Part shown: positions 1 to 64,000 of the stretch, piece after piece | How the letters are laid out: each line of letters starts with the position of its first letter | Position numbering within the stretch: the first letter of the stretch is position 1 | DNA from: Dendrobates tinctorius | Lineage: Eukaryota | Direction of reading: 5' to 3' | DNA length: 64,000 bases | NCBI RefSeq assembly: GCF_039654945.1 | Contig: NW_027361696.1 | Coordinates: 50,034,001-50,098,000 of the forward strand | Notes under the pieces: model-generated | The model's database searches: none | Seen by the model: the letters and a program-made list of their open reading frames with translations, nothing else | Told to the model about the DNA's origin: nothing | Made by a program: the position numbers and the translations under genes

Positions 1-1803
1 GGCCAGAAGGTTGAACATCTTACTTCTTCCTGCTATTGGAGAACCAACTAGCCATGGGAGCTTTTCTGTCAGGATAGTGATGGATTGGTATTAACCTGTT
101 CATTTTTGCTAGGAGTCATCAACTTCTCTTTTCCCTGCACTAGGATAGACCTTGTACATAGAGGGTAGTCTAAAAGTGACATGCAGTCTGATGCATGTGC
201 ATTCATTAAATTATGCGACACTATATTAGCCAACCTTTATTCTTTTTTTTTGTTTGTTTTTTAAATCTCTTAAAATAGGAGGCTTCCATGGTGTCACCAA
301 AAACATTTGAAGCAGTAAATACTTAAAGAGTTATTACAGAAAAAAGTTAAGTTATCCCCCATCCAAATAATAGGGGCTAGCATGCTGATTTCTGGGACCC
401 TCAGCGATCCTGAGATTGGGGCTCTGCAGCCCTGACTTGAATGTAAGCATAGGTGTGAATGTTTCACCTTGGCGCCATTCCGTAAGTCTCATCTGTACTG
501 TTGGCATCTGAGATACTACTGAGGTTCTGAGTACCAGCAATGCATGGACAGCGAGAGTAGCAAGGAAGCATGTGGACAAGAGCCACATTGTCAAGGGCCG
601 TTTACATATTTGGCGATTTCAGCCTCCTGGATAGGAAGTCTTGGCTCCTTAAAAACTAAGTAATTTCTTGGTGTTTCTCACAATAAACTTAACCACTGAT
701 TATTTGGTTTACTCAAAAGAAAGAGGTCCCCATAGCAAAGATCAAACATGACTTGGCATAGAAGGTCGTGGCCTTTGTTTACCTTATCCATGAACCTTGG
801 GCCAATTTTGCACCCCTTGTTTGCTAAAGATTAAGTTCCTATGAAGAGCGGAGTCCCTGACAAGTTCTTGTCGAAGGGAATGTGACCAACCGAGACAAAG
901 AGAAGGCTCTCTTTTCCCAAGGCTATCTCTATGGTACATATGCCTTTAGAGAAGACATTATTGACTGATTGGTGGTGAGCAATCTATTTTATCTGGACCT
1001 CGGAAGTGGCATTGTTTGGTGACCCATAAGTAGGACCTGGGGGAGATATTTAGACAGTATATCATCAATGTTTATGGTGGGTCTGAATCCTTCTAAGCTT
1101 CATTGCTAAAGTCTAATCCCATTAACATACTTAGATGACAGAACATTAAGATCTTCACATTTTGCGTCGTTAAGAAGCGGCTAAGTCTGAAATCAACTAT
1201 TTACAGTAAATCTGCCGAGATATAAAGCTGGTGAGCGCGGCGGAGATCAAGCTGAATAAATAACAATAAGCCGGCAGACGAGAACAAATCCACAAAGAAA
1301 TAAAAAAGCAAATAAGCTAAATAAAAGCAAAGACGAGACAGATTCTCGCATAAACACAATATGATATTCATTTATTGACTGCTTGCGAAAAGGTTACCGC
1401 CATTCCTATGATACGAGTGATGTATGCACTGCAACTACAAGGGCGGCGTAATCGTTCATAAACATCAACGATCCCGGCGTCGGTATTTCAGAATGATAAC
1501 GTCGCCGCTAGATTGTGCTTTACACTGCGGAAATATGAATGCAATTGTAGGCGAATAGGATTCATTTTAAATAATACCTAATGGCGATGGAAAGCGATTC
1601 ACTTGTCTGAACGGTATTAAATTACATAATGGGAGGATTTTTCCAAACGGTGAATTAAAAGAAATGAATGAAATAATTCACGGCCGATCTGTGTGTGTGT
1701 GTTTGAGTGCGCACGGAGGCAATGTAAAAAGGAAATCCAGTAATACTTACTGCTGTATATCCATGTTGGGGCCAGTAGAGATGTTATCAGGTGCAATGTG
1801 TTA

Positions 1804-2125
1804 GGCTGGGTTCACATAACGTTATGGCAGTCCGCTAAACGGATTGCGTTACACTGCGGCATGAACGCGATGTAACACATCCGTTAACGTCATAGACTGG
1901 CATAATGTGGCGCATCGCTAGCGCATGTCAAAATTGGCATGCGTTAGTGATCTGCCGTCATCCTGTGACGGACCCTCGGACGCGGTCTGCAGCATTCGTG
2001 GGTCCGTCACATCTAGCGCACATAGAGAAGCTGCGCTAACGCGATCACAATATGACAGTAGCGTTAACATAGTCCGTCAACGCTATGCGTTGAACGGACT
2101 GCATTAACACTATGTGAACCTGGCC
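1804..2125. mobile_element. PIF/Harbinger-type MITE
   Basis: Terminal inverted repeats GGCTGGGTTCACATA...TATGTGAACCTGGCC, flanked by TTA/TTA 3-bp duplication (1801-03, 2126-28); internally palindromic. Confidence 0.8.
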
Positions 2126-2308
2126 TTACCAGCATATGGATGTAGCCAGGCCCTGGGCCTTTGATTGTCTAGCCTCCCCTAGTGTGCTAGCCAATTTCTA
2201 ATTTATCCCAAATTAGTTCCCACAATCCCTCTCACCTGATCCTCTTCTCAGTCCTATATATTTAGTAGCATCCCAAGGGGTGCACGAGTGTGGGGTCTGG
2301 CAGCATAA

Positions 2309-2524
2309 GAGCTCATACTCACTTGCGAGAGACTCGCACGATTCTCATGCGAGTCTCTCACATGAAAACCTTGCACTGCCGCCAGCACTGGGACCTGAGC
2401 ATGTGGCTGCATAGAAATACATGTAGCCACACGCTCCGGTCCAAATGCCGGCAGCAGTGCCAGGTTTCCATGCGAGAGACTCGCACGAGAATCATGCGAG
2501 TCTCTCGCAAGTGAGTATGAGCCC
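2309..2524. mobile_element. PIF/Harbinger-type palindromic MITE
   Basis: Long inverted arms (GCTCATACTCACTTGCGAGAGACTCGCA...TGCGAGTCTCTCGCAAGTGAGTATGAGC); TAA/TAA duplication. A related copy lies at 18171..18350. Confidence 0.8.
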
Positions 2525-2639
2525 TAAGTATCACTGCAGCAAAACTATCTTGAAGCTGCAGTTATTTCAATGGCAGTTAGTCACGGCAGGAGTCAGGACC
2601 CCACACTATGTACTTGTCTCTTTTGGGTATGTCTGCTAA

Positions 2640-5600
2640 GTAAGCACTTACTACTTGGATCTAGCTTTTCTATTAACCCTCTTACTCCTTCACCATGTTT
2701 ACATATGCCCTCACAGTGTTTGCTCCATTAATCCTCACTCTCCTTCGCTATCCCCAAACACCAGCACCCTCTAACCAAATAATCATCTCCCCTTCCCTCT
2801 TTCCTCCCCACCTGACCTCCTCTGCTGACCTGCTCCTCAACCTCAAATCTGTCCTAATGAAACATAAAACAAGCCGCCCACTCTCCTCCCATCTGCTCTC
2901 CCTTTCTCTGCTTCTCCTCACTGCTGGCGACATATCTCCCAATCCTTGACCTCTATAGCTCATACCCCCATTACTACTCCTTCCTATCTAATAAGAACTA
3001 CCGCCATTTTTCCAACGTAAAACCCGTACCATTGACACCCACCCCCCTACTCCCTCTCTCTGGAGCACTTTGGAATGCCCGCTCCATCTGCAATAAGCTT
3101 CATGTGATTCATGACCTCTTTCTCTCTCGCAATCTTGCCTTTCTCGGCCTCACAGAAACCTGGCTGACACCCTCTGACACCGCCTCCCCTGCTGCACTGT
3201 ATTACGGAAGCCTCCACTTCACCCACACTCATCGCCCTGGCAACAGACAAGGTGGAGGAGTGGGTCTTCTTTCTTCCAACTGCACCTTCAAACCAATCCC
3301 ACCTCTTCCCTCCCTAATCCTCCCCTCTTTTGAAGTCAACTCTGTCCACATCTACTCTCCCTCCAACCTCCAAGTGGCCGTCATATACCGACCTCCAGGC
3401 CCGACCACTGCCTTCACTGACCAATTCTCTACCTGGCTTCTTCACTTTTTTTCAGCTGACATCCCCACTATCATCATGGGTGACTTCAACACCCCACTGA
3501 TACCCTTCAGTCAGCAGCCTCCAAACTCTTATCCCTTACTTCATCCTTTGGACTTAGTCAGTGGTCCTCCTCAGCCACCCACACAGATGGACATACATTA
3601 GACCTGGTCTTCACCCACCTCTGCTCTCTTTCTAACTTCACCACCTCCCCTCTCCCTCTATCCGACCACCATCTATTCACTTTCTCATCCCTGTCCCCCT
3701 CTCCTGTCACACATGTCCAGCAACATGCGCACCCCCGCAGAAACCTTGCACATCTAGACACCCACACGCTCTGTGACCCTATTCTACCACTGGCATCCAT
3801 ATCCTCACTCCACGACACAGACAGTGCCACTGCTTTCTACAATGCCACTCTCGCATCAGCCATTGACATGGTTGCCCATCTCGTTTATGGCAGAATGCAA
3901 CAAACCAACAGACAACCCTGGCACAATAACACCACTAAAAAGCTCCGGCAAGTGTCCAGGATTGCAGAGCGGCGTTGGAAGAAAACAAATTCACAAGACG
4001 ACTTCACTGCATTCAAACAGGCAACACTCACTTTCAAATCTGCCCTCAACTCTGCTAAACAGGCCTACTTCACAACCCTTGTATCTTCCCTTTCCTACAA
4101 CCCCAAGCAGTTATTCAAAACTTTTAACTCCCTCCACCGCAGACCACTGCCCCCTCCAACCTCCCTCATCTCTGCTGAGGACTTTGGTCGATCTTATTTT
4201 TGAAGTGTGTGGCAAACAAGGCAAGTCTTCATTGTTCAACCACCACAACCCCTTTGTATACCAGACCAATGCTCAAACCACATAACCTCCCTCTCCAACA
4301 TCACTGAAGGGGAGCTTGATTGTCTCCTCTCCAAATAGCACCTCACAACCTGTGCACTCGACCCCATTGCATCCCACCTCCTCCCCAACCTCACCACCAC
4401 ACTTATCCCATCTGTAACCTACCTCTTCAACCTATCACTAACTTCCAGTACCTTCCCTTCTGCTTTTAAACATGCCACAATAATGCCTATTCTTAAAAAG
4501 CCAACCCTCGACCCAACCGCTATGTCCAGCTATCGCCCAATATCGCTGCTCCCATTCGCTTCCAAACTCCTGGAGCTGCACCTCCATGCTGAACTTTCTT
4601 CCCACCTCTCATCTAAAGCCCCTTCTCACATAGCGAGATCGCCAGCGATCTCGCTAAAGCGTCACCGATTTTGTGACGCAACAGCGATCTCGCTAGCGAT
4701 CTCGCTACATGTGACACGTACCTGCGACCGCCCCCCCCCCGCTGGATATCGCTGATCACGCTCGAAGGTCCTGGGCCATTTCTTCCTCGTTGGCGTCCCC
4801 CTGGCACCAACTAGCGACGCATGGATGCAGGCGGAAGTCATCATTGCTGCCGTGTGACAGGTAAGAGCGACCGCCGTTGGATCTCTTATGCTGCTGCGTC
4901 GCTGGTGAGATCTACCTGTTTGTCAGCTCACTAGCGACCATTTAGCGATGCACCAGTGATCCTGACCGGGTCGTATCGTTGTCGGGATCGCTGTTGCATC
5001 ACTAAATGTAACGGGACCCTAACTTGCTCTTTGGAGATTGTCAATCTGGTTTCTACCCCCATCACTCCACTGAGACAGCCCTGACCAAAATTACTAACGA
5101 CCTACTTACAGCCAAAGCAAAAAGACATTACTCTATAGTCCTGCTTCTAGACCTGTCCTCTGCTTTTGGCACAGGACCACTACCTCCTACTATAGATCCT
5201 CTCCTCCTTTGGCATCAAAGACCTCGCCCTTTCCTGAATCTCCTCATACCTTTCCAACTGCACAGTCAGCGTCTCCCACTCCCACACTACCTCATCATCC
5301 CACCCTCTCTCTGTTGGAGTCCCCCAAAGCTCTGTTCTAGGACCCCTACTCTTCTCAATCTATACACTTGGCCTGGGGCAACTCAAAGTCCTACGGATTC
5401 CAGTACTACCTTTATGCTGATGACACTCAAATCTACCTCTCTGGCCAAGACATCACCTCTCTGCTGTCCAGAATCCTGGAGTGTATATCAGCCATATCCT
5501 CCTTCTCCTCTCGCTTCCTCAAGCTCAGTGTGGACAAATCTGAACTCATCATCTTTCCTTCATCTCACAGATCTTCCTTACCGATCTATCACAATTAACG

Positions 5601-6485
5601 ACATCACGCTTTCCCCCATACCGGAAGTCCGCTGCCTCGGAGTAACCTTTGACTCTGCCCTGTCCTTCAAACCGCACATCCAAGCTCTTTCTACCTCCTG
5701 TCGCCTCCAGCTCAAAAATATTTCCAGAATCTGTCCTTTTGTCAACCCTCATTCTACTAAAATGCTTGTGCATGCCCTCATCATCTCCCACCTCGACCAC
5801 TGCAACATCCTTTTCTGTGGCCTCCCTGCTAACACCCTCGCACCTCTCCAGTTCATCCTTAACTCTGCTGCCCGACTAATTCATCGCTATTCCTCCGCTT
5901 CTCCCCTCTGCAAATCTCTTCACTGGCTCCCATTCCCTCAGTGTATCCAGTTCAAATTACTAATACTGACCTACAAGGCCATCTATAACTTGTCTCCCCC
6001 ATATGTCTCTGAACTAATCTCCCGATACCTTCCCTCACCTAATCTCCGGTCCTCCCAAGACCTCCTTCTCTCCTCCACACTTAGTCGCTCCTCACCCAAC
6101 CGCCTCCAAGACTTCTTCTGAATATCCCCCATCCTCTGGAATTCTTTGCCCCAACATGTCCGAATATCAACTACATTTGGATCCTTCAGACGGAACCTGA
6201 AAACCCACCTCTTCAAGAAAGCTTACAGCCTGCAATGACACCGCTACATCCTCACCACTACCGGAGATGCAGCCTCAACCAACACTAGAACTGCTGCAAC
6301 CCACCAACGTACTGTCTTCTTCCCCACCATCCTGTAGAAAGCCCAAAAGGGCATAGTCCTCTCCCCTCTGTATCAGTCTGTCATTGTAAGTTTGTTTACT
6401 GTAAGTGATATCTGTAATTTGTATGTAACCCCTTCTCATGTACAGCACCATGGAATCAATGGTGCTATATAAATAAATAATAATG
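2640..6485 (+). mobile_element. L2 (CR1-group) LINE, near full-length ORF2, inactivated by frameshifts/stops and a MITE insertion
   Basis: APE endonuclease motifs WNARS, GLTETWL, IYRPP, MGDFN (ORF 3032..3601); RT motifs [30 protein letters not shown]; L2 C-terminal LHWLP; ends ATAAATAAATAATAAT tail at about 6470-6484. The 5' boundary is approximate. Confidence 0.92.
4617..5019. mobile_element. Harbinger-type MITE inserted in L2 RT
   Basis: TAA duplication (4614-16, 5020-22). The empty site CTCTCATCTAACT is visible in the second L2 copy near 58046. A reverse-orientation relative lies at 30432..30809. Confidence 0.85.
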
Positions 6486-9163
6486 TTTATGATTAGAATA
6501 ATCCATTATCGGTTCTTTCAATTTTCTTATTGACATCCGAAGCACTTACCCTAATATTCATAGGTGACGGCAGTGTGTAAGGCTGATGGGTGGCACCACT
6601 TGTGTCTCAGCGATTGTGGAAATTTAGGGTAATCACTCTTGCAAAATAGAAGGGGGGATTAGAGTATGGATCCCATTGGCGGAATTGGGGATGGTGCTTG
6701 GCTGTTTTGGTAACTCCCAATTACGTCTCCGAGGCTAAGGTTTATCCAAAGTCTCTGTCCCACTACTGCTACCTTAATGTGGTGTCAATTTGCCCAGGTA
6801 AACGTCGAGGATTATGTCCAGTATAGCTAAAGGGGAATTGTCTTTTAAGGTTAAGCTACAGATTAGCAAAACATTCGAAATACTCTAGTCCGGTGGGCGA
6901 TTTGTCCTTCATGGCAGCAACTCCAGGACTTTCATGCCCACAATCCTCTGCCCGGCATCCAGGGTTCCTTTATCGCTTATTTGGCCTTACATAATGTCAT
7001 AATTTGGTGGGCGGCCTAATAAGCATCAGAAACACTCAGAATGCCAGGCAGAGGATTACCGGATCAGAAATCAACAGTGCCCTAATCCAGTTGCCACAGA
7101 TGACTAAAAGGCATGACGAGGTAGCAGAGTTTTGGTAATTTCTAGATTAAACCTTTTTGGCTCCGGTTCCTATTCATTTAGATTGCTTATCGTCCTTGTT
7201 CCTAAATTCTGGACAATCATGTATTGTTCCCTGGTGATACTCTAGGTCCTGACACTCTAAACTTCATTTCTGTCTGACACCTTGACTCTTCATCTGACGA
7301 CAATCACTTCAAAAATTTGAGTCTATTCTGGGGATTACAATCTGGGAATCCTCTGGTAGAACTTCTCAACGGGGTTAAGGGTTAAGTACAGAGGAAGTTT
7401 TACACTCCTCATCCAGTCTAGCCTGAATAGTGGTTTGTTTTCCATGTCAAAAAAAGGATTGGGAGTAGAAATTCAACATGTCCCATACAGATTATACCAG
7501 AGGAGATTTGAGATGCCCTCATACACATAGCCAACCAAATTCTATCAAAAATTGCAGGTTCGGCCAACCTTGCTCTTAAAAATAAGCTCCTAGGAAACTA
7601 CTTCCTGTCAGCCATATTATCTCGGTCACCAATGGAGCCCACAAATCAGTGTCTTTATGCCTGTACAAAGTGACCATGTTGGCAAATGTAAAAATAATAA
7701 AAGGGTTATCCAAAGTGGTCATTTGCGTCAGCAATATGGAGCTCAGTCACCAATGGTGCCCACAAATCTGTCTTTATGACTGTACAAAATGACCATGTTG
7801 ACAAATGTGAAAAGGGTCATCCAAAAGCATTCATTTGCTTTACTACTCCAAGCATTTCTGAAGGCGCTTATTTATCCAGTACCCAAACCTGCCCCCATAT
7901 CCTCCTAAACAGCTCAATTTTGCAAATAGCCTGCCCTCTTACGGCCATGGTGTCTTTGGAAATCCAGGATAGCTATTGGCAACTTGGAGTGGTGATGTCA
8001 ACTTTATGGCACGCAACCATTGTGGCAATCGGTTACGTAAATACAGCATGTTCACAAAGACCAGAGAGGTTCCCAAAGATTAGCCTGTTTTTTTGGAACG
8101 GTCTATAACACATAAAGGGTCCCAATCTGATATTTCTCTCGGTTTTCCACCCCTTTGCAGTCGGAGAGATGAAACTCTCCGCAATCTACAAGACGCTATT
8201 TATGGCATCCTGTTTTCTGTAATTAGATGACACCACTCCTTCCCAATTGCAGTTCCTTTGCAGCCCACTAGGTGATCGAGTAAATTAAAGGTGAACGGTG
8301 CTGACAACAGTGAGAAACAACCAAAACTCAGACTTCGTTCCATGTTCTTTTATTTTACAAGATCAGATAAATTAAAACAGTTGCTTGCAGACATGCAGTT
8401 AGAATTTCCCAACAGAAAGCTGCTGTAGGACAAAGGCTCGACCACCCAATTTCACCGTCTCAGCGGAAACAGCAGGTGGCGCTGGACGTCACAAATATAG
8501 CGCAAGTCATAAGCTGCATTTTTAATTAATTAGCGGATACTATACTTCCATCCATTTAATGAAGTGCATTTCTATTACCATTTTAATTACTTTGTACATT
8601 TGGGATCTCGGCTACTCGGCATAGAGCTGCGGTATATGGCAACAAATTCCATGTAGTATAATACATTAATAATTATGGCTACGTGGCTTCTCTCCGGTCC
8701 TGCGGATGCAATGTAATAAAGCAAGCCTCGTCATGAAGGTGCCCGATTATTAACAGATTATAAACCATGAGAACAAGTTTCGCAAATCCATACAAAGGCG
8801 ATGAGCGAGGTCTGGCGATATAGTGAATGTATTGGACATTATATAGGGAGGGTCATTGGACGGTATAGCGGCTGATCATGGTGCCCATAAGGTAACCATA
8901 TAGATTATATAGGGGGGTGTATAGACAAAAATCCGCTGCATATTACAAATCAATGTTAAGTTTGGTCAAAGAAAACCTAAAAGTGCTTAAACAATATGGA
9001 CACCTTTGTGCATTTTTTTTACTTAAATGCAAGTATTTTAGGCTAAAAATAATTTTTGCAAATAAATTTCATTACAAATTTTGCACCATTTGGTTTTTAC
9101 AGAATCATAAATTTGTTGAACAATCCTGGTTGCAGAATGAGTTAACTGAGAATCTGTTAGGGA

Positions 9164-9723
9164 TAGGGGCATAATGCTCGTGTTCACAAAGGATGCAACC
9201 GCAACAAGGCCAGTACAGGTGGGGGGGCTCGCCAACACCAGCACCAATTTCACCTGGATCCAGCTGATATGTTGCGGTACAGAGACACACTGCCGGCCAG
9301 TCAACCATGACGGGCCGCAAATGGCACTGATGACACCACACATTGTGGGAGCAGAGCACAGTAAGAATAATTGTTTGCTTCTTTATAAGATGTGCTGGAG
9401 AAGACAGGCAGGGTCCAGGATGGGGGCATTATACCAGGGAGAGGCCCATGATGGGAGACATTGTGAGTGGGGCCCAGATGAGGGGCATTATTACTTGAAG
9501 TTACCCAGGATGGAGAGCATTATTATAAGTAGGGGCCTAGGGTGGAGGACATTATTCCTGGGAAGGATACTAAGACTAGGGAAATTATTACATGGGGGAG
9601 CAAACTCTCATGTCTTTATAGGGTCTAGAACACTACAAAAGCCCATACATCTGACCAACATGCAGGCGGGGGCTGAGGTCCAAATTTTGCATCGGGGTCC
9701 ATCGGACTCTAGTTAAACCACTG
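9164..9723. mobile_element. hAT-type non-autonomous element
   Basis: Perfect 8-bp duplication GTTAGGGA (9156-63, 9724-31); degenerate TIR TAGGGGCATAA / CAGTGGTTTAA. Confidence 0.7.
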
Positions 9724-9940
9724 GTTAGGGAATCTGAATATTTTTTTATCGTTCCCCTCCCGAGCTCCTTTTTACTGATTTAGGACGGCATCAAAGTTCA
9801 GCGCAACCTTGATGTGGCCAGTGGTCATAAATCAGCACAACACAGATAGAAGAGCTACAAACCCTCCTGTCGGAACAGCTAGATGGTGGATTCTCTGTGA
9901 TGTTATTCAAAGAAACAAAGAACCTTCAAAAGCCAATATT

Positions 9941-9946
9941 TTTAAT
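9941..9946 (-). terminator. Candidate poly(A) signal (ATTAAA) of the irgq orthologue
   Basis: ATTAAA on the minus strand about 910 nt past the stop, followed by a U/GU-rich tract. An alternative AATAAA lies at 8349-54. Confidence 0.3.
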
Positions 9947-10856
9947 GAAACCCAATTGTAAAAAAAAAAAAAAATGCACAAAATACATGCATTTAAAAAA
10001 AAAAAAAAATGCCAAAAAGTGTATGCATCCTGGTTCCAGATTTCACAATGCAAGCTGCCCACATTATTAACTAGATCTCTGATAATGCTGGCATACTTAA
10101 ATACTTACTTGGAAAATCTGTCAGAATGATTGTATAATTTTCTTGACATTAAGCTCTGGCTTGGCTTATGAATGCTCATCTTAATATCAAACAAGAACAC
10201 TTAAAAATAAAAGGAATAAACAAACATTCTAAATTTGATCCCAAAGTAAGTACACCAGTCTCATCAGGTCCAAAATGTATGCAGTTTATATTATAAAATC
10301 TGATGTCAGATCCGCTTTAATTTAACAAAATTAGGCTCCTCGTGAAATACTATATACTGGTTAGAAAGATGAAGGAATAGATAAAAGAAAACCTCTCATA
10401 TCTGTGGGCAGTATTTTATAGAGCAGGAGACGTTGAGCAGATCAATATATAGTTTAGTGGGAAAATATTTAGTATAAGTTGCATTTTGTTCCACAAAAGT
10501 GAGGAGTCCAGTAGGCGGTTCTGCTTAGTTTTTAAACAGTCACAGAGGATCACTGATTAGGACCACCCACTGGACTCCCAAGCATAAAAAGAGCAGGTAT
10601 TTAAAGGGATAGATACCAAGTCATACTAAATTTTTCCCCACAAAATTATATATCAATCTGCTCAGCTCCTCCTGCAGATCGGACACCATGATCAATGTGA
10701 CAGGTTCCCTGGTCATCTTGCGCCTTTCATCTCACAATATCGTGACACACTACAACCTACATCTATCAGAGCTGCACCTGTGACATTATGAGAAGAAGTG
10801 AGCAGCAGTATTTATCATATGCTGTAGCAATAAGCACCATCACAGTAACTTCGGGT

Positions 10857-11970
10857 CTAAGCAGGTGACTGTGCTCTTGATAGTACTCTCTGGGCATCCA
10901 CCGCCATAGCCTCTAAACATCGGCTCAGCACCAGGTAGCTAGCATGAAAAGCGATCCCTCCAGTGGCTAAGGGACCTAGAAGAGGAAATTTATGCAAAAA
11001 AACTCCTGCCACTTCCAACCCAATTCCTGTAGCTGAACCTAATAATTTCTGAACGAGCTCACGCGTCACTCCCTTTCCTGCAGGACTCTGGATCTCTAAC
11101 ATGAACTTTGGAACCGGCACCCCTGACTTATGGGAAAGGTTGGCCAGCGAATCACCATCCAGACCCAGTTCTTGGCGATAAGTGTCCAGACGGGCAGTGA
11201 GCAAGGATACATCGCATGCAATGGCAACTCCAGGGATAGGAACGCTAGCCACCAAGCTGGAGAGAAGTGCCACCTTCCAGACTTCTTGAGAAAGTGCTTC
11301 CTTTTTCTTCTCAATGACTTCAGCTGACAGATTTGGGAGAGAGAGCATGAACGCTCGCAATTTGTGACTGGGCAGATTCTTCTCCAGATAACCCAATAAT
11401 CTATGAAATTCTGGCCCTGGTAGTTTAGCTGGAGATAGTACAAAAACTTCGTTTTCTCTTGGTTCTGGTGGCATCTCATCATCTTCACAATCTTGGATGA
11501 AGACGTTCTTCTTCCCTTCCTTCTTTAGCTCGAGAACAAGAGACCTGTAACTACTGGAAGCCTCCTGCCATGGTGTGAGGAACAGCAGAGTGAAGTCGTA
11601 TCGACTCATGTGAACGCTCTCCAGATACTTTTTTGGCTGAGACTCAAGACTTTCCATTCCAGGAAGATCCCACAAGCTGGCTTTGGGATATTTAAGACTG
11701 GCATACTCAATTGGGTTTTCTGGATTTCCACCGTGAGCCGAACCATCCTCTCCATCCTTCAGGCCACGAAAGGAATTCAAGATAGAGTGACGGAAGCCGG
11801 GGTTGCCCCCCATTAACGCCAGATCAAAACGGGTGTCCAAAAGGGAGTCCAAACTGCTCTGGATAAATCTGACCATCTCGGAGATCCCTCCTCGTTCTAG
11901 TGCAGACTGTAGTTCAGCTATTTCTTCATAGCCGATCACTTCATAACCCTGCTGTGCAAGACACAAGGCT
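10857..11970 (-). CDS. irgq: Immunity-related GTPase Q (IRGQ) orthologue, last coding exon (LIR1, second degenerate IRG G-domain, C-terminal helical domain)
   Basis: Acceptor ttcttttcctacAG|A at 11971-72, phase 2, joins the upstream exon in frame (1761 nt total, 586 aa). Segments AQQGYEVIGYEEIAEL..GGISE, LWDLPG, WKVALLSSLVASVPIPGVAIACDVSLL and ATGGIAFHASYLVL..AMAVDAQRVL align by eye with recalled human IRGQ (AQDGFEVLG, WRPALLASL..PLPGLGWACDVALL, ATGGLGY..MRADAEAVL). Confidence 0.9.
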
Positions 11971-13296
11971 CTGTAGGAAAAGAACATGACATGATAAACT
12001 AAGACACCAGATGTGTGTTTCTGCTCATTGTAGTTCCTGTTACAGTATTGTTTCTACACTGTACCAACTAATGGATGTCATCTCCATAAGGCAGAAATCA
12101 CATATCCACAATTGGATTCAAGGGGAATTGGACATACCGTACAAGGGACAGATTTATATTTCTGTAGGATAAACTTCAGGTTTGGGCTAAAACAGCTGCA
12201 TCAAAAACTGGTCTTGTGATTTCAGCCCTGTAGGGGTATTCTCAAGTTTGGAAGTTATCCTTTATCTGTAGAAAAGAGGATATCTTCATGATCGCTGAGA
12301 TCCCAAGTGATCAAGAGACCCAGTGCTCTGAAGTACCCAGTGTGAGAATAGAGCAGTGGTCGATCATGAGCATCCATTATTAATAGGACCAACGGAAATA
12401 GCCGAGAGCTGCGGGCAGCTGATCTTTGGCAGTGGGCATGATCGACCACTGTTCCGTTCACATGGGATACTTTAGAGCCCTGGTTCTGAAATGAAGGGAA
12501 GTTATGGATAGGGGATAACTTGGGAATAAAGAGCAACAATTTTTATTTTTTTTTTTAATATGCTCTCCCTTCATTACACATCATTTAGCCCTGCAAACCT
12601 CCTCCTATCTGCCAGCATCCACCGCATCTCTTCTGATTAGAAAGCGCAGCGTGATGTCATGTGAGAGTTGTGCTGCAGGACCTACTAATCAGAAGAGGCT
12701 CCAAGAATACAGCAGATATGAGGAGGTTCGCAGAGCTCTGGTCCACCAGACACAGACTTCCAGAAAATAATTTTTGCTCCTCTCTTCTAAACACAGATAT
12801 AAAAACAAAAAAAAATGACAAAAAAATTCCATCCATTCCTCCCCTACTAGCCTTCATATCTTTGATATTTTTTGTCTCATTTTACAAACAAAAATGAGAA
12901 ATCTAGAAATAAAATGTTCTCTGTGTGTCAAAGGAACTCAGTCATGCCCCCCGTTATCCTCCAGTTATGTGTGTGACTGTAATGAAGCTGGCTCCACTAG
13001 GAGAGGAAATGGTAAAGCCTCTCCCCCTGTTAAAGCCAGTTACTATCCAAGACAGTAAATGAGTAAATGATGAAAAAGTGGCAAGAGCATCCAAAATGGA
13101 AAGTGCCAAGTCTGCCAATAAATGAGCTCAGCGTTGCATACAATAACAGACACAAGGAGCAGTATCAGAGACTCGGCGCTCCCCTTACCAAAGTTTTTTT
13201 TCTCATGTTTTCCCATTTGAGTTTTCTATAGAGGTTTCCATTAAACCGCGGTCTACTCCTACATTGTTTGTGCTCAAAGGCCAAGTTTCTACCCAC

Positions 13297-13943
13297 CTGC
13301 CAAGTTCTTTTGAGGTCTTTTCTATTTTGGCCTTCAACGATGGCGCATCTAGTTTGTATGGCTCGAAACCAGACATCAGGAAAAGTGGTAAAGCTTCTTT
13401 CTTTGCAACATCATTAAATGGCATGAGGACAACCTTCCGCAATGCTGACAATACTTCTACCCTGGAGTACTCTTCCTTCATCCTCCTCCTTAAGGTGTGC
13501 AAATCGCAGTCTACCTTGGTGCGCACCAAGCAGAGTCTTTTCCCCTGAGAAAGGGCACTGAGAGCCAAGTCAACATGGGCTTGCGTGAACTGAGCATCAG
13601 TGACCAAAAGCAGAAGGTCGGCCTCGGTTATCCACTTTTCCGGAGATCCATCATCTAGTGGGAGCTCCCAGAAGGTTAGACCAGGGTGGGAAGGGTGAAG
13701 GTACAGCAATGGACCATCAGGCTTATTAGGATGGAGAAATGCTGCTCTCGAATTTTGGCTATTCTCATTGAAGCCAAGAAGTGCCTGTATCAAAACTGTT
13801 TTGCCAACACCTGGTCCTCCTGCAATGGCCACGGAAAAGTCCCAACAGTCTTCAGGAGGAGGATCCTCATGGTGTCCTTCATTTTCATCTTCCAGTTGCT
13901 TGAATTCAACCTCCTTCAGGCTCAACTCACTAAATGTCTCCAT
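13297..13943 (-). CDS. irgq: IRGQ orthologue, first coding exon (acidic N-terminus and N-terminal P-loop G-domain)
   Basis: Acceptor ttttgcAG|GTTATG (exon starts 13946, ATG 13943); donor GGCAG|GTGGGT at 13296; P-loop GGPGVGKT, G4 RTKVD, G5-like SGFE; PGLTFWELP..KWITEADLLLLV resembles human IRGQ PGLFLGELS..PWAAEANVLVLV. Confidence 0.88.
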
Positions 13944-14608
13944 AACCTGCAAAAGATGGAAAAATTGCAAAATATGAAGAATTATGGCCCGACTAGTTAT
14001 AGCATAATTTTTTGGTCTAGTTTTTAGGCCTTTTTTGGCTGTTTTTCCTCATTCTTATTTTCATTTGTATGCTTTTTTTTTAATCTATGTTATACGTGTT
14101 CACCTGTTTTAGGTTAATTATTATTGACAAGGTTTCTCCATCTTGTCCATTTTTTCAGTGAGCAGAAATCAGACTGCACTCAAATGACATCTGAGTACAG
14201 TCCAATGTTTCCAACGGACTCACTGACTTGCATGGTTGAGTGCGATCCGAATATTGAATCAAACTGGGGCATGCAGAGATTTGTCCTATGGACCCTGAGA
14301 CCAACTTTGGTTTGAGCGCAATCTAATGTTTTGTTTGATTGCACTAGGACCGAAATTCCTCTTGTGTACACCTGCCCTTAAAGGGGTATTCTGGTCAAAG
14401 CAAGTTATCACTAATTCAGTTGGCTGGCGATATCAGCTGAATAGGTATGCATACAACCACTGGGACCTCCACTGATGCCATCAGTTCTCTCATAATCACA
14501 ACACTACAGCCAGGAGGGGGTCGAACCTCAAGCCTGGACAAGCCCTTTAAGAGGCACACACCTCTTAATGAAAATGGTGCATCTTACCCCAGCACACTTC
14601 ATCTAGAT

Positions 14609-14804
14609 CAGCGATTCCTAAACTCCAGTCCTCACGGCCCCTAACAGATCATGTTTTGAGGATTACCCCAGTATTGGACAAGTGAGAGAACCTGCAGCAA
14701 TTTCTCATGCCTTGATAATAATTCCATCACCTGTGCAATTCTAAGGAAATCCTGAAAACATGATCCTTTGGGTCATCGTGAGGACTAGCGATTTGGAAAC
14801 GCTG
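14609..14804. mobile_element. hAT (Charlie-like) MITE
   Basis: CAG...CTG termini, long TIRs, 8-bp duplication ATCTAGAT/ACCTAGAT. Same family as 22100..22276. Confidence 0.75.
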
Positions 14805-15329
14805 ACCTAGATCTAGTCCCATCGAGGATCCCTGCACTCTTCCAGAGAAGGCCACCGATACACTAAAGGTTTACATAAACTTTGCCCCTTTCAACCAAGA
14901 AGTCCCAGAAAATGCACGACAGTTGGCAACTTTAGAAACCACGGTCCGTCTACAGACTGAAATGTGGACTTATGAGCCCGGCCTCATTAAGGTGAAGCAC
15001 AACTCCCCAGCTGTTAAAAACTACAGCTCTTATCATGCTCCGACAGCTATGGGATGCTAGGTGTTGTAGTCCTTCAACAACTGAAGGGGCCAGAGGCTAT
15101 TAGGCCATGCTGAATTCAGCAGCTGGAGCGCCACAGATTGGCGATCATTCAAGGGGCACATTTCATTGATGCAGCCGAAAAGGAACCCAAAGAGTAAGGG
15201 GGTCCATTTCTACCTCTAAAACAGGTGGAATTGTGCATTTTAGTGAGCTACAGGACTGCAAGGGGCCCATATATTGTTCTTACACAGGGGCCCTTTTTTG
15301 TCTGTGTCCACCAGTGCAATCATTACAAC

Positions 15330-15634
15330 TAGTGATGAGCTGTGCGATAAGGCGTTAACTGAGCATGCTCGGGTGTTAACTGGGTGTCTTTGGAGTGCTC
15401 GAATAATATGTTCGAGTCCCCGCGGCTGCATGTCTCACGCCTGTTCAATAGTCGTAACACATGCAGAGATTGTCTATTTGTTAGGCAGCCCCCGCATGTG
15501 TTGTGGCTGTTGAACAGCCAAGAGGCATGCAGCAACGGGGACTCCAACATATTAGTCGAGCATGCCAAAGACACTCAGCCAGCACATGAGCATGCTCGGA
15601 TAACACCTTATCCAACCACGTTCGCTCTTCACTA
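15330..15634. mobile_element. hAT MITE (TAGTGATGAGC termini)
   Basis: Perfect 8-bp duplication ATTACAAC; TIR TAGTGATGAGC...GCTCTTCACTA; palindromic interior. Confidence 0.85.
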
Positions 15635-15877
15635 ATTACAACAGGGAATATAAAGAGAGGTAGCAGACCTTAGGTCGTGTTCACACAGAGTAAATGCTGC
15701 ATTTTTTTTCCGCTGCATTTATTAGTTCAAGCACCTCAGATGTGATTTCACGAAAACTCGTGAACTGTGGTATAAAGACTGTCTTTTTTGCTATGTATTT
15801 TTCCTCTATTGTAGAACAAAAGGCGTATAAAAAAAAGCATAATTGCGTTAAGTGCAGAATCAAAGATAAACCTGCAC

Positions 15878-16136
15878 TAGTGATGAGCGCGCATCCCTGA
15901 AGTGTTATCCGAGCACGCTCATGTCCTAATCGAGTATTTTCGGCGTGCTAAAAAAAACGCTCGAGTCCCCGTGGCTGCATGTCTCGCGGCTGTTCGACAG
16001 GCAATTCCTGCTTGTGTTGCAGCAGTCGAACAACCGCGAGACATGCAGCCGTGGGGACTCGAGCACCCTGAAAATACTTGATTAGGACACGAGCGTGCTT
16101 GGATAACACCTCATCAGAGACGCCCGCTCATCACTG
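15878..16136. mobile_element. hAT MITE (TAGTGATGAGCG termini)
   Basis: TIR TAGTGATGAGCG...CGCTCATCACTG; same family as 15330..15634 and 31588..31784; degraded TSD. Confidence 0.75.
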
Positions 16137-16229
16137 ATCTCTACCAAAAATGCATCAAATAAAGAGGAAAACACTTAAATGCAGCAAAACCACAGAGATT
16201 GATTTTTAGTATTTTGGAGCAAAATCAAA

Positions 16230-16775
16230 ACGCAGTCGAAATAGAAAACCCCGCAGCATTTATGCTACATGTGCATAATAATCCAAATCTAGGGATAGGA
16301 AAGGAGGCAGTGCAGGGATTAGGTCAGGATCAGATGGGAAGTGGGGAAGAAATGGAAACCATGTTACAAAAGGAGGGTGGAAGGAAACAATGTATTTCTG
16401 TAAATATTTGTGGTTACAGTGTATCGCATCGGGGGACATAATGGTCATCAGACAAATGTGGCATGCAGGGGGGATAGAGATGGGGTTGGGGGTCTCCTTT
16501 GCTCACTGGTTTCAGGTGCAGCAGATCTCCTGGTGGAAGGAGCCAGCCAGTGGATGTCAGGGCCTGGCCTTGCTCTATCAGCAGCTGATTCAGGGTGTAT
16601 ATATGTATCTCTCCTCCTCCTTCCTCTCACATGTCCCTGTTTTCCTTCCTCCTCTCTGCAGTGACGCTGCTATATCCCCTCCCTGTCCAGCGCTGTATAC
16701 AGCACAGCGGCCTGCCAGCTGTCATCTACTACTCCCCCTGTCTATTGTGTAGCATCCATACACCAGGCAAGTATA
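16230..16775. promoter_or_regulatory. Putative bidirectional promoter and non-coding first exons of the two IRGQ genes
   Basis: Both ATGs sit 2-3 nt after a splice acceptor, so non-coding first exons must lie between the genes. Candidate minus-strand donor CCA|GTGAGC (16506) and plus-strand GC-type donor CAG|GCAAGT (16767) face outward about 260 bp apart. GAAANNGAAA motifs at 16238-47 and 16349-58. Confidence 0.5.
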
Positions 16776-17238
16776 TATTTATGCGTCCTTTCAGCCTACC
16801 CTTTTGCCCGCCATCCTGACCCTCTGTGTGTAGTTCTGCCCCTTTGTCGTGCAACCCCATTGTTGCCTCGTATTGTTGTCATGTTTGCATTTTGCTATGG
16901 CCTAGAAGTGAAGCTGGCAGCAACGCTGGGGTGGCAGCAGGGGCACAAACGCATGATACCATCAGATAGGATAGCCCGAAATTAATCCTATACTAAAGCA
17001 CATGACAAGTTTTGCCAGGGCATATTTGCAGAAAGTAGAGAATTGCCACTTTGCCACAGCAGATATCCCCTTCCCCGTGTCTCTCAACGACCGCTTTAGC
17101 AAAAGTCCTTATAAATCTTTCATGCGATGCTATTTTAGAGATATGTATGTCAGTGCTTTCTCGTGGTGCTTACTCGTTGGGATCTTTTGTTCATTTTTTC
17201 AATCTCTTGTTTTAACCTCTTTTGCAAAAAAAACAGAA

Positions 17239-17882
17239 ATGGCCGACGTTGAGATACCTGAAGACGTGGCATCCGGACCACCTGCACTTGAGACACCACC
17301 TCCAGAATCTCTACACTTCACCATTGCCATCATCGGACCAAGAGGTTCTGGAAAGACCACACTAGTCCGATCTCTTTGTAACCACACGGAACAATTCGGT
17401 CCTGGTTTCCTAGACTCCTACTTTAGGGATGAGAGTGAAGAACATGGGGTTGAGCGGCACACTTATCCATCTTTACCTAATGTTACTCTCCTTGATTGCC
17501 CGGGGTATAAACCTGGTGACTCTGCTACGGTATATGTAGACAGCATCAAGCCAGACATGGTGCACTGCCTGGTGGTAACGTTTGGGGAGACCATCACTGA
17601 TGCAGACTTGCAGATACTGGGGGCCATAAAACACTTAGGGAAGCCCGTCTGTATGGTGCAAACGCATATAGACCTCACTATGCACACAGAAAAGAGACAG
17701 CAGGGGAAGGGTTACTGGAGAGGGCAAACACTGATGGGCATGAGGGGTAAAGTGCAGGAACAGCTGGGTGGGCATGGGATGCCAGGGTCCAGTATATTTC
17801 TGGTGTCGGGTCTAGAACCACAAAACTACGACTTCCAAGGAATGGTGGATTATATTGAGAAGGAAATTCTGCAATGGAAGAG
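17239..17882 (+). CDS. IRGQ-like paralogue (IRG family), first coding exon: N-terminal G-domain
   Basis: Acceptor aaacAG|AAATG; G1 GPRGSGKTT, IRG-type YPSLPNVTLLDCPG (G3 DxxG), G4 variant QTHID, FLVSG; donor AAGAG|GTGAGA (phase 2). Confidence 0.85.
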
Positions 17883-18170
17883 GTGAGAGATGGCGATCGA
17901 TGCGACACTTTACATTTGGAGACTGTATATAAAGTTAGAATCTTATAGCCATTAACCCTTTGTAAATTGAAGCCGACCTCTGTGATTGAGATATATGTTG
18001 TATGAGGGGGTTCACCATGTAATTCATGGACTCGTGAGCCGGAGTCACCCTCAATCACATCCATATGGCCTGTTTGAAATTTTGGCATGCAGAGAAGCAG
18101 GAGGTTAAACTAAAGGTACACTTATCCCGACAGTGGCTGTATTATATCATTCCCTTTAGGGTTAGTGTAA

Positions 18171-18350
18171 GGCCGGGGTAATACTTGCAAGTGCAATGCG
18201 AGAAACTTCCCTCAATTCCCAGCACTGCCGCCGGCACTCGAGATCGGAGTGTGCTGCTGCATGTCGCAGCTGAATGCTCCTGTCCGAACCGCCGGTGGTA
18301 GTGCCAGGTATTGAGGCAAGAGACTTGCACTCGCAAGTGTGACCCCAGCC
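18171..18350. mobile_element. Harbinger-type MITE in intron of IRGQ-like gene
   Basis: TIR GGCCGGGGTAATACTTGCAAGTGCAA / TTGCACTCGCAAGTGTGACCCCAGCC; TAA on the left. Confidence 0.6.
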
Positions 18351-18879
18351 TATGGCAAAAATACGCCATTGCTTCATGGCGCAGGCGCGGACCTCCATCC
18401 ACACAGCAGGGGTGCCAGCTGTGTTATACATCTGGCACCGAAGAGTGACCGTAATCTTTCACTGTATACTGCCATACTGAAGTATCATAATATAGAGAGC
18501 AAGCGACCAAACTCAACTAAAAAAATGAAATGTAGAAAAAAAATACATAGAAAATTTGAATCTCCTTTTTTTGTAGATAATATTAAAAAAAAATTTTGGT
18601 ATTGCCGTCTCTGTAAAACATGACTACTTTCTCCCGGAAACACACCTGTTCATAGGTTGTGAGTGGTATTGCAGATCACGTTTTAATAATGTCTAATTAT
18701 GAACAGGGTAAATAGGACATCATTTTGAGGGGCAGAAAGTGGGAAAGTCTTGTTTGTCTTTATATGAATGTGAATTACCCACTGGATACAATCCAATCGA
18801 TTCCTCTTTATAAAATGCAGTCTGATAAAGCGCCAATGAGACCCCGGCCTTAAAGTAACTTGTCTATTTTTGTTTTCAG

Positions 18880-19924
18880 GCCCGTCCCTTTTACTACTGA
18901 ACCTCACTGTCAAGAACTAGTGTCAGTATTTGAGGTCCAATGTGACCAAGAAGGACTTTCAGAGTTCTGCTCTCTCCTCAGCATCTTCTTAGATAACCCC
19001 CCGCCTGTGTCCGCCGTGGTGGGTGTGACTGGCAGCGATAAAGAAGCGACGGTCTCCGCTCTCTGTGAGCCCCCACTTTCTGGTCTTGTAGTGAAGCCGC
19101 TCCCTGGGCCAGGGACACCCCCCATGTCTGTGGAGCAGTATCTACAGAACTTGCAGTCGGAGGCCTGTGATGTCTACCTGATTCTAGGCTCGGGGATGGA
19201 CAACAGCTCCCGCGCTATACTGGTTGAAGCCTTGGTGGCAGCTGGCAAACACTGTATGCTGATCGGCGGAGAGGGAGATAGGAGACACAAACATGATGCC
19301 AATGGGCAAGAGGGGGGCAGTAAAAAATGCCATGCTGGCACTGACCTACCTGGACTTAGGGTAGCATTAGAGAAGGGAGCTCCACAGTTGGTCAGGGAAA
19401 GGCTCCTGCATGCCATTCCCACCATAATTGTCCAGCTGGTAAGAAGAGAGCGGAGAAGACTTATGATGGGCATATATGATGTCTCTTTAGATGTATGTGC
19501 CAAGTCAAGTCAAGGGCATTTGCAAGATGCCCTGGCCACCCTTTCCTCCAAGTTGTCGTCGTTACGCGCCCGCTTTGGTTTGGATGAAGATTCCCTGACT
19601 CTAATATCACAAGTGACAGGGTGCAGTCCTGAGGACTTGCGTGCGGAAATTCAGTGCCCCCTGACACAGGATCCAACCGAGGACCAACTGCTTCAACTGA
19701 CGTCGCAACCACTTTCTCTGACGGAGCTCGTCTGGAGTTACGTACCCCGCTGGGGCGGAGGAGAAGAGTCTTCCTCTAAACTGTCTGCAGACCGTACCTA
19801 CCATCTACTGGTGGAGGCCGTATGGGGCATGGCGGAGGATGCGGAGAGGGTACTGCTACATGGCTGTACGAATCAAAAGGTGGCAAAAGAAAGGACTGCC
19901 TTCTGCCACTGGCCTTGCGTGTGA
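18880..19924 (+). CDS. IRGQ-like paralogue, last coding exon (highly eroded second G-domain and IRG helical C-terminus)
   Basis: Acceptor ttttgttttcAG|G, phase 2, joins in frame (1689 nt, 562 aa); IRG C-terminal signatures RARFGLDEDSL, LRAEIQCP, MAEDAERVL. Confidence 0.85.
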
Positions 19925-21300
19925 TTGTTGTCATGTAGAGCTGTGGCCCCCTAAATACATATTTATGCTTTGATGTATCTCTATCTGGGCGGCAAGCTTG
20001 GCATCGCCCTTAAATCTTGTAAGAGCAAAACCTACCAGAGAAACAATCTGTGCACCAAGTATTAGCATAGACGAGGAACAAACCAATCTAGTGCACTGTC
20101 TGTTGTCGGCTTTCTCCATATGTCGCTTGCCCTACCGTATACCTGGGCATTAGCCGTTTCTGATATCTAATGTATTATACATGCATGGAGTTTCTTCTGC
20201 GTACATGCCAATGTGATACCCGGGTGTTGTGTAATAAAGCAGTAATGTGTATGCCAAACTCCGTATCATCCTATAAGCATGGATGATATGATAATAGGAT
20301 GGTGAATGGGAACAGCTGATGGCAGCAGTGTCCTGTGATGTCATGTTTAATAGGGGGACCCCATAAAACAATTTCTGTTTGTCAAGAAACCTGTTTGTTG
20401 CCTAAAGATCACGTAGAATAACCACACAATATGCCGTATCGTAGTACCAATGTGCCACTCACTAATGTTCTTGCAGCATAATTAGAGATGAGCATTAAGA
20501 TTCACTCTACCCTTTACCGGCAGCCACTTCTGTGCTCCATTGTAGCCGGACCAAGGCACTATGAACTTCTTTGCCTGGCACTTGAATGCCGGGAACCTTG
20601 CAATGACTACACTCCCGTGACTTTCATAATATTGTGGGGGTATAGTAATTGCAAGAGGCGTCAAGAATGCCAATATTCGAGTGCCGGGCAAGGAAGACTG
20701 CACTGCCACAGTGACTGCCCCCATTTCCCCCCACCTTTTTGGAGAAGGCATTTGACTTTTAGATATGCTGCAACGGGACGACTCAGAAATAAATCGCACG
20801 CACTTTTGGGCAATCTAATATATGTATTCCTCTGGTACACAAGCAGGAGAATGACAACTTGTTTGCACTGATTGATTGGAAATTGCATTGTGCGATAGTA
20901 AATAGCTGCAATTTGCATATGTGCATTAGCACTATGACTGCCATAGTTTCTATCGGCTCATCAGAATAACGACTTCTCCACAGTTGCGTGGAAAAAAAAA
21001 AAAAAAAAAAAAAGCATGTTATAACAGCGTGTCATCCGGAGTGCTCACAACAGGTGTGAACAGGTGTAAGCTCTTATCGACATGTCTGATTACCATCTCG
21101 TGTCTTGTTTTCATGACTTGGCTAATAAACGGGTTGTTGTCGCACAAATTCTCATCATGTTCTTTTACTTTCTGCGCGGCTGGGACATGCGGGTGTTGAT
21201 CCGGTGATCACACATGTCATTGTTATGGAGCTTATAGATTTTTACGCAGCACAGCAAAATACGCTTTCCCATGCAGAAGGCCACCACAAAAACCACCTAA

Positions 21301-21678
21301 GGGTATGTGCACACGCTGCGGATTCTGCTGCGTTTCCGCAGCGTTTTTGGCCGCTGCGGACCCGCAGCAGTTTTAGCTGCGGTGTACAGTACCATTCAAA
21401 TGAGTGGTAAAAAAAAACGCTGTGTAGACGTTGCGGAAAAATCCGCGCGGATTTGCTGCGGTTTTGAAACCGCAGAAAGAAGTGACATGTCAATTCTTTC
21501 TGCGGAAACCGCAGCGGGTTCCTATCTCCACCATTGTGGAGATGGTGAATCCGCAGGACCAAACCGCAGGCAAAACCGCAGATAATCCGCAGGTCTTTTG
21601 ACCTGCGGTTTATCTGCGGTTTTTGCAAAATCCGAGCGGATTAATCCGCAGCGGATTCCACAGCGTCTGCACACACCC
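21301..21678. mobile_element. Harbinger-type MITE (GGGTATGTGCACACG family)
   Basis: TIR with TAA/TAA duplication; CCGCAG/GCGGA-rich interior. Copies at 25297, 28223, 33344 and 51995. Confidence 0.85.
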
Positions 21679-22099
21679 TAACCGGTTTTACAACGGCGGC
21701 CCTATGGTCATCCAGACTTTTTGACGTCTTCCTTATGAGTGAACCACTGACCACTACTTATCTCAATCGCAAAGGTCTACCAAAACCCAGTTGGTACTAT
21801 TGTAAGTCTAAGGTCAGGTGCACACCACATTTTCTGTCTGAATGCGATCCGGCAAAACATTGGACACCCAGACCAATGCTATTCTATGGTGCCGATTTTT
21901 AATCTTTTTTCCTTAAACTGAGCTGGCCCGAGTTTGATCCAATTATCGACCATGCAAGTCAATGAGTATGTGGGAAACATCGGACTGCACTTGTATGACA
22001 ACTGAGTGCAGACCGATTTTTGCTCACTGACACAATGAAGAAGATGGAAATTTTGTTCTCCATCTTCTCACACTTTGCTCCAATTCTCTCATCCTAGAG

Positions 22100-22276
22100 C
22101 AGTGTTCCCCAACTCCAGTCCTCAAGAACTACCAACATGTCATGTTTTCAGGATCATGCACAGGTAATGGAATTCTTGCCTGTCCTAATGATGCAATTAT
22201 CACCTGGGCAATACTAAGGAAATCCTCAAAACATGACCTGTTGGTGGCTTTTGAGGATCGTAATTGGGGAACATTG
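22100..22276. mobile_element. hAT (Charlie-like) MITE
   Basis: Perfect 8-bp duplication TCCTAGAG; TIR CAGTGTTCCCCAA...TTGGGGAACATTG. Confidence 0.85.
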
Positions 22277-22537
22277 TCCTAGAGAATCAGATCATACCAT
22301 ACTGACACTCATATCAGAGTTTTATCAGGCTATCATTTGCATCATCAGCCCAATTTTCTTATCTGAATCTATGGCCGTCTAATCCTACCCTATTGTTGCC
22401 AGGGCGGACATCTCCCCTATTGTGCACCCTTACAAATCATCCACATCGCCTTCTAGTTTCTCCTACACAGCTTCATGCACATGGCTCAACTAAGAATCTC
22501 TACTGTTTGGCAATAGAGATGAGCGGACCAGAACTTT

Positions 22538-23770
22538 ATAATAATGAGTTTATTTCTATAGCGCCGACATATTCCGCAGCACTTTACATTTTAGAGGGGA
22601 CTTGTACATACAATGGACGTTACAGTGTAACAATAAACACATAGATCAAAACAGATACCAAGAGGAATGAGGGGAGACACGAAAGGTAGATGGTAACAAT
22701 TGCTTTCGTTGTTCTTACCAGCCAAAGTGTAAGAATCGGGTGTTCATGTAATGCTGCATTAACCAGTTATCAGCCTAAGGCCGGTCTCACACAGCCAGAT
22801 AATTCCGGTACTGGAGCTATCCGTGTCCGTGTGGACATGTCGTACCTCAGTGTGGCACACGTGTGGCAACCGTGTGCCGCACGTGAGCAGCATCAGGACC
22901 ACATGGACGGCGCCGGGAAGAAGCGCTACAGTAAGCCCTGTTCCCGGCGGCTGGTGCTGATTACGGCTGTCATTCTTCTCTCCTGCTCTGCCGGCAACAG
23001 CAAGCAGGAGAGAAAGAATGAATGAAAACTCGACGTGGGGTCCCCCTTAGTTTATGAACCAACCAGACGAAACTTATAGCTGGGGGCAGAGCAGGAGAGC
23101 AGAATGACAGCCGCGATCAGCACCAGCCGCAGGGGAACAGGGCTTACAGTAACGCTTCGTCCCGGCGGCCACAGTGAGCACGGACGAAAGTGTGAACTGT
23201 TCTCCGTGTACACGTGTTCAGCATTTTTGCGGACAGTGCGCTCCCACGAACACTGACATGTCTCCGTGTTTTTGTCAAGGACCGTGTGTCCGTGACAATA
23301 CGCTGACATGTGCATTCATTTTAATGTGTCTACGTGTGTCAGTGTCTCCGGTACGTGAGGAAACTGTCACTACACATATCGGAGCCACTGATGTGTGAAA
23401 CCGGCCTTAGTATGTAACAATACATACGCAGAGGGCTTTTAAATGCATAAAGTGTGTGAGAACATAATACGAGGAACCTGGATATGGTAAAAATTTTGAA
23501 TGGGCAACACAGGGATAGTTAGGTTAATGCGTTGAGAAGGTAGGCAAGTCTGAACAAATGCGTTTTTAGGCCATGCTTAAACCTGTGGGGATTGGGGATT
23601 AATCGTATTAACCTCGGTAGTGCATTCCAAAGAATTGGCGCAGCACGTGAAAAGTCTTGGAGACGGAATGGGAGGTTCTGATTATTGAGGATGTTAACCT
23701 CAGGTCATCAGCAGAACGGAGGGCACGGGTAGGGAGGTAGACTGAGACAAGGGAGGAGATGTAGGGTGGC
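22538..23770 (-). mobile_element. L2 LINE 3' fragment, interrupted by a MITE
   Basis: Minus-strand PPYISSLVSVYLPTRALRSAD (L2 ORF2 C-terminus); L2 3' tail GCGCTATAGAAATAAA...ATTAT at about 22540-22565. Confidence 0.75.
22779..23406. mobile_element. Harbinger-type MITE
   Basis: TIR GGCCGGTCTCACACA...TGTGTGAAACCGGCC, flanked by TAA/TTA; internal inverted segments. Confidence 0.75.
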
Positions 23771-25296
23771 TGAGCCATGGCGTTCATACCAGACACTTAG
23801 TGTCTGGTGTAGTGTCCGATGCTGAACTCTGAACATGGACTTCTCCCAAACTTTTCAGCGTTCCAGGGGAAAGTTGAGAGAGAGAAAATTTTCAAGCTCC
23901 AAAGTTGGAGTCCCCATACATTTCAATGGGGTACAGGTTCATGTTCAAGTTTGGGTAAAGTAATGATACCTGACTGAACTTAAGACCTAAAGTTCGGTCG
24001 TGTAACAGAAGAACCTGAACTTCCACCAGGCCGTTCATCCCTACTTGGCAACTGTTCACAATTTTCCAGGAATCCTGGGCATTTGTTAAACCCTGACCAA
24101 AAGTGGGCATTTTGGAGAGGACCCCCATATGACCAGAAGCAGGGTTGGTTAAAATTGCAAAGTGCTAACAATAACAAGCAGCTTTGCAACTTATTTGTTA
24201 CTGAAAATCTTCAAGAACGGTGAAGTTTTTAAATTTATTGCGTACTACTTGTTGCCTAGGTTGCTGACCACCTCTGGAGTCTACAAGAGGTGGCTGGTCT
24301 CCTAGTCAAGGATGGCAGTGCTTACAAAATCTTTCCAATAAAGCAGGTTGGGATCACTGAATCCAGCCAGCTCCAATGCAACTGCAAATATCCTATACTA
24401 CTGAGGCAAAGCAGCCTCCGCTTGCAAAATCGAAGCGCGCAGTTTACACTAGCGACGTGACCAAGGTGCTGGTTCGTACTGTCATGTGTCAGGAATGCAC
24501 TCCCTCTAGCAAGGCGCTCTTGTTTGAGATCATGAAACAACCCCTTTAAACGTCACCAACCCTAATACTCGTAATTGCCAACTTTTAGGGGTGCAGCCGA
24601 AACTTTTCCCATATAGCCTCGCTCCCTTTTAGAGGCCAACCCAGTCTGTGCCTATGTAAAGCGCCTTTCACGCCTCCTTCACCTCTCCTGAAAATGCGTT
24701 TGGACAAAGTGCTTTGTAGAACAACAGACCGTCCTAGGGTCACATATCAAAAAACTTTCCAACTTTGCCAACTTTTTTGGGAGCCCAGTTCTCATATTTT
24801 TTCCAGAAGATCGTAATATGGACCCCCATGGTAACTGTGATTATACCCCATTTTCTTTGCTTACGGATTCTGCGTCAAGTCATGTCGCATATCTTCTCGA
24901 AGCACTGCTGGTGGAGCGGAATTTGGGGCGTCAGAGAGTCATCAAATAGCGGCACGTGAATTGCGTTGAAGTGTCCAATATGGACTCTGCGTGTCCTCAT
25001 CCAGGGCCTGCGCAAACATTTTAAAACCCTTCGGACCATAAAAATGAATTCCTAATCTAGAAGTCACTGACACAAAACATGTAAAAAACAATAACAAACA
25101 TGAAAAACTAAAACTTTGGCTCATTTGGTTCATCATTTTCAGTTTTTCCCCCATGTCATTTTGGTTTTTGTTTTTGACTTTTTCCTTTTGCACTGGCAGA
25201 TTTTGCATCCAATACATCAAAATGGTGCACAATGTTTGACAAATTTGTCACCGATCCCCAAAGATGTTTTATTTTTGCTTTTTGGCGGCCTTTTTA

Positions 25297-25636
25297 CGGT
25301 GTGTGCACACGCTGCGGATTCTGCGGTGGATCCGCAGCAGTTTTTGTTGCGGTGTATAGTACCATAATATCCTATGGATATCAAAAACCGCTGTGCAGAC
25401 GGTGCGGATTTTTCCGCGCGGATTTGCTGCGGTTTCTAAACTGCAGAAAGAATTGACACGTCAATTCTTTCTGCGGATTTCGCTGCGGTTTGCCTTCTCC
25501 ATTGTAGAGATGATAAACTGCAGGGCAAAACCGTAGGTAAAAACCGCAGGTCTTTTGACCTGCAGATTTACCTGTGGATTTTACAAAATCCGCGCAGCCA
25601 AATCCGCAGAGCATTCCGCAGTGTGTGCACGTACCC
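25297..25636. mobile_element. Harbinger-type MITE (GTGCACACG family)
   Basis: TTA/TTA duplication; homologous to 21301..21678. Confidence 0.8.
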
Positions 25637-26159
25637 TTAGAGTAAAATGTCACAGAACCGAAATGTCTCACGTTAGTAAAAATTTTTGAGAGATTTCTTA
25701 AAAGTTTGAAATGCATGCAGTACATGATGTGCCGGGTCGCGGTAACAACAGCGTAGCTGGAAAACCCGTGCTAAAAATTGCTACGGAACATGAAACCGTG
25801 GCACACGGCAACGAATGTAACAAGGGGCAACGTCGCAGTGTACGGTATATTCACAGGTAACGGCTGCGGCCATGTTTTACAACTGCAAAGTGCGGTTGTA
25901 AAACATGGCCACAACCGTTACCTGTGAATATACTGTTCACTACGACGTTGCCCCTTTTACGTAACACGTCAAAATCTGCGGTGAAAGTGGTCAATATCGC
26001 ACAACGTTTAATCATACATTGATATTTATTAGTAGATTTGTATTGGGCATAGTGTTCCAGTCATAAAATGGAAGCAAAAACATATTTCTACATTTTGCAA
26101 CTTTAACCTTATAGGATATAGAAATTATTTTGACCTTTTTTTTTTTTTGTGTGTAATGC

Positions 26160-26500
26160 CTCCTGCAAGATGGCCGCTGCAGAGGGACGATCACATGACG
26201 GGACCGTCTTCCTGTTTTCGGCAACCGGTGACGTCACAGGCAGCATAACGTGCTCCTCCCATTGGTTGAGCATCATCTGTGCGGGATCTTTTTTTTCCTC
26301 TTCTACTTGGTTGTGATGGAAACGGCGTTGAGGCGCTGACCTCTGAGGTTTGCCCGGAGGGACGAGGTGAGGAGTGAGGTCATGTGACCAGAATGGTGGT
26401 GGGAGATGGTGGACTGTGACGTGTGACACTAGGGACCGGTTCTGGTGAGGGTCGAGCTGTGCTGCTTAGGGGACGGAGACCACCCAGTCACGTGACGTCT
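26160..26500 (+). promoter_or_regulatory. CpG-rich housekeeping-type promoter with probable non-coding first exon
   Basis: YY1-type CAAGATGGCCGC (26166), E-boxes TCACATGAC (26191), GTCATGTGAC (26379), GTCACGTGAC (26487), ETS CTTCCTG, full CRE TGACGTCA (26229), reverse CCAAT (26261); donor GAG|GTGAGG at 26367. Confidence 0.7.
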
Positions 26501-27039
26501 GCAAACAGGAGACTGTGCAGATACTGCACATAGAGGAACCTCCCATCCACTTCAATTGGGGAGTGACCAGGCTTAAAGGGATTGTCCAGGATGGGGGGGG
26601 GGGGAATTTCACTGGTGAGTGTTATTGTTTATTTTTTTTTTTTTGCATTATTTACATTTATTATTATTTACCTTTCTTTAACCCCTTAATGATCAGGCCA
26701 AATCTCACAATTCTGACCACTGTCACTTTGAGGTAATAACTCTGGAATGCTTCCATGGATCCAGGGCCGGTTTTAGGCAAAATGGGGCCCTAGACAAAGT
26801 TTAAAATGGAGCCCCAAATGCTAACATATTACACATCACACAGAAGCATTTCGGTTGTAGTTACATGCGCTGAGTTCAGGCCGCTAAATGAGTGTGATCG
26901 ACAATATTGAAATCGTTCAACACTTGTTTCCCGGCCTCTTTATGCCATCTGAGAAAGAATGATGGGAACAGAACGATCACTAATGGATCAATCTGTCCCC
27001 ATACAGTATCATATTATCAGCAGCACATCTACAGTTTAC

Positions 27040-27810
27040 ACCCCATAGTCCTCCATATAGTATAATACACTCCTCAGTCCTCCATATAGTATAATACACT
27101 TCTCATAGCCATCCATATGTTAAAATACACTCAGTCCTCCATATAATATAATACACTCCTCCATATATTAAAATACACTGCTCAGTCCTCCATATAGTAT
27201 AATACACTCCTCATAGTGCTCCATATAGTATAACACACTGCCAGTCATCCATGTAGTACAATTCACTTCCCATAGTATAATGCACAATATAGTTCTTCAT
27301 ATAGTATAATGTATTCCCCATAGTCCTCGATACAATATAATGCAGCCCACATATAGTATAATGCAGCCCCGCCATACAATATAATGTAGCCCCCATAGAA
27401 TATAATGCAGCCCCCTCTTATAGTGTAATGAAGCTACCTCTTAGAGCATATTGCAGCCACCAGACGGAATATAATGTAACCCCGAATAGAATACAGCCTA
27501 CCTCCCCATAGAATATAATGTAGCCCCCATATTATATAACACAACCTCCCCCATAGAATATAATATATAATGTACCCCACATAGTATATAACATAGCCCA
27601 CATGGTATACAGCACAGCACCACATGGTATACCAGACAGCACCACGTGGTATATAGCACAACCCCACATGGTATATAGCACAGCCTCACATGGTATACAG
27701 CACAGCTCCACATGGTATACAGCACAGCACCATAGTGTACAGCACAACCCCACATGGTATACAGCACAGCACCATGGTATGCAGCACAGCACCATGTTAT
27801 ATAGCACAGC
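27040..27810. repeat. Graded minisatellite (about 20-30 bp units: CCTCCATATAGTATAATACACT grading to CATGGTATACAGCACAGCAC)
   Basis: Tandem units seen directly; they generate the spurious YTMW/CCAV ORFs. Confidence 0.85.
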
Positions 27811-28222
27811 CCGCATCTCTCTCCCCCCCCCCCCCCCCCAGAGAATGGCCCCACAGTCCAGTACTCATTGTTACATTAAAAAAAATACACACACTCCTCA
27901 CCTTCTCCTCGTGCCTGCGCTGCTCCCAGCTCCTGTCTCAGCCTGCTCTGCCTGGCACACAGTGAGTGCGCGATGACATCATCGCGCACCCGCAGTGTCA
28001 GAGGCAGAGCGGGGAATGATGGGAGAGGGAGCGTCAGCTTACACTCTCTCCTCCATCATTGCTTTGAACTGACGCCGGTATAGTTCAATGCGGGAGAAGG
28101 GGCAGTCGACGCTGGCGGCAGGCGGGCCCCCCTGCCTCACAGGCCGCATAGCAGCTGCGTGATGTGCCGCTAGCTGGGGGCTACTGGGGGAGCGGGGGCC
28201 CTAGGCAACTGCCTGCCCCTAA

Positions 28223-28601
28223 GGCTATGTGCACACGTTGTGGATTTTGCTGCAGATCCACAGCATTTCTGGCCCTGCGGGTCCGCAGCAGAATCTGCTG
28301 CATTGTACAGTACCATTTTACTCTATGTAAAATGGAAACCGCTATGCAGACGCTGCGGAATTTTCCGCGCGGTTTTGCTGCGGTTTCAAATCCGTAGAAA
28401 GAAATGACATGTCACTTCTTTTCTGCGGATTCCGCTGCAGTTTGCCATCTCCTCCATTGTTGAGGTGATAAACCGCAGGGCAAAACCGCAGCCTAATCCG
28501 CAGGTAAACCGCAGGTCTTTTGACCTGAAATTTACCTGCGGATTTTTACAAAATCTGCGGGGACAAATCCGCAGCACCAAAAAATACGTGTGCACATACC
28601 C
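28223..28601. mobile_element. Harbinger-type MITE nested at the end of the hAT element
   Basis: TAA/TAA duplication; GGCTATGTGCACACG...CGTGTGCACATACCC. Confidence 0.85.
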
Positions 28602-29037
28602 TAAAGCCGGCCCTGCATGGATCCTGGTGATTCTGAGATTGTTTTTTCGTGACATATTGTACTTCATGATACTGGTAAAATTTCTTTGATCTGACTTGCG
28701 TTTATTTCTGAAAAAAAAAAAAAATTTGGAAAATTTTGAAATTTTCAAACTTTTAATTCTTATGCAATTAAATCGGAGAGATATGTCACACAAGTAACAT
28801 TTCCCATATGTCCACTTTACATCAGCACAATTTTGGAAACAGAATTGTTTTTTTTGTTAGGAAGTGTGAGGGATCTCGCAGGGGAAGGGGGGGGGTCGAC
28901 TTTGCTCACCTCGAGGGGAGGGGAGAGAAGGACCTAGTAGGAGTCGGCTCTATGACGCCACCACGCCCCAGGTCAGTCAGGGAACGGCATCAAGGGCAAA
29001 TAGTCGCCGGAAAGGCTTCCCTTATAAGTACGAGTTG

Positions 29038-29442
29038 GGCTAGGTTCAGATTTGCGAATGTCAGAGCTGTGGAGGGCTGCGTAGTTCTTCCATTCAGCTC
29101 CGCCTATGTCTGCATGCGGCCTGCGTACCTATCTTTAACGTTGGGTACGCAGGCCGTGCAGATGTATGCTGATGCGTCCACATGCATCGTTTTGACGCTT
29201 CGGCGACTGCAACAAAATGCAACATGTTGCGTTCGACGCAGGTCGCTGCAGCATCAAAACGATGCATGTGGACGCATCAGCATACATCTGCACGGCCTGC
29301 GTACCCAACGTTAAAGATAGGTACGCAGGCCGCATGCAGACATAGGCAGAGCTGAACAGAGGAGTTGTGACAGTGGGCGGAGCTTCATGGAGGAACTACG
29401 CAGCCCTCCACAGCTCTGACATCTGCAAATCTGAACCTAGCC
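29038..29442. mobile_element. Near-perfect palindromic Harbinger-type MITE
   Basis: About 200-bp inverted arms (GGCTAGGTTCAGATTTGC...GCAAATCTGAACCTAGCC); TTG/TTA flanks. Confidence 0.8.
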
Positions 29443-30431
29443 TTAGTGAGACACTCCCAGTGGGGGGGGGAGATATACATCACCAGTCCAGGCTGGGGAT
29501 ATATATATATGTATAAACCCCCCGGCCGTCACTGTCAGGGCTCCTCACTAACACAATACGGTATTCTGCCACCAGTTCCTCGTTTGAAATAAGCCCCGAC
29601 TGACAACAGGCTTATATCGGGTCAGGAACCAACCCGGTAGCGTATCATATAACCAGCCGAGCGTACAGACGTGGGGATTCGTGGATCGAGATAAAAGAGC
29701 AGCCCAATATTAATTTTATATTTAATCGCCTAAAAGGCGCACTAGAAATATACAAGCATATATTTACAGAACAATATACAAGTATGCAGTCAGGGGAGTA
29801 GTACAAGGATAGGGTATAGATAGGTTGCAATTACTGTGTTATGTAGCATGTGACCACAGGGAGGCGCTGATGGATCACAGGTCCAAAATTTATTTACAGG
29901 CTTTCCTGGCTCTGTCTGATAACGGGTCCTCCAGCCAGAAGAAAGCTGGGCCTGGGCTCCAAAATGAGGTGCTGACACTTATCTCCTTGGCTGCTCCTCC
30001 CGCGCTCTGCACCCACCCCTGGGCTTGTGCAGCCTCTCTCCTCCCATCTCTGAGAGTATGATTTCCAGTCCAGAACCGTGAATGGTCCACAACTTTCTGC
30101 GTGAAGCTCTGAATGGATTGGCAGCAGTGCCACTGGATTTGGCTCGATTTTATCTGCGCAGAAAGTCCAAATATGCCTACCGTATGTAATTCCGGGTGGC
30201 TAAGCTTTATAACTCCCTAGCGCAGAGTGCTACCATTGGCTGCCGGGCACCTACGTATGGGGAAAGGAACGCCAATTCGGGTGATGTGCTCGGCTCTGCT
30301 CAGAGATATTGCATTCTGTTATTATAGGTCATTTTCCAGATTTAATACCTCATAGCCTTGCTGTGATTTGTTGTATGATGAGGCATATCCATGTGTTTCA
30401 AGTAGGGCAAAAGTCTTCAGTTTGCCTGTAA

Positions 30432-30809
30432 GGGTACCGTTACACTTAGCGATGCACCAGCGATCCCGACAACGATATGGATCACTGGTGCATCGCTAAG
30501 TGGTCGCTAGTGAGCTGCCACACAGGCAGATCTCACCAGCGACATAGCAGGGGTCGCTACTTACCTGTCAGACGCAGCGATCCTGATGTCCTCCCGCCCG
30601 CCTCCACGCGTCGCTCGTCGACGCCACAGGAAGCACCCGGCGAGAAATGGTCCAGGACGTTCTCGCGCGACCAGCGATGATCAGCGGGGGAGCCGGTCGG
30701 AGGTAAGTATCAGACACAGCGATATCGCTAGCAATATCGCTATAACGTCACAAAAACCAGTGACGTTATAGCGATATTGCTAGCGATATCGCTATGTGTA
30801 ACGGACCCC
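30432..30809. mobile_element. Harbinger-type MITE (same family as 4617..5019)
   Basis: TAA/TAA duplication; TIR GGGTACCGTTACAC...GTGTAACGGACCCC. Confidence 0.85.
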
Positions 30810-31587
30810 TAACTTGCAGGGGATTTCGTGCCTTTGTGTTATGAGCTTCAAAGGATTTGTTCTTGGTTTTTAATTAAAGATGATCACTGCATTGCTTTTT
30901 ATGGCCTTGGGGGATGCCAGGGTGGGGGCACATTTCAGGAGTGGAGAGAATTGTACTTCGTCCTTCACATGATGTTATAAGGGTTAAAAGTTGACCAGCG
31001 ATTTCTCATTTTTCCAACAAAATTTACAAAACCATTTTTTTAGGGACCACCTCACATTTCAAGACCCAATACCCAAAAGTGCCACCATTCTAAAAACTGC
31101 CCCCCTCAAGGTGCTTAAAACCAAACTCAAGAAGCTTATTAACCCTTCTGGTGCTTCACAGGAATGTGGAATGAAAAAATAAACATTTAACTTTTTTCAT
31201 AAATTTTTTTTTTTTACTTTAGACCCAAACATTTTTATTTTCACAAGGGTGCCAAGGTAAACTTGACCCATAAAATTTGTTGTGCAATTTGTCTTGAATA
31301 CGCTGATATCCCATATGTGGGGGAAATCCACTGTTTGGGCGCACAGCAGAGCTCGGAAGTGAAGGAGCGCCATTTGAACGCAAAATTGGCTGGAATCGAG
31401 AGCGGACGCCATGTTGCACTTGGAGAGCCCCTAATGTGCCTAAACAGTGGAAACCCCCCACAAGTGACACCATTTTGGAAACCACACCCCTCAAGTATTT
31501 TATCCTGGGGTATAGTGAGCATTTTGAACCCACAGGTACGACACAGAATTTGAGAACATTAGGTGTACATATTGAATACACTGTCAT

Positions 31588-31784
31588 TAGCATTGAGCGC
31601 AAGTCCTGGCCACACCAGTTTGCATCGGGTGCTCGGGTATGCACCGAATATCGCGGGTGCTCGTGTGACAAGCCCGAGTTCATGCCCCACATGTTTCGTT
31701 GCTGTTGTACATCCCCCCCAATAAATTTGTAGATCCGCGATACTCCGTGCATACCCAAGTAGCGAACACTTGCGCTCAGCACTA
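31588..31784. mobile_element. hAT MITE
   Basis: TIR TAGCATTGAGCGCAAGT...ACTTGCGCTCAGCACTA; 8-bp flanks ACTGTCAT/GCTGCCAT (6/8). Confidence 0.65.
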
Positions 31785-33343
31785 GCTGCCATATTGTCAT
31801 CTTTTTTTTTTTTTTTTTTCTACCTATTTACAACAATTTAAAACAACAAATCTAACTGCAAAAAATGGAAAAAAAATATATTTTTTAAATTTTTATAATT
31901 TTTATTTAACTAAGGAGGTGATAATGAGGGATTTGATTTACTATTTTTTTTAATCACTGTGATAGTGTTTAATCACAGTGATTAAAAGGAACCAATAGGA
32001 AAAATTTTGCCGGGTAGCGGCCATCAGACCTCGGCAGGCACACTGGATATGCACCCGTTTTTTCAGAATTTGACGTGGAGGACCGAGGGACAGAGCAGGA
32101 GGGTCCGGGGATGGTGCAGGTATCGAGAAGGCATGGAGGACTCCATTTCTCTTCTCTCTGATATGCTAGATCATATTAGAGGAGAGAGAAATTATTTTTT
32201 TTTTTGTGATTGTCGTTATTCTATTCTGTGATCACGTGATAGGAGATCATAAAAACCACCTGCTTCCCTGGGAGCTGAGATCCCGGAGATTTTCCGACGC
32301 TGGGGGGCGCTATACCCTTATTTCTCAGCACCATTAAAAAGCAGTGCTGAGGAGTAAGTACCCTAATTACCGTCATTTAAAGGCGTACCTGCGTTCGGTA
32401 AGGGGTTAATCCTGTTATTTTGGGATTCAGAGCCTTTGAAGAGATTTATTATTGGGTTCTTTTGTGTTTTTTTTTTTTTTTTTTTTTTTTCTCATGTTTT
32501 CATTTGCACCTTTTTTCGTTTTATTTTGTGTCTATTTTACGAGTTCACCTGTTTTGTTTCTTTTTTTTTTTTAACATAAGTCACGTCGAGCAAAGTTTTG
32601 TATCCAGTCGACTCATCAACTTTATATGAAGTTGCATTATTTTTGGCTCAAATGTCATTCCCTCCCACCTACCCCGGCGTGATTTTATACATGTCTGTCT
32701 GTACATTTTTTGTTCTAGAAAAATGCAACAAAAAGGGGTAAAAGATTAAAAAACAAACGGTAGAATTGCATTAATGAATCACATGCGCCATGTTGACAAA
32801 TTTGGCACAAAAAAGATCAACAGTTAAAATATTAAAAAAGATAAAAAAACAAAACACAAGTGATGACTTTAGGCCATTGATGTTAATGATATTACAACCC
32901 AAATTCACTATTAAATAAAATAATGGTCACCAATGCCATTCATTAATTCCAGCCGTCCGGGATCGGAGAAAAATGATGATACTGCTCGTTTTCAATGCCT
33001 TAAGGTGCTGCAGTCAGTGGTTACCGCAGCATCTAGGTGGTTAGACAGAGGGAGAGGCTCCCTCAGTTATTGAATCCTCTCACGCTCGATCCCGGATTCC
33101 TAGATCTTGTCCGTTGCGGACAGTGTGTGCAAGCACCGTAGTAAAGAGCTTGTAAGCCCTAGGAGACGATCTACAGTGTGAAGACACCTAAACAAACAGC
33201 ACCCCGTGTTAGGGTTACTGCTATGCGAGGCTTCATATTATTTATGGTATATGGGAACATTTAAGGTCCTTTTTCTGCGATCAGCCCTCTTCTAGGGATC
33301 AGTCTTGTATCTTTCTAGAGGGGAAAATTGTGGATTTGCTTAA

Positions 33344-33686
33344 GGCCATGTGCACACGATACAGATTTCCAGCGGATCCACAGCGGATTTTACCACGCAG
33401 AGACGCTGCATATCCGCATTGTGATGTACAGTAGCATGTTAATCAATAGAAAAAAAAAACGCTGTGCAGACGCTGCGGATTTTTCCGCGCGGTTTTCTAG
33501 TTCAAAATATGCAGCATGTCACTTCTTTTGTGCGTTTTTCCACCTGCTCCATTCTCCAAATCCGCACGAAAACCGCAAAAAAACAGGAAGAAATCCTCAG
33601 GAAAAATGCAGGTCATTTGACCTACGGATTTCTTCAATTCTGCACGGAAAAATCCGCAGAGCAAAAAAGTACGTGTGCACTTAGCC
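33344..33686. mobile_element. Harbinger-type MITE (GTGCACACG family)
   Basis: TAA/TAA duplication and TIRs. Confidence 0.8.
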
Positions 33687-36600
33687 TAATAGTTCCTCCG
33701 GTAAATGTCCGACTGCTGCATATGAAACCCTCAACTGCAAAGACTTTGGGAAGTAAGACCCCAATCGTAACACCATCAGGAGCTCTAGCAAAGACAAGGT
33801 AGTGTGTGGCACAGGGGGTTCACGATCCATGTATGCGACAGTGTGACACCAATTTAGCAGGGTTGACTTTTGACGAGTGCACTGGCTGGAATAATATGCC
33901 CCAAACGCATTGTATTTTTATTTTTTTTTATTTATGAATTTGGTGTACGACGGTCGGTGACTTGAGTACATTTCTGTCGTAATTTACGATACTATTGTGA
34001 AATAAATTATGATGAATTTGTCGGCAGCGCTCTGGCACGCACCCTCTCGGCTGATTTTTGGAAAGCTGGCAGAAGTGGATACGACTGGCATAAAAAAAGC
34101 ACCACAAGCTTTTGCACTCCTACGAGCTTTTCAAAAACTTTGCAACTTTTCAAACAGTTTTACTCCTGAATTCTTGCACAAACTGATGAATTGGGGCTGA
34201 AATAAGCTATATATGTATAGACCCATTATTACTTACAGATTTTCCTCCCGATCCCATACACATGCACACTCGTCTCAACTGAATGTGCATGTGCTTGAAA
34301 AAGTGAGAAACCTCTGTCACAAGCTTATCCTTCTTGAGAACAAAATATGGGGCCCATTGGAATCCAGCATGCTTGACCTTTTTTTTTTTTTTTTTTTTTT
34401 TTGACGACTTCTCCCTCTGGAGATATATTGTACCCCACTATACATATAAAATGGGTTTCTGGTTCTGCCGAAATTAGTGGGTTTTGTACAAGTTGGGTAT
34501 GACCATAGCCATACTGACCTGAAGAATCATATGTCCAGGTCAATTTTACCAAATAATACACTGTAAAAACAAAAAAAAAAAAGGCAGAATTGCTGTTTTT
34601 TATTCTACAATTTTTCTCATTTTTCAGTTCATTTCAGATTAAAATGCATGGTGTCATTCAAAATTACAACTCATCCTGCAAAAAACCCCCAAAAACTAGC
34701 CCCTCACATGGATGGAAAAATAAAAAAAAGGTTACGACTCTTGGATGAAGGGGGAAAAAGCAAAAATGAAAAGTTGATGAGCTCTTGGAGGTTAGAAGGG
34801 TTATTACCGCCAGCTCATTTTTGTAAGAAGAGCAGGACGAGCCTTTGGCTTAAACTGAGGCTTCAGCTAAGGGCCCCTTGAATATCGCAGCACGTTCACG
34901 GCCTGCATTTGTATTCACGTTTAGCCGCCTCCATATATTTTTCTAGAAAGTAGGAGTCTCGCTGTCATCAGTGAGATGAGATTATTTCCTTTCCTGGACG
35001 GCGCACAATATAAGCTCCTGATTTGTGCACAGAACGTGTCCCGTCTGTAGATGCGCAGTAAAACTTGTCGTCTGCACCGTATCAGAATAGGTGATTTACG
35101 CTACTCCCTTCCACAGGGGAAAATTCTGTAACATCTAGACGGCCATCGTGCAACTGGAAAATTGCAATTTTTTTTTCTGTATTCTTAGAGATCGTTCACG
35201 TCTAACAAGTCCGTAGAACTCACATGACCATGAAGAGCTGATTACTGAGCAGTAAAGGGGACCTGTCTGCTCTCCTGGCATGCCTGTTTCAACAAATACT
35301 ATTACTCCCCCTGAATTTTAGATGATTTAATGGATTTCAATAGGTCGGGGCCAACTAAAAAGAAAAATACACCTTCCCACAATCTTTATACAAAGGATAG
35401 CAACGGTGGAGGGCGCACTTGCTTTACTGCCACTTCATCCCTGCAAAGTAATACACAGCTACGCTTACACCACAACTGCCAGGATTGAAGAAATCGCTGA
35501 TCCGGTAGTTGACGCTCTCAGTTGCGTGATCATTACAGGGTGGACCACCTTGTGGCTGTTATTACCGGTAGATGACACAAAACGTGATTAACTGCAGCGG
35601 TGACATGCACTGTAGGTGTAATGTCATTGTTGCAGCTTGTATACTAAAACCAGTACAGCAGCAGAGCGGCAGCTCTGCACCCAGGGATGGTATGTGGGAG
35701 CTCTTCTAATTATTTTAATCAAGCGAATTGAGTCAAGAAGATTATACCTCGAAAACCCAAGATTGTCGCATTGACGCAAATATAAATTTTTGAATGGTTA
35801 GATGAAAAATGGTCCAATTTTAAGAGATTTAAAAGGTTGTCCACCCTTTCCCCCTTTTAAAATAACCTTTTGATACTCCACTGCTTCTCATAGCGCTGCA
35901 GGAGTCTCCTGCCGGTCTTGGTTGCCTCTTGTTTCGTATGTGACCTCTGTGGCCACTAACTTACAGTAGCGGTGACATGACTGACCTGACTGTATTGGAA
36001 TGGGTGTCTGTACGTACCTTTTCCGTTCATATGGTCATGTGATCGCTGCAGCTTTGACTCTTTGTAGAGGATGCTGCAATCACATGCCCGTCCCGGACAG
36101 AAAGGTAAGTAACGAGACCGGCTGAGGACTTCAGCAGCGCTAACGAGGAACTGCAGGGGATCGGTAGGTCAGTCCAATTTATTCTTCGATCATGCCAGGC
36201 CTGGTTTTGAGGAGTGGGAAAAAAGAGGTGGACAAGCCCCTTAATATTACGATGGAACAAAAGAATATAAGCCCCTGAGTTAAACATTCCATCATAATTA
36301 TTTTGTAAACTAAGAAAAGAAAGTTGCTCAGATCTTTGAGAAAGTGAAGAAAGATAAACCCAGGCCGACATCTCAATGTCCGTCACCCTTCCGGTTTTGT
36401 TTTTTTTTTGAAGGAGCTCAAGTGTGAATTTTTATGAAAAAAAACCTCGACTGCACCAACCAAGAGCTGGCTTTATATCATATTTTTCTGCTTGTGACTG
36501 AACCGTGAAATACAATAATTACCCTGGCCAGCTAACCTTACAGGAGATTGCCCTCTTCACTGGCCACTATCAGATTTTTTTTTAAAGGCTCACAAATCGT

Positions 36601-36819
36601 CAGTGCAGGAATTGAAGATTAACATTGTGTCCGGATGTTATAAGCTATATGAGAAATTAATGGGCAGGCAAAAGAAAAGGCATCAATTCTATCCCGTTAT
36701 GGATGGTCAAAGCGTATGAAGTAGACCTCCCGTCTATTTCCACAAAATGATATCCAAAATAATAACATTAATGTAAGAAGAAATATTATAGGAAAAGGGA
36801 TGCATGCTATGAAATACTG

Positions 36820-38530
36820 TCAGTACAAGAATATAACTACTATAATACTGCCCCTATGTACAAGAATATAACTACTATAATACTGCCCCTATGTACAATA
36901 TAACTACTATAATACTGCCCCTTATATACAATAATATACAGTGGGTACGGAAAGTATTCAGACCCCTTTAAATGTTTCACTCTTTGTTTCATTGCAGCCA
37001 TTTGGTAAATTCAAAAAAGTTCATTTTTTTCTCATTAATGTACACCCTGCACCCCATCTTGACTGAAAAAAAACACATTTTTGCAAATTTATTAAAAAAA
37101 GAAAAACTGAAATATCACATGGTCGTAAGTATTCAGACCCTTTGCTCAGTATTGAGTAGAAGCACCCTTTTTAGCTAGTACAGCCATGAATCTATTTGGG
37201 AATGATGCAACAAGTTTTTCACACCTGGATTTGGGTATCGTCTGCCATTCTTCCTTGCAGATCCTCTCCAGTTCTGTCAGGTTAGATCGTGAATGTTGGT
37301 GGATAGCCTGGTCTCTCCAGAGATTCTCAATTGGGTTAAGGTCTGGGTTCTGGCTGGGCCAGTCAAAAATTGTCACAGAGTTGTTCCAAAGCCACTCCTT
37401 TGTTATTTTAGCTGTGTGCTTAGGCTCATTCTTTTGTTGGAAGGTGAACCTTCTGCTAAGTCTGAGGTCCAGAGCACTCTGGAAGAGGTTTTCATCCAGG
37501 ATATCTCTGTACTTGGCCGCATTCATGTTTCCTTTATTGGCAACCAGTAGTCCTATCCCTTCATCTGAAAAACACCCCCATAGCATGATGCTGACACCAC
37601 CATGTTTCACTGTTGGGATTGTATTGGGCAGATGATGAGCAGTGCCTGGTTTCTTCGTCTCATCAGGTCAGAGAATCTTATTTCTCATCGTCTGTGAGTC
37701 CTTCATGTGTTTTTTAGCAAACTCTATGCGGGCTTTCATATGTCTTGCACTGAGGAGAGTCCTTTGGGCCACTCTGCCATAAAGGCCCGACTGGTGGAGG
37801 GTTGCAGTGAACTTTGTGGAACTTTCTCCCATCTTCCTACTGCGTCTCTGGAGCGCTCAGCCAGAGTGATCTTGGAGTTTTTATTTACCTCTCTCTCACC
37901 AAGGCTCTTCTCCCACGATTGCTCAGTTTGGCTGGACGGCCAGGTTTAGGAAGACTTTTGGTGGTCCCAAACTTCTTTCATTTAAGGATTATGGAGGCCA
38001 CTGTGCTCTTAGGAACCTTGAGTACTGCATAAATTATTTTGTAACCTTGGCCAGATCTGTGCCTTGCCACAATTCTGTCTCTGAGCTCCTTGGCCAGTTC
38101 CTTTGACCTCATGATTCTCATTTAGTCTGACATGCACTGTGAGGTCTTATATAGACAGGTGTGTGCCTTTACTAATCAAGACCTATGAGTTTAATTAAAC
38201 ACAGCTGGACTCCAGTGAAGGAGTAGAACCATCTCAAGGAGGATCACAAGGAAATAGGCAGCATGTGACTTAAATATGAGTGTCTGAGCAAAGGGTCTTT
38301 TTTTAATAAATTTGTAAAAGTTTCTACATTTCTGTTTTGTTTAGTTTTTTTTCAGTCAAGATGGGGTGCAGAGTGTAGATTAATGAGAAAAAAATGAACT
38401 TTTTTGAATTTACCAAATGGCTGCAATGAAACAGAGAGAAAAACTTTATAGGGGTCTGAATACTTTACGTACCCACTGTAACTACTATAATACTGCCCCT
38501 ATGTACAAGAATATAACTAGTATTATACTG
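36820..38530. repeat. About 35-bp minisatellite (ATAACTACTATAATACTGCCCCTATGTACAAGAAT) split by a Tc1 insertion
   Basis: Units visible at 36820-36938 and 38479-38530. Confidence 0.8.
36939..38478 (-). mobile_element. Tc1-like DNA transposon, defective transposase
   Basis: TA|CAGTGGGTACGGAAAGTATTCAGACCCC...CCCACTG|TA; minus-strand KHGGVSIMLWGCF, QQKNEPKH (degenerate QDND), DLNPIENLW; frameshifts and deletion. Confidence 0.93.
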
Positions 38531-40019
38531 TCACACAACACCAGTATAATCTAGATATACTCTTATATTATCATATTTCTGATGCTGAAGCTAATGCTTT
38601 GAGTTCGGCTGCAAATAGCCATATGGGCTTAGTTTGGGTTCACCCGTTCCTCTCTGTGTTTTGTGCCTGCTAAATGTAGGGATAAGCTACTGATGGTAGA
38701 CAGCTACTTAAATGTAAGTTCATGTGGCAATTTGCTAATTCTCTGGCACATTTGCTAGAAAAAGGAAAAATGCACGCAAAACATGTATCATCTAATTATA
38801 TACCACTCACAGGAAAGCAATATACAGTACAAGCCTTATACAATTCATGGCAGGCTGACCTTGTTAATGTGGATACAAAGAAAAGGGGGACAATTATTAT
38901 ATTTTTGATTATTTAGTCCTCACATACATTTTCAATTTTGGAAATCATTTGTGCAGGCAGAACTTATGGCGGTAATGAGCCCGCTTCCCTATTCCGTAAG
39001 ACAACATTTGCTTAGTAGAAACCGTGTGATCGTCTTATTGACTATCCGGCAGACAACTGTGAAAATTAGCCTGGGAATGGTAGTGTTGTAGTGATGTATT
39101 TCATGCTGTCATCTGAGCCCTCTTAATTAGACGCGTTCCTAAGACAAGACGCCTTGCGTCGCTCCATACAAGGACCTGTTTGATGTGAAGACATAAGGAG
39201 CACAAGTATCCGTATAAATCGTCTATACTGTGACCGGCAGAACAGCCTCGGCGTCAGTCTTGTGTTGAAGAGGCAGCTAACAAGGATTGTATATACCAGG
39301 GGTAGTTCATATGCAGAATGTACGCAACGCCACAACACAGCGGAAATGTCTGAGGCTCCTCCTTCGACAACATATTTATATATGCCTTTAACCAGAGAAG
39401 GGCCACCAAACAAGAGTCCCCTTTATAAGCTGTAGTCAAGAGGTTCTTCCCGTTTTGGAGAGCATAGTCTGGCAAGATAAACTCCATGTCCATAGTGGAC
39501 ATCCCAGTTCATGTTAGGGTAACAGCTGGGAGATACAAGGCTGAAGTTCCGAAGTTCTGTTTCCTTTGAAATTTTTTGGTTGAGAGGAGACATATATTAT
39601 TGTAGATTTTGGAGCCATTCAAGGAGCCAGCCCTCAGGAATTTCAAAAGAAAGCCTTCAAGAAGAGAGAGGATCCTCTAGGACTTTCCTAGGCTTGTTTG
39701 GCTACTCGATCTTGTCTAGCCCTACTTTTAGGGTTAGAGCTTGTCTGCTTACGAAGGTCCTCCTATAATACACAAATAATAGGTGTTTAGCACTCCCTCG
39801 GGTGAAATGGAGAATTACACTATATAATTACATTAATTTGCTATCTGTGTAAGGAATGTAGTGGGTGGGTTCCTCCTGTACGTGCTGATTTTTGGCTATC
39901 TCTGCACTGACTGATAGATGAGGGTCCTATATCAGCCACTTTGCAGCATGAAGATGGTTTTAGTGGCTCCTTTTCTTGAAAGTCTTTTTAAAGACTAATG
40001 GGTACCTTTCCCAGTGTTA

Positions 40020-40460
40020 CTGCAGATAGGGAGAAATGCAAGATTTTATATCTTGGCAAGAAAAATGAAAATTACATCTATAGAATGGGAGGAATAGAAC
40101 CAAGCAACAACACGTGTGAAAAAGACTTGGGTATACTAATAGATCACAGACTGTACGTGAGTCAACAGTGTGATGCAGTAGCAAAAAAGGCTTACACGGT
40201 TCTAGGATGTATTAAGAGAAGCATAGAGTCTAGATCACGTGAAGTAATTATCCCCCTCTACTCCTCCTTGGTCAGACCTCATCTGGAATACTGTGTCCAG
40301 TTCTGTTCACCACATTTTAAAAAAGATAATGGAAAACTGGAGCAAGTGCAGAGAAGAGCTACCAAGATGGTGAGCGGACTGCAAAGTATGTCCTACGAGG
40401 AATGGATAAAGGATCTGGGAATGTTTAGCTTGCAAAAAAGAAGGCTGGGAGGAGACCTAA
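40020..40460 (+). mobile_element. CR1 LINE ORF2 C-terminal fragment
   Basis: KCKILYLG, EKDLGILID, LYSSLVRPHLEYCVQF, LEQVQRRATKMV, LGMFSLQKRRL; truncated by the next element. Confidence 0.88.
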
Positions 40461-41650
40461 CCCCTTAACGACCGCCGATACACCTTTTAACGGCAGCAGT
40501 TAGGGGTACTTATTCCTCAGCGCCGCTTTTTATTGGCGCTGAGAAATAAGGTTATAGTGCCCCCCAGCGTCGGAAAATCTTCTGGGTTCTTGGCTACCGG
40601 GGGTAGCTGAGACCCCGGAGAACATGATTCGGGTCGGTTTTTACCGACCACGGTGTTGCGATCACCGTTATTCACGGAATAAAGGCAACCGCAAATAAGA
40701 GTTTGATTTCCTGTTTATTTCTCTCTGATATGATCTAGCACCTTAGAGGAGAGAGAAATGCGGTCCACCGAGCCCCCCCTCCCGGCACCTCCTGCATCCC
40801 CCATTCCTGGCCCTCAGCGTCTTCTTCTGGGCACCTGGTAACAATAAGAGATTTCTTCTATTGGTTCATTTTGATCACTGTGATAGACCCTATCACAGTG
40901 ATCAAAATATAAAAAAATACTAAATCAAACCCCCCTTTTTCACCACCTTAGTTAGGTAAAATTAATAAAATAAATTTTTTTTTATTTTTTTCCACTAGGG
41001 TTGGGGATAGGGTTGTGTTGGGGTTAGGGTTTGGGGTGTGTTAGGGGTTGGGGTGGGGTTAAGGCTGTGTTAGGGTTGGAGTTAGAATTGAGGGGCTTCC
41101 ATTGTTGAGGTAAATCATGGGGTCTTCAAACGCGACATGGCACCCAGCCAATTTTGCTTTTAAAAAGTCAAACAGTGCTCCCTCCCTTCTGAGCTCTGCC
41201 ATGCGCCCAGTGGTTTTTCCCCCACATACGGAGTATCGGCGTACTCGGGAGAAATTGCACAACAAATTTTGTGGTCCATTTTCTCCTGATACCCTTGTGA
41301 AGATAAAGTTTGGTTCCAAAGTAAATTTTATGTGAAAAAAGTAGAATGTTATTTTTTTTCATTCCACATTGTTTTATTTCTCGTGAAGCACCTGGAGAAT
41401 TAATAAACTTCTTGAATGTGGTTTTACGTACCCTGAGGGATGCAGATTTTACAATTGTGTCACTTTGCAGTATCTTCTGTTATATTGACCCCCAAACTCA
41501 CTTTACATGTGATGTGGTCCCTAAAAAAATAGTTTTGTAAATTTTGTTGGAAAAATGAGAAATCGCTGGTCAAATTTTATCCCTTATAATGGTCCTAACA
41601 AAAAAATTGCAAAATTTTCAAAATTTTTGCCAAATTTCCGTTTTTAACAT
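40461..41650. mobile_element. piggyBac-like non-autonomous element (partial), inverted relative to 26682..32405
   Basis: Starts CTAA|CCCCTTAACGACC; reverse-complement homology to about 31000-32405; contains GGGTT-rich short repeats at about 40997-41085. Right end is uncertain. Confidence 0.65.
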
Positions 41651-41941
41651 CAGCACAATATAGCGCTGCCAACATTTGTGGCTGTCCCCAGTGATCATGT
41701 CGCTGAGCGGATGATGTGGTGGCAAAGGAAGAGGTATCGTTGTCTAACCACTTGGATGCTGCATTTGCTATTGACTGTGGCATCTAAGGGACTAATTAGC
41801 AGAGATCAGAACTCTGAATCCAGTTATTTGTAAAACACAGCCACCTGCCGCCATGTATAGATCCATATGTGCACAGTTCATACTGTATATATGTACCCAA
41901 CTAGATAGAGGCCCGATGCTATTGCATCGGGAGGGCGGTAT

Positions 41942-43435
41942 TGTCACGATGGAGGCAGGCTTTGCAGTGTTAAGAATCTCTGCCTCCTATCCACTCTCTC
42001 TTTCCCCATGTGCTGACTTCTCCCATCTGTGCTCTCTTCTTTGATCTGTCTACCCTATGTGCTATCCCCCTTGTCTGCTGTCTCTCTCCTTCCTGTGCTG
42101 TGTTCTCTCCTCATGTGCTGTCCCGTTTGAGCTGTCTCCCCCCTGTGCTCGGTCTCTCTCACCCCTATGCGCTTTCTCTCTCCCCCATCTGCTGTCTTCT
42201 TCTCTCATGTCATCTATTCTTTGACCTGTGTTCTCCATGTGCTCTCCCCCTTGTCTGCACTTCTTCTCCACCACTAACAGTGTGTGTGGTGCGTACGGCG
42301 TATACAGTGTTTGTGTGTGTGTGCTGCGTACGGCATAAACAGTGTGTTGTGTGTGTGTGGTGCGTACGGCATATACAGTGTGTTTGTGGTGTGTACGGCG
42401 TATACAGTGTGTGTGTGTGGTGCGATGGTGTTCCGCTGATGGTACCGCGCAAGAGTCTGGAACCACCAGCAGTTTCCATATTGGGACACCCATCACTTGG
42501 GTGTCCCAATATGGCAGTCGGTGAACTTCCGCTGCTTGGAATTCCTGGATCTTATGATTGTGATTGGTCTTTGCAACTGCCTACTGAACCTGAGAATAAA
42601 TAGACATTCCCTTCTCCATTTTCCTGTTGTGAGTTCATTTTCCCCTTCATTACTGAGGCCCGAGGAACTCCCTCTTCTGGTAAAGAAAGGTAGTGAGCCT
42701 GATTATCAAACACCTGAGGCTGATGATGACGACTGGCTGAGTGGAGTTACTGACTGGATATAAGGCTGCCGATGCCCTTCTGCCCTGCGGGTGATTTCTC
42801 TGTGGGATCCTTGGAGACCAGTCTGAATTCCTGCTCCTCTAAAGCTAAGTTTGCTGCTCGGCCTTTTGCTTTGGTGCTTTGACTTTGTTTTGCTTTGTTT
42901 TTCTGGATTTCTTCCATTCCCTGCTGGGGTGTGCTGAATTCATTTAGCTCTGTCTTCTGAAAATACCTGAGTGCTGATTTAGTTTTTGAAGCCTAGCTGC
43001 TTCAGGGCCTTTTTCATATCAGCTTGTTGGCTTATGTCTTTGATAGGGTTTTGGCAGATTGCAGACAGCAGCCTTCCTGTCCTTTCCTATCTAGGTAGTT
43101 TTGGGCCCCGTCTTTGCTCAGTCTATCTTTCTGTCTGTGTTAGTATTTTCTTCTTGCTTCACCGTCATTATATGTTGGGGGCTGCCTATTGCTTTGGGGT
43201 CTGCTCTGGGGCAGTTTAGATTTCCCCTTTCTTTCTTTAGGCCTATGTAATTCTCCGGCTGTGATCGAGGGGTCTAGGGCATCGTAGGAACCCCCCACGG
43301 CTACTGCTAGTTGTGTTGATAGGTTCAGGGGTCTGCAATCTGATAGTTGCCAACTTCTCTGGTTTTCTGGACTTAGCTTGTATTTCTGCTTTTGCCTCCT
43401 ACGGTGACTCATTCATAACATTTTCCCCTGTAACA
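41942..43435 (+). mobile_element. Probable older solo LTR (TGTCACG...TGTAACA) hosting a younger LTR
   Basis: TG..CA ends, AATAAA at 42595, internal GTGT/CGTACGGC repeats; no clean TSD. Confidence 0.4.
42625..43420 (+). mobile_element. Solo LTR (796 bp)
   Basis: TGTTGTGA...TCATAACA ends, 6-bp duplication TTTTCC, TATA-like GGATATAAGG near 42756. A second, inverted copy starts at 63281. Confidence 0.8.
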
Positions 43436-44503
43436 GCACATTGGTATCTGCTGTGCAGGGAAACTGCAGCTGATGAATGTTCATTCCTGCACAGCTGAAC
43501 TTTGAAGAGTATAGAGCCTTTATACTAGTGCTGAAGCCCCTTCATTGGTGGAGGTCCCCCCAATCATAAAGTGATGGCATAGCCTGGCAACATGCTATCA
43601 TACTCCTTTAAGCCGCCTTCAGTCTTGAGAGCTGAAGAAAGACAACTATACAGTTGGCAGATACTCTACATGTAGGACGGACACGTAACCGCGGCTCATA
43701 ATTGCTCACAGCTTGATCAATCAATTACAGACATGAATCAATATTGCTTTGTTTGAATAATGTGCCTACTTTACATTCTACACGGGGGAGCGAGATGGAA
43801 CATGAAATACTTCACAAAGCATTAACTGGGAGACGGAGCCGCTGGAAACAGGGATAGTCATGGTTTTATGTATAAAAGACTTTGATGGATTCCAAGTAAG
43901 CACCTGCCTCCATGCTCTGCAATCACTTTCTTATATAACGCTGCCAGCTTATTCCATTGGTGCAGGACACTATCTCCAGAAATACAATTAGAAAACCAAA
44001 AAGGTAGAATTTTTTTTCCCATGTGTATATTTCTACCAAAGAGCCCCTGCCTAGTGAAAGTGCACCAAATGTGAGGTGTTCACAGATGCAAGAACGATGG
44101 TGGGGCCAAGAGCCTGAGTTCACAACTTCATAGATCCCCTAAGTGACTCTCGGACCCCCTGCAATCAGCGGAACTCTTTGGGGAACCTGACAACATGAGT
44201 TCCGTTCTCCCTGCAGCACCACCACATTCTAAATGAAGAATTACATGGTTCTCATTAAAATTAATGGTCTGTCAAGGTAATGAGGGGGACACTCTTTACA
44301 GTCACTCCCGACTCCGGCTAGGTGATGGAGGTACAGACTAAGGGACTAATACAATGGTAAAACCCTGGTATATTATTCATACACTTCTGGGAGGAATAAT
44401 AGAAAAAATATACAAAGCTAAAGTGCGAGAAAATATTTAATCAGGTATATAAGTATAGTTGACAGGTATATTGGGACAGATGACAGATCCTCTGTGTCGT
44501 TTT

Positions 44504-45058
44504 TGTCATGATCCAGTCCGAGGTTTTTCTGCTATCCTCTCCCTGGACTGGTCATGCGGGGTTTAATCCCCTCTGCCTCGTTTTGGAGCTGTTTTTTTAT
44601 TTCAGTTCACTGCAGCCTGCATGCGACGTCCGTGATAGTTCATGCTTCCAGGCTAGAGCAACTGATCCGTATACCCTAGTGATCCTTCTATCCCTGACTT
44701 TGTGTACTTTTGGTGATTTTCCTCTGAACCCCGCTTCCTATTTTTCTGTCTCTGATACCACGTTACCAACCGTCTTATCACTGGCTTGTACCCTGACTCC
44801 CCTTTCCATCTCACATCTTGGATACCACGTTCCCGTATGGCTCTGACTTCTGGCTTGTCCATGACTACGTGCATTGCTGTGACCTCTGATACTTTGTCTT
44901 CCTGTTTTTTGCTGATCCAGCCTGTCTGATTACTCTGCCGCCTCCTAGTGGCGGCCTGCACGTCTGCACTGTGATGCTGCACGGTGAGTGCAACCGATTT
45001 TCCCTTACCAGCGCCCCCTGGTGGAGGTTGCACTCTACTGCTCCGCAGTTGTATTACA
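44504..45058. mobile_element. Probable solo LTR carrying CTCF-like motifs
   Basis: TGTCATG...TATTACA ends with TTTT/TTTT 4-bp flanks. Confidence 0.6.
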
Positions 45059-45656
45059 TTTTTAGGAAGCTTTGCGTAAATCAATAATACAAGCAAATAA
45101 AAGTGTCTCATAAACGCATTTCTTTTACACCCTGCCCCTTGCCTCTTAAAATCTTCATAATAAAGCTTCTAAAATCAAAAACTGCTCAATGAGGGATATG
45201 GGTAAAGCTGCACTTTGCAGTGCATGAAGAGGGGAGACATGTAGAGTAAGAGAAGGAAGAACAGACAGGGACAGTGTTGCTGGTTGTTGTGAGTGTTTTA
45301 TCTATGTCTCCGTGGAGTTGGATTCACAACTACAATGCTTGGTACTAATATAATGTTCTCCATTCTGCTGCTAAGTTTGCACATTTCCACCCACAAGCAA
45401 AGAGACAAGGCGTGGGGTCAGCAGAGGGGATGTTAGATGAAAAAAATCCAGAATTTAAGTCAAATATGAGCCAGAAATAGTGATATTACTTATGACAGCT
45501 TATCTGAAAAGTAAGCTGAAGTAATGGGTATGCTTTTACTAAAGTTGAAGGAGATGATGCAGAATCTGCAGAGAAACCTCCCACAACCTCCCCTCTCCCC
45601 AAAATCCCCACATATATTAGTATTCTGTGGTCTATGTCTGAGCCTTATTATTAGCG

Positions 45657-45926
45657 ATGTGCTTTGTGCCTCCAGAGTTTGCGCACACCTTTTATCTGCA
45701 GCCTTACCAGTCCCTTGATACATCCACTCATTTTCCCTGCGGAAGCTGCTCCTCTGTTGGGTATAAATCCCTCGGCCGCCGGTGCCGAGCTTGTGATTGT
45801 GCAATATTGGCAATGATTGTTTGTACAACATGTACGGAGTGTTTGGATACTCCGAGACGTGTGTTACAGACCAGGAGGCTTCATTTAGTATGTGCAGCCT
45901 GCACATCGCGATTAACTGATCAGTGA
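45657..45926 (+). other. Exon-like ORF encoding a Cys-rich 4 x CxxC (FYVE/PHD-like spacing) peptide; function unknown
   Basis: CGSC-x11-CRAC..CTTC..CAAC; acceptors at 45653-54 (ttattAG|CGATG) or 45674-75; consensus donor CA|GTGAGT at 45923. Confidence 0.4.
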
Positions 45927-46194
45927 GTAATACCGTGAAATGAGAGACAATGGCGTTATCTCCTTTGTTAGTATAGCCATATGGCTCATCCCGATGTTCT
46001 TCAATAGTTTAGTCAGGAAAACTTCGGAAGAATGTTATAGATTTATTTGTCCTTTTTTTTTTTTTTATTTTGCTAAATAAAAAAACAAAAAAGTTCCCTA
46101 CTTGGTTTATTAGCTATGAAATGCCTGAGTATGATCAGGCAGCCATCTAACAGCGCAGAAGGGAGCCAGTCATAATACTGGCCCGATTTCTATA

Positions 46195-48190
46195 CAACCA
46201 GTTATGTCACCTGTTCATCTTACTCCTGTACAACCAGTGATGTCACTGACGCATCTTACTACTGTACAACCAGTGATGTCACTGGCCCATCTTGCTACTG
46301 TACAACCAGTGATGTCACTGGCCCATCTTACTACTGTACAACTAGTAATGTCACTGGCCCATCTTACTACTGTACAACTAGTAATGTCACTGGCCCATCT
46401 TACTCCTGTACAACCAGTGATGTCACTGGCCCATCTTACTCCTGTACAACCAGTGATATCACCTGTCCATCTTACTCCTGTACAACCAGTGATGTCACAG
46501 GCCCATCTTGCTACTGTACAGCTAGTGATGTCACTGGCCCATCTTACTACTGTACAACCAGTGATGTCACTGGCCCATCTTACTACTGTACAACTAGTGA
46601 TGTCACTGGCCCATCTTACTACTGTACAACTAGTGATGTCACTGGCCCATCTTGCTACTGTACAGCTAGTGATGTCACTGGCCCATCTTACTACTGTACA
46701 ACCAGTGATGTCACTGGCCCATCTTACTACTGTACAACTAGTGATGTCACTGGCCCATCTTGCTACTGTACAACTAGTGATGTCACTGGCCCATCATACA
46801 ACTAGTACATCTGTACAACTAGTGATGTCACTGGCCCATCTTACTACTGTACAACTAGTGATGTCACTGGCCCATCTTACTACTGTACAAATAGTGATGT
46901 CACTGGCCCATCTTACTACTGTACAACTAGTGATGTCACTGGCGCATCTTACTCCTGTACAACCAGTGATGTCACTGGCCCATCTTACTACTGTACAACT
47001 AGTGATGTCACTGGCCCATCTTGCTACTGTACAACCAGTGATGTCACTGGCCCATCTTGCTACTGTACAACCAGTGATGTCACTGGCCCATCTTACTACT
47101 GTACAACTAGTGATGTCACTGGCCCATCTTACAACTAGTACTAGTACATCTGTACAACTAGTGATGTCACTGGCCCATCTTACTACTGTACAAATAGTGA
47201 TGTCACTGGCCCATCTTACTACTGTACAAATAGTGATGTCACTGGCCCATCTTCCTACTGTACAACTAGTGATGTCACTGGCGCATCTTACTCCTGTACA
47301 ACCAGTGATGTCACTGGCCCATTTTACTACTGTACAACCAGTGATGTCACTGGCCCATCTTACTACTGTACAACCAGTGATGTCACTGGCCCATCTTACT
47401 ACTGTACAACCAGTGATGTCACTGGCCCATCTTACTACTGTACAACCAGTGATGTCACTGGCCCATCTTACTCCTGTACAGCCAGTGATGTCACTGGCCC
47501 ATCTTGCTACTGTACAACCAGTGATGTCACTGGCCCATCTTACTACTGTACAGCTAGTGATGTCACTGGCCCATCTTACTCCTGTACAACCAGTGATGTC
47601 ACTGGCCCAGCTTACTACTATACAACTAGTGATGTCACTGGCCCATCTTACTCCTGTACAACCAGTGATGTCACTGGCCCATCTTACTACTATACAACTA
47701 GTGATGTCACTGGCCCATCTTACTACTGTACAACTAGTGATGTCACTGGCCCATCTTACTACTGTACAACTAGTGATGTCACTGGCCCATCTTACTACTA
47801 TACAACTAGTGATGTCACTGGCCCATCTTACTACTGTACAACTAGTGATGTCACTGGCCCATCTTACTACTATACAACTAGTGATGTCACTGGCCCATCT
47901 TACTACTGTACAACTAGTGATGTCACTGGCCCATCTTACTACTGTACAACTAGTGATGTCACTGGCGTATCTTACTACTGTACAACCAGTGATGTCACTG
48001 GCCCATCTTACTACTGTACAACTAGTGATGTCACTGGCCCATCTTACTCCTGTACGACCAGTGATGTTACCTGCTCTTCTTTCTCCTGTACAACCAGTGA
48101 TGTCACCTGTCCATCTTACTCTTGTACAACCAGTGATGTCACTTGCCCATCTAACTCCTGTACGATCAGTGATGCCACCTGTCCATCTAC
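46195..48190. repeat. 39-bp tandem array (about 50 units; GTGATGTCACTGGCCCATCTTACTACTGTACAAC(C/T)A), open as a 664-aa ORF on the + strand
   Basis: Unit = 13 codons (VMSLAHLTTVQ(P/L)V register); two expanded units of +6 and +12 nt keep the frame. Confidence 0.95.
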
Positions 48191-48384
48191 AAAGTTGAAA
48201 GGTTGTGTTGAATGTTGATGACACCACCATTAATTGTGCTCCTCAAGAAAGATGGCTGCCGGCATCCATAACTGGATTCAGGATTATATAGACTGGATTA
48301 TTGTTATTTTGTAGGCCTGTGATGGCAACTATGGCACACCTTTATGCATCCAAGACTAACCAGTCCTTGTTTTTTTTTTTGTAG

Positions 48385-48474
48385 TCTCTTCTGGCACCAT
48401 TATTCCATAAAGATATCTGTATCTGAAGGACGCAGCAGAATCTTCCTGGAAGGTGAAGACTAAACAAGACCTTG
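48385..48474 (+). other. Probable 90-nt exon upstream of znf576 (non-coding as sequenced)
   Basis: Strong acceptor (poly-T)GTAG| and donor TTG|GTAAGC. Its phase-1 exit is compatible with the ZNF exon, but all three frames contain a stop (TAA at 48408 in the ZNF frame). Confidence 0.55.
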
Positions 48475-49254
48475 GTAAGCTTACATTATAAGCCACTGCA
48501 GTACTGCCATGCTGCATTACTAAAAAAGGACGTACATTTATCCCACGTCAGACAAAAACATTTACTAATTACAACTTCTTAAACTTCTTAAAATGCTTAG
48601 ATTTTTGTTCCTCAACATTCCTCAACATTTGCAAGATCTGAAAACATATCCTGATTACGTCCGGCTCGATACACCACATGGATCCATAAACCCATGTGAA
48701 CTGGACTGGGATGGGACAGATTTTCGGAACGTTTTCATTCACTGGCAGCAAGCAGAGATGTTGAAGTGGAGAGGAATTAAAATGCACTTGTGTAGCTATA
48801 AAATGACTCCATTTCACACACGATTGGGTATAAATGAGTATCGGATCGCCGGGGATCCCACCGATCAGTTGATCCTCCGTTCTTACGGGAATGAATAGAG
48901 GAATGGCTACGCATACTCGTGTCCGAAATTACAAGCACATTTATCAGTATAACTGAGTTTCTAATAGCCGATCAGATCGCATGGCTCTGGTTTAGAAAAA
49001 AATGGGACTGCAAAAATCATATACGATACATTCTCCCTAATTAACATTAATGAATTCTGATTCTGCCACCGACGTATATGGGCATGAGTATAATTGCAAT
49101 CTGTTCTTATTATCAGCTGCTAAATTCTGCTCAACTGCAGATCTCAACGGAGGAAACTCAGCTAATTCCACAGCGACGTCTCCACAAGGAAAGTCTAAAT
49201 AATTGATGTCTTTGTTTATAAATTTCATCACAGAAAGTGATGTCACCGGGGACG

Positions 49255-49411
49255 GCTTTGCCAATGGGGCGGGGTGACGTTCCTGGTCTTTCAGAAGTAC
49301 GCCATCAGATCAGACCGACGTGAAAATGCAAATCACACAGTAAAAAATTAGAGCAAAAATCTGCTTGTTTCATTAAGGCCTCGTGATCCGACTGTAAATG
49401 CGCAAGTAAGT
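49255..49411 (+). promoter_or_regulatory. Candidate proximal promoter and first exon for znf576
   Basis: Adjacent CCAAT (49261), GC box GGGGCGGGG (49266) and CRE half-site TGACGT (49275); donor CAA|GTAAGT at 49406. Confidence 0.5.
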
Positions 49412-49854
49412 GCTGATCCAGAGCGGCTGGGATTGCCTCTGTAGTGCATGCATCCAAAATAACAAAGCGGCTTTGTAAATAATCTTAATTAAACATCTAT
49501 CATTTTGGGTATACAGATCTAATGCAGATCTGTGTGTCTCCTTGGTAACAGACTAGAAAAAAAATACTGTGTAGTCTGAATCTGCAGTCATTCTCAGTCC
49601 AATGCATCATCTACTTACATACAGCGTAAGATTACAGGAGTGCAGTTTTATCCTCCCCCAACTGCCATTCTGTCAAAATATATTCCACATTCGGCTTAGG
49701 TATAGTCCCTGAGTACTATAATTTTGAGTGCAGCTTTCACTGTGAGTGGGGTAAAGTACAGTGGATGATTCACATCTAAACAGTACATAACTTTTTGATT
49801 TGTCTCCATGAATTAATGCCATCCTTTTAACCGCTGTTCACTATTGTGCTGCAG

Positions 49855-50825
49855 ACCCTTTGGAGGACAGTTCAGGCTCCCACATGGCCCCTGAGGACTC
49901 CCCACCTCCTCCGTGCCCCGACTGTGGACGGACTTTCCAAACTCTACGCGCACACAAACTCCACAGGCGCAACCATGCCGCCGATCTCTCTTACACCTGC
50001 AAGGACTGCGACGTGGCCCGAGCTGGGGCTACTGAGGGAAGTGAGAAGCCTTATTCTTGCTCTGAATGTGGCCGCCGCTTCTGCTGGCTTTTGGCCTTGC
50101 ACAGTCATCACGAACAGCACACCGGCCAACGTGGCTACCAGTGCTCACAGTGTGGAAAGCAGTTGTCCAACCATCCAGCCTTCCGCAGACACCAGCAAGC
50201 TCATCGCAAGGATCGAGTTTGCGTTTGGTGCGGGAAAGCGTTCAACTGCTCGGCCAAACTATCCCGTCACATACGTATCCACACTGGAGAAAGGCCATAC
50301 CAATGCCCCGAGTGCCCACAAGCGTTCACACAACTAGAGACTCTGCGAGTCCACCAGTGGGTGCACGAAGATCCTAAGCCCTTCCAATGTCAGGACTGTG
50401 GGCGAAGGTTTCATGTCCAACGCACCTTCGAAAAGCACAGAAACTTGCATATCTCCCGGAAGTCTCACGCTTGCCCCATCTGTGGCAAGACTTTCTTCTT
50501 CTCATCTCGCTACAAGCGCCATCTTCGGATTCATACAGGTGAAAGACCCTTCCAGTGCCAACAGTGCGGAAAAAGCTTTAACCAGCGTTCCAACTACCAG
50601 AGGCATCGGGCTGTCCATGCCGGCAAGAGACCGTTCCCTTGTAACCTGTGCGAGAAAAGTTTCAGCCAAGCGTCCAACTACCGACGCCATCTTCAGACCC
50701 ATCGGAAGGAGAGGGGCAGGTGGGAAGAGAAAGCAGAGTATAAATGTATCGAGTGTGGGGTACGCTTCACAGAAGAAGGAGGGCTCCATGAGCACTATAT
50801 ACAGCATGCCAGGGGGGAGCTATGA
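49855..50825 (+). CDS. znf576: ZNF576-like C2H2 zinc finger protein (10 intact fingers and 1 broken); first in-exon ATG at 49884
   Basis: C2H2 arrays with TGERP linkers; the terminal finger ..GLHEHYIQHARGEL* matches the recalled human ZNF576 end GLHQHYIRHARGEL; acceptor tgcAG|ACC at 49853-54; synteny with IRGQ as in mammals. Confidence 0.82.
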
Positions 50826-51994
50826 TACGTGACAACAAGGAAAATGACCATGTAAATCTACACATGATCACATTGTACAAGTACTGTATATCTGTCCTGT
50901 GTAAGGTAATATGTGACTCCGGCCACTAGGGGAGCTAATCAGAAGCTATGGAGCCCAGTGGACATTCAGTTATATCTTTTTGGCATGGTCCACAGTGGAA
51001 AACGTGCCACCTGAGCCTGTACTGCACTCACTCTATATACCGATGAAATAGCCACTTCTGCATTTTAAGAAAAGCACTTTTTTTTCTGGGTGTGGAAAGT
51101 AACAGCATTGTTCTGTATTTGAATGTTGCTCCAAAATTATTAATCTAGAAAATAAATTGTGTGTAAGAGCATGTGTCATTGGATATGGCAAAATCATTTT
51201 AAGCGTTACCATGCTGGTAAAAGGCAACACCTGATTGTTGCAAAGGGGAGGTGCATGGGGTTACAAGTGGTTTCTGATCCTGACCAGGGCAGATTGAGCC
51301 CCATTGCAAAAGTCAAATCGATTTCTCAAAAGGGTACTAGTTAAGAAATGAGCTAATCAATTAGTAGGACCGCAGTCCAGAAGCGACATCTGTAGTCCTT
51401 GGCTGTTGGACGGAATCCTTGCGGCATGATATACTCATGACATCACCCCAAAGTGGCTAATTAAGAGAAGCTGACTCGTGGGAAGCAAATTGCAGGGATC
51501 TCATCCAGCGACCATGGACTACTTACAGCTGGAATACCCCTTCAAAACTTCTAGATTGATGGTTGACCCTCTGTTGGGACCTCCACGGGTCACGAGACCA
51601 GGGCTCTTCTGTGCCCCGCTAGAGTGGAGCGGGAGCAAGTACGTGAGCTTTGCGCTCGGTTTTCTCCAGTTGTCACATTGGAAATGTGTGACGCGGCAGC
51701 CGAGTATGTGCTCTGATGTTCTGATAAACTTGCTGTATTCTTACGATCTATGGTTGGACCACCACTGATTTAGAAGTCTCCTCTGGGTAGGTGGTAACTA
51801 ATTCCAACTAGAATAACTTCTTAAGGGATCATTTACTTACTTTTTTTGTGGGTTTCTTTATCTGATTTTCTTTTGCCCATACACCATAGCTGGTCAATGT
51901 TTAATTTGTGAAAAATATTGTCTTGTGGATGTGGTCTTAGAAAACCCTTTTAAAGTAGTAAGTGCTAAGAGCTCCATTTCTACACCAAGATTCA

Positions 51995-52286
51995 GGCTAT
52001 GTGCACACGATACAGATTTGCTGCGGATCAGCAGCGGATTTTTCCGCGCAGAAACGCTGCAGATCCGCACTGTGATTTATAGTACAATGTAAATCAATGG
52101 AAAAAAAAAAAAAAGCTGTGCAGATGGTGCAGAAAAATCAGTGCGGAATTGCTGCGGATTTAAAAGAAGTGCATGTCACTGCAGGAAAACCGCAAAAAAA
52201 AGGAAGAAATCCGCAGGAAAAATGCAGATTTCGTAAAATCCGCGCGGAAAAATCCACGGGACGATCCGCACTGTGTGCACATAGCG
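51995..52286. mobile_element. Harbinger-type MITE (GTGCACACG family)
   Basis: TIR GGCTATGTGCACAC...GTGTGCACATAGCG; TCA/TAA flanks. Confidence 0.75.
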
Positions 52287-53299
52287 TAAGAGGCTGTATA
52301 CTGTGGCAGGCATGCAGCTGAAAAGGATATGTGGGAGGAGCATTGTCAGCTTACTGATTGGCTGATGATGCTCCTTCCATATGTCCTTTCCAGCTGAATG
52401 CCAGGCATAGTATGTAGCCTCACAAACTCTGTAGGATCATTATAGATGCAGCTCTTGGCACTTGCCAATTTAACCCTTTTTTAGGCAGATGTAGATCTTA
52501 ATTACTTTTATTCTATGACAGCGGCACAGATAAGACTTTAATGTCTTTGACCAAGATGTGCAGTCGGCAGCATCCGTGATTATAAAGCCATCGCACCTCC
52601 CAGACAGGATTGCATGGATCCGACTCCATCTGTAACACTTGAACATGAATATGCAAAGCGGCGCTCGTCCCAAGCCCTGGCATCGTCATCATATAATAAA
52701 TGCGGATGAGCCTGTATCATCCAGGCACCATGTCCGTAGTGAATACCCTTCCGGCACCAAACAGTTGTTATAATGGCAGCTGTAATTGCTCGCAGTGAGT
52801 GACGCTCTGCTCTCCTGGATCCAGATCTGCCTTCATTTGGATTCAGCTCCGCGCGCCCCTCACAGCTCCGTACGCCTGTAGTTACCTTGGTCTGGTGCCT
52901 CGGTATTTGGGGAAGAAAATTACACAGTTTTGTTTGGCTTTCATTTCAGTTCTCTGAAGAGTCAGAACATTGCGTTTTGCATGGCAGGTTCACTTGAAAG
53001 GTTCTGTTTAAAGGAATATGGAGTCTAAATCCTTATATGTATGTATATATCTATGACTATACACACCTCTGCAGGTTTAGTGCTCTGCGAGTCACAGCGG
53101 CTGCTGCAAAAGCAAACAAAATCCAGAGATGAAGACGAATACATAGAGAAAGCAGCGGAGCATCTCCTTCTGTGAATCGCTGATCAAGCCCCCAACATGG
53201 GGGAGAAAGAGATGAGAGGGTTAATGTCTATCTATCTATTATCTATCATATATCATCTTTCTATCTATTGTCTATCATCTAGTTACCTATCTATCTACA

Positions 53300-53880
53300 T
53301 GAAACAAAAAACCTGACCAGAACCTCCATATAGTGTGAACAGGTGCCCACGGCAATCTGCATAACTTGCAAAAAGGAGAGACGCAGCAGCACTCTATAGA
53401 GACCAATATATATGCAAACACAAATTCTAACATAATTGCTGAATAAACTGTACTAAAAAATGTATTTTATTTTTTTAAAGTACGGTACTTACAAAAATGA
53501 AGGTTCTTAGCGCATAAGTTGGTCAATTCATGAAAGCCCATTAACCGCGACAAGGTGACAGTTCTTTGATGGGTCCTATCATCTAAAACACGCCACTCTT
53601 GGGCTTTAAGCCTGCAGTGTGAATGGGCAACATGCCTCTCCTGGGTTATAAATCTGCACATTTAAAAGGGCTGGTAGGAACCAGAGCTAATTAAAAACAC
53701 CCTTGGGTGGCGTGCAGATTCAGAAACGAGGTAGTCACAACCTCCAATGGCAAACTGCATAGAGAAAAACCTGACCAGCACGTCCACATAGTGTGAACAG
53801 GTGCCCGCTGCAATGATGGCATAACTTGCAAAAAGGGACGCAGTAGCACTCTGTAGAGACCAATATGTATGCAAACACAT
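53300..53880. mobile_element. Element with about 115-bp terminal direct repeats inside a (TATC)n microsatellite; possibly a Penelope-like terminal fragment
   Basis: AAAAACCTGACCAG...GCAGCACTCT..GAGACCAATAT.TATGCAAACACA repeated at 53306-53421 and 53766-53879. The family assignment is inference. Confidence 0.4.
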
Positions 53881-53945
53881 ATCATCTATCTATAATCTAT
53901 CATCTATCTACCGTATTTATCTATCCATCTGTTATCTATGAGTTA

Positions 53946-55576
53946 CAGTGCCTTTCGAAAGTATTCGGCTCCCTGGAACTTTTCAACCTTTTCCCCACAT
54001 ATCATGCTTCAAACATAAAGATACCAAATGTACATTTTTTGGTGAAGAATCAACAACAAGTGGAACACAATTGTGAAGTTGAACGAAATGTATTGGTTAT
54101 TTTAAATTTTTGTGGAAATTCAAAAACTAAAAAGTGGGATGTGCAATATTATTTGGCCCCTTTAATTTAATAATTTGTTGCCCCACCTTTTGCTGCGATT
54201 ACAGCTGCAAGTCACTTGGGGTATGTCTATATCAGTTTTGTACATCGAGAGACTGAAATTCTTGCCCATTCTTCCTTGGCAAACAGCTCGAGCTCAGTGA
54301 GGTTTGATGGAGATTGTTTGTGAACAGCAGTTTTCAGCTCTTTCCACAGATTCTCGATTGGATTCAGGTCTGGACTTTGACTTGGCCATTCTAACACCTG
54401 GATACCTTGATTTGTGAACCATTCCACTGTAGATTTTGCTTTCTGTTTGGGATCATTGTCTTGTTCGAAGACAAATCTCTGTCCCAGTCTCAGGTCTTTT
54501 GCAGACTCCTTCAGGTTTTCTTCAAGAATGGTCCTGTATTTGGCTCCATCCACCTTCCCATCAATTTTAACCATCTTCCCTGTCCCTGCTGAAGAAAAGC
54601 AGGCCCAAACCATGATGCTGCCACCACCATGTTTGACAGTGAGGATGGTGTGTTCAGGGTGATGAGCTGTGTTACCTTTACGCCAAACATATCGTTTGGC
54701 ATTGTTGCCAAAAAGTTCGATTATGGTTTCATCTGACCAGAGCACCTTCTTCCACATGTTTGGTGTGTCTCCCAGGTGGCTTGTTGCAAACTTTAAATGA
54801 CACTTTTCATGGATATCTTTTAGAAATGGCTTTCTTCTTGCCACTCTTCCATAAAGGCCAGATTTGTGCAGTGTACGACTGATTGTTGTCCTATGGACAG
54901 ACTGTCCCACCTCAGCTGTAGATCTCTGCAGTTCATCCAGAGTGATCATGGGCCTCTTGGCTTAATCTCTGATCAGTCTTCTCCTTGTTTGAGATGAAAG
55001 TTTAGAGGGATGGCCGGGTCTTGGTACATTTGCAGTGTTATGATACTCCATCCATTTCAATATGATCGCTTGCACAGTGCTCCTTGGGATGTTTAAATTT
55101 TTGGAAATCATTTTGTATCTAAATCCGGCTTTAAACTTCTCCACAACAGTATCACGGACCTGCCTGTTGTGTTCCTTGGTCTTCATGATGCTCTCTGTGC
55201 TTCAAACAGAACCCTGAGACTATCACAGAGCAGGTGCATTTATACGGAGACTTGATTACACACAGCTGGATTATATTTATCATCATTAGTCATTTAGGAC
55301 AACATTGGATTATTCAGAGATCCACAATGAACTTCTGGAATGAGTTTGCTGCACTGAAAGTAAAGGGGCCAAATAATATTGCACGCCCCACTTTTCAGTT
55401 TTCGAATTTCCCCAAAAATTTAAAATAACCAATAAATTTCGTTCAACTTCACAATTGTGTGCCACTTGTTGTTGATTCTTCACCAAAAACTTACATTTGG
55501 AATCCTTATGTTTGAAGCATCATATATGAGAAAAGGTTGAAAGTTCCAGGGAGCCGATTAATTTCACAAGGCACTG
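53946..55576 (-). mobile_element. Full-length Tc1 (DD34E) transposon; transposase 55186..~54167 disabled by in-frame stops
   Basis: TA|CAGTGCCTT...AAGGCACTG|TA with about 200-bp IRs; WSDE, QDND, NPIENLW; nonsense codons at 54962-64, 54227-29 and near 54212. Confidence 0.95.
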
Positions 55577-55603
55577 TATCTATTATATATCTATCATCTA
55601 TTA

Positions 55604-57043
55604 CACAGGTCTACAAAAAATATTTTTTGTAATCGTTGCAGGTTACTTTGTACTTTTCTGAATCATCTTTTTGTCCTGATTTCAAAAATGTATATAGTTT
55701 TTCTGTAGCACATATAGTTTCCATGGAGCAGCATCATAATTATAAGGTGTAGGGAATATACTGTCAACATTAAGAAAACAGTAATCTACATATCAGAAAA
55801 AAATTGTTCACCTTACAAAACAGTTTTTATTGAACCAAAATAATTTCACATGCAAAATAGAAACCAAAATATGAGCAGAAATTAAAAGTGCTTGACATTA
55901 GACTGTCGTTGTTACGGTTTTTCAGGGTTGTCCATATATAACATCCAACAGTAATCTGCCATCATTCAGTCATTCCAAAAACCCTGGATAGCGGTGTTCC
56001 ATTATTTTAATGTCCTGTGAAACTGCTCACCTTGTGAAGCAATCATTGGTTGACTGCACTGTCAATACTCTTTCCCATAAAGCTCACTAAAACCTTTACT
56101 GATGTTGTCCCTGTAAGAAAATTCACAATTAAGACAAGCAAAGAAATGGGAATAACACAGGAAAAACCATATACCGTATTTTGCGGATCATAAGACGCAC
56201 CGGATTATAAAACGCACCCCAAATTTTGAGGAGAAAAACAGGAAGAAAAAAATATTTTTTTAAGTAAAATGGTGGTGCTTCTTATAATCCATGCGTCTTA
56301 TTGCTTACCGGGGGGGTGGTGGCTGCAGTGGAGCGGGGTCCCAGGGTCGCCACTGGAGGAGGCAAGAGTGGAGCATTGCTGCAGGCCGCAGGCTGGGATG
56401 AGGGGGTGTTCGAATATGCGGTGCGGCGTGCCGCTGCGGATGTTCGGTGCTCTTCGGCTTGGTTTCCAATGCGGTAGACTGGACTCCGGGAAAATGGCTG
56501 CTGGCCAGGGGTAACACATGAACAGATGGAGATCTCGGTACTAAGATCTTGGGAGGTGAGATCTCTTCTCCCGTGATCTTGGTGCAGAGATATCCATTTG
56601 CACATGCGCCGTCCACCGGCAGCCATTTTCCTAGAGTCCAGTCCACCACATAGAAAACCATGCAACTGCGGGGGCTATTGGTTTTCACAAGATATCGGAA
56701 CAGCCCCCGCAGAAACGAATATTCGCAGCACCAAAGACCCGCAACGGCGCGCCGCACCGCACATCCGAACACCCTCTCATCCCAGCCTGCGGCCGGTAAG
56801 GTATATCCGCATTATAAGATGCACCCATATTTCCCCAAAAAGTTTTTGGGGAAAAAAGTGCGTCTTATAATCATAAAAATACCGTACATTGAAAATGCAG
56901 AAATAACGTAATAGCAAAAATACTTCTATCTCAGAAGCATTGTGATAGAGCAAAACTAAGCATAGTTTTGGAATCAGCACACCAAACTCCATAAAACAGA
57001 CATATTACCTTTGCTGATGATTTTTTTTTTGTGTTGACCAGTG
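55604..57043 (-). mobile_element. Chapaev3-like (CMC superfamily) deletion derivative
   Basis: TTA|CACAGGTCTACAAAAA...TTTTTGTGTTGACCAGTG|TTA; the minus strand at about 55930-56035 retains a frameshifted QGEQF-HQDIKIMEHRY.G.WND.MMADYCWML transposase C-terminus. Confidence 0.65.
56174..56884. mobile_element. Tc1/pogo-type MITE nested in the Chapaev3-like element
   Basis: TA|CCGTATTTTGCGGATCATAAGACGCAC...GTGCGTCTTATAATCATAAAAATACCG|TA; internal inverted repeats. Confidence 0.75.
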
Positions 57044-57585
57044 TTATCTATCTATCTATCATCTATTCTCTATCTATCTCTTATTTATCTATTATCTGTC
57101 TGTCTATGTGTTATCCATTATCTATCTATTATCTATCTAGCTGCTGCAGAACATCATAATACACCTAAACTGTCAGGTTCTTCCCATTCATTACACCTGA
57201 AGTTTATGGTATCCCATCATCAGAACAAGCTGTAATCATCTTCCCATCAGTGAACATTCCTAATAAAGAGTTATTGTCCAATGCAGAGAGAACCTTTGTC
57301 ATAGAGTGAAATTAAAATCCATAAGATCTCTCCATGAAGGTACATGCCCCCTTCACGTTAAACATATGGGAAAGAGAGAAAGCTAGTTATAGCTAAGTAA
57401 CAGATGGACTACTTAAAACAAGAGAAAAGAGAACAAGCAAACGCCACAGCTCAACAGAAGAAGCGGTCCACTGCAGTGTCCAGGTAATTAAGACCAGAAT
57501 TTCTATTTTGGGGACCAGATACCAAAATGGACATTCATTTACACAGGTAACTCTTCCTCTCATCAAGGGAAAACTGGACAATGGC

Positions 57586-57990
57586 AATAATAATCTTTAT
57601 TTTTATAGCGCCAACATATTCCGCAGCGCTTTACAGTTTAACAGTTCCAAAACACAAGTCATAAGTAACAACGTTAACAATACAATAATTAAAGCAAAAT
57701 AAGATGACCCTGCTCGTGAGAGCTTACAATCTACAATGAGGTGGGGGAGATACAAAGTACAGGTGTATCTATTTACAATGATGGTCCAGCCATCTTGAGG
57801 GAGTGAGGGATAGATGGAGATGGTGAATGGGCTACACACACACACTTACACATAAAATTACTTTGATTAGTGAATATGATATGCCACTCTGAACAAATGT
57901 GTTTTGAAGGCATGCCTAAAACTATGCAAATTGTGAATAGTCATTTCTTGGGGTAGAGCATTGCAGAGGATTGGCGCAGCACGGGAGAAA
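57586..57990 (-). mobile_element. L2 LINE 3' end (with tail)
   Basis: Minus-strand L2 terminus GCGGAATATGTTGGCGCTATAAAAATAAAGATTATTATT. Confidence 0.8.
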
Positions 57991-59065
57991 CTCCTTGAAC
58001 AGCATGTCCATGCTCAACTTTCAACGTTCTCAACTTTCCTCCCACCTCTCATCTAACTCCCTCCTTGACATCCTCCAATCTGGCTTCTGCCCCCACCACT
58101 CCACTGAAACTGCCGTGACCAAAATTACTAATGACTTACAGCCAAAGCTAACAGACAGTTCTCCATCCTCCTCCTTCTCGACCTGTCCTCTGCCTTCAAC
58201 ACAGTCGACCACTGCCTACTGCTACAGATTCTTTCTTCCCTTGGCATCAAAGACATTGCCTGGTCCTGGATTGCCTCATACCTTTCTGACCGCACATTCA
58301 GCGTTTCCCACTCCCACACTACCTCCTCATCCCGCCCTCTCTCTGTTGGGGTCCCCCAAGGCTCTGTCCTGGGGCCCCTACTTTTCTCAATCTATACCCT
58401 TGGCCTAGGACAACTCATAAAGTCCCATGTCTTCCATTACCACCTGTATGCGGACGTCACTCAGATCTACCTCTCTGGCCCAGATGTCACCTCTCTGCTG
58501 TCCAGAATCCTGGAGTGTCTATCAGCCATATCCTCCGTTTTCACCTCTCTCTTCCTAAAACTCAATGTAGACAAAACTGAACTCATCATCTTTCCTCCAT
58601 CTCACGTATCTTCCCTACTCGATCTATCTATTATGGTAAACGGCATCACGCTCTCTCCCGCACCTGAAATCCGCTGTCTCGGAGTAACTCTCGACTCTGC
58701 CCTGTCCTTCAAACCACATGTCCAAACTCTTGCCACCTCCTGTCACCTCCAACTCAAAAATATTTCCAGAATCAGTCCCTTCTTCAGCCCTCAATCTACT
58801 AAAACTCTTGTACATGCCCTCATCATCTCCCACCTTGACTACTGCAACACTCTCCTCTGTGGCCTCCCTGCTAACTCTCTTGCACCACTCCAGTCTGTCT
58901 TCAACTCTGCTGCCCGACTAATCCACCTCTCTCCTCGCTACTCCCCTGTCTCTCCCCTCTGCAAATCCCTCCACTGGCTCCCAATTCCCCAACGAATCCA
59001 GTTAAAATGACTAACACTGACCTACAAAGCCATCCACAACCTTTCCCCACCCTATATCTCAGAAC
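57991..59065 (+). mobile_element. L2 LINE RT segment, inverted relative to the adjacent 3' end, cut by a hAT insertion
   Basis: Collinear with 4565..6015 ([32 protein letters not shown]). Confidence 0.9.
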
Positions 59066-60109
59066 TAGTGTTGAGCGATACCACCCGATATTGAAAAATA
59101 TCGGATAGGATTGGATCGGCCGATATCCAAAAAGTATCGGGTATCGCCGATTCCGATCCCGGAAGTCCCATTCAAGTCAATTGGACAGAAATATCGTAAT
59201 TTAAAAAAAACCCTTTCTTTCCTTGTAGGTTAATTCTACATGAAGAAAAACAACTAATAATAATGTAGAATGTATTGTGGGGGGTGTAGGAGACATTAAA
59301 GCCATAGAGGTTTAACCCAATCAAATGGAATAGCAGGAATTATTTTTTTTTTTTTTTAAAGTAGTTCGGAGTTACAAAGATATTGACTATGTTAACCTCT
59401 TTTATATTTTGTCAGATATGTATGTTTCACTACTTCCATGCTCTTCACCTTTTTTACTTCTCCCACACTTTCTCCTTCATCATCCTCAGCAGCAGCATCG
59501 TTTTCATCAACTTCTTCACCTTATTCACCTTCTTCTTCACCTTCTTCCTATTATTCTTTTTTTTTTACATTCTTCACATTCTTCTTATTCAACTATTATT
59601 CTTCTTCATATTCTTCTTCTTCATCTTCTTCCTATTCTTCTTCTTCATCATATTCTTATTTGTGACAGGCATTCCTGTAGTTGTTATCTATAAAAGTTTG
59701 AAGATTACACCTTCCGTTCTGCCTGTCACAAAAGATTTACCACAGGATTTGTCCGCGTTCAGTTTGGCCTGCAGCAGCAGGCATTTTCCAGGGGCACCAC
59801 GAGGAGGAACGGACTCACCCCCATACACTGCTTATTCTTCTTCTGCTTATAATTTAGATAATATCATTTGCTCTGATTTTTAGTCTTATGCTTAATGTTC
59901 TTCTGCTCTTGGTTTTTCTGCTTCTTGGTCTTCTGTCTCTTGTTGTTCTGCATCTTGGTGGTTGTCTTCATGTTCTTTGTCCTCTTGGTCATCTTCTTCA
60001 GGGTCATCTTTTTGGTCTTCTTCGGTGTGGTCTTCAGGGTCGTCGTCAGGGAGATCCAGAGTGAGAACCAAAAACCATTTCCACAAGCTCGAACTTGGAA
60101 AAGTAGAAG

Positions 60110-62850
60110 AAGGCTGAGGAACTGCTGAGAACCAGCTGACGGTACTGGACCCTGGATGGTTAGCAGAAGGAACAAGAGCAAATGGAACTAGGGAGGACCA
60201 GCTGACGGTGCTGGAACCCAGAAGGGCAGCAGAAGGAACAAGAGCCAATGGCACAACCGTGGACCAGCTGATGGTGCTGGTTACTAAGCAGGAGGTACCT
60301 GTGCTACAAAGCACTACCAAGGACCAGCAGACGTTGCTGGAACTCGGATACCGAGAAGGAGGCACCTAGGCCAAAGGCACTGCTGAGAACCAGCTGATGG
60401 TGCTGGAACCCGGATGGGTAGCAGAAGCTGCAAGAGCCAATGGAACTAGCGAGGACCAGCTGACGGTGCTGGAACCCGGAGGGGCAGCAGAAGGAACAAG
60501 AGCCAATGGCACAACCGTGGACCAGCTGACGGTGCTGGAACACAGTTACTAAGCAGGAGGTACCTGTGCTAGAAAGCACTACCAAGGACCAGCAAACGTT
60601 GCTGGAACTCGGATACCGAGACGGAGGCACCTCGGCCAAAGGCACTGCCGAGAACCAGCTGACGGTGCTGGAACCCGGATGGGTAGCAGAAGGTACCCAT
60701 GATAAAGACAAAGTTGCAAGGCCACGAGCAGGCCGCAGTTACTGAAACCCACAGCCCTACAGGGGGTGCTTGTCCTATTGGCACTACGGAACCAGCCTTT
60801 ATTACCAGAACCCGCAGCCCACATAGGAAGCACCTAAACTGCAGGCATCATAGACTCGGCTAACCCGACCGCAGCACGACCGGACAACGAGTCGGTGGCA
60901 AAGTGATGTTGACACTCCCCGGAAACAGCAGGCGTGCTGGAACCAGGATGGGGAGGAGGGAGTACCCGTGCCAAAGACACTTCTGAGCAGCAGCTGGCGA
61001 TGTTGGAGCCCAGGGTCAATCAGGGTGTAGGCTGAGGGCTAATTTCATCAAGTTTAATATCTGTTGTAGACTACTACTGATTTTAAATGTGCTCCAACTA
61101 GGCCTCTGTCTCCACTCTGTCTCTAGTATTTCCCCTGGCATCCAACCCCGCCAGTTGCTGCTCAGAAGTGGCGTCTGCACAATCAACACTTGTTCCTGTG
61201 TTACTGGGGTTCAGTAACGTCAGCTGTTCCCCTGATGTGTGTCCGGCAATGTCTCCTGCTCTGTCCACATTCCCACTACTAGTAGTGGGAATGTGGACAG
61301 AGCAGAGAAATTGCCGGACACACATCTGGGGTTCAGCTGACGTTACTGAACCCCAGTAACAGGAACAAGTGTTGATTGTGCAGACGCCACTTCTGAGCAG
61401 CAACTGGTGGGGTTGGAGGCCAGGGGAAATACTAGAGACAGAGTGGAGCCAGAGGCCTAGTTGGAGCACGTTTGAAATCAGTAGTAGTGTGAATGTGGAG
61501 GCAGCAGGAGATATTGCCGTCCACACAGCAGGGGAGCAGCTGGCATTACTGAACCCCACTAACACTGGAGCATGTGTTTCTCTCTGTGCAGACGGCACTT
61601 CCAAGCAACAACTGGCTGTGTTGAAGCCCAGGATCAGTCATGGAGCAGGCTGAGGCCTATTTGCAGCAAGTTTTATAGGTGATGTAGTTTGAATGTGGAG
61701 GCAGCAGGAGAAATTGCCGTCCACACAGCAGGGGAGCAGCTGGCATTACTGAACCCCACTAATACTGGAGCAAGTGTTTCTCTCTGCAGACGGCACTTCC
61801 AAGCTACAACTGGCTGTGTTGAAGCCCAGGAACAATCATGCAGCAGGCGGAGGCCTACTTGCAGCAAGTTTTATATAGGTTGTAGACTACTACTGATTGT
61901 AACCTTGCTCCACTTCGGCCTCTGGCTCCACTGTCTCTAGTATTTCCCCTGGCCTTCAACCCCACCAGTTGCTGCTCTGAAGTGGCGTTGGCACAATCCA
62001 CACTTGTTTCTGTGTTACTGGGGCTCAGTCACGTCAGTTGATCCCCTGATGTGTGTCCGGCAATGTCTCCTGCTCTGTCCACATTCCCACTACTAGTAAA
62101 GGGAATGTGGACAGAGCAGGAGACATTGCCGGACACACATCAGGGGATCAACTGACGTGACTGAGCCCCAGTAACACAGGAACAAGTGTGGATTGTGCAG
62201 ACGCCACTTCAGAGCAGCGACTGGTGGGGTTGGAGGCCAGGGGAAATACTAGAGACATTCGAGCCAGAGGCCGAAGTGGAGCACGGTTACAAATCAGTAG
62301 TAGTTTGATTGTGGAGGGAGCAGGAGACTTTGCCGTCCACACAGCAGGGGAGCAGCTGGCGTTACTGAACCCCACTAACACAGGAGCTAGTGTTTTTCTC
62401 TGTGCGGACAGCACTTCCGAGCGACAACTGGCTGTGTTGAAGCCCTGGATCAATCATGCAGCAGGCTGAGGCCTACTTAAAACAAGTAGAAAATCGGATG
62501 TTGTGTCAATGTGGAGGGAGCAGGAGACTTTGCCGTCCACACAGCAGGGGAGCAGCTGGCGTGACTGAACCCCACTAACACAGGAGCTAGTGTTTTTCTC
62601 TGTGCGGACAGCACTTCCGAGCGATAACTGGCTGTGTTGAAGCCCATGATCAATCATGCAGCAGGCTGAGGCCTACTTGGAACAAGTAGAAAATCGGATG
62701 TTGTGTCAATGTGGAGGGAGCAGGAGACTTTGCCGTCCACACAGCTGGGGAGCAGCTGGCTTTACTGAACCCCACTAACACAGGAGCTAGTGTTTTTCTC
62801 TGTGCAGACGGCACTTCTGAGCGACAACTGGCTGTGTTGAAGCCCAGGGA
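60110..62850. repeat. Compound satellite inside the hAT element (about 60-bp CCAGCTGACGGTGCTGGAAC units, then about 185-bp units with two fold-back palindromes)
   Basis: Direct repeats seen directly; palindromes centred at 61280/81 and 62094/95. Confidence 0.85.
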
Positions 62851-62915
62851 TTACAGTTCTGGTGGTTGAAACATGAACACAACAGGAGACCTGGATACTG
62901 TTGCCAACCAATTAT

Positions 62916-63280
62916 TTATTCTGGAAGAGGACTGGCAAATTCTGGTGAGATCCAGGCCTTGTTCATTTTCAGAAAAGTAAGCCGGTCAACGTTATCAGAG
63001 GATAGTCGCGTGCGACGGTCTGTTAGTACACCACCTGCGGCACTAAAGACGCGTTTCGATAATACACTGGCAGCAGGGCAAGCCAGCACCTCCAATGCAT
63101 ACTGGCTAAGCTCTGGCCATGTATCCAGCTTAGAGACCCAAAACTTGAAGGGGGAAGAACCGTCTGGGAGTACACTGACTGGGCAAGACATGTAGTCTGT
63201 CACCATCTGATGGAAACGTTGCCTCCTGCTGACTGGAGCCGTCTGTGATGGTGTAGACATTTGTGGCGGACACACAAAAC
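62916..63280 (-). pseudogene. hAT transposase C-terminal dimerisation domain, interrupted by an LTR
   Basis: PFKFWVSKLDTWPELSQYALEVLACPAASVLSKRVFSAAGGVLTDRRTRLSSDNVDRLTFLKMN; the catalytic E of SERxFS is replaced by K. Confidence 0.88.
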
Positions 63281-64000
63281 TGTTATGATGAGTCACCGAA
63301 GGAGGAAAAAACAAAATACCAGCTAAGTCCAGAAAAACCAGAGAGGTTGGCAGCTATCGGATTGCAGACCCCTGAACCTATCCACAACAACTAGCAGTAG
63401 CCGTGGGGGGTTCCTACGGTGCCCTAGACCCCTCGATCACAGCCGGAGAGCTACATAGCCTAAAGACAGAAAGGGGAAAAACTAAACTGCCCCAGAGCAG
63501 ACCCCAAAGCAATAGGCAGCCCCCAACATGTAATGACGGTGAAGCAAGATGAAAACACTAACACAGATAGAAAGATAGGTTGAGCAAATGATGGGGCCCA
63601 AGCTAACTACATAGGACAGGATAGGAAAGCTGCTGTCTGCCATCCGCAAAAACCCTATCAAAATGAGCCAACCGACTGATAGGAAAAACAGGCCCTGAAG
63701 TCGCTAGGCTTCAAAAGACTATATCAGCACTCAGGTATATTCTGAAGACAGAGCTAAAGATCAACAGATCAGAGACAAAAATGGAAAACAGCTCACCCCC
63801 GGCCGGGGATGGCAGAACTCCCAAAAAAACAAGGCAAAACAAAAACAAAACTGAAGAGTACAAAGCAGAGCAGAAAAACTTAGCTTTGAGATGCAGGAAT
63901 CAGACTGGTCTCCAAGAATCCAGCAGGAAAATCACCAGCCAGGAAGAAGGGCGTCGGCAGCCTTATATCCAGTCCTCAATTCCAGCCACCCAGTTATCAT
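63281..64000 (-). mobile_element. LTR (same family as 42625..43420), runs off the window
   Basis: Begins TGTTATGA; reverse-complement homology to 42720-43420. Confidence 0.85.

What the first reader, a model, noticed from the sequence alone, without database searches (positions are those of the whole stretch)
10857..19924. Head-to-head pair of tandem-G-domain IRGQ genes
Seen: two divergently oriented genes (586 and 562 aa). Each has an ATG just after an acceptor, a 644-647-nt G-domain exon, an identical phase-2 intron inside an Arg codon (AG|A, AG|G), and a second eroded G-domain plus IRG helical tail. Known: mammals have one IRGQ next to ZNF576, and it is an ATG8-binding autophagy receptor. 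Inference: the minus gene is the orthologue and the plus gene is an old inverted duplicate, occupying the head-to-head position ZNF576 has in human. The two may be co-regulated and work as a pair, as GKS and GMS IRGs do in mouse.
Basis: partly seen in the sequence, partly recalled or inferred. Interest (0 to 1): 0.8.

Follow-up and report, generated by a model that had tools for sequence, protein, structure and literature searches.

The report
Frog IRGQ and its head-to-head paralogue
Two real, expressed frog genes sit head to head: one is the counterpart of the human autophagy receptor IRGQ, and the other is an uncharacterised sister gene at least as old as the lungfish-tetrapod split and not found in mammals here.

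Summary
Gene A (minus, 586 aa) and gene B (plus, 562 aa) each have a G-domain exon, a phase-2 GT-AG intron inside an Arg codon, and a long exon with a degenerate IRG unit. All four coding pieces pass the Pfam IIGP cut-off.

Spliced RNA contigs from three runs show junction 17882/18880, the donor at 13297, and non-coding first exons that abut or overlap at 16507-16766.

A is the IRGQ counterpart:
- It lies beside a PINLYP-like gene in alligator and Xenopus.
- Its N-domain profile hits the solved human IRGQ N-domain; B's does not.
- Its YEVI aligns with human LIR1.

B is a sister paralogue. Both lineages occur in lungfish, amphibians and reptiles. They are head to head in two frogs, a lizard and an alligator, and share the intron column.

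New points:
- The duplication predates the lungfish-tetrapod split.
- Non-anuran A and B keep intact GTPase motifs in the second domain, so its erosion is anuran-wide and parallel in the two genes.
- B is under strong purifying selection (dN/dS 0.09).
- Anuran B has an invariant C-terminal CHWPCV tail.

Working as a physical pair is untested. Both genes already exist as automatic RefSeq models.

The parts
10857..11970 (-). Gene A (frog IRGQ counterpart), last exon. Encodes residues 216(third base)-586: linker with LIR1-like YEVI, degenerate second G domain (GGNPGFRH, DLPG kept, G4 deleted) and the IRG helical domain. Includes the stop.
   Evidence: ORF and translation; Pfam IIGP 118.6 bits; IRG structures E 1e-27; motif table
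11934..11945 (-). YEVI, residues 225-228 of A. This is the position equivalent to human IRGQ LIR1 (aa 186-189).
   Evidence: Translation. P0001:32-233 aligns colinearly to 8q6q_C 2-190. LIR1 position from PMC13172515. [FY][ED]x[IF] is kept in all 28 family-A proteins aligned. The stretch just before it, 222-229, which includes the first LIR residue, has pLDDT below 50.
11971..13296 (-). Gene A coding intron, GT-AG, phase 2 in Arg216, 1326 bases.
   Evidence: RNA contig pieces start exactly at 13297 in X1, X2 and X5.
13297..13946 (-). Gene A exon with the ATG (13943). N-terminal G domain with G1 GGPGVGKT (13797-13820), G3 replaced by WELP, and G4 TKVD.
   Evidence: Pfam IIGP 67 bits; 8q6q_C E 7e-6; contig pieces 13297-13944
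13947..16506 (-). Gene A 5' UTR intron (GT-AG on the minus strand). Holds hairpin repeats (14596-14817, 15346-16113) and an ISRE-like site (16349-16360).
   Evidence: Joint 13944>16505, CT..AC with cut +2, in four runs; repeats; ISRE
16507..16589 (-). Gene A non-coding first exon, minimum extent. One contig of run X5 runs on to 16763.
   Evidence: Contig pieces 16505-16589 (X1), 16505-16573 (X2) and 16505-16763 (X5)
16590..16661 (.). Shared 5' region between the two first exons, with TATATAT at 16598-16604. Either a bidirectional promoter or an overlap of the two transcription units.
16662..16766 (+). Gene B non-coding exon. It is preceded by a strong acceptor (polypyrimidine tract then CAG) and followed by a GC-AG intron.
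   Evidence: Contig pieces 16660-16763 joined to 17234 (shift of 3 allowed) in X1, X2 and X5; sequence
17237..17882 (+). Gene B exon with the ATG (17239). N-terminal G domain with G1 GPRGSGKT (17335-17358), G3 DCPG and G4 degenerate (QTHID).
   Evidence: Pfam IIGP 53 bits; IRG structures E 2e-11
17883..18879 (+). Gene B coding intron, GT-AG, phase 2 in Arg215, 997 bases.
   Evidence: Joint 17880>18878, GT..AG with cut +2, in X1, X2 and X5
18880..19924 (+). Gene B last exon. Strongly reduced second G domain (GVTGSDKE, PLPG, no G4; two deletions relative to newt, lizard and lungfish B), the IRG helical domain, and an anuran-only tail ending CHWPCV (19904-19921). Includes the stop.
   Evidence: Pfam IIGP 44.8 bits; AlphaFold model pLDDT 77.5; Foldseek IRG hits
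49860..50825 (+). C2H2 zinc-finger ORF downstream of B on the same strand; a synteny marker. Its C-terminus is 55% identical to the zinc-finger gene that follows B in alligator.
   Evidence: Pfam zf-C2H2; tblastn against L001, E 3e-15. Orthology to ZNF576 was not tested.

Best explanation
What is shown: the locus holds two functional, spliced, co-expressed genes of the immunity-related GTPase (IRG) family. They descend from one ancestral two-exon gene. Exon 1 of that gene encoded a G domain without the helical domain. The long exon encoded a complete IRG unit. The gene was duplicated in inverted orientation before lungfish and tetrapods diverged.

Gene A is the frog counterpart of mammalian IRGQ. 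Gene B is its sister paralogue. B is kept head to head with A in frogs, a lizard and an alligator, and no mammalian B-type protein was found here.

In the frog stem lineage the second G domain of both genes lost its nucleotide-binding motifs. Newt, caecilian, lungfish, lizard, tuatara and turtle proteins keep them. Both frog proteins are therefore 'quasi-GTPases' that became so independently of mammalian IRGQ.

What is inferred about mechanism:
- A most likely acts as an ATG8-binding adaptor or autophagy receptor, as human IRGQ does. It would use the conserved YEVI in the flexible linker after the N-terminal G domain.
- B lacks that motif. It most likely acts as a non-catalytic partner or parallel scaffold, made from the same 5' control region. 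Its frog-specific cysteine tail may give it a different location.
For: Gene structure and expression:
- Gene models and splice sites.
- Spliced RNA contigs for both genes in three runs. First exons are 70 bases apart (X1, X2) or continuous (X5).
- IIGP domain in all four coding pieces. IRG fold.

Age and relatedness of the two lineages:
- Family A is found in frogs, caecilians, salamanders, lungfish, squamates, tuatara, turtles and alligator. Family B is found in frogs, newt, lizards, tuatara, alligator and lungfish.
- G-domain tree: A N-domains form one clade (98/91) and B N-domains one clade (100/98). The two join at 97/69.
- The intron is in the same phase and column in A and B across frog and lizard, and in alligator B.
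- Head-to-head order is seen in the window, X. tropicalis, Elgaria, alligator and Anomaloglossus.

A as the IRGQ counterpart:
- Synteny with PINLYP-like, zinc-finger and Ig-domain genes.
- Human IRGQ N-domain chain 8q6q_C is hit by the A profile at 36 bits and is not listed by the B profile.
- LIR1 aligns and is conserved across the family.

Motifs and constraint:
- Motif erosion is restricted to anurans.
- dN/dS is 0.09 for B overall, 0.05 for its reduced second domain, and 0.11 for A exon 1.
Against: - No full-length mammalian IRGQ sequence could be brought into a tree. The orthology call rests on synteny, one 192-residue solved chain, a motif and database names.
- The second (complete) IRG units of A and B are not resolved as sisters. 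An origin by exon shuffling rather than whole-gene duplication is therefore not excluded.
- The language-model feature search places both A and B equally near the mammalian IRGQ cluster, at 0.97 and 0.96.
- The conserved [FY][ED]x[IF] could be structural rather than an ATG8-binding motif.
- No equivalent of human LIR2 was noticed on inspection; the position was not aligned.
- Contigs are unstranded and cannot place transcription starts. One run suggests a further upstream exon of B.
- Absence of B from mammals and birds is an absence among the 150 best cluster representatives. It is not a genome search.
Confidence: 0.8

Rival explanations
1. Gene B, not gene A, is the true counterpart of mammalian IRGQ. 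Under this reading A is a reptile/amphibian-type tandem IRG that mammals lost.
For: NCBI names most A orthologues 'interferon-inducible GTPase 5-like' rather than IRGQ. Both A and B lie near the mammalian IRGQ cluster in the feature search. Mammalian IRGQ is so divergent that it was not among the top hits of any search.
Against: - The human IRGQ N-domain (8q6q_C) is hit by A (28.9 bits with the single sequence, 36 bits with the profile). It is not hit by B at E up to 1, nor listed in the B profile's top 60.
- LIR1 aligns to A's YEVI and is deleted in anuran B.
- A, not B, lies beside the PINLYP-like gene, in the orientation IRGQ has relative to the zinc-finger gene.
- Salamander, caecilian and lungfish A are named IRGQ(-like) by NCBI, and X. 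tropicalis A is named IRGQ by UniRef.
Confidence: 0.07
2. A and B are an obligate heterodimer in frogs, a regulatory pair analogous to mouse GKS/GMS IRGs. Their partly complementary surviving motifs would make one composite nucleotide-dependent switch.
For: - Abutting or overlapping first exons, and co-occurrence in the same RNA runs.
- Head-to-head linkage kept from frogs to alligator.
- In the N-domains, A keeps G1 and G4 but lacks G3. B keeps G1 and G3 but lacks G4.
- Both second domains were eroded in the same stem lineage.
- Bekpen et al. 2005 proposed that quasi-IRGs regulate IRGs as heterodimers (PMC1297648).
Against: - There is no interaction evidence of any kind.
- Neither protein has the GxxxxGMS P-loop that defines the GMS regulators.
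- Divergent gene pairs are often kept together with no protein interaction.
- Human IRGQ works without a B partner.
- Contig depth cannot measure co-regulation.
Confidence: 0.15
3. The resemblance of A and B comes from independent fusions of a G-domain exon to different full-length IRG genes. It would then not come from duplication of one tandem ancestor.
For: The complete (second) units of A and B do not group together in the G-domain tree. A's second unit sits nearer coelacanth and frog tandem IRGs, while B's is unresolved. Proteins made of a G domain alone followed by a full IRG unit also occur in bowfin, cod, shark, a clam and a coral. The architecture is therefore common.
Against: The intron has the same phase and alignment column in both genes. 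The N-domains are nearest relatives at 97/69. The genes are adjacent and inverted in every genome examined. The lack of resolution in the second units is weakly supported (47/75, 33/61), so it does not contradict a single origin.
Confidence: 0.1

Closest known systems
Mammalian IRGQ (FKSG27), an ATG8-binding autophagy receptor with an N-terminal G domain (PDB 8Q6Q), LIR1 at aa 186-189 and LIR2 at aa 421-424
   Same: Gene A shares these features:
- An N-terminal G domain followed by an IRG-homologous unit without GTP-binding motifs.
- An aromatic-x-x-aliphatic motif at the aligned LIR1 position.
- The long second unit on one exon.
- A neighbourhood of PINLYP-like and C2H2 zinc-finger genes.
- Linkage to the IRGC region. 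An earlier scan note places an IRG cluster at the SMG9-IRGC locus 2.4 Mb away.
   Different: - Sequence similarity to the human N-domain is weak (21-36 bits).
- Frog A keeps an intact P-loop and TKVD in the N-domain, and DLPG in the second domain.
- No LIR2 equivalent was noticed on inspection.
- Its loss of motifs happened independently in the frog stem lineage, because reptile and salamander orthologues keep them.
- It has a head-to-head paralogue, for which no mammalian counterpart was found here.
Zebrafish irgg-irgq1 tandem transcript (Bekpen et al. 2005, PMC1297648)
   Same: A C-terminally truncated IRG G domain is joined in one protein to a quasi-GTPase IRG unit. A cavefish 'irgq1' protein scores slightly higher with the B profile than with the A profile.
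   Different: Orthology is unresolved: the cavefish irgq1 domains fall near the root or on a weakly supported branch. Bekpen et al. already argued that fish and mammalian IRGQ are not one clade.
Mouse tandem IRGs (Irgb2-b1, Irgb5-b4)
   Same: Two IRG G domains in one polypeptide.
   Different: The mouse proteins join two complete 47-kDa units. Here the first unit is a G domain alone, with no helical domain, and the second unit is degenerate.
Mouse GKS/GMS regulatory IRG pairs
   Same: The idea of one IRG-family protein regulating another. In this locus the genes are also linked.
   Different: There is no GMS P-loop in either protein, no evidence of interaction, and no shown interferon induction. 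Only one ISRE-like site is present, at 16349-16360.

Membership tests
IRG / p47 GTPase family (Pfam IIGP, PF05049) | Significant match to the IIGP profile above the curated cut-off | tested here: met
   All four coding pieces scored 67.4, 118.6, 53.3 and 44.8 bits against a cut-off of 24.
IRG / p47 GTPase family (Pfam IIGP, PF05049) | IRG fold: G domain plus N- and C-terminal helical domain | tested here: met
   Sequence hits to Irgb10, Irga6, Irgb6 and GM4951 structures. The AlphaFold model of the B orthologue has a Foldseek top hit of IRG structures at E 2e-9.
IRG / p47 GTPase family (Pfam IIGP, PF05049) | Canonical G1 (GxxxxGK[ST]), G3 (DxxG) and G4 ([NT]KxD) motifs | tested here: not met
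   No domain has all three motifs.
- A N-domain: G1 and G4 present, G3 is WELP.
- B N-domain: G1 and G3 present, G4 is THID.
- A second domain: only DLPG is left.
- B second domain: none is left.
. The proteins are members by descent but not canonical GTPases.
IRGQ orthologue group (gene A) | Conserved neighbourhood: PINLYP/XRCC1 on the tail side, a C2H2 zinc-finger gene on the head side | tested here: met
   Alligator locus L001 and X. tropicalis locus L003. The window's zinc-finger ORF matches the alligator one. The mammalian neighbourhood comes from PMC6946968 and general knowledge. The window itself does not reach the PINLYP side.
IRGQ orthologue group (gene A) | N-terminal G domain closer to the IRGQ N-domain than the paralogue's is | tested here: met
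   8q6q_C: 28.9 bits against the A exon and 36.1 bits against the A profile. It is absent from the B lists. The margin is modest.
IRGQ orthologue group (gene A) | LIR1 directly after the N-terminal G domain | tested here: met
   YEVI at residues 225-228 aligns to human 186-189. The motif is conserved in the 28 family-A proteins aligned. Binding itself was not tested.
IRGQ orthologue group (gene A) | LIR2 in a disordered loop of the second unit | not tested
   No clear aromatic-x-x-aliphatic motif was noticed in the acidic loop of frog A on inspection. No alignment to human residues 421-424 was possible without the human sequence.
IRGQ orthologue group (gene A) | Grouping with mammalian IRGQ in a phylogeny of the full protein | not testable with these tools
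   Mammalian IRGQ did not appear in the listed results of any search. It could not be handed to scripts.
IRGQ orthologue group (gene B) | Same features as for A | tested here: not met
   There is no hit to 8q6q_C. The LIR1 position is deleted in anurans. B lies on the zinc-finger side, not the PINLYP side. B is a paralogue of the lineage.
GKS/GMS regulatory pair | One partner with a GxxxxGMS P-loop | tested here: not met
   Both N-domains have GK[TS]: GGPGVGKT and GPRGSGKT.
GKS/GMS regulatory pair | Interferon-inducible promoter elements | tested here: inconclusive
   One ISRE-like GAAATGGAAACC lies at 16349-16360, and there is no GAS site in 16300-16950. No induction data exist.
GKS/GMS regulatory pair | Physical interaction of the two proteins | not testable with these tools
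   Only monomer predictions were available.

The most novel reading that the evidence does not exclude
In frogs the two paralogues have become an obligate two-protein module. A would supply the ATG8-binding LIR. B would supply membrane or cargo targeting through its frog-specific cysteine tail. Their complementary surviving N-domain motifs (A lacks G3, B lacks G4) would form one composite nucleotide switch across a G-domain interface. Under this reading, the solitary mammalian IRGQ is a reduced remnant of an ancestral paired, GTP-regulated autophagy adaptor.
Probability: 0.12. Interest if true: 0.75.

Novelty: new member of a known kind. Interest (0 to 1): 0.5.

Why it matters
IRGQ was only recently given a function in humans: an autophagy receptor for misfolded MHC class I and a hub for ATG8 lipidation. 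Its origin has been unclear because the mammalian protein is too divergent even for the Pfam IRG profile.

This locus and its relatives give IRGQ a readable ancestry:
- IRGQ descends from a two-exon 'G domain + full IRG' gene.
- Its second domain still carries intact GTPase motifs in reptiles, salamanders, caecilians and lungfish.
- Its LIR1 position is conserved back to lungfish.
- It has an uncharacterised, strongly constrained sister gene that stays head to head with it, and for which no mammalian counterpart turned up here.

This yields several testable questions in Xenopus, which has both genes:
- Was ancestral IRGQ a GTP-regulated adaptor?
- Is ATG8 binding ancient?
- What does the lost partner do?

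The result is an evolutionary and annotation advance inside a known family. It is not a new kind of system.

Tried and rejected
- Obtaining full-length mammalian IRGQ. It was absent from the word-index searches with A exon 2 and with a ten-species family-A profile. It was also absent from the 150 best hits of the exhaustive profile search. Candidates of about the right length (P0120, P0084, P0172) turned out to be other tandem IRGs, and P0131 and P0138 are short family-A N-domain proteins. No tree contains mammalian IRGQ.
- Naming the zinc-finger gene. The Atlas feature search gave only generic C2H2 clusters. The exact-sequence cluster look-up did not find it. ZNF576 orthology is therefore untested.
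- Lungfish locus. The gene spans more than 100 kb and no DNA was returned.
- Atlas feature search to separate A from B. Both score 0.96-0.97 to the IRGQ cluster, so it does not discriminate.
- First literature search with 'amphibian'. It was uninformative. No paper was found that describes an IRGQ paralogue in amphibians or reptiles, but most subscription literature is not searched.
- Rejected: pseudogene status for either gene (dN/dS 0.05-0.13).
- Rejected: B as a recent frog-specific duplicate (a lungfish orthologue exists).
- Rejected: a mouse-style tandem of two complete IRG units (the first unit lacks the helical domain).

Full report
THE OBSERVATION

Listing ORFs and reading the splice sites reproduced every number in the finding.

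Gene A lies on the minus strand:
- Its ATG is at 13943, three bases after an acceptor.
- The exon ends at 13297 before GTGGGT.
- The next exon starts at 11970 after CTACAG and runs to the stop at 10857.
- The product is 586 aa. Arg216 is split after its second base.

Gene B lies on the plus strand:
- Its ATG is at 17239, two bases after an acceptor.
- The exon ends at 17882 before GTGAGA.
- The next exon starts at 18880 after TTTCAG and runs to the stop at 19924.
- The product is 562 aa. Arg215 is split after its second base.

Each of the four coding pieces passes the Pfam IIGP cut-off. Each also matches solved IRG structures.

RNA EVIDENCE

I laid the contigs of four public runs on 13250-19249. 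The runs are only guessed to be RNA. However, contigs that skip GT..AG introns can only come from spliced RNA.

Gene B:
- The junction 17882/18880 is present in three runs (two organism codes, two studies).
- A non-coding exon at about 16662-16766 is joined through a GC-AG intron to 17237.

Gene A:
- Contig pieces start exactly at 13297, the predicted donor.
- They join 13946 to a non-coding exon that starts at 16507.

The 5' ends:
- In two runs A's first exon is seen up to 16589 and B's exon from 16660.
- In a third run one contig is continuous over 16505-16763.
- The two 5' ends are therefore at most about 70 bases apart, or they overlap.
- 16662 follows a strong acceptor. One run also joins it to an exon ending at 14991 (AAG|GTGAAG). 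B may therefore start further upstream, inside A's first intron. This rests on one contig with a 29-base side.

The acceptor at 11970 lay outside the 6000 bases I was allowed to lay. It is supported by three things: the ORF, the 588-590 aa orthologue models, and the identical intron in X. tropicalis A.

WHO HAS THESE GENES

Word-index searches found orthologues of each gene throughout frogs. An exhaustive profile search followed by name look-ups extended both families.

- Family A occurs in frogs, caecilians, squamates, tuatara, turtles and alligator. It also occurs in salamanders and lungfish, where an extra N-terminal G domain gives about 800 aa.
- Family B occurs in frogs, a newt, lizards, tuatara, alligators and lungfish.
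- No mammalian or bird protein was among the B-like representatives. This is an absence in a list of 150, not a genome search.
- Both genes already exist as automatic gene models. A is usually named 'interferon-inducible GTPase 5-like', or 'IRGQ(-like)' in salamanders, a caecilian, lungfish and UniRef X. tropicalis. B is named 'uncharacterized protein LOC...'.
- I found no paper describing B.

ONE ANCESTRAL TANDEM GENE, DUPLICATED EARLY

- The coding intron is phase 2 at the same alignment column in window A, window B, X. tropicalis A, Elgaria A, Elgaria B and alligator B.
- I built a careful maximum-likelihood tree of 89 G domains. The N-domains of A form a clade (98/91) and those of B form a clade (100/98). 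The two join at 97/69, with four long-branch intruders.
- The complete second units of A (95/98) and of B (94/17) each hold together, but are not resolved as sisters.
- Both clades include lungfish, so the duplication predates the lungfish-tetrapod split.
- Proteins with a G domain alone followed by a full IRG unit also occur in bowfin, cod, shark, a clam and a coral.

WHICH GENE IS IRGQ

I could not obtain a full-length mammalian IRGQ sequence from any tool. The case rests on four independent lines.

1. Synteny. The alligator order is PINLYP-like(-), A(-), B(+), C2H2 ZNF(+), ZNF(-), Ig-domain gene. X. tropicalis also has a UPAR_LY6 gene on A's tail side. The window's zinc-finger ORF at 49860-50825 matches the alligator one next to B. 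Mammals have XRCC1, IRGQ and ZNF576 together, followed by CADM4 and PLAUR (PMC6946968). The strand arrangement in human is from my own knowledge.
2. The solved human IRGQ N-domain (8q6q_C). The frog A exon hits it at 28.9 bits and a family-A profile at 36 bits. The B exon at E up to 1 and the top 60 of the B profile do not list it.
3. LIR1. An A orthologue aligns colinearly with that chain, residues 32-233 against 2-190. This puts frog YEVI on human LIR1 at residues 186-189 (PMC13172515). The motif [FY][ED]x[IF] is kept in all 28 family-A proteins aligned, from lungfish to frogs. The corresponding position is deleted in anuran B.
4. Database names.

My recollection of the human C-terminal sequence also resembles A more than B. 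That is a lead, not a test.

WHAT THE FROG PROTEINS LOOK LIKE

- N-domain of A: it keeps G1 (GGPGVGKT) and G4 (TKVD) but has WELP in place of DxxG.
- N-domain of B: it keeps G1 (GPRGSGKT) and G3 (DCPG) but has THID in place of [NT]KxD.
- Second domain of frog A: G1 is GGNPGFRH and the G4 region is deleted.
- Second domain of frog B: the motifs read GVTGSDKE and PLPG, with no G4 and two deletions.
- Newt, caecilian, lungfish, lizard and tuatara orthologues of both genes keep GxxxxGKS, DLPG and [TN]KxD. Turtle A keeps G1 and G3 but has AKVD at G4.
- The erosion is therefore shared by all frogs sampled, parallel in the two genes, and independent of the erosion in mammalian IRGQ.
- All 20 frog B proteins share a 15-residue C-terminal extension ending C[HR]WPC[VI]. 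Non-frog B proteins lack it.

Structure and constraint:
- AlphaFold models of close orthologues are fairly confident. B (P0022) has pLDDT 77.5 and pTM 0.76. A (P0001) has pLDDT 78.0 and pTM 0.58.
- In the A model, residues 222-229 have low confidence. This stretch ends on the first residue of the LIR-like motif (229-232).
- Foldseek returns IRG structures first.
- dN/dS against Anomaloglossus is 0.09 for B overall. It is 0.05 for B's reduced second domain and 0.11 for A exon 1.

MECHANISM

Shown: two constrained, spliced genes, co-detected in the same runs, with adjoining 5' ends.

Inferred: A is an ATG8-binding adaptor like human IRGQ. B is a non-catalytic partner or parallel scaffold.

The pair model is attractive for three reasons: the conserved head-to-head linkage, the partly complementary N-domain motifs, and the simultaneous erosion of both second domains. 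It has no direct support, and neither protein has a GMS P-loop.

One ISRE-like site, GAAATGGAAACC, lies at 16349-16360, and there is no GAS site. Interferon control is open.

VERDICT

Three corrections apply:
- The duplication is much older than an amphibian event.
- The erosion of the second domain is frog-specific.
- B is a paralogue of the IRGQ lineage, not an IRGQ.

This is an undescribed member lineage of a known family. It is useful for understanding where IRGQ came from, and it is testable in Xenopus.

Noticed in passing
window 19904-19921; alignment A6: All 20 frog B proteins end in a 15-residue extension with an invariant C[HR]WPC[VI]. Newt, lizard, tuatara, alligator and lungfish B lack it. 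It is not a CaaX box. It could be a lipidation or metal-binding site.
   Followed up: partly
window 14896-14991 and 16662: In run X19 one contig joins an exon ending at 14991 (AAG|GTGAAG) to 16662. In X1 and X2 the B contig has 19 unplaced bases upstream of 16660. B may therefore start inside A's first intron, which would make the two transcription units overlap by more than 1.6 kb.
   Followed up: partly
window 16349-16360: ISRE-like GAAATGGAAACC: one of only two GAAANNGAAA cores in the 64 kb window. It lies about 300 bases upstream of B's exon at 16662 and inside A's first intron.
   Followed up: partly
window 14596-14817 and 15346-16113: Hairpin (MITE-like) repeats in A's first intron. The longest has arms of 131 bases, 79% complementary, 5 bases apart. 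Depth is very high and there are many strand-switch joints in the RNA runs, as expected for a dispersed repeat.
   Followed up: partly
P0044, P0209, P0222, P0045 (salamander and lungfish family A): Salamander and lungfish A proteins are about 800-830 aa and carry a third, extra N-terminal G domain. In the tree it groups with a shark N-type domain, not with the A N-domain.
   Followed up: partly
alignment A6; P0058, P0205, P0061, P0113: Among non-anuran B proteins, lizard, tuatara and lungfish keep an intact second G domain but have lost the P-loop lysine in the N-domain (GAGVS, GSGVS). Alligator B has lost it too (GPCRAGTS) and also has altered motifs in its second domain (GEPGSGHT, DLSD, TQVD). 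Frogs show the reverse of the lizard pattern. Newt B keeps both P-loops, but its N-domain G4 reads SQVD.
   Followed up: partly
P0156 (Mercenaria clam), P0168 (Dendronephthya coral): Invertebrate proteins of about 565-606 aa have the same 'G domain + full IRG unit' layout, even though IRGs are usually described as a vertebrate family.
   Followed up: no
window 3032-3601, 37146-37610 and 54227-54949: Transposon remnants: a LINE-type endonuclease ORF (Exo_endo_phos, E 8e-10) and two Tc1/mariner transposase remnants (DDE_3, HTH_Tnp_Tc3_2).
   Followed up: yes
window 46204-48230: A long tandem repeat reads as an open frame on both strands (an 11-residue unit such as VQPVMSLAHLT). It is almost certainly a minisatellite and not a gene.
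   Followed up: no
L001 (alligator), 12961-14516 and 16244-18365: Two C2H2 zinc-finger genes and an Ig-domain gene follow B in alligator. This is the position where mammals have ZNF576, ZNF428 and CADM4. Their names were not verified.
   Followed up: no
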